The notes below the pieces were generated by a model. It searched no databases and had not been told where the DNA came from. It worked only from the letters and a program-made list of their open reading frames with translations. From a virus (taxonomy: Duplodnaviria; Heunggongvirae; Uroviricota; Caudoviricetes): a DNA stretch of 21,088 bases. The stretch is from IMG/VR virus record IMGVR_UViG_2541047945_000001. One strand, 5' to 3'. A program made the position numbers and the translations under genes. Positions 1 through 21,088 of the stretch are shown here, one piece after another (the first letter of the stretch is position 1; every line of letters starts with the position of its first letter).

Positions 1-215
1 AGGTAATACACCGTAAGAGCTGGAAAAACCGTGCAGAAGTGGAACTGGCCACACTCACGTGGGTGGACTGGTATAACAATCGACGATTGCTGGAAAGGCT
101 GGGCCATACTCCTCCGGCAGAAGCAGAAAAAGCTTATTATGCTTCCATCGGAAACGATGATCTGGCAGCCTGAGTTCACAGATAAAATACTCTCCAGGAA
201 ACCCGGGGCGGTTCA
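1..215 (+). mobile_element. 3' end of an IS3-family insertion sequence (IS629/IS1203-like), truncated by the window edge; terminal inverted repeat ends ...CCCGGGGCGGTTCA at 215
   Basis: Frame-3 translation of 3..170 gives a transposase C-terminus (…ELATLTWVDWYNNRRLLERLGHTPPAEAEKAYYASIGNDDLAA, stop 171-173). Reverse complement of 171-215 reads TGAACCGCCCCGGGTTTCCTGGAGAG…, which matches my memory of the IS629 terminal repeat. Lambda O sequence resumes at 216. Confidence 0.75.
3..173 (+). CDS. IS3-family transposase (orfB-type), C-terminal fragment, 5' partial
   Basis: Open frame from the window edge to TGA at 171-173; WVDWYNNRRL motif typical of the IS3-family integrase-core C-terminus. Confidence 0.7.
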   Translation, partial: VIHRKSWKNRAEVELATLTWVDWYNNRRLLERLGHTPPAEAEKAYYASIGNDDLAA

Positions 216-509
216 GAGCGTAATGTGGCAGATCTCGATGATGGTTACGCCAGACTATCAAATATGCTGCTTGAGGCTTATTCAGGCGCAGATCTGACCA
301 AGCGACAGTTTAAAGTGCTGCTTGCCATTCTGCGTAAAACCTATGGGTGGAATAAACCAATGGACAGAATCACCGATTCTCAACTTAGCGAGATTACAAA
401 GTTACCCGTCAAACGGTGCAATGAAGCCAAGTTAGAACTCGTCAGAATGAATATTATCAAGCAGCAAGGCGGCATGTTTGGACCAAACAAAAACATCTCA
501 GAATGGTGC

Positions 510-597
510 ATCCCTCAAAACGAGGGAAAATCCCCTAAAACGAGGGATAAAACATCCCTCAAATTGGGGGATTGCTATCCCTCAAAACAGGGGGACA
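510..597 (+). repeat. ori-lambda iterons: four direct ~18-20 bp repeats (O-binding sites) inside the O coding sequence
   Basis: ATCCCTCAAAACGAGGGA / AATCCCCTAAAACGAGGGA / CATCCCTCAAATTGGGGGA / TATCCCTCAAAACAGGGGGA read directly at ~510-597. Confidence 0.9.
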
Positions 598-650
598 CAA
601 AAGACACTATTACAAAAGAAAAAAGAAAAGATTATTCGTCAGAGAATTCT
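598..650 (+). promoter_or_regulatory. AT-rich DNA-unwinding region of ori-lambda next to the iterons
   Basis: ACAAAAGACACTATTACAAAAGAAAAAAGAAAAGATTATTCG immediately 3' of iteron 4, as in lambda ori. Confidence 0.8.
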
Positions 651-1057
651 GGCGAATCCTCTGACCAGCCAGAAAACGACCTTTCTGTGGTGAAACCGGA
701 TGCTGCAATTCAGAGCGGCAGCAAGTGGGGGACAGCAGAAGACCTGACCGCCGCAGAGTGGATGTTTGACATGGTGAAGACCATCGCGCCATCAGCCAGA
801 AAACCGAATTTTGCAGGGTGGGCTAACGATATCCGCCTGATGCGTGAACGTGACGGACGTAACCACCGCGACATGTGCGTGCTGTTCCGCTGGGCATGCC
901 AGGACAACTTCTGGTCCGGTAACGTGCTTAGCCCGGCCAAACTCCGCGACAAGTGGACCCAGCTCGAAATCAACCGTAACAAGCAACAGGCAGTCGTGAC
1001 AGCCAGCAAACCAAAACTCGACCTGACAAACACAGACTGGATTTACGGGGTGGATCT

Positions 1058-1759
1058 ATGAAAAACATCGCCGCACAGATGGTTAACTTTGACCGTGAGC
1101 AGATGCGTAGGATCGCCAACAACATGCCGGAACAGTACGACGAAAAGCCGCAGGTACAGCAGGTAGCGCAGATCATCAACGGTGTGTTCAGCCAGTTACT
1201 GGCAACTTTCCCGGCGAGTCTGGCTAACCGTGACCAGAACGAACTGAACGAAATCCGCCGCCAGTGGGTTCTGGCTTTCCGGGAAAACGGGATCACCACA
1301 ATGGAACAGGTTAACGCAGGAATGCGCGTAGCCCGTCGGCAGAATCGACCATTTCTGCCATCACCCGGGCAGTTTGTTGCATGGTGCCGGGAAGAAGCAT
1401 CCGTTATCGCCGGACTGCCAAACGTCAGCGAGCTGGTTGATATGGTTTACGAGTATTGCCGGAAGCGAGGCCTGTATCCGGATGCGGAGTCTTATCCGTG
1501 GAAATCAAACGCGCACTACTGGCTGGTTACCAACCTGTATCAGAACATGCGGGCCAATGCGCTTACTGATGCGGAATTACGCCGTAAGGCCGCAGATGAG
1601 CTTGTCCATATGACTGCGAGAATTAACCGTGGTGAGGCGATCCCTGAACCAGTAAAACAACTTCCTGTCATGGGCGGTAGACCTCTAAATCGTGCACAGG
1701 CTCTGGCGAAGATCGCAGAACTCAAAGCTAAGTTCGGACTGAAAGGAGCAAGTGTATGA
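1058..1759 (+). CDS. P: Replication protein P (DnaB helicase loader)
   Basis: 233-aa ORF (MKNIAAQMVNFDREQMRRIANNMPEQYDEKPQVQQVAQIING…) collinear with lambda P; ATGA overlaps with O and ren. Confidence 0.95.
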   Translation: MKNIAAQMVNFDREQMRRIANNMPEQYDEKPQVQQVAQIINGVFSQLLATFPASLANRDQNELNEIRRQWVLAFRENGITTMEQVNAGMRVARRQNRPFLPSPGQFVAWCREEASVIAGLPNVSELVDMVYEYCRKRGLYPDAESYPWKSNAHYWLVTNLYQNMRANALTDAELRRKAADELVHMTARINRGEAIPEPVKQLPVMGGRPLNRAQALAKIAELKAKFGLKGASV

Positions 1760-2046
1760 CGGGCAAAGAGGCAATTATTCATTACCTGGGGACGCATAAT
1801 AGCTTCTGTGCGCCGGACGTTGCCGCGCTAACAGGCGCAACAGTAACCAGCATAAATCAGGCCGCGGCTAAAATGGCACGGGCAGGTCTTCTGGTTATCG
1901 AAGGTAAGGTCTGGCGAACGGTGTATTACCGGTTTGCTACCAGGGAAGAACGGGAAGGAAAGATGAGCACGAACCTAATTTTTAAGGAGTGTCGCCAGAG
2001 TGCCGCGATGAAACGGGTATTGGCGGTATATGGAGTTAAAAGATGA
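1756..2046 (+). CDS. ren: Ren protein (confers resistance to Rex exclusion)
   Basis: 96-aa ORF MTGKEAIIHYLGTHNSFCAPDVAALTGATVTSINQAAAKMARAGLLVIEGK… matches lambda Ren in length and sequence. Confidence 0.9.
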   Translation: MTGKEAIIHYLGTHNSFCAPDVAALTGATVTSINQAAAKMARAGLLVIEGKVWRTVYYRFATREEREGKMSTNLIFKECRQSAAMKRVLAVYGVKR

Positions 2047-2070
2047 CCATCTACATCACTGAGCTAATAA

Positions 2071-2103
2071 CAGGCCTGCTGGTAATTGCAGGCCTTTTTA
2101 TTT
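2071..2103 (+). terminator. Rho-independent terminator (tR2-like) between ren and ninB
   Basis: CAGGCCTGC-tggtaatt-GCAGGCCT stem-loop followed by TTTTTATTT. Confidence 0.75.
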
Positions 2104-2119
2104 GGGGGAGAGGGAAGTC

Positions 2120-2560
2120 ATGAAAAAACTAACCTTTGAAATTCGATCTCCAGCACATCAGCAAAACGCTATTCACGCGGTACAGCAAATTCTTCCAGAC
2201 CCAACCAAACCAATCGTAGTAACCATTCAGGAACGCAACCGCAGCTTAGACCAGAATCGAAAGCTTTGGGCTTGCCTTGGTGACGTCTCTCGTCAGGTTG
2301 AATGGCATGGTCGCTGGCTGGATGCAGAAAGCTGGAAGTGTGTGTTTACCGCAGCATTAAAGCAGCAGGATGTTGTTCCTAACCTTGCCGGGAATGGCTT
2401 TGTGGTAATAGGCCAGTCAACCAGCAGGATGCGTGTAAGCGAATTTGCGGAGCTATTAGAGCTTATACAGGCATTCGGTACAGAGCGTGGCGTTAAGTGG
2501 TCAGACGAAGCGCGACTGGCTCTCGAATGGAAAGCGCGATGGGGAGATCGGGCTGCATGA
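2120..2560 (+). CDS. ninB: NinB (Orf family recombination mediator)
   Basis: MKKLTFEIRSPAHQQNAIHAVQQILPDPTKPIVVTIQERNRSLDQNRKLWACLGD… (146 aa) matches lambda NinB. ATG at 2120 chosen over the upstream extension of ORF 2102. Confidence 0.92.
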   Translation: MKKLTFEIRSPAHQQNAIHAVQQILPDPTKPIVVTIQERNRSLDQNRKLWACLGDVSRQVEWHGRWLDAESWKCVFTAALKQQDVVPNLAGNGFVVIGQSTSRMRVSEFAELLELIQAFGTERGVKWSDEARLALEWKARWGDRAA

Positions 2561-3084
2561 CTATCAAATCAAATACGCCAGCACACGACAAGGACTGCTG
2601 GCAAACGCCGCTTTGGCTTTTTGATGCACTGGATATTGAGTTTGGATTCTGGCTGGATTCGGCAGCGAGCGACAAAAATGCTCTGTGCGCTCACTGGCTA
2701 ACTGAGGACGACGACGCGCTCAATTCTGAGTGGGTAAGCCACGGTGCAATCTGGAATAACCCACCGTACAGCAATATCAGGCCGTGGGTGGAAAAAGCCG
2801 CTGAGCAGTGTATACAACAGCGACAGACGGTAGTGATGCTTGTGCCAGAGGATATGTCTGTCGGATGGTTCAGCAAGGCTCTGGAGAGTGTTGACGAAGT
2901 TCGTATTATCACTGATGGACGGATTAATTTTATCGAACCATCGACAGGGCTGGAGAAGAATGGAAACAGCAAAGGCTCCATGCTGCTGATTTGGCGACCG
3001 TTCATCAGTCCTCGACGGATGTTTACTACCGTATCCAAAGCGGCATTGATGGCGATCGGGCAGGGCGTCAGGAGGGCTGCATGA
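2557..3084 (+). CDS. Phage DNA N6-adenine methyltransferase (Dam-like)
   Basis: [25 protein letters not shown]… with the NPPY catalytic motif (IWNNPPYSN); start overlaps the ninB stop (ATGA), stop overlaps the ninE start. Confidence 0.85.
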
Positions 3085-3257
3085 GACGACAGCGACGAAG
3101 CATCACCGACATAATCTGCGAAAACTGCAAATACCTTCCAACGAAATGCTCCAGAAATAAACGCAAGCTAATCCCAAAAGAATCTGACGTAAAAACCTTC
3201 AATTACACAGCCCACCTGTGGGATATCCGGTGGCTAAGATATCGTGCGAGGAAATGA
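3081..3257 (+). CDS. ninE: NinE
   Basis: [22 protein letters not shown]…[26 protein letters not shown] (58 aa) matches lambda NinE; ORF track 2991 is an upstream extension. Confidence 0.85.
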
Positions 3258-3259
3258 CA

Positions 3260-3601
3260 ATGGATTATTCACAGTTAAGTGATTTTGAAATTAACAGAAT
3301 GGTAGGAGACATAATTTTTAAAGGCCTTTGGGCAAGTAAACCGGAAACATCAGGGAATAACACCAACAAATGGTATTACGGAAATGCTGATACAACTTTT
3401 GAGCCATTAAATCATTTGCCTGACTACTGCAATGATCCGAGCGCTTCATGGCCGATTATTGAGAAATACAGGATTTCTATCTTAGACCAGTTAACTGAAT
3501 GGTGTGTGGATGCAAAAGGCGTAAGCCCAATATTTGATACCAGACCTCTCCGCGCCGCCATGATTGTCTTTCTCCTGATGCAGGAGGCCAATAATGCTTA
3601 G
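3260..3601 (+). CDS. NinX-like conserved hypothetical protein (function unknown), hydrophobic C-terminus
   Basis: [37 protein letters not shown]…[17 protein letters not shown] between ninE and ninF, the position of ninX in P22-type nin regions; AGGA RBS before ATG 3260 (alternative ATG at 3254). Confidence 0.6.
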
Positions 3602-3788
3602 CCCATCTCAATCCCTTCAATACCTGAAAGAAAGCATAGAGCGGGCTTCAATGTGCACAGAGTGGATTCTATCTAGGTTTAGCGCATACAGAAGATTGCC
3701 GGTAAAGGGCATGCCAAGCAAGTCGATGCTGCATATGCAAAAGAATGCGCGCTGGAAGGTATGGCGAGAACACAGGTTATGTGGCTAA
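3594..3788 (+). pseudogene. Chimeric ORF: ninF 5' end (first ~20 codons) running into unrelated sequence; probably a recombination scar, not a functional gene
   Basis: [18 protein letters not shown]… matches the lambda NinF N-terminus, then loses all resemblance (no Cys-rich NinF core). Confidence 0.5.
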
Positions 3789-3811
3789 AAGAGGGGGTTA
3801 TTAAGGCGTGA
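3677..3811 (+). pseudogene. 3' remnant of a DLP12 ybcO-like gene (frame 2), ending in an overlap with the rusA start
   Basis: Frame-2 translation …[29 protein letters not shown] resembles the YbcO C-terminus as I recall it; in-frame TAG at 3674-3676 closes it upstream; stop 3809-3811. Confidence 0.45.
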
Positions 3812-4170
3812 ATACCTACAGCATCACATTACCCTGGCCTCCGAGCAATAATCGCTATTACCGCCATAATCGCGGGCGCACGCACGTCAGCGCAGAGGGG
3901 CAGGCATACCGCGATAACGTCGCCCGAATCATTAAAAACGCAATGCTGGATATCGGCCTGGCTATGCCTGTGAAAATCCGCATTGAGTGCCACATGCCGG
4001 ATCGCCGTCGCCGTGACCTGGATAATCTGCAAAAAGCCGCTTTTGACGCACTCACTAAAGCAGGTTTCTGGCTGGATGATGCTCAGGTCGTTGATTACCG
4101 CGTTGTGAAGATGCCTGTTACCAAAGGTGGGAGGCTGGAACTGACCATCACCGAAATGGGGAATGAATGA
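3808..4170 (+). CDS. rusA: RusA Holliday-junction resolvase
   Basis: 120-aa [49 protein letters not shown]… essentially identical to E. coli DLP12 RusA; GTG start. Confidence 0.95.
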
Positions 4171-4307
4171 TGTTTGAGTTTAATATGGCAGAACTTCTTC
4201 GCCACCGCTGGGGGCGTCTGCGCTTATATCGTTTCCCCGGTTCTGTTTTGACCGATTACCGAATACTGAAGAATTACGCCAAAACCCTGACAGGAACAGG
4301 AGTATGA
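4167..4307 (+). CDS. ylcG: YlcG-like small protein (46 aa, function unknown)
   Basis: [46 protein letters not shown], overlapping the rusA stop; same position as ylcG in DLP12. Below the ORF-track length cutoff. Confidence 0.7.
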
Positions 4308-4392
4308 AGTCAGAGATAACAATCAACTAATACTGTTTTGTTGATTTTTGCTTGTAATTGGCGTTCTGGTCTGATTTTTGTGGAGTAAGTTG

Positions 4393-4776
4393 ATGCGTGA
4401 TATTCAGATGGTTCTTGAGCGTTGGGGTGCGTGGGCGGCTAATAATCATGAAGATGTGACCTGGTCGTCCATTGCCGCCGGTTTTAAGGGATTAATTCCT
4501 TCAAAAGTAAAATCTCGCCCGCAATGTTGTGACGATGACGCGATGATCATTTGCGGGTGCATGGCCCGTCTGAAAAAGAACAACAGCGATTTACACGATT
4601 TATTAGTAGATTATTATGTATGTGGTATGACATTCATGTCACTGGCAAGTAAGCATTGCTGCTCGGATGGTTATATCGGGAAAAGGTTACAGAAGGCTGA
4701 GGGCATAATTGAAGGGATGTTAATGGCATTAGATATCCGGTTAGATATGGATATCGTTGCTAATAATTCTAATTGA
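4393..4776 (+). CDS. quuD: Late-gene antiterminator Q (DLP12 QuuD / phage-21-82 class, not lambda Q)
   Basis: [62 protein letters not shown]… matches DLP12 QuuD; GGAG RBS 7 nt before ATG 4393. Confidence 0.9.
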
Positions 4777-4830
4777 TATGCAATTGTTTACTAAAAGTTA
4801 TTAAAAATGGGGCGTGGAAACGCCCCCAAA
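4777..4830 (+). promoter_or_regulatory. Candidate late promoter (pR'-equivalent) and qut region just downstream of Q, with GC hairpin GGGGCG-tggaaa-CGCCCC (4809-4826)
   Basis: Position by analogy with lambda pR'/qut; TTGATA…TTTACT…TATTAAAAAT motifs and a hairpin are visible, but the exact -35/-10 assignment is uncertain. Confidence 0.3.
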
Positions 4831-4912
4831 ATAAAGGGTAATATATAACAGAAGGTTTATATAGTAAGAAGCAAGGTAGTGCTTCTAAAGGAAGTGGCTT
4901 GAGGGCTCCACT

Positions 4913-4953
4913 TATATGTTGCGGAGGCAAAGCCTCCCGCAACATATCTTTTT
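4913..4953 (+). terminator. Rho-independent terminator, + strand (candidate tR' equivalent), in the Q-nmpC intergenic region
   Basis: TATATGTTGCGGAGGC-AAA-GCCTCCCGCAACATAT stem-loop followed by CTTTTT. Confidence 0.6.
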
Positions 4954-4964
4954 CGTAAGTCAGA

Positions 4965-6047
4965 TTAGAACTGATAAACCAGACCTACAGCGACGATGTC
5001 GTCGGTATCAATACCAGCTGTTTTGGTAAACTTACTATCGTCAATTAAGTTGATTTTGTAATCAACAAAAGTAGACATGTTTTTATTAAAGTAGTAAGTA
5101 GCACCGACATCGACATACTTGACTAAGTCTCGGTCACCATGAACACCAAGGTCTTTACCTTTTGACTGAAGGTAAGCAACAGATGGGCGCAGACCGAAGT
5201 CAAACTGATATTGTGCTACTGCTTCAAAGTTTTGTGCTTTGTTTGCAATATGGTTATTACCAAAAACGGTCATATTCTGAGTTTCAGAATATGTGGTAGC
5301 CAGATAGATATTGTTCGCATCATATTTCAGGCCTGCAGCCCATACTTCCGCATTTTTGCCGGAGGCATTGAATTTGCTCTTACCATAGGCGACCTGACCG
5401 TCAGTGCGATCTGATTTAGCATAGGTTGCACCCACGCCGAATCCTTCATACTCATAAGTAGTGGAGAAACCGAAACCATCACCATTGGCTTCAGTTACGT
5501 CAGTGCGGTCATTTTTACCCTGATACTGAGCAGCAAAGTTCAGGCCATCGACCAGACCAAAGAAGTCGTTGTTACGATAAGTTGCAACACCAGTAGTGCG
5601 ACCAGTCATGAACACATCTGTTTGGGTCCAGGTATCACCACCGAATTCTGGCAGAACGTCAGTCCACGCACCGATGTCGTATGCTACACCGTAGTTACGG
5701 CCGTAATCGATGGAGCCGTAATCACCAAATTTCAGGCCTGCAAATGCAAGACGGGTTTTGTCTTTGGAAGAACCTTGAGATTCAGCACGGTTGCCTTTGA
5801 ATTCATATTCCCACTGACCGAAACCAGTCAGTTGATCGTTGATTTGGGTTTCACCTTTGAAGCCAAGACGGGCATAAGTAGTATCACCATCATCTGCATC
5901 ATTAGAGGAGAAGTAGTGCTTGGCATTAACTTTCCCGTATAGATCCAGCTTGTTACTGTCTTTATTATAAATTTCAGCTGCCTGAGCAGACATCGCCATC
6001 AGTACTGATGCAGCTACAGCAGAAATTGCCACTGTTAATTTTTTCAT
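4965..6047 (-). CDS. nmpC: Outer-membrane general porin, NmpC/Lc (OmpC/OmpF family), intact with signal peptide
   Basis: Minus-strand ORF; [23 protein letters not shown] signal peptide then [16 protein letters not shown]… and C-terminal …VAVGLVYQF with terminal Phe. Start set at the MKK ATG, not the 20-codon upstream extension of the ORF track. Confidence 0.92.
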
Positions 6048-6473
6048 TGTACGCCCTTTTTTTGAACTATTATTAAAAAATGATGTCACTGCGCGATAAA
6101 TATTCATCTAATCAATGTGATTATTTCAAGATGTAAGTTTTAGTTTCTCATTTAATTTGTGAAGTAGATCTCTATTTTTATCTGAACCTTTTCTATCTAA
6201 TCCTATTCATGGCTCTTGTCTGAACAAAAATAAATCTATTAGCTAATTTATATTAATGGCACTTATTTATAAGTGCTCTATAATTCTTTAGCTTAATTTA
6301 AACAAACTAAAAATAACATCGGAAATTATTAACTGATTATTTGTTGAAGTTTTCTTATGTATTTGTGGTGGTGTTTTGAACACTCGGTGGCATTCTCACA
6401 AATATCATTTAGTAGTTTACGTACGTAAAAAATTGGTTATGCTGTTAAGAGTGGTTACTTCGTCACACAGCTT

Positions 6474-6506
6474 AAACCCGCCGTCGAGCGGGTTTTTCCA
6501 TTTTTT
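6474..6506 (+). terminator. Rho-independent terminator-like hairpin, + strand, ~130 bp upstream of the holin gene
   Basis: AAACCCGC-cgtcga-GCGGGTTT stem followed by TTCCATTTTTT. Confidence 0.55.
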
Positions 6507-6635
6507 GAGTCTCGATATTAGCTGATAACCCAATACCTGAGTTATTCACTGACTCCGAATCTGTTACGTTTCTGCCTTTATTGCGATACGTAATATCCCC
6601 TTAATTTACACCCGCTTTGTCTGCGAGGTGGGGTT

Positions 6636-6851
6636 ATGAAATCCATGGATAAGTTAACAACGGGTGTCGCCTATGGCACCTCAGCAGGTAGTGCCGGTTA
6701 CTGGTTTTTACAGCTGCTCGATAAAGTCACGCCCTCACAGTGGGCAGCAATAGGTGTGCTGGGTAGCCTGGTATTTGGCCTGCTGACGTACCTGACAAAC
6801 CTTTATTTCAAGATTAAAGAAGATAAGCGCAAGGCTGCGAGAGGTGAATAA
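6636..6851 (+). CDS. essD: Holin, phage-21 S21 pinholin class
   Basis: 71-aa [74 protein letters not shown], close to S21 / DLP12 EssD. Confidence 0.92.
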
Positions 6852-7348
6852 TGCCTCCATCATTACGAAAAGCCGTTGCTGCTGCTATTGGTGGCGGAGC
6901 AATTGCTATAGCATCAGTGTTAATCACTGGCCCAAGTGGTAACGATGGTCTGGAAGGTGTCAGCTACATACCATACAAAGATATTGTTGGTGTATGGACT
7001 GTATGTCACGGGCATACAGGAAAAGACATCATGCTCGGTAAAACGTATACCAAAGCAGAATGCAAAGCCCTCCTGAATAAAGACCTTGCCACGGTCGCCA
7101 GACAAATTAACCCGTACATCAAAGTCGATATACCGGAAACAATGCGCGGCGCTCTTTACTCATTCGTTTACAACGTGGGTGCTGGCAATTTCAGAACATC
7201 GACGCTTCTTCGCAAAATAAACCAGGGCGATATCAAAGGCGCATGTGATCAGCTACGTCGCTGGACATATGCTGGCGGTAAGCAATGGAAAGGTCTCATG
7301 ACTCGTCGTGAGATTGAGCGTGAAATCTGTTTGTGGGGTCAGCAATGA
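6851..7348 (+). CDS. rrrD: SAR (signal-anchor-release) endolysin, lysozyme family, R21-like
   Basis: 165-aa ORF with Gly/Ala-rich N-terminal SAR domain ([20 protein letters not shown]) then a lysozyme domain; start overlaps the holin stop. Confidence 0.9.
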
Positions 7349-7806
7349 ACAGAGTAACCGCGATTATCTCCGCTCTGGTTATCTGCATCATCGTCTGCCT
7401 GTCATGGGCTGTTAATCATTACCGTGATAACGCCATTACCTACAAAGCCCAGCGCGACAAAAATGCCAGAGAACTGAAGCTGGCGAACGCGGCAATTACT
7501 GACATGCAGATGCGTCAGCGTGATGTTGCTGCGCTCGATGCAAAATACACGAAGGAGTTAGCTGATGCGAAAGCTGAAAATGATGCTCTGCGTGATGATG
7601 TTGCCGCTGGTCGTCGTCGGTTGCACATCAAAGCAGTCTGTCAGTCAGTGCGTGAAGCCACCACCGCCTCCGGCGTGGATAATGCAGCCTCCCCCCGACT
7701 GGCAGACACCGCTGAACGGGATTATTTCACCCTCAGAGAGAGGCTGATCACTATGCAAAAACAACTGGAAGGAACCCAGAAGTATATTAATGAGCAGTGC
7801 AGATAG
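7345..7806 (+). CDS. rzpD: Rz i-spanin (inner-membrane spanin)
   Basis: [26 protein letters not shown]… with N-terminal TM helix and coiled-coil-like remainder; overlaps the endolysin end. Confidence 0.9.
7565..7747 (+). CDS. rzoD: Rz1 o-spanin lipoprotein, nested in the +1 frame of Rz
   Basis: [52 protein letters not shown]…: lipobox LVVVGC and proline-rich body, wholly inside Rz. Confidence 0.85.
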
Positions 7807-7837
7807 AGCTGCCCATATCGATGGGCAACTCATGCAA

Positions 7838-8131
7838 TTATTGTGAGCAATACACACGCGCTTCCAGCGGAGTATAAATGCCTAAAGTAATAAAACCGAG
7901 AAATCCATTTACGAATGTTTGCTGGGTTTCTGTTTTAACAACATTTTCTGCGCCGCCACAAATTTTGGCTGCATCAACAGTTTTCTCCTGTCCAATTCCC
8001 GAAACGAAGAAATGATGGGTGATGGTTTCCTTTGGTGTTACTGCTGTCGGTTTGTTTCCAACAGTAAACGTCTGTTGAGCACATCCTGTAATAAGCATTG
8101 CCAGAGCGGCAGAAAACAACATTTTTTTCAT
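7838..8131 (-). CDS. bor: Bor outer-membrane lipoprotein (serum-resistance moron)
   Basis: MKKMLFSAALAMLITGCAQQTFTVGNKPTAVTPKETITHHFFVSGIGQEKTVDAAKICGGAENVVKTETQQTFVNG…ARVYCSQ (97 aa) matches lambda Bor; AGGA RBS before ATG 8131; ORF track 8179 is an upstream extension. Confidence 0.92.
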   Translation of the reverse strand: MKKMLFSAALAMLITGCAQQTFTVGNKPTAVTPKETITHHFFVSGIGQEKTVDAAKICGGAENVVKTETQQTFVNGFLGFITLGIYTPLEARVYCSQ

Positions 8132-8247
8132 CTTATTATCCTGCATTGTTAAAAACGGCAGAATCCTATGTGACAACAATTAAACGATAGTTAAATGGAT
8201 TGATGAAAATTAAAACTATATAGGTGGATGCTCAGCCTATTGGAGGA

Positions 8248-8256
8248 GGGGGGGGG
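8248..8256. repeat. Homopolymeric G9 tract in a non-coding region
   Basis: GGAGGAGGGGGGGGGCAC read directly. Confidence 0.9.
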
Positions 8257-8493
8257 CACTCAGAATCCTGTGGAATGAAATAAACCGCTCTATCTGTCCA
8301 TTACCCTTTTAGCTGCGCTGTATCGTCGCCGTATTCCCGCATTAACCATGACCGTAGCCCGACGGGGAATTCCTTCTGCGTGAGTGTGCGGGAATAATCA
8401 AAAACGATGCACACCGGGTTTTACTGTGCTGACAGACGCAGGGTTACCCTCATAGTCGCTTTTCCGGTGCGATGGTGGAAGAAACCGGGATGT

Positions 8494-8688
8494 TCATCCA
8501 TCATCACTTTGGATTGATGTATATGCTCTCTTTTCTGACGTTAGTCTCCGACGGCAGGCTTCAATGACCCAGGCTGAGAAATTCCCAGACCCTTTTTGCT
8601 CAAGAGCGATGTTAATTTGTTCAATCATTTGGTTAGGAAAGCGGATGTTGCGGGTTGTTGTTCTGCGGGTTCTGTTCTTCGTTGACAT
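8494..8688 (-). CDS. ylcI: Small YlcI-like protein (DUF3950 from memory), predicted ribbon-helix-helix DNA-binding fold; function unknown
   Basis: 64-aa minus-strand ORF MSTKNRTRRTTTRNIRFPNQMIEQINIALEQKGSGNFSAWVIEACRRRLTSEKRAY… with a strand / helix / G-x-S-G turn / helix pattern; sits where ylcI lies in DLP12. Confidence 0.55.
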   Translation of the reverse strand: MSTKNRTRRTTTRNIRFPNQMIEQINIALEQKGSGNFSAWVIEACRRRLTSEKRAYTSIQSDDG

Positions 8689-8839
8689 GAGGTTGCCCCG
8701 TATTCAGTGTCGCTGATTTGTATTGTCTGAAGTTGTTTTTACGTTAAGTTGATGCAGATCAATTAATATGATACCTGCGTCATAATTGATTATTTGACGT
8801 GGTTTGATGGCGTAGATGCACGTTGTGACATGCAGATGA

Positions 8840-9060
8840 TAATTATTATCATTTTGCGGGTCCTTTCCGGCGATCCGACAGGTTACGGGGCGGCGACCTC
8901 GCGGGTTTTCGCTATTTATGAAAATTTTCCGGTTTAAGGCGTTTCCGTTCTTCTTCGTCATAACTTAATGTTTTTATTTAAAATACCCTCTGAAAAGAAA
9001 GGAAACGACAGGTGCTGAAAGCGAGCTTTTTGGCCTCTGTCGTTTCCTTTCTCTGTTTTT
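8840..9060 (+). other. cos: cos site (cosQ-cosN-cosB): cosN 12-nt cohesive end GGGCGGCGACCT at 8888-8899; cosB with gpNu1 R elements and an AT-rich IHF-like region
   Basis: …GATCCGACAGGTTACG|GGGCGGCGACCTCGCGGGTTTTCGCTATTTATGAAAATTTTCCGG… is the lambda right-end/left-end junction; R3 CGTTTCCGTTC ~8941, inverted R2 GAAAGGAAACGACAG ~8997-9011 and R1 CTGTCGTTTCCTTTC ~9038-9052. Confidence 0.93.
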
Positions 9061-9076
9061 GTCCGTGGAATGAACA

Positions 9077-9596
9077 ATGGAAGTCAACAAAAAGCAGCTG
9101 GCTGACATTTTCGGTGCGAGTATCCGTACCATTCAGAACTGGCAGGAACAGGGAATGCCCGTTCTGCGAGGCGGTGGCAAGGGTAATGAGGTGCTTTATG
9201 ACTCTGCCGCCGTCATAAAATGGTATGCCGAAAGGGATGCTGAAATTGAGAACGAAAAGCTGCGCCGGGAAGTTGAAGAACTGCGGCAGGCCAGCGAGAC
9301 AGATCTCCAGCCAGGGACTATTGAGTACGAACGCCACCGACTTACGCGTGCACAGGCCGACGCACAGGAGCTGAAAAATGCCAGAGACTCCGCTGAAGTG
9401 GTGGAAACCGCATTCTGTACTTTCGTGCTGTCGCGGATCGCAGGTGAAATTGCCAGTATTCTCGACGGGATCCCCCTGTCGGTGCAGCGGCGTTTTCCGG
9501 AACTGGAAAACCGACATGTTGATTTCCTGAAACGGGATATCATCAAAGCCATGAACAAAGCAGCCGCGCTGGATGAACTGATACCGGGGTTGCTGA

Positions 9597-9622
<26 letters not shown>
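9077..9622 (+). CDS. Nu1: Terminase small subunit gpNu1
   Basis: 181-aa ORF MEVNKKQLADIFGASIRTIQNWQEQGMPVLRGGGKGNEVLYD… essentially identical to lambda Nu1. Confidence 0.97.
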
Positions 9623-13303
<3,681 letters not shown>

Positions 13304-13323
<20 letters not shown>

Positions 13324-14623
13324 TCTCCCGCATATTGCCAGTATGGCCTTTAATGAGCCGCTGATGCTTGAACCCGCCTATGCGCGGGTTTTCTTTTGTG
13401 CGCTTGCAGGCCAGCTTGGGATCAGCCGCCTGACGGATGCGGTATCCGGCGACAGCCTGACTGCCGGAGAGGCACCCGCGGCGCTGGCGTTATCCGTTGA
13501 TGATGACGGACCACGACAGGCCCGCAGTTATCAGGTCATGAACGGCATCGCCGTGCTGCCGGTGTCCGGCACGCTGGTCAGTCGGACGCGGGCGCTGCAG
13601 CCGTATTCGGGGATGACCGGTTACAACGGCATTATCGCCCGTTTGCAACAGGCTGCCAGCGACCCGATGGTGGACGGCATTCTGCTCGATATGGATACGC
13701 CAGGCGGGATGGTGGCAGGGGCATTTGACTGCGCTGACATCATCGCCCGTGTGCGTGACATAAAGCCGGTATGGGCGCTGGCCAACGACATGAACTGCAG
13801 TGCAGGTCAGCTGCTTGCCAGCGCCGCCTCCCGACGTCTGGTCACGCAGACCGCCCGGACAGGCTCCATCGGCGTCATGATGGCTCACAGTAATTACGGT
13901 GCTGCGCTGGAGAAACAGGGCGTGGAAATCACGCTGATTTACAGCGGCAGCCATAAGGTGGATGGCAACCCCTACAGCCATCTTCCGGATGACGTCCGGG
14001 AGACACTGCAGTCCCGGATGGATGCAACCCGCCGGATGTTTGCGCAGAAGGTGTCGGCATATACCGGCCTGTCCGTGCAGGCTGTGCTGGATACCGAGGC
14101 TGCAGTGTACAGCGGTCAGGAGGCCATTGATGCCGGACTGGCTGATGAACTTGTCAACAGCACCGATGCGATCACCGTTATGCGTGATGCACTGGATGCA
14201 CGTAAATCCCGTCTCTCAGGAGGGCGAATGACCAAAGAGACTCAATCAACAACTGTTTCAGCCACTGCTTCGCAGGCTGACGTTACTGACGTGGTGCCAG
14301 CGACGGAGGGCGAAAACGCCAGCGCGGCGCAGCCGGACGTGAACGCGCAGATCACCGCTGCGGTTGCGGCAGAAAACAGCCGCATTATGGGGATCCTCAA
14401 CTGTGAGGAGGCTCACGGACGCGAAGAACAGGCCCGCGTGCTGGCAGAAACCCCCGGTATGACCGTGGAAACGGCCCGCCGCATTCTGGCCGCAGCACCA
14501 CAGAGTGCACAGGCGCGCAGTGACACTGCGCTGGATCGTCTGATGCAGGGGGCACCGGCACCGCTGGCTGCAGGTAACCCGGCATCTGATGCCGTTAACG
14601 ATTTGCTGAACACACCAGTGTAA
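13304..14623 (+). CDS. C: Head protease / minor capsid protein gpC
   Basis: GTG start at 13304 after RBS GAGGAGGAGA; VTAELRNLPHIASMAFNEPLMLEPAYARVFF… 439 codons as in lambda gpC. ORF track 13169 is an upstream extension overlapping B. Confidence 0.93.
14228..14623 (+). CDS. Nu3: Scaffolding protein gpNu3, in-frame internal start within C
   Basis: Internal ATG at 14228 (MTKETQSTTVSATASQADVTDVVPATEGENASAAQPDV…), in frame with C and sharing its stop, as in lambda. Confidence 0.85.
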   Translation: MTKETQSTTVSATASQADVTDVVPATEGENASAAQPDVNAQITAAVAAENSRIMGILNCEEAHGREEQARVLAETPGMTVETARRILAAAPQSAQARSDTALDRLMQGAPAPLAAGNPASDAVNDLLNTPV

Positions 14624-14632
14624 GGGATGTTT

Positions 14633-14965
14633 ATGACGAGCAAAGAAACCTTTACCCATTACCAGCCGCTGGGCAACAGTGACCCGGCTCATACCGCAAC
14701 CGCGCCCGGCGGATTGAGTGCGAAAGCGCCTGCAATGACCCCGCTGATGCTGGACACCTCCACCCGTAAGCTGGTTGCGTGGGATGGCACCACCGACGGT
14801 GCTGCCGTTGGCATTCTTGCGGTTGCTGCTGACCAGACCAGCACCACACTGACGTTCTACAAGTCCGGCACGTTCCGTTATGAGGATGTGCTCTGGCCGG
14901 AGGCTGCCAGCGACGAGACGAAAAAACGGACCGCGTTTGCCGGAACGGCAATCAGCATCGTTTAA
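14633..14965 (+). CDS. D: Head decoration protein gpD
   Basis: [43 protein letters not shown]… (110 aa) matches lambda gpD; third ATG of ORF 14627. Confidence 0.95.
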
Positions 14966-14985
14966 CTTTACCCTTCATCACTAAA

Positions 14986-15006
14986 GGCCGCCTGTGCGGC
15001 TTTTTT
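14986..15006 (+). terminator. Terminator-like hairpin between D and E (likely an attenuator or mRNA-stability element within the late operon)
   Basis: GCCGC-CTGT-GCGGC stem followed by TTTTTT, 14 nt before the E start. Confidence 0.5.
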
Positions 15007-15019
15007 ACGGGATTTTTTT

Positions 15020-16045
15020 ATGTCGATGTACACAACCGCCCAGCTGCTGGCGGCAAATGAGCAGAAATTTAAGTTTGATCCGCTGTTTCTGCGTCTCTTT
15101 TTCCGTGAGAGCTATCCCTTCACTACGGAGAAAGTCTATCTCTCACAAATTCCGGGACTGGTAAACATGGCGCTGTACGTTTCGCCGATTGTTTCCGGTG
15201 AGGTTATCCGCTCCCGTGGCGGCTCCACCTCTGAATTTACGCCGGGATATGTCAAACCCAAGCATGAGGTGAATCCGCAGATGACCCTGCGTCGCCTGCC
15301 GGATGAAGATCCGCAGAATCTGGCGGACCCGGCTTACCGCCGCCGTCGCATCATCATGCAGAACATGCGTGACGAAGAGCTGGCCATTGCTCAGGTCGAA
15401 GAGATGCAGGCCGTTTCTGCCGTGCTCAAGGGCAAATACACCATGACCGGTGAAGCCTTCGATCCGGTTGAGGTGGATATGGGCCGCAGTGCGGCCAACA
15501 ACATCACGCAGTCCGGCGGCACGGAGTGGAGCAAGCGTGACAAGTCCACGTATGATCCGACCGACGATATCGAAGCCTACGCGCTGAACGCCAGCGGCGT
15601 GGTGAATATCATCGTGTTTGATCCGAAAGGCTGGGCGCTGTTCCGTTCCTTCAAAGCCGTCAGGGAGAAGCTGGATACCCGTCGCGGCTCTCATTCCGAA
15701 CTGGAGACAGCGGTAAAAGACCTGGGCAAAGCGGTGTCTTATAAGGGAATGTATGGAGATGTGGCCATCGTCGTGTATTCCGGACAGTACGTGGAAAACG
15801 GCGTCAAAAAGAACTTCCTGCCGGACAACACGATGGTGCTGGGTAACACTCATGCACGCGGTCTGCGCACCTATGGCTGTATTCAGGATGCGGATGCATT
15901 GAGTGAGGGTATTAATGCGTCTCCCCGTTATCCGAAAAACTGGAAGACATCCGGCGATCCGGCGCGAGAGTTCACCATGATTCAGTCAGCACCGCTGATG
16001 CTGCTGGCTGACCCTGATGAGTTCGTGTCCGTACAACTGGCGTAA
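15020..16045 (+). CDS. E: Major capsid protein gpE
   Basis: 341-aa ORF MSMYTTAQLLAANEQKFKFDPLFLRLFFRESYPFTTEKVYLSQIPG… collinear with lambda gpE. Confidence 0.97.
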   Translation: MSMYTTAQLLAANEQKFKFDPLFLRLFFRESYPFTTEKVYLSQIPGLVNMALYVSPIVSGEVIRSRGGSTSEFTPGYVKPKHEVNPQMTLRRLPDEDPQNLADPAYRRRRIIMQNMRDEELAIAQVEEMQAVSAVLKGKYTMTGEAFDPVEVDMGRSAANNITQSGGTEWSKRDKSTYDPTDDIEAYALNASGVVNIIVFDPKGWALFRSFKAVREKLDTRRGSHSELETAVKDLGKAVSYKGMYGDVAIVVYSGQYVENGVKKNFLPDNTMVLGNTHARGLRTYGCIQDADALSEGINASPRYPKNWKTSGDPAREFTMIQSAPLMLLADPDEFVSVQLA

Positions 16046-16086
16046 TCATGGCCCTTCGGGGCCATTGTTTCTCTGTGGAGGAGTCC

Positions 16087-16485
16087 ATGACGAAAGATGA
16101 ACTGATTGCCCGTCTCCGCTCGCTGGGTGAACAACTGAACCGTGATGTCAGCCTGACGGGGACGAAAGAAGAACTGGCGCTCCGTGTGGCAGAGCTGGAA
16201 GAGGAGCTTGATGACACGGATGAAACTGCCGGTCAGGACACCCCTCTCAGCCGGGAAAATGTGCTGACCGGACATGAAAATGAGGTGGGATCAGCGCAGC
16301 CGGATACCGTGATTCTGGATACGTCTGAACTGGTCATGGTCGTGGCACTGGTGAAGCTGCATACTGATGCACTTCACGCCACGCGGGATGAACCTGTGGC
16401 ATTTGTGCTGCCGGGAACGGCGTTTCGTGTCTCTGCCGGTGTGGCAGCCGAAATGACAGAGCGCGGCCTGGCCAGAATGCAATAA
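16087..16485 (+). CDS. FI: DNA-packaging protein gpFI
   Basis: MTKDELIARLRSLGEQLNRDVSLTGTKEELALRVAELEEELDDTDE… (132 aa) matches lambda gpFI; ORF track 16048 is an upstream extension. Confidence 0.93.
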   Translation: MTKDELIARLRSLGEQLNRDVSLTGTKEELALRVAELEEELDDTDETAGQDTPLSRENVLTGHENEVGSAQPDTVILDTSELVMVVALVKLHTDALHATRDEPVAFVLPGTAFRVSAGVAAEMTERGLARMQ

Positions 16486-16496
16486 CGGGAGGCGCT

Positions 16497-16850
16497 GTGG
16501 CTGATTTCGATAACCTGTTCGATGCTGCCATTGCCCGCGCCGATGAAACGATTCGCGGGTACATGGGAACGTCAGCCACCATGACATCCGGTGAGCAGTC
16601 AGGTGCGGTGATACGTGGTGTTTTTGATGACCCTGAAAATATCAGCTATGCCGGACAGGGCGTGCGCGTTGAAGGCTCCAGCCCGTCCCTGTTTGTCCGG
16701 ACTGATGAGGTGCGGCAGCTGCGGCGTGGAGACACGCTGACCATCGGTGAGGAAAATTTCTGGGTAGATCGGGTTTCGCCGGATGATGGTGGAAGCTGTC
16801 ATCTCTGGCTTGGGCGGGGCGTACCGCCTGCCGTTAACCGTCGCCGCTGA
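16497..16850 (+). CDS. FII: Head-tail connector protein gpFII
   Basis: 117-aa ORF MADFDNLFDAAIARADETIRGYMGTSATMTSGEQSGAVIRG… matches lambda gpFII; GTG start. Confidence 0.95.
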   Translation: MADFDNLFDAAIARADETIRGYMGTSATMTSGEQSGAVIRGVFDDPENISYAGQGVRVEGSSPSLFVRTDEVRQLRRGDTLTIGEENFWVDRVSPDDGGSCHLWLGRGVPPAVNRRR

Positions 16851-16861
16851 AAGGGGGATGT

Positions 16862-17440
16862 ATGGCCATAAAAGGTCTTGAGCAGGCCGTTGAAAACCTC
16901 AGCCGTATCAGCAGAACGGCGGTGCCCGGTGCCGCCGCAATGGCCATTAACCGCGTTGCTTCATCCGCGATATCGCAGTCGGCGTCACAGGTTGCCCGTG
17001 AGACAAAGGTACGCCGGAAACTGGTAAAGGAAAGGGCCAGGCTGAAAAGGGCCACGGTCAAAAATCCGCAGGCCAGAATCAGGGTTAACCGGGGGGATTT
17101 GCCCGTAATCAAGCTGGGTAACGCGCGGGTTGTCCTTTCCCGCCGCAGACGTCGTAAAAAGGGGCAGCGTTCATCCCTGAAAGGTGGCGGCAGCGTGCTT
17201 GTGGTGGGAAACCGTCGTATTCCCGGCGCGTTTATTCAGCAACTGAAAAATGGCCGGTGGCATGTCATGCAGCGTGTGGCCGGGAAAAACCGTTACCCCA
17301 TTGATGTGGTGAAAATCCCGATGGCGGTGCCGCTTACCACGGCGTTTAAACAGAATATTGAACGGATACGGCGTGAACGTCTTCCGAAAGAGCTGGGCTA
17401 TGCGCTGCAGCATCAACTGAGAATGGTAATAAAGCGATGA
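16862..17440 (+). CDS. Z: Tail completion protein gpZ
   Basis: 192-aa ORF MAIKGLEQAVENLSRISRTAVPGAAAMAINRVASSAISQSASQ… matches lambda gpZ. Confidence 0.95.
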   Translation: MAIKGLEQAVENLSRISRTAVPGAAAMAINRVASSAISQSASQVARETKVRRKLVKERARLKRATVKNPQARIRVNRGDLPVIKLGNARVVLSRRRRRKKGQRSSLKGGGSVLVVGNRRIPGAFIQQLKNGRWHVMQRVAGKNRYPIDVVKIPMAVPLTTAFKQNIERIRRERLPKELGYALQHQLRMVIKR

Positions 17441-17832
17441 AACATACTGAACTCCGTGCAGCCGTACTGGATGCACTGGAGAAGCATGACACCGGGGCGA
17501 CGCTTTTTGATGGTCGCCCCGCTGTTTTTGATGAGGCGGATTTTCCGGCAATTGCCGTTTATCTCACCGGCGCTGAATACACGGGCGAAGAGCTGGACAG
17601 TGATACCTGGCAGGCGGAGCTGCATATTGAAGTTTTCCTGCCTGCTCAGGTGCCGGATTCAGAGCTGGATTCGTGGATGGAGTCCCGGATTTATCCGGTG
17701 ATGAGCGATGTCCCGGCACTGTCAGATTTGATCACCAGTATGGTGGCCAGTGGCTATGACTACCGGCGCGACGATGATGCGGGCCTGTGGAGTTCAGCCG
17801 ATCTGACTTATGTCATTACCTATGAAATGTGA
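17437..17832 (+). CDS. U: Tail terminator protein gpU
   Basis: 131-aa [48 protein letters not shown]… matches lambda gpU. Confidence 0.95.
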
Positions 17833-17839
17833 GGACGAT

Positions 17840-18580
17840 ATGCCTGTACCAAATCCAGTAATGCCGGTGAAAGGGGCCGGGACCACACTGTGGGTTTATA
17901 AGGGGAACGGTGACCCTTATGCGAACCCGCTTTCAGACGTTGACTGGTCGCGTCTGGCTAAAGTTAAAGACCTGACGCCCGGCGAACTGACCGCTGAGTC
18001 CTATGACGACAGCTATCTCGATGATGAAGATGCGGACTGGACTGCGACCGGGCAGGGGCAGAAATCTGCCGGAGATACCAGCTTCACGCTGGCGTGGATG
18101 CCCGGAGAGCAGGGGCAGCAGGCGCTGCTGGCGTGGTTTAATGAAGGGGATACCCGTGCCTATAAAATCCGCTTCCCGAACGGCACGGTCGATGTGTTCC
18201 GCGGCTGGGTCAGCAGTATCGGTAAGGCGGTGACGGCGAAGGAAGTGATCACCCGCACGGTGAAAGTCACCAACGTGGGACGTCCGTCGATGGCAGAAGA
18301 TCGCAGCACGGTAACAGCGGCAACCGGCATGACCGTGACGCCTGCCAGCACTTCGGTGGTGAAAGGGCAGAGCACCACGCTGACCGTGGCATTCCAGCCG
18401 GAAGGCGCAACCGACAAGAGCTTCCGTGCGGTGTCTGCGGATAAAACAAAAGCCACCGTGTCGGTCAGTGGTATGACCATCACCGTGAAAGGTGTTGCTG
18501 CAGGCAAGGTCAACATTCCGGTTGTATCCGGTAATGGTGAACTTGCTGTGGTTGCAGAAATCACCGTCACCGACAGTTAA
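17840..18580 (+). CDS. V: Major tail tube protein gpV (with C-terminal Ig-like domain)
   Basis: [57 protein letters not shown]… (246 aa) matches lambda gpV; ATG at 17840 within ORF 17810. Confidence 0.95.
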
Positions 18581-18595
18581 TCCGGAGAGTCAGCG

Positions 18596-19018
18596 ATGTT
18601 CCTGAAAACCGAATCATTTGAATATAACGGTGTGAGCGTCACGCTTTCTGAACTGTCAGCCCTGCAGCGAATTGAGCATCTCGCCCTGCTGAAACGACAG
18701 GCAGAACAGGCGGGATCCAGTCTCAATCGACAGGTGAGCGTGGAAGATCTCGTCAGAACCGGTGCTTTTCTGGTGGCGATGTCCCTGTGGCATAGCCATC
18801 CGCAGAAGACAAAGATGCCGTCCATGAATGAAGCCGTTAAACAAATTGAGCAGGAAGGGCTTACCACCTGGCCCACAGAGGCAATTGCTCAGGCTGAAAA
18901 TGTGGTAATGCGTCTGTCCGGTATGTCTGAGTTTGTTGTGAATGATGCACCTGAACAGGCAGATGACGCCGGGCCAGCAGAGCCTGTTTCTGCGGGAAAG
19001 TGTTCGACGGTGAGCTGA
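18596..19018 (+). CDS. G: Tail assembly chaperone gpG
   Basis: 140-aa ORF MFLKTESFEYNGVSVTLSELSALQRIEHLALLKRQAEQ…PVSAGKCSTVS matches lambda gpG. Confidence 0.95.
   Translation: MFLKTESFEYNGVSVTLSELSALQRIEHLALLKRQAEQAGSSLNRQVSVEDLVRTGAFLVAMSLWHSHPQKTKMPSMNEAVKQIEQEGLTTWPTEAIAQAENVVMRLSGMSEFVVNDAPEQADDAGPAEPVSAGKCSTVS
18994..19000 (+). other. Programmed -1 ribosomal frameshift slippery heptamer G GGA AAG near the 3' end of G (produces the gpG-T fusion)
   Basis: GGGAAAG in X XXY YYZ register relative to the G frame; the -1 frame continues as the T ORF (…GKVFDGELSFALK…). Confidence 0.85.
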
Positions 19019-19434
19019 GTTTTGCCCTGAAACTGGCGCGTGAGATGGGGCGACCCGACTGGCGCGCCATGCTTGCCGGGATGTCATCCACGGAGTATGC
19101 CGACTGGCACCGCTTTTACAGTACCCATTATTTTCATGATGTTCTGCTGGATATGCACTTTTCCGGGCTGACGTACACCGTACTCAGCCTGTTTTTCAGC
19201 GATCCGGATATGCATCCGCTGGATTTCAGTCTGCTGAACCGGCGCGAGGCTGATGAAGAGCCTGAAGATGATGTGCTGATGCAGAAAGCGGCAGGGCTTG
19301 CCGGAGGCGTCCGCTTTGGCCCGGACGGGAATGAAGTTATCCCCGCTTCCCCGGATGTGGCGGACATGACGGAGGATGACGTAATGCTGATGACAGTATC
19401 AGAAGGGATCGCAGGAGGAGTCAGGTATGGCTGA
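19000..19434 (+). CDS. T: gpT segment of the tail assembly chaperone, expressed only as a G-T fusion by -1 frameshifting (no independent start expected)
   Basis: ORF 19000..19434 (…FDGELSFALKLAREMGRPDWRAMLAGMSSTEYADWHRFYSTHYFHDV…) matches lambda gpT and lies in the -1 frame relative to G. Confidence 0.9.
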   Translation: MFDGELSFALKLAREMGRPDWRAMLAGMSSTEYADWHRFYSTHYFHDVLLDMHFSGLTYTVLSLFFSDPDMHPLDFSLLNRREADEEPEDDVLMQKAAGLAGGVRFGPDGNEVIPASPDVADMTEDDVMLMTVSEGIAGGVRYG

Positions 19435-21088
19435 ACCGGTAGGCGATCTGGTCGTTGATTTGAGTCTGGATGCGGCCAGATTTGACGAGCAGATGGCCAG
19501 AGTCAGGCGTCATTTTTCCGGTACGGAAAGTGATGCGAAAAAAACAGCGGCAGTCGTTGAACAGTCAATGAACCGGCAGGCGCTGGCTGCACAGAAAGCG
19601 GGGATTTCCGTCGGACAGTATAAAGCCGCCATGCGTATGCTGCCTGCACAGTTCACCGACGTGGCCACGCAGCTTGCAGGCGGGCAAAGTCCGTGGCTGA
19701 TCCTGCTGCAACAGGGTGGTCAGGTGAAGGACTCCTTCGGCGGGATGATCCCCATGTTCAGGGGGCTTGCCGGTGCGATCACCCTGCCGATGGTCGGGGC
19801 CACCTCGCTGGCGGTGGCGACCGGTGCGCTGGCGTATGCCTGGTATCAGGGCAACTCAACCCTGTCCGATTTCAACAAAACGCTGGTCCTTTCCGGCAAT
19901 CAGTCGGGTCTGACGGCAGATCGCATGCTGGTCCTGTCCAGAGCCGGGCAGGCGGCAGGGCTGACGTTTAACCAGACCAGCGAGTCACTCAGCGCACTGG
20001 TTAAGGCGGGAGTAAGCGGTGAGGCTCAGATTGCGTCCATCAGCCAGAGTGTGGCGCGTTTCTCCTCTGCATCCGGTGTGGAGGTGGACAAGGTCGCTGA
20101 AGCCTTCGGGAAGCTGACCACAGACCCGACGTCGGGGTTGACGGCGATGGCACGCCAGTTCCATAACGTGACGGCGGAGCAGATTGCGTATGTTGCTCAG
20201 TTGCAGCGTTCCGGCGATGAAGCCGGGGCATTGCAGGCGGCGAACGAGGCCGCGACGAAAGGGTTTGATGACCAGACCCGCCGCCTGAAAGAGAACATGG
20301 GTACGCTGGAGACCTGGGCAGACAGGACCGCGCGGGCATTCAAATCCATGTGGGATGCGGTGCTGGATATTGGTCGTCCTGATACCGCGCAGGAGATGCT
20401 GATTAAGGCAGAGGCTGCGTTTAAGAAAGCGGACGACATCTGGAGTCTGCGCAAGGATGATTATTTTGTTAACGATGAAGCGCGGGCGCGTTACTGGGAT
20501 GATCGTGAAAAGGCCCGTCTTGCGCTTGAAGCCGCGAGAAAGAAGGCTGAACAGCAGAGTCAACAGGACACAAATGCGCAGCAGCAGAGCGATACTGAAG
20601 CGTCACGGCTGAAATATACCGAAGAGGCGCAGAAGGCTTACGAACGGCTGCAGACGCCGCTGGAGAAATATACCGCCCGTCAGGAAGAACTGAACAAGGC
20701 ACTGAAGGACGGGAAAATTCTGCAGGCAGATTACAACACGCTGATGGCGGCGGCGAAAAAGGACTATGAAGCGACGCTGAAAAAGCCGAAACAGTCCGGC
20801 GTGAAGGTGTCTGCGGGCGATCGTCAGGAAGACAGTGCTCATGCTGCCCTGCTGACGCTTCAGGCTGAACTCCGGACGCTGGAGAAGCATGCCGGAGCAA
20901 ATGAGAAAATCAGCCAGCAGCGCCGGGATTTGTGGAAGGCGGAGAGTCAGTTCGCGGTACTGGAGGAGGCAGCGCAACGTCGCCAGCTGTCTGCACAGGA
21001 GAAATCCCTGCTGGCGCATAAAGATGAGACGCTGGAGTACAAACGCCAGCTGGCTGCACTTGGCGACAAGGTTACGTATCAGGAGCGC
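19427..21088 (+). CDS. H: Tail tape-measure protein gpH, 3' partial (runs off the window end)
   Basis: ATG at 19427 overlapping the T stop; MAEPVGDLVVDLSLDAARFDEQMARVRRHF… matches the lambda gpH N-terminus; the frame stays open for 554 codons to the window end (not listed in the ORF track, presumably because no stop is reached). Confidence 0.93.
   Translation, partial: MAEPVGDLVVDLSLDAARFDEQMARVRRHFSGTESDAKKTAAVVEQSMNRQALAAQKAGISVGQYKAAMRMLPAQFTDVATQLAGGQSPWLILLQQGGQVKDSFGGMIPMFRGLAGAITLPMVGATSLAVATGALAYAWYQGNSTLSDFNKTLVLSGNQSGLTADRMLVLSRAGQAAGLTFNQTSESLSALVKAGVSGEAQIASISQSVARFSSASGVEVDKVAEAFGKLTTDPTSGLTAMARQFHNVTAEQIAYVAQLQRSGDEAGALQAANEAATKGFDDQTRRLKENMGTLETWADRTARAFKSMWDAVLDIGRPDTAQEMLIKAEAAFKKADDIWSLRKDDYFVNDEARARYWDDREKARLALEAARKKAEQQSQQDTNAQQQSDTEASRLKYTEEAQKAYERLQTPLEKYTARQEELNKALKDGKILQADYNTLMAAAKKDYEATLKKPKQSGVKVSAGDRQEDSAHAALLTLQAELRTLEKHAGANEKISQQRRDLWKAESQFAVLEEAAQRRQLSAQEKSLLAHKDETLEYKRQLAALGDKVTYQER

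Follow-up and report, generated by a model that had tools for sequence, protein, structure and literature searches.

The IS629 element with which the window (the entire stretch of 21,088 nucleotides analyzed here) begins very probably marks the site where 9.3 kb have been deleted from a PhiR11_1-like prophage of the lambda family, which lies at the lambda attachment site near ybhC and has been left replication-dead and cryptic. Sequence comparisons indicate that the replication gene O is truncated by this IS-bounded deletion and is not split by a simple insertion. A sequence-only reading of the same DNA had correctly recognized the type of the IS, the loss of the 5' end of O and the intact ori-lambda, but its central structural claim, that the whole IS merely separates O from its first codons, is not supported. 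The window stops inside the IS; what lies to the left of the element is inferred from three public assemblies that are nearly identical to the window (0-6 mismatches over the overlaps).

The IS629 element at the start of the window

Window positions 1-215 (plus strand, like all genes and repeats given below for the window) correspond to positions 1096-1310, the right end, of a 1,310-bp IS629, and the window accordingly opens inside the element. They equal positions 20001-20215 of the assembly NZ_CM128543.1, in which the complete element occupies 18906-20215 (1,310 bp). Its terminal inverted repeats are imperfect, 41 nt long and of the form TGAACCGCCCCGGG... / ...CCCGGGGCGGTTCA, with TG at the start and CA at the end; the right repeat, ending ...CCCGGGGCGGTTCA, lies at window 175-215, where the 41-nt arm is 78% complementary to the left repeat at 18906-18946 of the same assembly. 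Over the full 1,310 bp the element is 99.9% identical to the copies in LC567824.1 and LC567828.1, labelled 'IS3 family IS629' by their depositors, which bears out the earlier assignment of an IS3-family, IS629-type element ending at 215. Identity is lower, ~92-95.5%, to O157 copies labelled IS1203 and to the isoform present in two of the other O lesions described below (L008 and L017). By these comparisons the element is plain IS629, not just 'IS629-like', and the copy in the near-identical assembly is, judged from its sequence, intact.

The C-terminal 56 codons of OrfB remain in the window (frame 3-170, with the TGA stop at 171-173). Their translation matches the integrase-core profiles rve_3 and rve_2 at scores that the shortness of the fragment keeps under the curated cut-offs; in profile searches the full orfB of the complete element matches HTH_21, rve and rve_3 as well as the NCBIfam model transpos_IS3 (315.6 bits), and orfA matches HTH_Tnp_1. 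RefSeq annotates a programmed frameshift joining orfA and orfB, and Rfam recognizes the ALIL frameshift pseudoknot (120 bits) in the IS copy of the assembly OZ038772.1; an Rfam scan over the whole window gave zero matches. More than 20 places in NZ_CM128543.1 match IS629. As the IS and O matches are near-exact to canonical sequences, chance similarity is not an issue for either.

The left side of the IS

Three assemblies that share the junction extend to the left of it. In NZ_CM128543.1 the window corresponds to positions 20001-41088, with 6 mismatches in 21,088 bases, all of them within window 11012-13546 and thus ~11 kb or more from the junction. OZ038772.1 shows 3 mismatches in 11,061 bases and carries a group II intron inside its IS, while the contig IMG 2541047946 (an IMG isolate; L010) has 1 mismatch over 11,668 overlapping bases. 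The left end of the IS adjoins the ea8.5 side of the lambda map, at lambda 29707, in all three, and the 5' end of O is found there in none. In NZ_CM128543.1 this left flank comprises lambda 27724-29707, that is attL-int-xis-orf55-ea8.5, beside the chromosomal gene ybhC. The sequence-only reading had placed the missing start of O (~17 codons) and its promoter side just beyond the IS, and had expected that extension upstream would recover both this displaced 5' end and a target-site duplication; ea8.5 takes its place in 3/3 assemblies, and neither feature is present in any of them.

The flanks read ...CAGCAATG | IS | GAGCGTAATG..., or in short AATG | IS | GAGC, and there is no 3-4 bp target-site duplication around the window-type IS629 in these three assemblies. 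IS629 typically generates target duplications of 3-4 bp, and only 21 of the 47 IS629 copies in O157 retain one (PMC3271280). The missing duplication points to a copy located at a rearrangement junction and is no argument against its identity as IS629. The observed IS-O junction is rare: among 5,426 complete E. coli genomes a single one contains it as one piece, and a junction scan of IMG/VR turned up nothing but this junction again, in L010. Draft contigs encoding the same truncated O protein (L005) end inside the IS.

Extent of the deletion

The closest complete phage is PhiR11_1 (PV340547.1), a lambda-family phage whose record gives E. coli K-12 MG1655 as the host; no publication on it was found. 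Window 216-21088 aligns with it in a single alignment at 99.6% identity, and the two flanks of the IS are 100% identical to it, the left one being PhiR11_1 1-1964 and the right one starting at 11259. Between the breakpoints PhiR11_1 has 9,294 bp (1965-11258), which IS629 replaces. On the right side the boundary falls between window 215 and 216, where the last base of IS629 is followed by the equivalent of lambda 38740 (PhiR11_1 11259).

The left part of the deleted interval holds ea22, a traR-like gene, orf61, orf63, orf60a, exo, bet, gam and ea10, and the right part ral, sieB, N, two genes in the rex position, cI, cro, cII and O codons 1-18. The control sites within the interval are pL, pR/pRM, nutL/R and oop, the last of which we take to lie at lambda ~38599-38675, inside the interval. 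To the right of the IS everything from O codon 19 onward is kept: ori, P, ren, the nin region, Q, the lysis genes and the head and tail genes. PhiR11_1 and the prophage are alike in int, xis, ea8.5, O, P, nin, Q, the porin gene and the lysis and head/tail genes, and differ in that PhiR11_1 has the 9,294 bp with cI, cro, cII, N, the recombination genes and a full-length O.

From window 216 to ~6000 there are zero differences from PhiR11_1. The 78 differences that do occur are clustered in the head genes at 11-16 kb, a distribution that resembles a recombination patch rather than decay. Outside the IS the window shares 99.6% identity with PhiR11_1, and the PhiR11_1 genes mapped to it are all open (29 of 29), which makes the lesion look recent.

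The truncated O gene and the intact origin

Window 216 aligns with lambda 38740, and the ATG of lambda O lies at 38686; position 216 is therefore the first base of codon 19, and exactly 18 codons are missing. The earlier statement that O resumes at 216 was accurate, but the count of ~17 missing codons was one too few. The truncated O (codons 19-299 and the stop, window 216-1061) shares 98.8% DNA identity with lambda 38740-39585 and 100% with PhiR11_1. Over its whole remaining length (E19 to the stop codon, 1059-1061) the protein differs from lambda O solely by G278V. The gene lacks codons 1-18, its ATG, the native Shine-Dalgarno sequence and the native promoter. In this respect the description of O as severed from its 5' end, promoter and start was right, with the qualification that O is truncated by an IS-bounded 9.3-kb deletion rather than split. 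The transposase and O share one frame, as had been noted together with the TGA at 171-173, and a second stop, TAA at 183-185, also stands between them.

The first in-frame start in O is the GTG at 225, which is Val22 of lambda O. It opens the longest remaining O reading frame (225-1061, 278 aa), for which RefSeq has the entry WP_021572736.1, 'replication protein'. The sole Shine-Dalgarno-like element upstream of this GTG is a GAG 7-9 nt away. The encoded product matches TIGR01610 with 132.8 bits over profile positions 1-95 of 95 and PF04492 with 123.2 bits over profile positions 2-95 of 95 (94/95 positions); in full-length lambda O the PF04492 domain spans residues 22-115. Any O' made from GTG 225 would, on this evidence, keep the conserved N-terminal origin-binding domain. 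A sequence search of the PDB for an O structure that would allow us to judge whether residues 1-21 are structural returned no solved structure; the crystallized origin-binding domain of O reportedly starts at residue 19.

Inside O, the four 18-bp iterons of ori-lambda lie at 510-527, 530-547, 554-571 and 577-594 (510-594 as a whole, equal to lambda 39034-39118), followed by the AT-rich unwinding region at 596-636, which is base-identical to lambda 39120-39160. With the limits of ori taken from PMC3349717, the iterons and the AT-rich stretch together (510-636) match lambda 39034-39160 base for base, in full agreement with the earlier view that they are intact. Gene P, encoding the helicase loader, is likewise intact (1058-1759, annotated 'replication protein P'), with 0 amino acid differences from P of PhiR11_1.

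Proposed origin of the junction

The right flank of the IS begins with GAG, O codon 19, and insertion of IS629 at this triplet was therefore the likely first step. In a second step the DNA beside the left end of the IS would have disappeared, either through a deletion of the transposase/IEE type that starts next to the IS or through homologous recombination between this copy and another IS629 in direct orientation, located between ea8.5 and ea22. Deletions adjacent to IS629 that involve the IEE protein range from a few bp to >40 kb, according to the account of Kusumoto 2011 given in PMC9943667. Both routes would leave a single IS with unrelated 3-bp flanks, as is seen here, and the sequence fits either. 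A parental state carrying the insertion alone was not found.

The left end of the IS lies outside the window, and from the window alone a simple IS629 insertion would be conceivable, with O codons 1-18, cII, cro and pR following just past the left end and a 3-bp duplication around the element. Such insertions of IS629-family elements in or near lambdoid O do exist, with duplications of TTA in L008 and GAC in L017. Nevertheless, all three of the junction-sharing assemblies that extend to the left have ea8.5 in this position and no duplication, and the window differs from these assemblies by at most 6 SNPs, none closer than 11 kb to the junction. Moreover, none of the 5,426 complete E. coli genomes contains, in one piece, an artificial junction of O codons 1-18, GAG and the left end of IS629 (O5'-GAG-IRL); we regard a simple insertion as exceedingly improbable. 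A different rearrangement would be an inversion or translocation of the 9.3-kb early region by recombination between two IS copies, after which the immunity region and the 5' end of O would persist elsewhere in the chromosome. The many IS629 copies (>20 matching places in NZ_CM128543.1) would offer partners for it, and such an exchange would likewise leave no target-site duplication. It predicts reciprocal junctions, however, and both O5'-GAG-IRL and its counterpart, IRR-ATG on the ea22 side, are missing from the complete genomes, NZ_CM128543.1 included (the latter, too, is contiguous in 0/5,426). These queries assume that the other breakpoints carry exactly those sequences and would miss an exchange whose partner IS lay at some unrelated locus; with this latitude an inversion or translocation is still highly improbable, and a deletion bounded by IS629 is the reading we adopt below.

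Expression and predicted consequences

The consequences of the deletion follow from established lambda biology, from which they are inferred. With neither repressor nor operators there is nothing to induce, and the loss of N, pL, pI and cII leaves no route to the expression of int and xis. The near-identical assemblies lack the pR region; without pR, no native transcription reaches O and P, and ori is deprived of activation in cis, for which ori-lambda requires transcription from pR or an equivalent through or near ori (PMC5043065). Induction of the prophage and firing of its origin should consequently both be impossible. The earlier expectation that it cannot replicate autonomously probably stands, and was if anything understated, since cI, cro, N, cII, pL, pR and oop are lost along with the start of O. 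We view the prophage as presumably fixed, replication-dead and cryptic, with its origin DNA and late genes still pristine.

Two ways of rescuing O had been envisaged. The one that relies on GTG 225 is sound insofar as this codon is in frame with the whole N-terminal domain; the other, an outward promoter in the IS, found no support in a consensus scan. No consensus sigma-70 promoter was detected on either strand in the IS or in O' at a threshold of 9/12 hexamer matches, fewer than in shuffled sequence, and a consensus scan detected no plus-strand terminator between orfB and O'. Promoter scans that rely on the consensus alone let the weak promoter of IS629 itself escape, and some read-through into O' is possible. 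Residual O' could thus arise only by weak IS629 read-through combined with initiation at GTG 225 from a poor ribosome-binding site. The entry 'replication protein' at 225-1061 is best taken as a remnant and not as a working initiator.

A functional junction would require that IS629 read-through yields active O (residues 22-299) together with P and activates ori in cis, in the manner of the c17 and ri-c mutations, which create promoters. The reading frame from GTG 225 does retain 100% of TIGR01610 and 94/95 of the PF04492 positions, the origin and P are perfect, no plus-strand terminator intervenes between orfB and O', and new constitutive upstream promoters are known to activate ori-lambda (PMC5043065). 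Yet no consensus promoter is present in the IS or at its right end, and GTG 225 is served by GAG alone as a Shine-Dalgarno-like element, both of which make such activity very unlikely. The outcomes that it would have, either low-level firing of the origin in situ or a decoy of O and iterons against incoming lambda-type phages, are just as unlikely. Constitutive firing of ori-lambda in situ is lethal through replicative killing (PMC3349717), and the locus is stably inherited. As for a decoy, plasmid-borne iterons can inhibit rep-lambda phages, but the published inhibition phenotype needs oop and pO besides the iterons (PMC3349717), and one ori copy in the chromosome would titrate poorly. Both oop and pO fall in the deleted interval; a decoy or exclusion role is unlikely for this reason, and the oop/iteron inhibition phenotype was set aside as a function of the locus.

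IS629-family lesions in other lambdoid O genes

Searches for further IS629-family copies in lambdoid O genes recovered a series of lesions, whose junctions are given in PhiR11_1 coordinates unless stated otherwise and in which the IS has the plus orientation with a single exception. Simple insertions are seen in MS 119-7 (L008), between the Shine-Dalgarno sequence and the ATG of O with the target duplication TTA, and in O103:H2 FWSEC0007 (L017), at the boundary of iteron 4 and the AT-rich region, inside ori, with the duplication GAC. In O145:H28 RM12761 (left junction 11431, right 12045) a 613-bp deletion has removed ori, and rightward deletions extend over 3.7 kb in FDAARGOS_1301 (left 11648, right 15356) and over 2.8 kb in FY26 (left 11756, right 14545). 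The metagenome contig ERZ1673739 (L006) has its right junction 9 bp deeper in O than the window, at lambda 38749, and its left side is unassembled; it was the only contig with an IS-O junction within 30 bp in the metagenome scan, L011 being the same contig.

The exception in orientation is LC-1302-2020 (L009), which has the same prophage and the same attB as the window. Its IS is inverted and accompanied by a deletion into int (left junction 943, right 11262), and the right junction, at lambda 38743, is 3 bp from that of the window. No single known IS rearrangement was found that would derive this structure from one of the window type.

Three independent junctions accordingly fall within 10 bp of each other, at lambda 38740 (the window), 38743 (L009, with the IS in the opposite orientation) and 38749 (L006), and at least 5 further junctions are located either up to ~500 bp further on or shortly before the ATG, most of them with adjacent deletions. 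A left end of IS629 within ~570 bp was found in 10 genomes for the O query and in 0 for a matched control query with the 5' end of P, a comparison that is small, biased by the design of the search and uncorrected for shared ancestry. It is conceivable, if rather doubtful, that the 5' half of lambdoid O including ori is a preferred target of IS629-family elements, or that insertions there are selectively retained as they make prophages replication-dead. This apparent clustering of independent IS629 events in O/ori is the only lead that goes beyond the ordinary.

Relationship to known systems

IS629-associated gene disruption and IS-adjacent deletions have been described in EHEC prophages (PMC3271280, PMC4587872, PMC9943667), with Ooka et al. 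2009 and Kusumoto et al. 2011 cited for such events in PMC9943667. The element in those prophages is the same (99.9-100% identical), and the preference for prophage DNA is also common to the locus studied here, 62% of the IS629 copies in O157 residing in prophages or prophage-like elements. The outcome is shared too, namely gene inactivation with a deletion extending from the end of the IS and an IS lacking a target duplication. The host here is not necessarily an EHEC strain; the genomes nearest to the present locus are human isolates from Israel and elsewhere. The junction ea8.5 | IS629 | O codon 19 was not found in the IS629 literature examined. Taken together, the lesion is IS-driven prophage decay of a known and ordinary kind, with nothing new in kind.

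The cryptic lambdoid prophages of K-12 (DLP12, Rac and Qin) are old and heavily eroded elements. They resemble the present prophage in being locked in the chromosome after the loss of early functions, and cryptic lambdoid prophages keep lysis, porin and bor-type genes, as this one does; RefSeq uses DLP12 gene names at the locus (essD, rrrD, rzpD and quuD). Unlike the K-12 elements, the locus here is otherwise indistinguishable from a viable phage. The engineered Y836 fragments are chromosome-locked in the same manner, but they have retained cI857-pR-O-P, so that derepression leads to replicative killing (PMC3349717), whereas pR and cI are missing here. The locus thus offers a very recent example of how one IS and one adjacent deletion can reduce a viable temperate phage to a cryptic prophage that is fixed in the chromosome. 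The element is to be scored as defective, non-inducible and incapable of excision or replication, despite an origin and late genes that look perfect. Its porin gene, its bor/iss gene and a full set of virion genes remain available for recombination with incoming phages.

IS629 insertions in the O genes of lambdoid prophages

The 278-aa reading frame that begins at GTG 225 in the truncated O of the window is encoded in identical form by a metagenome contig (ERZ1673739 NODE_1266, loci L006 and L011), whose lambdoid prophage is other than that of the window, being 96% identical and differing in the terminase region. In this contig the end of an IS629 isoform (1-60) lies directly before GTGGCAG, 9 bp deeper in O than the junction of the window, and the same reading frame has therefore been reached there through an independent event. 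The look-up for this locus pointed to at least 16 similar places besides the matches listed. A second case is found in strain LC-1302-2020 (NZ_CP091756.1), where both the prophage and its attachment site are as in the window. Here a 100% identical IS629 is present in inverted orientation (locus L009, 4716-6025), its junction with O falls at lambda 38743, exactly 3 bp off that of the window, and the accompanying deletion extends into int, to position 943 of PhiR11_1, the closest complete phage. No single known rearrangement that would yield this arrangement from the ea8.5-IS629-O' structure of the window was found, and the element may represent an independent insertion.

Evidence against an assembly artefact at the junction comes from OZ038772.1 (locus L004), whose IS629 sits at the same ea8.5-IS-O' junction and departs from identity only in a group II intron of approximately 2.26 kb (L004 7207-9467) lodged within orfB of the element. 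This intron contains a 507-aa ORF with RVT_1 and GIIM domains and matches the Rfam Intron_gpII model at L004 9390-9476 (64.9 bits); it dates an additional event in that strain.

Beyond these cases, IS629-family elements break the O/ori region of lambdoid prophages at no fewer than five more positions in other E. coli genomes (MS 119-7, FY26, FDAARGOS_1301, O145:H28 RM12761 and O103:H2 FWSEC0007), three of these loci also displaying rightward deletions of 0.6-3.7 kb. IS629 occurred near O in 10 genomes versus 0 for a matched control with gene P, these being raw counts, uncorrected for phylogeny and for the way in which the cases came to light. Such clustering in O/ori could mean that the region is a hotspot for insertion, or that selection favours prophages unable to replicate. 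The early-right operon has taken further IS strikes as well: in numerous chromosomes of STEC and of avian E. coli (matches H2-H25), the right end of an IS629-family element lies 330-580 bp upstream of the equivalent of window position 216, within or close to cII and cro of their lambdoid prophages.

Head and cargo genes

PhiR11_1 is identical to the window from 216 to about 6000, and 70 of the 78 differences between the two fall within 11012-16045, which spans the genes for terminase, portal, scaffold and capsid; all six differences from the near-identical chromosome NZ_CM128543.1 likewise lie in genes of these four kinds. The differences in 11012-16045 leave every gene open, and from the sequence comparison they look like a recombination patch rather than decay. 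Two cargo genes on the minus strand, for an OmpC/OmpD-like porin between Q and the lysis genes (4965-6107) and for a Bor/Iss lipoprotein just past the latter (7838-8146), are intact and show no difference from their PhiR11_1 copies. Through these products the crippled prophage could continue to benefit its host.

Among the phage records, MW057783.1 ('Campylobacter phage CJLB-4', 48,361 bp) agrees with lambda to 98.7-98.8% in both int-xis and O-P, with coordinates almost equal to those of lambda itself; judged by these matches, it looks like lambda DNA filed under a different name.

Follow-up and report, generated by a model that had tools for sequence, protein, structure and literature searches.

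A probable fossil scar of two successive illegitimate joins linking ninF and ybcO fragments in a lambda-like prophage

How many recombination events lie behind the 218 bases (3594–3811) at which a nin-type gene block gives way to a DLP12-type block in this phage DNA, and does the short open reading frame found there have any work to do? Lambdoid mosaicism is classically recognised by abrupt module joints without parental homology that cluster in the non-essential nin region, and mosaic ‘novel joints’ formed by illegitimate recombination have been described for the nin regions of HK97/HK022, HK620 and P22 by Hendrix, Juhala, Clark, Casjens and colleagues. The window, by which we mean the whole 21,088 nt stretch of DNA that was analysed (IMG/VR record IMGVR_UViG_2541047945_000001), had been read in a first-pass annotation as holding a nin/DLP12-type module junction with a single breakpoint at about 3650–3700, leaving behind a 5′ fragment of ninF and a 3′ fragment of ybcO. 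The junction and the two gene fragments (termed ninF′ and ybcO′) were borne out, both similarities lying far beyond chance. The single breakpoint was not, since two boundaries were found (termed J1 and J2) with 65 bases of a third origin between them (Table 1). The segment is very probably the fossil scar of two successive illegitimate joins and not a working element.

Table 1. Window positions of the features at and around the joint, with the match or closest relative that defines each.
Feature	Position	Strand	Evidence or relationship
O (truncated), P, ren, ninB	216–2560		lambda, 98.3%
Dam methylase, ninE	2551–3254		Stx1 phage SH2026Stx1, 96.6%
ninE, ninX, ninF′	3070–3656		ST64T, 94.2%
ninX (DUF2591, P22 NinX family)	3260–3601	+	Pfam PF10765, 62.1 bits; PGAP ‘NinX family protein’
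Chimeric ORF	3594–3788	+	ATG start, 64 codons: ninF′ codons 1–21, then spacer, then ybcO′ out of frame
ninF′ (5′ fragment)	3594–3656	+	codons 1–21 of P22/ST64T-type ninF
J1 (ninF/spacer joint)	3649–3657	.	most likely 3656/3657; base-by-base comparison with ST64T, lambda and SH2026Stx1
Spacer of third origin	3657–3721	.	65 bases; read as what remains of the left end of an insert (moron) of 2.8 kb
J2 (spacer/ybcO′ joint)	3721/3722		
ybcO′ (3′ fragment)	3722–3811	+	YbcO/DUF1364 residues 68–96 and stop; pseudogene
CGATG	3724–3728	.	5-base microhomology at J2, common to the Stx1-phage insert and PhiR34_1/Turner-type ybcO
GAGGGGG, Shine-Dalgarno-like for rusA	3791–3797	+	read from sequence; function putative
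rusA (Holliday junction resolvase)	3808–4170	+	Pfam PF05866, 82 bits, residues 9–114 of 120; PGAP rusA
ylcG	4167–4307	+	PGAP ylcG
Q (QuuD-type antiterminator)	4393–4776	+	Pfam PF06530, 181 bits; PGAP quuD
ybcO′, rusA, ylcG, quuD	3722–5006		DLP12, 97.4%
Porin, lysis, bor	5040–8185		DLP12, 91.2%

The left-hand module ends with ninX, its last intact gene, whose stop overlaps the ATG of ninF′. Bases 3500–3656 align with the ninX-ninF region of phage ST64T at 95% identity (149/157 bases, E 4e-69), and all ninX-ninF-type matches stop at 3656, both in phages (ST64T, P22, HK544 and Sf101) and in E. coli genomes, where the matches ending at this base carry the annotations ‘protein NinF’ and ‘NinX’. Like ST64T ninF, the fragment lies after ninE-ninX and has a start that overlaps the ninX stop, and the likeness extends over the first 21 codons. 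The N-terminus had been assigned to lambda NinF; a NinF N-terminus is present (21 codons), but it is of the P22/ST64T type. Lambda NinF begins VIDQNRSYEQ (its translation starts VIDQNRSYEQESVERALTC / VIDQNRSYEQESVERALTCANCGQ), unlike the N-terminus in the window, which the translation of ST64T NinF identifies as the ninX-linked type.

Lambda has no ninX, and lambda DNA matches this part of the window only in ninE (3088–3254, 94%) and in 29 bases of ninF (3628–3656, 83%). Without ninX and with a different NinF N-terminus, lambda was the wrong choice of reference for the left side. The description of the upstream genes as lambda-like fits O, P, ren and ninB; the Dam methylase gene and ninE are instead of Stx type, and the run from ninE through ninX to ninF′ is of P22/ST64T type. 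Judged by these alignments, the ‘lambda-type’ nin region is itself a mosaic drawn from at least three sources.

On the right side, all ybcO-rusA-type matches begin at 3722, whether obtained by megablast, by tblastn (residue 14 of the 42-residue query) or from E. coli genomes (query position 163). Phages PhiR34_1 and Turner have the closest ybcO alleles, which show complete identity to the window from base 3722 on and no relationship to it before that base. A YbcO C-terminus had been claimed for a frame spanning 3677–3811. The C-terminus is there, but homology starts only at 3722 (residue 68 of 96), and of the two in-frame TAG triplets upstream (3674–3676 and 3680–3682) the second falls inside the claimed frame, which is open from 3683. 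No start codon precedes the homologous part. Pfam PF07102 aligns with ybcO′ over profile positions 62–92 of 92 at 17.7 bits, below the cut-off of 29.9; K-12 YbcO reaches 144.8 bits with the same profile. Consistent with this, the PGAP/RefSeq annotation of the source genome and of a sister strain labels 3722–3811 ‘DUF1364 domain-containing protein, incomplete, missing N-terminus’.

The ybcO′ stop had been described as overlapping the rusA GTG as in DLP12, and precisely this arrangement is present: the TGA (3809–3811) overlaps the GTG (3808–3810) in the same 4-base GTGA overlap as K-12 DLP12 ybcO/rusA. The Shine-Dalgarno-like GAGGGGG lies inside ybcO′, 10 bases upstream of the GTG. With a full-length PF05866 match, rusA is the first intact gene of the right-hand module, and the DLP12-like character proposed for the downstream genes holds for the whole of 3722–8185, at the higher and then the lower of the two identities in Table 1. 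The arrangement therefore resembles ybcO-rusA-ylcG-quuD of DLP12 in E. coli K-12, as well as orf96-rus of phage 82 (X92588), whose orf96 matches the same 29 YbcO residues. Unlike in DLP12 and phage 82, only the last 29 of the 96 YbcO codons are present, without a start and with stops upstream, and they are preceded by ninX-ninF′ rather than by ybcN-ninE.

A sharp switch in identity had been predicted, and it is seen in comparisons with phages that carry either an intact ninF or an intact ybcO. Specifically, identity of the ST64T type (94–95%) ends at 3656, and identity of the DLP12/PhiR34_1 type (97–99%) starts at 3722. J1 is placed within a range of positions because the last 8 bases of the ninF side are only partly matched. 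J2 lies 65 bases from J1, and here the alignment can be read directly: SH2026Stx1 has ...AAAACGATG followed by AGG, the ybcO of PhiR34_1 has ...TTTTGTCGATG followed by CTGC, and the window has ...AAGTCGATGCTGC.

A check for microhomology at the switch point, which the first-pass annotation had recommended, returned CGATG at J2, and 5 bases is a typical length for microhomology. Alleles of ninF and ybcO give no alignment across 3640–3760, and CGATG is all that is shared at J2. At 3722–3723 the window has GT, as in ybcO, where the Stx1 phages have AA, so that a crossover inside CGATG alone would need extra substitutions to give the product observed. Because the parents lack extended homology at the joint, the join would have been illegitimate or mediated by microhomology. 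The earlier proposal of an illegitimate or short-homology exchange thus agrees with the lack of extended parental homology, but the joint is double and contains third-source DNA, and the event itself is not captured by the window.

Had ninF and ybcO been joined by one illegitimate crossover at about 3650–3700, the 65 bases should be diverged ninF or diverged ybcO. The proposed interval does include J1, and both gene fragments are real. However, bases 3657–3721 match ninF of ST64T and lambda, and likewise four ybcO alleles, only at the random level, whereas the flanks are 94–100% identical. Furthermore, Stx1 phages have these 65 bases at 88% identity but continue on the right with a different sequence. 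We regard a single crossover as exceedingly improbable.

The distribution of the spacer indicates where it came from. When 50,697 phage records were searched by sensitive blastn with 3650–3730, the spacer appeared in two contexts only: within the complete junction in 27 records, and in the Stx1 phages SH2026Stx1 and AU6Stx1, which account for four records. The alignment of 3628–3728 with SH2026Stx1 (L004:3001–3101) has 88% identity. An exact-pattern scan of IMG/VR recovered 117 spacer loci, all of which fall into two classes. In class A (81 loci), a P22-type ninF N-terminus is followed by the spacer and then by ybcO′-rusA; in class B (36 loci), a lambda-type ninF N-terminus is followed by the spacer and then by AT-rich foreign DNA, and codon 4 of the ninF remnant is TAA in most copies. 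Patterns that excluded both known contexts found nothing in IMG/VR or in JGI metagenomes. Exact matches to an 18-mer, sought in one genome per GTDB species, came from one E. coli contig and, presumably by chance, from one Bacteroidia MAG.

A break like J1 is also present in the class B Stx1 phages, where it marks the end of lambda homology. In SH2026Stx1, this homology runs through ninE-ninF, halts at L004:3021 (ninF codon ~16) and returns at L004:5857, a point that corresponds to the very end of lambda ninF and the beginning of ninG. From this interruption and return, the spacer corresponds to the left end of an insert of ~2.8 kb within ninF. The insert bears a 590-residue ORF on the opposite strand that matches no Pfam or NCBIfam family. 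The window thus shares with the ninF moron of SH2026Stx1 and AU6Stx1 the same break in ninF and, at 88% identity, the following 65–72 bases. In contrast to the window, those phages have the lambda-type ninF N-terminus, and their insert runs for 2.8 kb before the 3′ end of ninF and ninG resume.

The survival of the spacer in two unrelated contexts might be explained if it had a function in cis, for example as a small RNA, a terminator, a promoter or a protein-binding site, and the part of it that was not fixed by the search pattern contains just one variable site (3708). One variable site in 25 unbiased bases, however, is not distinguishable from the flanks, and the 88% conservation between contexts is no better than that of the adjacent ninF remnant. 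Predicted RNA folding of 3640–3815 is weaker than that of shuffled controls (z +1.37; 189 of 200 shuffles fold at least as well), there are no Rfam matches at threshold across the whole window, and no promoter- or terminator-like sites were found in 3600–3810. A cis-acting role for the spacer is accordingly most unlikely. When class A is compared with class B in the ninF frame, the spacer has 3 synonymous and 5 nonsynonymous differences (read by eye from the alignment), and a minus-strand ORF of 34 codons in the spacer region differs between contexts at ~8 of 33 residues; these differences suggest selection in neither frame.

The chimeric ORF itself, which was correctly reported as an ATG-initiated frame (64 aa), raises the question of function more directly. 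Its ATG sits within the stop region of ninX, and its end lies 2 bases short of the rusA Shine-Dalgarno sequence and 19 bases short of the rusA GTG. It could in principle be a functional new small protein, or it could be kept open to support RusA synthesis through termination-reinitiation coupling. This placement between ninX and rusA would suit such a role, as would the finding that the ORF is uninterrupted in each of 80 class A loci from IMG/VR; the stop is kept as TAA or TGA, and one locus has an in-frame expansion of 6 codons. RefSeq also calls it ‘protein ninF’ in phages ev207 and ev099.

Several observations nevertheless make a functional product unlikely. The ORF has a pN/pS of 0.56 in the class A loci (11 nonsynonymous and 5 synonymous variable sites), which is higher than the values for ninX (0.18), rusA (0.20) and Q (0.26) in the same loci. 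The chimeric ORF therefore evolves under relaxed constraint, and we judge a pN/pS of 0.56 from so few sites to be compatible with neutrality. With only 16 variable sites, the lack of nonsense changes in the 80 loci is uninformative, as by a rough estimate such an outcome would be expected about half the time; weak selection may nonetheless act. In addition, most copies in the Stx1 context carry the TAA at codon 4, and profile searches of Pfam and NCBIfam returned no family match for the chimera.

The RefSeq label is misleading and unjustified, because the NinF domain is absent. The Pfam NinF model PF05810 spans residues 20–44, and true ST64T NinF scores 52 bits, whereas the chimera has no match at E≤1. 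Unlike the NinF proteins of P22/ST64T and lambda, it lacks the zinc-ribbon core, retaining only the first Cys (residue 21) of CxxC...CxxC. The 64-codon product is not a NinF protein.

Translation of the chimera is likely because the ninF start is retained, and the ORF is probably a translated by-product that begins at a ninF start coupled to the ninX stop. It is also conceivable that ribosomes slip by −1 into the ybcO frame at low level at A_AAG (3740–3743), which would bring back the ancestral GTGA stop-start overlap. It is very unlikely that the ORF has been co-opted, whether as a translated leader that sets RusA expression or as a newborn basic protein of 64 residues with its own function. 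If this were true, a recombination scar would have been recruited to function in a widespread phage lineage.

A fossil scar left by two joins can be accounted for by the following history. First, a foreign cassette (moron) of ~2.8 kb would have entered ninF of a lambdoid phage at J1 and replaced codons ~22 onward, a state in which SH2026Stx1 and AU6Stx1 may still be found. Second, the first ~65–72 bases of the cassette would have been joined at J2, beside CGATG, to ybcO codon 68 of a phage of the DLP12/phage 82 type. This step would have removed the rest of the cassette together with lambda-type ninG(rap)-ninH-Q, and brought in ybcO′-rusA-ylcG-Q-porin-lysis. Such a product would keep the final 90 bases of ybcO and with them the ribosome-binding region of rusA, and it is plausible that a joint at this position survived because this region was kept. 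The hybrid would be viable because NinF and YbcO are dispensable and RusA replaces Rap as the junction resolvase. Lysogeny and homologous recombination in the conserved flanks could then have spread the joint.

We infer the order of J1 before J2 by parsimony only: in class B the insert is flanked by both halves of ninF, as an insertion would leave it, whereas the reverse order would produce this arrangement only by coincidence. None of the 117 IMG/VR loci combines a P22-type ninF N-terminus with the full insert. The proposed history therefore also requires one or more additional homologous exchanges within the shared AAGAAAGC...GGGCTTCA stretch.

This is an old joint, both fixed and common, and it is tolerated by phages that have been deposited as complete genomes. 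From end to end, 3000–4400 is present at 97.9–100% identity in 27 phage records, which represent 21 named phages and include mEp332, ev207, ev017, 2G7b, PhiR11_1 and several ‘Lambda_ev’ isolates; for mEp332 and PhiR11_1 the recorded host is E. coli K-12. Continuous identity to a single phage across 3500–3900 had been named as an outcome that would speak against a junction. Read literally, these 27 records provide it, but they share the same old joint. Among complete E. coli genomes, 584 of 5426 (~11%) carry the joint, counted as coverage of at least 80% of 3560–3830 at 96–100% identity.

The locus shares with known lambdoid novel joints an abrupt identity switch between phages, the lack of parental homology and a location in the non-essential nin region. 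The swap of analogous genes is also shared, with rusA standing in for ninG(rap) at the equivalent map position. Unlike the usual examples, this joint interrupts genes instead of falling at a boundary between them, and it is double, enclosing 65 bases from a third source.

DLP12-type lysis and terminase modules have been shown experimentally to be exchangeable with lambda through relaxed homologous recombination and to function in lambda (De Paepe et al., 2014; PMC3945230). Relaxed homologous recombination of this kind was probably how the joint, once made, became widespread. Flanking homology is required for the exchanges with lambda, whereas no more than 5 bases are shared at the joint, and a separate illegitimate process must therefore have made it.

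A literature search found general papers on mosaicism and nothing specific to this joint. It is an ordinary lambdoid scar, known in kind, whose ybcO fragment had already been annotated as a pseudogene. Since mosaic joints of the nin region are a textbook feature, it has little importance beyond bookkeeping, and it stands out slightly only in that a single scar of 218 bases records two illegitimate events. The layered order of ninF, insert remnant and ybcO connects an insert that Stx1 phages carry today with lambda-like phages from commensal E. coli, and the joint can be used as a lineage marker for the prophage family. A prophage of E. coli MMC-J-0105 that adjoins ybhC matches the window over the full 21 kb at 100% identity.

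The 65-base spacer of the window (3657-3721) has as its source the left end of an insert in the ninF gene of Stx1 phages. This insert, which is 2.8 kb in length, splits ninF at about 3022-5856 in the sequence of Stx1 phage SH2026Stx1 (L004). It carries a long hexanucleotide microsatellite, (TCTATT)n, at approximately L004 5560-5670, and a 590-residue ORF for which neither a Pfam nor an NCBIfam match was found.

Lambda NinF begins with a GTG codon (VIDQNRSYEQ...), and its first ~10 codons are completely unlike those of P22/ST64T NinF, whereas the two types are homologous thereafter. This N-terminal switch constitutes a further mosaic joint, one that lies within ninF itself. The type of N-terminus present goes with the absence or presence of ninX. 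Also, in one IMG/VR contig of class A (loci with a P22-type ninF N-terminus, the spacer and ybcO'-rusA), the TCAATCCCT motif is expanded in tandem by 18 bases at the equivalent of about window 3610-3625, in the ninF' N-terminus; the reading frame is kept, giving a chimeric ORF of 70 codons (…SLQSLQSLQY…).

A palindrome beside J2, the right joint between spacer and ybcO' (3721/3722), is confined to the ybcO allele of the PhiR34_1/Turner type. In contrast, DLP12 and phage 4A7 carry TGGATATGCA at this position.

Features of the window and of related phage sequences
Feature	Sequence	Coordinates	Strand	Remarks
Transposase C-terminus of IS3-family insertion sequence	window	39-173	+	
Dam-family N6-adenine methyltransferase	window	2497-3084		Pfam Dam, 220 bits
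N-terminal switch within ninF	window; lambda (L001)	3594-3627; 4270-4297		
Perfect 10-base palindrome, TGCATATGCA	window	3730-3739		a few bases right of J2
OmpC/NmpC-type porin gene	window	4965-6107	minus	intact
bor/iss-type lipoprotein gene	window	7838-8179	minus	PGAP: 'increased serum survival lipoprotein Iss'
590-residue ORF in ninF insert	SH2026Stx1 (L004)	3480-5252	minus	

The Dam methylase gene, whose start region overlaps ninB, occupies the place of ninC-ninD in lambda. Together with ninE (window 2551-3254), it is 96.6% identical to SH2026Stx1.

The window opens within the terminal part of an insertion sequence of the IS3 family (1-218) that truncates the lambda-type O gene (225-1061), such that the O ORF begins at about residue 22 of lambda O. 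In E. coli MMC-J-0105, from which the window derives, the prophage adjoins ybhC and retains int and xis. However, everything between int/xis and O is absent (red, N, cI, cro and cII), and the prophage is therefore defective. Strain LC-1302-2020 carries the same insertion sequence but in the opposite orientation, and its int gene is truncated.

The porin gene comprises 380 codons in the ORF list, which uses an upstream ATG, versus 361 codons by PGAP. Its homologue in the DLP12 prophage of K-12, nmpC, is instead interrupted by IS5. The bor/iss region exhibits ~95% identity to lambda and ~91% to DLP12.

Follow-up and report, generated by a model that had tools for sequence, protein, structure and literature searches.

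An intact NmpC/Lc-type porin gene on the minus strand between Q and a homologue of the late promoter pR′ in a lambdoid phage

Porin genes of lambda-like E. coli phages are textbook material: nmpC resides in the qsr′/DLP12 prophage, lc in phage PA-2, and the RNA IpeX has been described alongside them. Lysogenic conversion by PA-2 through Lc has been known since the 1970s–80s. IpeX, described by Castillo-Keller, Vuong and Misra in 2006, is reportedly 167 nt long, bounded by the stop codon of the porin gene and the rho-independent terminator, and is reported to lower OmpC and OmpF.

For the late promoter the closest described systems are the Stx phages 933W and Sp5, whose pR′–tR′ unit is the source of StxS RNA and whose Q is ~80% identical to that of the phage studied here. 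The Q stop codon of 933W is immediately followed by the annotated pR′, qut and first terminator; the cargo of Stx phages (tRNAs and stx) comes after tR′, is read in the sense orientation and is under the control of Q. dRNA-seq and Term-seq of Sp5 placed the 3′ end of StxS 258 nt downstream of the primary start, with an RNase E cut, GU/AUU, at +173 (PMC7547250).

The window, that is, the whole 21,088-nt stretch of DNA that was analysed, covers the early-right and late region of a lambdoid phage and starts at the replication genes. The genes around the porin are as follows.

3808–4170, plus strand: rusA
4393–4776, plus strand: Q antiterminator, QuuD-type, of the Q21/Q933W family (Pfam PF06530, E=7.7e-54)
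4965–6047, minus strand: intact general porin gene of NmpC/Lc type, 360 aa, with the signal-peptide codons at 5979–6047
6636–7806, plus strand: lysis cassette S-R-Rz of phage-21 type (Pfam PF04971, PF00959, PF03245)
6636–6851, plus strand: S21-type holin/antiholin of the cassette
6851–7348, plus strand: endolysin of the cassette
7333–7806, plus strand: Rz of the cassette, with Rz1 inside it at 7565–7747
7838–8179, minus strand: Bor lipoprotein (PF06291), beyond the cassette, cargo-like
8494–8688, minus strand: DUF3950 protein (Pfam), beyond the cassette, cargo-like

Pfam matches confirm Q, holin, endolysin and Rz as neighbours of the porin, as the first-pass annotation had named them. Q also matches the PDB structure of Q21 (E=4e-8). 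Its similarity to 933W Q extends over residues 1–121 and the C-terminus differs; homology among Q alleles stops just past an L(E/D)MD motif, at about 4753. The Bor and DUF3950 genes make two more minus-strand, cargo-like genes past the lysis cassette.

The porin gene and its relatives

The porin reading frame runs from its start (MKKLTVAIS) at 6047 to a stop at 4965, and both the list of open reading frames and the translation give 360 uninterrupted residues. A frameshift or stop within 4965–6047, which would have undone the claim of an intact gene, is not present there. Residues 29–360 cover profile positions 1–337 of 337 in Pfam Porin_1 (PF00267; E=1.9e-151), and the protein aligns end to end with solved chains of OmpC (including 2xe2_A), OmpK36 and OmpF at E ~1e-137. 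The first 23 residues agree throughout with the signal peptide annotated for Lc, and the C-terminus, LVYQF, carries the terminal aromatic residue (…VYQF). The 16-strand domain is thus full-length and unbroken, as in the general bacterial porins (OmpC/OmpF/PhoE/NmpC). Reading frame, Porin_1 match and signal peptide agree with the earlier description of a complete minus-strand porin between Q and the holin. The gene lies on the opposite strand, in the Q–S interval, with flanks homologous to those of DLP12 and PA-2, as in the NmpC/Lc module of lambdoid prophages. Judged by its sequence, 4965–6047 carries, in intact form, the NmpC/Lc porin gene long known from lambda-like E. coli phages.

In K-12 DLP12 (qsr′), nmpC likewise lies between Q and S and points the same way; its intergenic regions match those here at 97% (Q–porin) and 94% (porin–S) identity. 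The K-12 gene is split by IS5, which bears out the statement that an insertion sequence disrupts it, whereas the porin in the window is unbroken by IS5. Phage 434B carries the K-12 DLP12 block, including nmpC::IS5, through the classic qsr′ recombination. A 17-bp segment upstream of S (6563–6579) is present in the window and missing from K-12 DLP12. The lc gene of PA-2 again shares position and orientation, the whole 2.8-kb record (GenBank J02580) aligning to the window at 91% identity. Alignment to PA-2 lc and K-12 nmpC, which the first-pass annotation had proposed as a check, therefore upholds homology at ~91–97% identity over this stretch, and the 3′UTR and terminators are the same in both relatives as here.

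The coding sequence itself is divided. Over the first ~180 residues Lc and K-12 NmpC are identical to the porin of the window except for one to three substitutions. The protein differences, together with two small indels, cluster in five patches that, assigned from the known porin fold, would fall at external loops L4–L8 of OmpC. At the DNA level the 5′ half of the gene (5560–6047) is 94–100% identical to lc/nmpC and the 3′ half (4965–5560) only 63–84%, by which the gene presents as a mosaic allele and not as a set of point changes. The 3′ half belongs to a different allele, and the protein has 360 residues as against 365 in K-12 nmpC and PA-2 lc. The 360- and 365-residue allele classes have the same flanks, and both lengths are common among IMG/VR loci.

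The arrangement is widespread. Over window positions 4300–6900, Escherichia phages 2G7b and PhiR11_1 match at 100% identity, several further temperate coliphage isolates match at 99%, and 2,391 of 5,426 complete E. coli genomes have a place covering at least 80% of this segment. Using the 21-nt intergenic motif GGTAATATATAACAGAAGGTT (window 4837–4857) as a search pattern, we collected 120 loci sharing it from IMG/VR. About 98 of these encode an intact porin of 360 or 365 residues and have the motif AGTGGTTAC 1610–1630 bp from GGTAATATATAACAGAAGGTT.

IpeX and the hairpins of the left flank

Between the porin stop codon and Q lie three structured elements.

4797–4964, minus strand: porin 3′UTR, an IpeX-like structured RNA of 168 nt
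4803–4826, minus strand: porin/IpeX intrinsic terminator (hairpin 4809–4826), GGGGCGU-UUCC-ACGCCCC followed by AUUUUU
4914–4953, plus strand: terminator-like hairpin inside the IpeX region (hairpin 4914–4947), 15 bp with a bulge, followed by CUUUUU (−21.9 kcal/mol, z=−6.1)

The 3′UTR is 97% identical to the K-12 quuD–nmpC intergenic region and 93.7% identical to PA-2, and folding of its minus-strand RNA gives a succession of hairpins (−53.6 kcal/mol, z=−6.7). It occupies the same place as IpeX and has nearly the same length (168 versus 167 nt); relative to the K-12 RNA it carries few substitutions, chiefly in loops and bulges. By place, length and sequence, 4797–4964 on the minus strand is the IpeX RNA. 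Scanning all of the window against Rfam (E≤1) gave no match; Rfam has no family for IpeX or for the pR′ RNA. Covariation analysis of 38 distinct, very similar 3′UTR sequences returned no double-sided compensatory changes. In the same set 39 variable columns are unpaired and 10 paired, and pairing survives a small number of A-U to G-U changes, on the minus strand only. The prophage small RNA svsR was considered for the porin region and set aside, as it concerns the cI region instead.

The two hairpins point in opposite directions. That at 4809–4826 has a U-run on the minus strand only, its plus-strand side continuing with CAAAAUAA. The hairpin at 4914–4947 is followed on the minus strand by AAGUGG, which makes no terminator in that direction; on the plus strand it could stop read-through from the Q gene.

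The probable late promoter and its terminator

A second group of plus-strand elements lies between the porin and the holin.

6415–6443, plus strand: late promoter pR′, by homology to the annotated 933W pR′; −35 GTTTAC at 6415–6420, 17-nt spacer, −10 TATGCT at 6438–6443
6450–6470, plus strand: predicted pR′ start (the A at ~6450) with the conserved initial transcribed region, which may serve for pausing or Q loading
6474–6506, plus strand: tR′, the intrinsic terminator just past pR′ (hairpin 6474–6495 and T-run), homologous to the first 933W terminator after pR′

Positions 6413–6500 are ~80% identical to the pR′/qut/terminator segment of 933W, in which the shared elements align as GTTTACGnnCGTAAAAA…TG(T/A)TAAGAGTGGTTAC…AACCCGCCG…CGGGTTTTT. 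The start region AGTGGTTAC is conserved in 933W, PhiR5_1, SfII, Stx2a_1447 and P27. When +1 is set on the A of AGTGGTTAC, the Sp5 sequence reproduces exactly the mapped 3′ end (+258) as well as the cleavage site (+173); the check was made through these internal distances, the Sakai coordinates in PMC7547250 following an older record version with a 142-nt offset. By homology, then, 6413–6500 is the counterpart of the mapped pR′ of the Stx phages 933W and Sp5, and its start would lie at ~6450, 186 nt upstream of S. The segment thus joins a homologue of a mapped pR′ used by a related Q to an intrinsic terminator placed before the late genes, as expected of a Q-dependent late unit.

No counterpart of the 933W segment was found beside Q in the window, where the sole homologue is that at 6413–6500. 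The start motif TAAGAGTGGTTAC has one exact match in the window; a search at up to three mismatches gave only one other hit, which is at chance level, and no second copy near Q. In ~290 Stx-phage records the pR′ segment lies under or beside Q. Phage PhiR5_1 shares the rusA–ylcG–Q 5′ region at 98% identity, without the porin, and has the pR′ element directly after Q. That Q directly adjoins this element in 933W and PhiR5_1 sustains the view of the porin as a self-contained cargo gene (a moron) oriented against Q and the lysis genes that flank it. With Q homology ending at ~4753 and the pR′ element starting at 6413, the porin module is placed at about 4754–6412, between Q and pR′.

The first-pass annotation had instead put the Q-dependent promoter just after Q, at 4777–4830, from where Q-modified polymerases would cross ~1.8 kb antisense, together with two plus-strand terminators, and silence the porin at induction. 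Such a position has parallels, as pR′ directly follows Q in most lambdoid phages (933W, for example), the plus-strand hairpin at 4914–4953 looks like a terminator, and the viability of phage 434B with nmpC::IS5 implies that a long distance from Q to S is tolerated. However, a consensus promoter scan of 4777–4830 found no sigma-70-like −35/−10 site, the hairpin in that segment terminates the minus strand, and the segment is the porin 3′UTR, IpeX. The sole homologue of the mapped pR′ start region lies downstream of the porin, in an element that is nearly invariant in 98 IMG/VR loci. We consider a promoter at 4777–4830 highly improbable, and the proposed antisense silencing by late transcription lapses with it.

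Placing pR′ at 6413–6500 also changes the meaning of the two hairpins that had been thought to bracket the porin (4913–4953 and 6474–6506). Both exist and both have plus-strand T-runs, but 6474–6506 is read as tR′, the target of Q, because of the pR′ homologue beside it, and not as a porin bracket. Its efficiency as tR′ is uncertain, since transcription in Sp5 lysogens continues past the homologous first hairpin as far as a second terminator, at +258, which the window lacks. The −10 of the window pR′ (TATGCT) has 4 of 6 consensus positions only, which counts against the assignment, as do the identity of Q to Q933W of no more than 80% and its different C-terminus. At 6487, in the 3′ arm of tR′, about 30 of the 98 IMG/VR loci have GAGCTGG where the others have GAGCGGG; the variant creates a stem mismatch and should thereby weaken tR′. 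At one IMG/VR locus the −35 region of pR′ is replaced by AATCAGTAAGTTGGCAGCATCACC, presumably an IS1 end, and the −10 and start region are left intact.

The −35 region of pR′ contains a short perfect palindrome followed by an A-run. Its sequence differs with the Q allele, while positions +1 to +50 are common to all.

Window, 6416–6429: TTTACGTACGTAAA
933W (Q ~80% identical): TTTACGATCGTAAA
PhiR5_1: TGCGGTCCGCA
SfII (locus L007, ~4750–4760) and Stx2a_1447: GCGTACGC
P27: GGAATTCC
Positions outside the window and SfII: 3927–3940 (locus L004) and ~2474–2484 (locus L009)

The palindrome that accompanies QuuD/Q933W is TTTACGnnCGTAAA. These palindromes may be Q-binding elements of this Q family.

Expression of the porin and the placement of cargo

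The right flank of the porin gene holds the following.

6048–6412, minus strand: porin 5′UTR and promoter region, AT-rich (GC 25–30%)
6155–6175, in the porin upstream region: CRP-like site, 8 of 10 consensus positions, mapped from a CRP site annotated in the PA-2 record

The nmpC promoter (PnmpC) has been mapped genetically in K-12 to within −199 to −1 of the start codon and gives measurable transcription (PMC11677980). This K-12 region is ~94% identical here. A minus-strand terminator was found for the module, and a promoter scan picked up no consensus porin promoter. The PA-2 record annotates two CRP sites, of which one maps to 6155–6175. The other, the 'CRP binding site' at 1067–1087 in the 1986 record, maps to 6450–6470, the conserved initial transcribed region of pR′, and is probably a misassignment. 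On the plus strand, GAACTA-N16-TCACT at 6062–6096 resembles a sigma-E promoter, antisense to the porin 5′UTR and outside the porin coding sequence. PMC7918800 gives primers said to reach from −121 to +650 relative to the lysis-operon start of DLP12, in the definition of Rueggeberg 2015; their coordinates put this +1 at ~6096 on the plus strand, behind the same motif.

We propose, as a very probable reading, that the porin module sits on the opposite strand between Q and pR′ with its own promoter, IpeX and terminator, and that Q transcripts diverge from it. The reading draws on the integrity of the gene, its homologies, the orientations of the hairpins and the conserved architecture; from these we infer where exactly transcription begins, how efficiently the terminators act, the loading of Q and the insulation by 4914–4953. 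In the lysogen the porin would be transcribed leftward from its AT-rich promoter with the CRP-like site (~6100–6200), and its transcript would end at the minus-strand terminator at 4803–4826. Late transcription would run rightward from ~6450 at pR′ (6415–6443), stopping at tR′ (6474–6506) when Q is absent and continuing into S-R-Rz when Q is present. With pR′ downstream of the porin, Q-dependent transcription would diverge from the porin gene and never cross it. The plus-strand hairpin at 4914–4953 would stop unmodified polymerases leaving Q before they enter the porin antisense. The porin 3′UTR, as IpeX, would lower OmpC and OmpF, and the phage porin would in this way replace the host porins, given the effect reported for IpeX.

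Early transcription could modify this picture. Rightward transcripts with N-type antitermination might ignore the hairpin at 4914–4953 and cross the porin antisense during lytic growth, lowering porin and IpeX before Q acts. Q is the last gene of the plus-strand early right operon, with one hairpin only before the porin, and in lambda N-modified transcription continues past Q. The window, however, starts at the replication genes, so that any N-type system would lie outside its view. We hold this addition to the main model to be possible but somewhat doubtful.

The gene may, alternatively, be intact but quiescent, its AT-rich promoter silenced and lysogenic conversion lacking under usual conditions. 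The low GC content of the upstream region (25–30%) is compatible with silencing, and the title of the 1998 paper by Prilipov reportedly calls nmpC a quiescent porin gene in E. coli B, so that expression in a given host is not assured. PA-2 lysogens, on the other hand, make Lc. Moreover, NmpC amounts to ~2% of the proteome of K-12 NCM3722, where nmpC is intact, and rises under carbon limitation (PMC8144880), and the nmpC promoter is active in K-12 (PMC11677980). These observations argue against general quiescence, which we regard as unlikely, and they make independent expression of the porin in the lysogen plausible and lend support from the literature to lysogenic conversion by it, both as first suggested. 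OmpC is ~10-fold or more lower in NCM3722 than in MG1655 (PMC8144880), which lends only indirect support to a lowering of OmpC and OmpF by IpeX.

Genes other than porins occupy the same interval. In Shigella phage SfII, genes 49 and 50 (locus 3082–4696) lie on the minus strand between a PF06530 Q and a AGTGGTTAC/hairpin element preceding S. Genes 23 and 24 of Stx2a_1447 (locus 1–1447) are likewise on the minus strand beside a AGTGGTTAC/hairpin element, the Q gene itself being seen in SfII. The products in both phages show no relationship to porins, nor any significant Pfam match. Placement of cargo between Q and pR′ hence seems recurrent. In phage Lambda_ev087 (locus 3538–4062) a related Q (87% identical) has behind it a promoter-like segment of another kind, then a terminator like the second 933W tR′ and then an antisense lipocalin (Blc) gene, which is another antisense cargo gene just after Q. 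Tentatively, and with less confidence than in the map itself, we suggest that this placement is a recurrent, selected way to insulate lysogen-expressed genes from late transcription, that the hairpin at 4914–4947 serves both as an IpeX stem and as a stop for read-through from Q, and that the −35 palindromes are bound by Q.

The comparison with the Stx phages brings out what the corrected map implies. The window shares with 933W and Sp5 the −35 palindrome, AGTGGTTAC and the first hairpin terminator. Whereas in the Stx phages the pR′–tR′ unit adjoins the Q stop codon and cargo follows it, in the window cargo lies upstream of pR′, antisense, would escape control by Q, and the second terminator at +258 is lacking. 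With the late promoter and tR′ between porin and holin, the porin module would stand outside the Q-controlled transcript, unlike stx. The map thereby bears on the timing of prophage cargo expression, the porin in the lysogen and the toxin at induction. Where the porin gene is present in intact form, outer-membrane permeability and the display of phage receptors can change, as already documented for strains in which nmpC is intact.

Follow-up and report, generated by a model that had tools for sequence, protein, structure and literature searches.

The stretch of DNA analysed here, 21,088 nucleotides long and called the window in what follows, is the late region of a lambdoid prophage. Reading from left to right, we find RusA (3808-4170), lysozyme (6851-7348) and then Rz/Rz1, bor on the minus strand (7838..8131; Pfam Lambda_Bor, E 4e-30), and a small minus-strand open reading frame of 64 amino acids plus stop with an ATG start (8494..8688), for which bor is the next gene on its own strand. 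Past this ORF lies cosN, the lambda cohesive-end sequence GGGCGGCGACCT, as an exact single match on the plus strand (8888-8899) at 199 bp from the ATG, followed on the plus strand by nu1 for the small terminase subunit (9077..9622; Pfam Phage_Nu1, E 4e-101), head-to-head with the ORF, and the large terminase gene A (9597..11522). The ORF list gives the same coordinates and length as an earlier, sequence-only reading of this DNA, and the placement about 200 bp from cosN and opposed to the terminase genes that it described holds as well. A complete porin gene of Gram-negative type (4965-6107, minus strand; Pfam Porin_1, E 2e-151) sits between the RusA/antiterminator region and the lysis genes and is another antisense accessory gene of the prophage. 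We also observe nine consecutive G at 8248-8256, which read as C on the strand of bor and precede its start codon by about 117 nt; the same homopolymer near bor counts six G in phage 434 and nine in 2G7b, and such a length-variable run could affect bor expression, or could reflect sequencing error.

We found that the ORF, whose 64-aa product is MSTKNRTRRTTTRNIRFPNQMIEQINIALEQKGSGNFSAWVIEACRRRLTSEKRAYTSIQSDDG, is a CDS of the ylcI/ynfO family (DUF3950). The Pfam model DUF3950 (PF13132) matches residues 21-49 with 72.8 bits (cut-off 25, E 2e-20), NCBIfam NF041551 (YlcI_YnfO_N) scores 37.6 bits, above its cut-off of 30, and PHROG 949, which carries the label of function unknown, matches at E 2e-35; the I-R-F strand, the N-F-S motif and the phage synteny of the family are present too. 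Using 8140-9100, the region that contains the ORF, as a megablast query, we obtained matches in 5035 of the 5426 complete E. coli genomes, including chromosomes with 100% identical DNA on which RefSeq labels the gene 'ylcI: YlcI/YnfO family protein' beside 'nohD', so that the likeness to the YlcI of DLP12 suspected earlier is borne out by family models and annotation alike. The ORF is annotated in phage 434 as 'hypothetical protein, DUF3950' and in phage 2G7b as 'YlcI/YnfO family protein', and phage lambda has a copy at about 48116-48304 on the minus strand with 96.8% identity (tblastn), over which several lambda-derived records annotate no feature. Upstream of the ATG, by 7 nt, the window reads a weak Shine-Dalgarno-like GGGG (8696..8699, minus strand), at the place where the 434 record marks a ribosome-binding site, and relatives of the ORF have the stronger GAGGAAA or AAGGAAA. 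A full-text literature search on YlcI, YnfO and DUF3950 returned incidental mentions and no functional study, and the family descriptions retrieved for DUF3950, NF041551 and PHROG 949 assign no function. The ORF is a real, conserved gene of the YlcI/YnfO (DUF3950) family, and its existence is not news because it is already annotated.

Upon examining six diverged phage copies in all six frames, we observe that only the ORF frame combines freedom from stops with a low pN/pS (0.126), third codon positions in this frame taking 283 of the 375 pairwise differences, which speaks for conservation of the ORF as opposed to the DNA. The wobble-matched antisense frame has pN/pS 0.29 with stops in three of the six copies, and the four other frames have pN/pS >1 plus stops. 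This overwhelmingly synonymous pattern contradicts the possibility that the ORF is not a functional protein, with its conservation reflecting a DNA or RNA element or a plus-strand shadow. That possibility could draw on the weak Shine-Dalgarno sequence, on the failure to find a promoter in the window and on a weak plus-strand terminator-like hairpin with a T-rich tail inside the ORF (TTGCGGGTTGTTGTTCTGCGG, 8648-8668, plus strand), but an Rfam search gave nothing relevant, and family members in Enterobacterales and Pasteurellaceae still keep a conserved motif at identities down to 34%; we consider the possibility very improbable. Judged by its substitutions, ylcI is protein-coding and under purifying selection. 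After this analysis the ORF need no longer be suspected of being a chance frame or a part of cos.

The same gene occurs in front of a different packaging module, and we aligned the lambda-type ylcI copies with those copies (phage 2851, Lys8385 and others). Between the lambda-type and the HNH-type genes, DNA homology runs from the ATG to about codon 52, with unrelated flanks. Within codons 1-52, 25 synonymous and 8 non-synonymous changes (omega ~0.04) separate the window from the Lys8385-type copy; for phage 2851 the counts are 18 synonymous and 10 non-synonymous (omega ~0.10). Downstream of this mosaic junction lies a variable C-terminal tail (codons 53-64 plus stop, 8494..8532, minus strand); E. 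coli proteins carry at least eight alternative tails after the common YlcI core, from about residue 52 onward, and the point at which the tails switch coincides with the recombination junction.

To approach the fold of the protein, we aligned it with 22 genuine homologues (33-81% identity), leaving out many database 'homologues' because they are error-ridden copies of lambda DNA. Residues I15, R16, F37 and V41 are invariant among the 23 sequences, and F17, I25, S38, W40, A44 and C45 are nearly so. Structure prediction covered single chains, and the AlphaFold2 monomer (mean pLDDT 71) is extended at residues 12-18, helical at 19-32, a loop at 33-36 and helical again at 37-60; DSSP assigns no strand in it because the partner chain is absent. 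On the minus strand of the window these elements correspond to a predicted basic N-arm and DNA-reading beta-strand T-T-T-R-N-I-R-F-P (codons 10-18, 8635..8661; from conservation, AlphaFold and the alignment with Arc), helix 1 (codons 19-32, 8593..8634; block pLDDT ~78-83), an inter-helix turn G-S-G-N, a loop in the AlphaFold model, leading into the N-F-S motif of the family (codons 33-36, 8581..8592), and AlphaFold helix 2 (codons 37-60, 8509..8580), the conserved part of which reaches to about codon 49 (FSAWVIEACRRRL). This strand-helix-turn-helix topology is compatible with the ribbon-helix-helix (RHH) fold whose pattern the sequence-only reading had recognised in the protein.

Comparisons with known structures and profiles point the same way. 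Foldseek against the PDB gave no match at E below 0.3 for the ORF model, and its list (all E >=0.3) is dominated by RHH proteins, namely StnY/CopG, NikR, Arc, MazE9, CopG, ParD2 and HicB. A HicB-like PHROG is matched by nine of the 23 family members (best E 8e-5), one Arc-like PHROG by three (best E 7e-4) and a second by two (best E 0.032). Using hhalign, YlcI N14-I-R16-F-P18 aligns with Arc N11-L-R13-W-P15 at E 0.012 for this single comparison. Neither the protein by itself nor the family profile gave a significant match among PDB sequences, and in a second profile search of a large protein database the best 120 matches were close relatives, without a connection to named RHH families. None of these scores decides the matter alone; when combined, the weak signals make the RHH assignment likely, and we hold it with considerable confidence.

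In all loci examined, phage ylcI is the last gene before the packaging module and lies on the strand opposite to late transcription. Its neighbours are of the lambda type, cos-Nu1-A, in the window, in 434, in 2G7b and in Qin-like loci. In phage 2851 and the HNH-type prophages the module is the unrelated HNH-Terminase_2-TerL; here the ylcI ATG is 41 bp from the HNH ATG and the HNH gene stands between the ylcI-family gene and terS, and by analogy with HK97 the cos of these phages would presumably be past the HNH gene. Downstream of the ylcI-family gene, Qin/ev099-type phages have ydfO (DUF1398) on the same strand, and the phage 2851 copy is flanked by a promoter-like site and a strong same-strand terminator. 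In K-12, ybcW-ylcI is among the convergent overlapping transcript pairs detected in at least half of the RNA-seq samples (PMC12288877). Of the marks of a moron, a prophage accessory gene with a promoter and terminator of its own that runs against the neighbouring operon, the ORF has the opposed orientation, and the minus strand of the window is without a promoter-like site or terminator. Membership of the cos/terminase machinery is not what the locus indicates, the ORF being 199 bp outside cosN, on the opposite strand and with homology borders independent of the packaging module. The position of ylcI is compatible with a role in packaging, and equally with a standard insertion point for accessory genes, because bor and ydfO occupy the same region.

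A packaging role, one of the possibilities raised from the letters, would have YlcI binding DNA beside cos or working with the small terminase, and thereby modulating cos recognition, termination or the start of packaging. The head-to-head arrangement with the first packaging gene in two unrelated modules, lambda cos-Nu1-A and HNH-Terminase_2-TerL, speaks for such a role, but several properties of the locus argue against it: ylcI is antisense to the late transcript that expresses terminase, it moves independently of cos, since homology stops at the ORF borders, and in HNH-type phages it is separated from terS by the HNH gene. Additionally, lambda packaging needs no more of cos than a fragment of about 200 bp.

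The neighbourhood bears equally on the suggestion that YlcI is an orphan RHH antitoxin, in which the N-terminal RHH would repress a promoter and the variable tail would neutralise a toxin encoded elsewhere. Between the ORF stop and bor we find ORFs of at most 37 aa, that one without a Pfam match, in line with the earlier remark that no toxin ORF is adjacent; nor does a toxin-like ORF adjoin the gene in HNH-type phages or in the satellites described below, so that the adjacent, co-transcribed toxin of type II antitoxins of the RHH class is seen beside neither ylcI nor its homologues. The downstream gene on the same strand, where there is one, is DUF1398 (YdfO/YbcV), which to our knowledge is not a toxin family. 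The tail variation needs no toxin partner as its explanation because it coincides with the recombination junction. We regard the antitoxin reading as quite unlikely.

Scans for regulatory sites around the phage copy were largely negative. Scanning the window for promoters and terminators gave no match on the minus strand. Lambda-type and HNH-type upstream regions share no palindromic pattern or motif, a further point against a packaging role, and repeated 12-mers upstream of lambda-type, HNH-type and chromosomal copies do not rise above shuffled controls. Two candidates were rejected, the TTGY-N6-TTGY 'CII sites' of the 434 record, which are a plus-strand reading with too low an estimated information content, and a weak 15/22 match between the two phage types upstream of the ATG, which partly overlaps the start of the HNH CDS on the other strand (HNH ATG at L094 2459) and was not accepted as a conserved promoter. 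Some structured stretches were seen along the way. The terminator-like hairpin inside the ORF lies in the codons of the R-T-R-R-T-T-T-R arm and is oriented with late transcription. At 8836-8852, 36-52 bp left of cosN, we find a perfect 17-bp palindrome, ATGATAATTATTATCAT, which closely precedes the place given for cosQ in the 434 record, and an inverted repeat, ATCAATTA-N17-TAATTGAT, spans 8758-8790, 70-102 bp upstream of the ORF start; neither is common to HNH-type phages.

Many distant relatives of the gene lie in another kind of element. A scan of one genome per species yielded about 40 genuine distant DUF3950 homologues in Enterobacterales and one in Pasteurellaceae, and about half of the roughly 40 are inside small integrative elements. 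These elements are P4-like satellites, with an integrase, an AlpA-like gene, sometimes an AntA-like or capsid gene, and then a lone DUF3950 gene on the opposite strand, divergent from which run an Icd-like gene, small ORFs, a 'derepression protein' and a primase. At every one of 24 satellite loci (among L004 5241..7876, L003, L052-L089 and L110) we find two to four copies of a 12-bp pseudo-palindrome at fixed offsets within the 150 bp upstream of the DUF3950 start, which is the divergent promoter region of the satellite. The main type, present at 22 loci, is GTG-N6-CAC at about -100, -76 and -30, and a second subfamily has the site TGGTAnnTACCA at -45 and -12. At the 22 loci with the main type, exact GTG-N6-CAC occurs 16 times per kb inside the upstream stretches and 0.22 times per kb in the remaining 209 kb, a 72-fold enrichment.

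The inner six bases of the sites are alike within an element and vary between elements, and their sequence goes with the residues that immediately precede the invariant I-R-F. Proteins with S-T-T-K-G pair with sites GTGCACA(A/T)ACAC, those with x-Y-K-G with GTGTTTAAACAC, and those with K-K-x with sites that start GTGTG (GTGTGCGCAC or variants). For instance, residues 15-56 of the L081 and L067 proteins show 90% identity, but the two proteins have LY and TT, respectively, and different sites, and L081 and the more distant L066 have the same residues 11-12 (LY) and the same sites. Two strand residues (11-12) are thus predicted to set the specificity of the satellite proteins, and a change of TT to LY would switch GTGCACATACAC to GTGTTTAAACAC. 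Such co-variation is what marks a repressor that reads its operators with the strand; from it we infer that the DUF3950 family binds DNA through the RHH strand, and the satellite copies look like autoregulated repressors.

About 110-150 nt upstream of the DUF3950 ATG, the satellite loci (for example L052 4852-4890) also have a conserved GC-rich hairpin, GCCCGG...CCGGGC in some and GCCTCG...CGAGGC in others. It belongs to the leader of the Icd-like/primase operon, whose start codon follows about 35 nt later, and recalls the RNA-based immunity leaders of P4 and P1. Long minus-strand ORFs of 200-430 aa over the satellite DUF3950 genes (L009, Pasteurella phage Pmp7, 4435..5109 minus; L057 4625..5572; L066 4598..5887; others) were rejected as apparent shadow ORFs joined to a real Icd-like gene of about 65 aa, being conserved only over their C-terminal ~60 residues and having no Pfam match. 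The 'transcriptional repressor' annotated in Pmp7 seems to be such a shadow, covering an unannotated DUF3950 gene plus the Icd-like gene.

The satellite loci raise the possibility of a phage-satellite conflict, in which YlcI would act in trans on satellite promoters, either silencing the satellite or being sensed by it. That many of the distant homologues sit at the divergent promoter of the satellite Icd-like/derepression-protein/primase operon, with operator arrays that co-vary with strand residues, fits such a conflict, as does the T11-T12 that YlcI has in common with the S-T-T-K-G satellite group, and at one E. coli locus a satellite is inserted inside a prophage with its own ylcI. However, neither GTG-N6-CAC nor GTGCACAWACAC-like sites were found near phage ylcI, and the window and the helper prophages examined contain no satellite-type operator; S-T-T-K-G-type satellites are rare in E. 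coli (3 of 5426 genomes), and YlcI is only 34-47% identical to the satellite proteins. We consider this conflict a rather unlikely role for the phage copy. The phage gene is without operator arrays, and therefore its target is not obvious and is probably elsewhere.

Two satellite proteins, P0193 (L003 4714..5103) and P0252 (L004 6001..6363), have DUF3950 fused to the N-terminal, DNA-binding part of Terminase_2. The fusion covers the first ~50 residues of that domain (profile positions 1-53 of 141), and the rest of the small terminase is absent; the P0252 segment is about 60% identical, by a by-eye count, to the N-terminus of the TerS of the neighbouring prophage, and the L004 fusion gene has GTGTTTAACAC-like repeats of its own upstream. 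These fusions are possible packaging-interference factors, and they also lend something to the packaging reading of YlcI. Against that reading stands the occurrence of the DUF3950 family in chromosomal, non-phage contexts, and with the evidence from the phage loci we hold a packaging role to be unlikely. As a separate observation, the E. coli satellite of L004 seems to have inserted within the large-terminase gene of a prophage (8040..8881), where a 93-aa ORF resembling an N-terminal terL fragment abuts the satellite integrase. Set against the phage 2851 TerS, the terS of this prophage is broken into two ORFs, an N-terminal one of 61 aa and a C-terminal one. A wider and speculative scheme, which we think improbable as a whole, would make DUF3950/YlcI the operator-binding switch of a large group of P4-like satellites in Enterobacterales and Pasteurellaceae, with specificity from two RHH-strand residues; the copies of lambdoid, helper-type phages, including that of lambda, would then be trans-acting weapons or sensors, and the RHH-TerS fusions DNA-bound decoys that interfere with helper packaging.

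Chromosomal homologues are found downstream of cdtABC and in a fimbrial/restriction-modification region. In Pantoea (L098/L099 7001..7225) a TonB-dependent receptor gene ends 10 bp before the DUF3950 gene and CopC follows it, in Rouxiella (L090 6001..6180) it follows the cytochrome bd genes, and both loci carry a DUF2946 gene, which suggests a host-domesticated branch of the family tied to metal or respiratory operons.

Some entries in the databases are artefacts. The 'DUF3950-DUF1398 fusion' proteins P0260, P0258 and P0259 were rejected, as they arise when the TGA stop of ynfO is read as Trp; entries of the P0260 type have 233 aa and hundreds of member sequences, and the DNA (L096 430-490) has ynfO and ydfO as separate genes about 50 nt apart on the same strand. 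Furthermore, copies of the lambda region with 93-100% identity occur in assemblies of Kitasatospora, Cohnella, Flavobacterium, Enterococcus, a spider and others (L010-L039, L045, L046, L049, L058, and many ~3.5-kb ENA contigs behind P0001-P0120), and many of the copies carry frameshift-like errors. Their presence in unrelated taxa looks like contamination of sequencing runs by lambda control DNA, and these copies inflate the apparent diversity of the DUF3950 family in protein databases.

Judging from sequence and model, ylcI most likely encodes a small RHH DNA-binding regulator. We put at roughly 60% the reading that YlcI is a dimeric, Arc/Mnt-like RHH regulator with its own transcript against the late operon, acting in trans; our confidence is higher for the gene and the fold and lower for the role. 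We infer the dimerisation, the DNA binding, the regulatory role and the time of expression. The N-terminal strands of two YlcI chains (T-R-N-I-R-F-P, about residues 12-18) would come together as an antiparallel ribbon that enters the major groove of the DNA, the Arg/Thr-rich arm (residues 4-13) touching the backbone and helices 19-32 and 37-~50 forming the core of the dimer. The gene would be transcribed on its own, against the late operon and head-to-head with the packaging genes, as an accessory gene active in the prophage and outside the late programme, and its product would be a sequence-specific transcription regulator of a site away from its own gene. The interpretation of the ORF given in the sequence-only reading is supported.

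The finding about YlcI is itself ordinary; what deserves follow-up is the co-variation with operators across the family, together with the RHH-TerS fusions. For DUF3950, a domain without an assigned function that most sequenced E. coli genomes and phage lambda carry, the analysis provides a predicted fold and a testable mode of action, and the satellite homologues offer an experimental handle, defined 12-bp sites and two predicted specificity residues, with which to find the binding target of the phage protein. If the phage copy does act on satellites or on packaging, it would be a new component of one of the best-studied phage regions.

Comparing the ORF with known systems, we observe that YlcI (DLP12) and YnfO (Qin) of E. 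coli K-12 are of the same family and are the same gene in RefSeq annotation, with the same position after the lysis genes, antisense and beside nohD/nohA, the nu1 homologues. The window copy departs from them in nothing essential; it has the lambda/434-type tail (…TSEKRAYTSIQSDDG), and the Qin/ev099 type has instead a 77-aa tail and then ydfO (DUF1398). The satellite DUF3950 proteins have a homologous core with the same I-R-F ... N-F-S-x-W-V motifs, and their gene, like phage ylcI, is a lone gene on the opposite strand; the satellite copies differ in lying beside two to four palindromic sites in a divergent promoter region, where the phage copy has none, and in being fused in some cases to a TerS N-terminal domain. 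The CopG/RHH_1-type regulators and the RHH antitoxins (HicB C-terminal domain, ParD, TacA, VapB) have the same predicted fold as YlcI, and proteins of the CopG/HicB/ParD type are its best structural and profile cross-matches, at scores below significance; YlcI differs from them in having no toxin partner and no plasmid copy-control context. Finally, when set beside Arc and Mnt of P22, YlcI shows no significant pairwise sequence similarity, its C-terminal tail is longer, and unlike theirs its gene has no antirepressor operon visibly under its control and no operator found next to it. YlcI is nevertheless small like Arc and Mnt, with two helices, a G-x-S-type turn and the strand motif N-x-R-x-P (N-I-R-F-P in YlcI, N-L-R-W-P in Arc), and Arc and Mnt come from the immI region of P22, inside the late region of a lambdoid phage, as the ylcI gene does.
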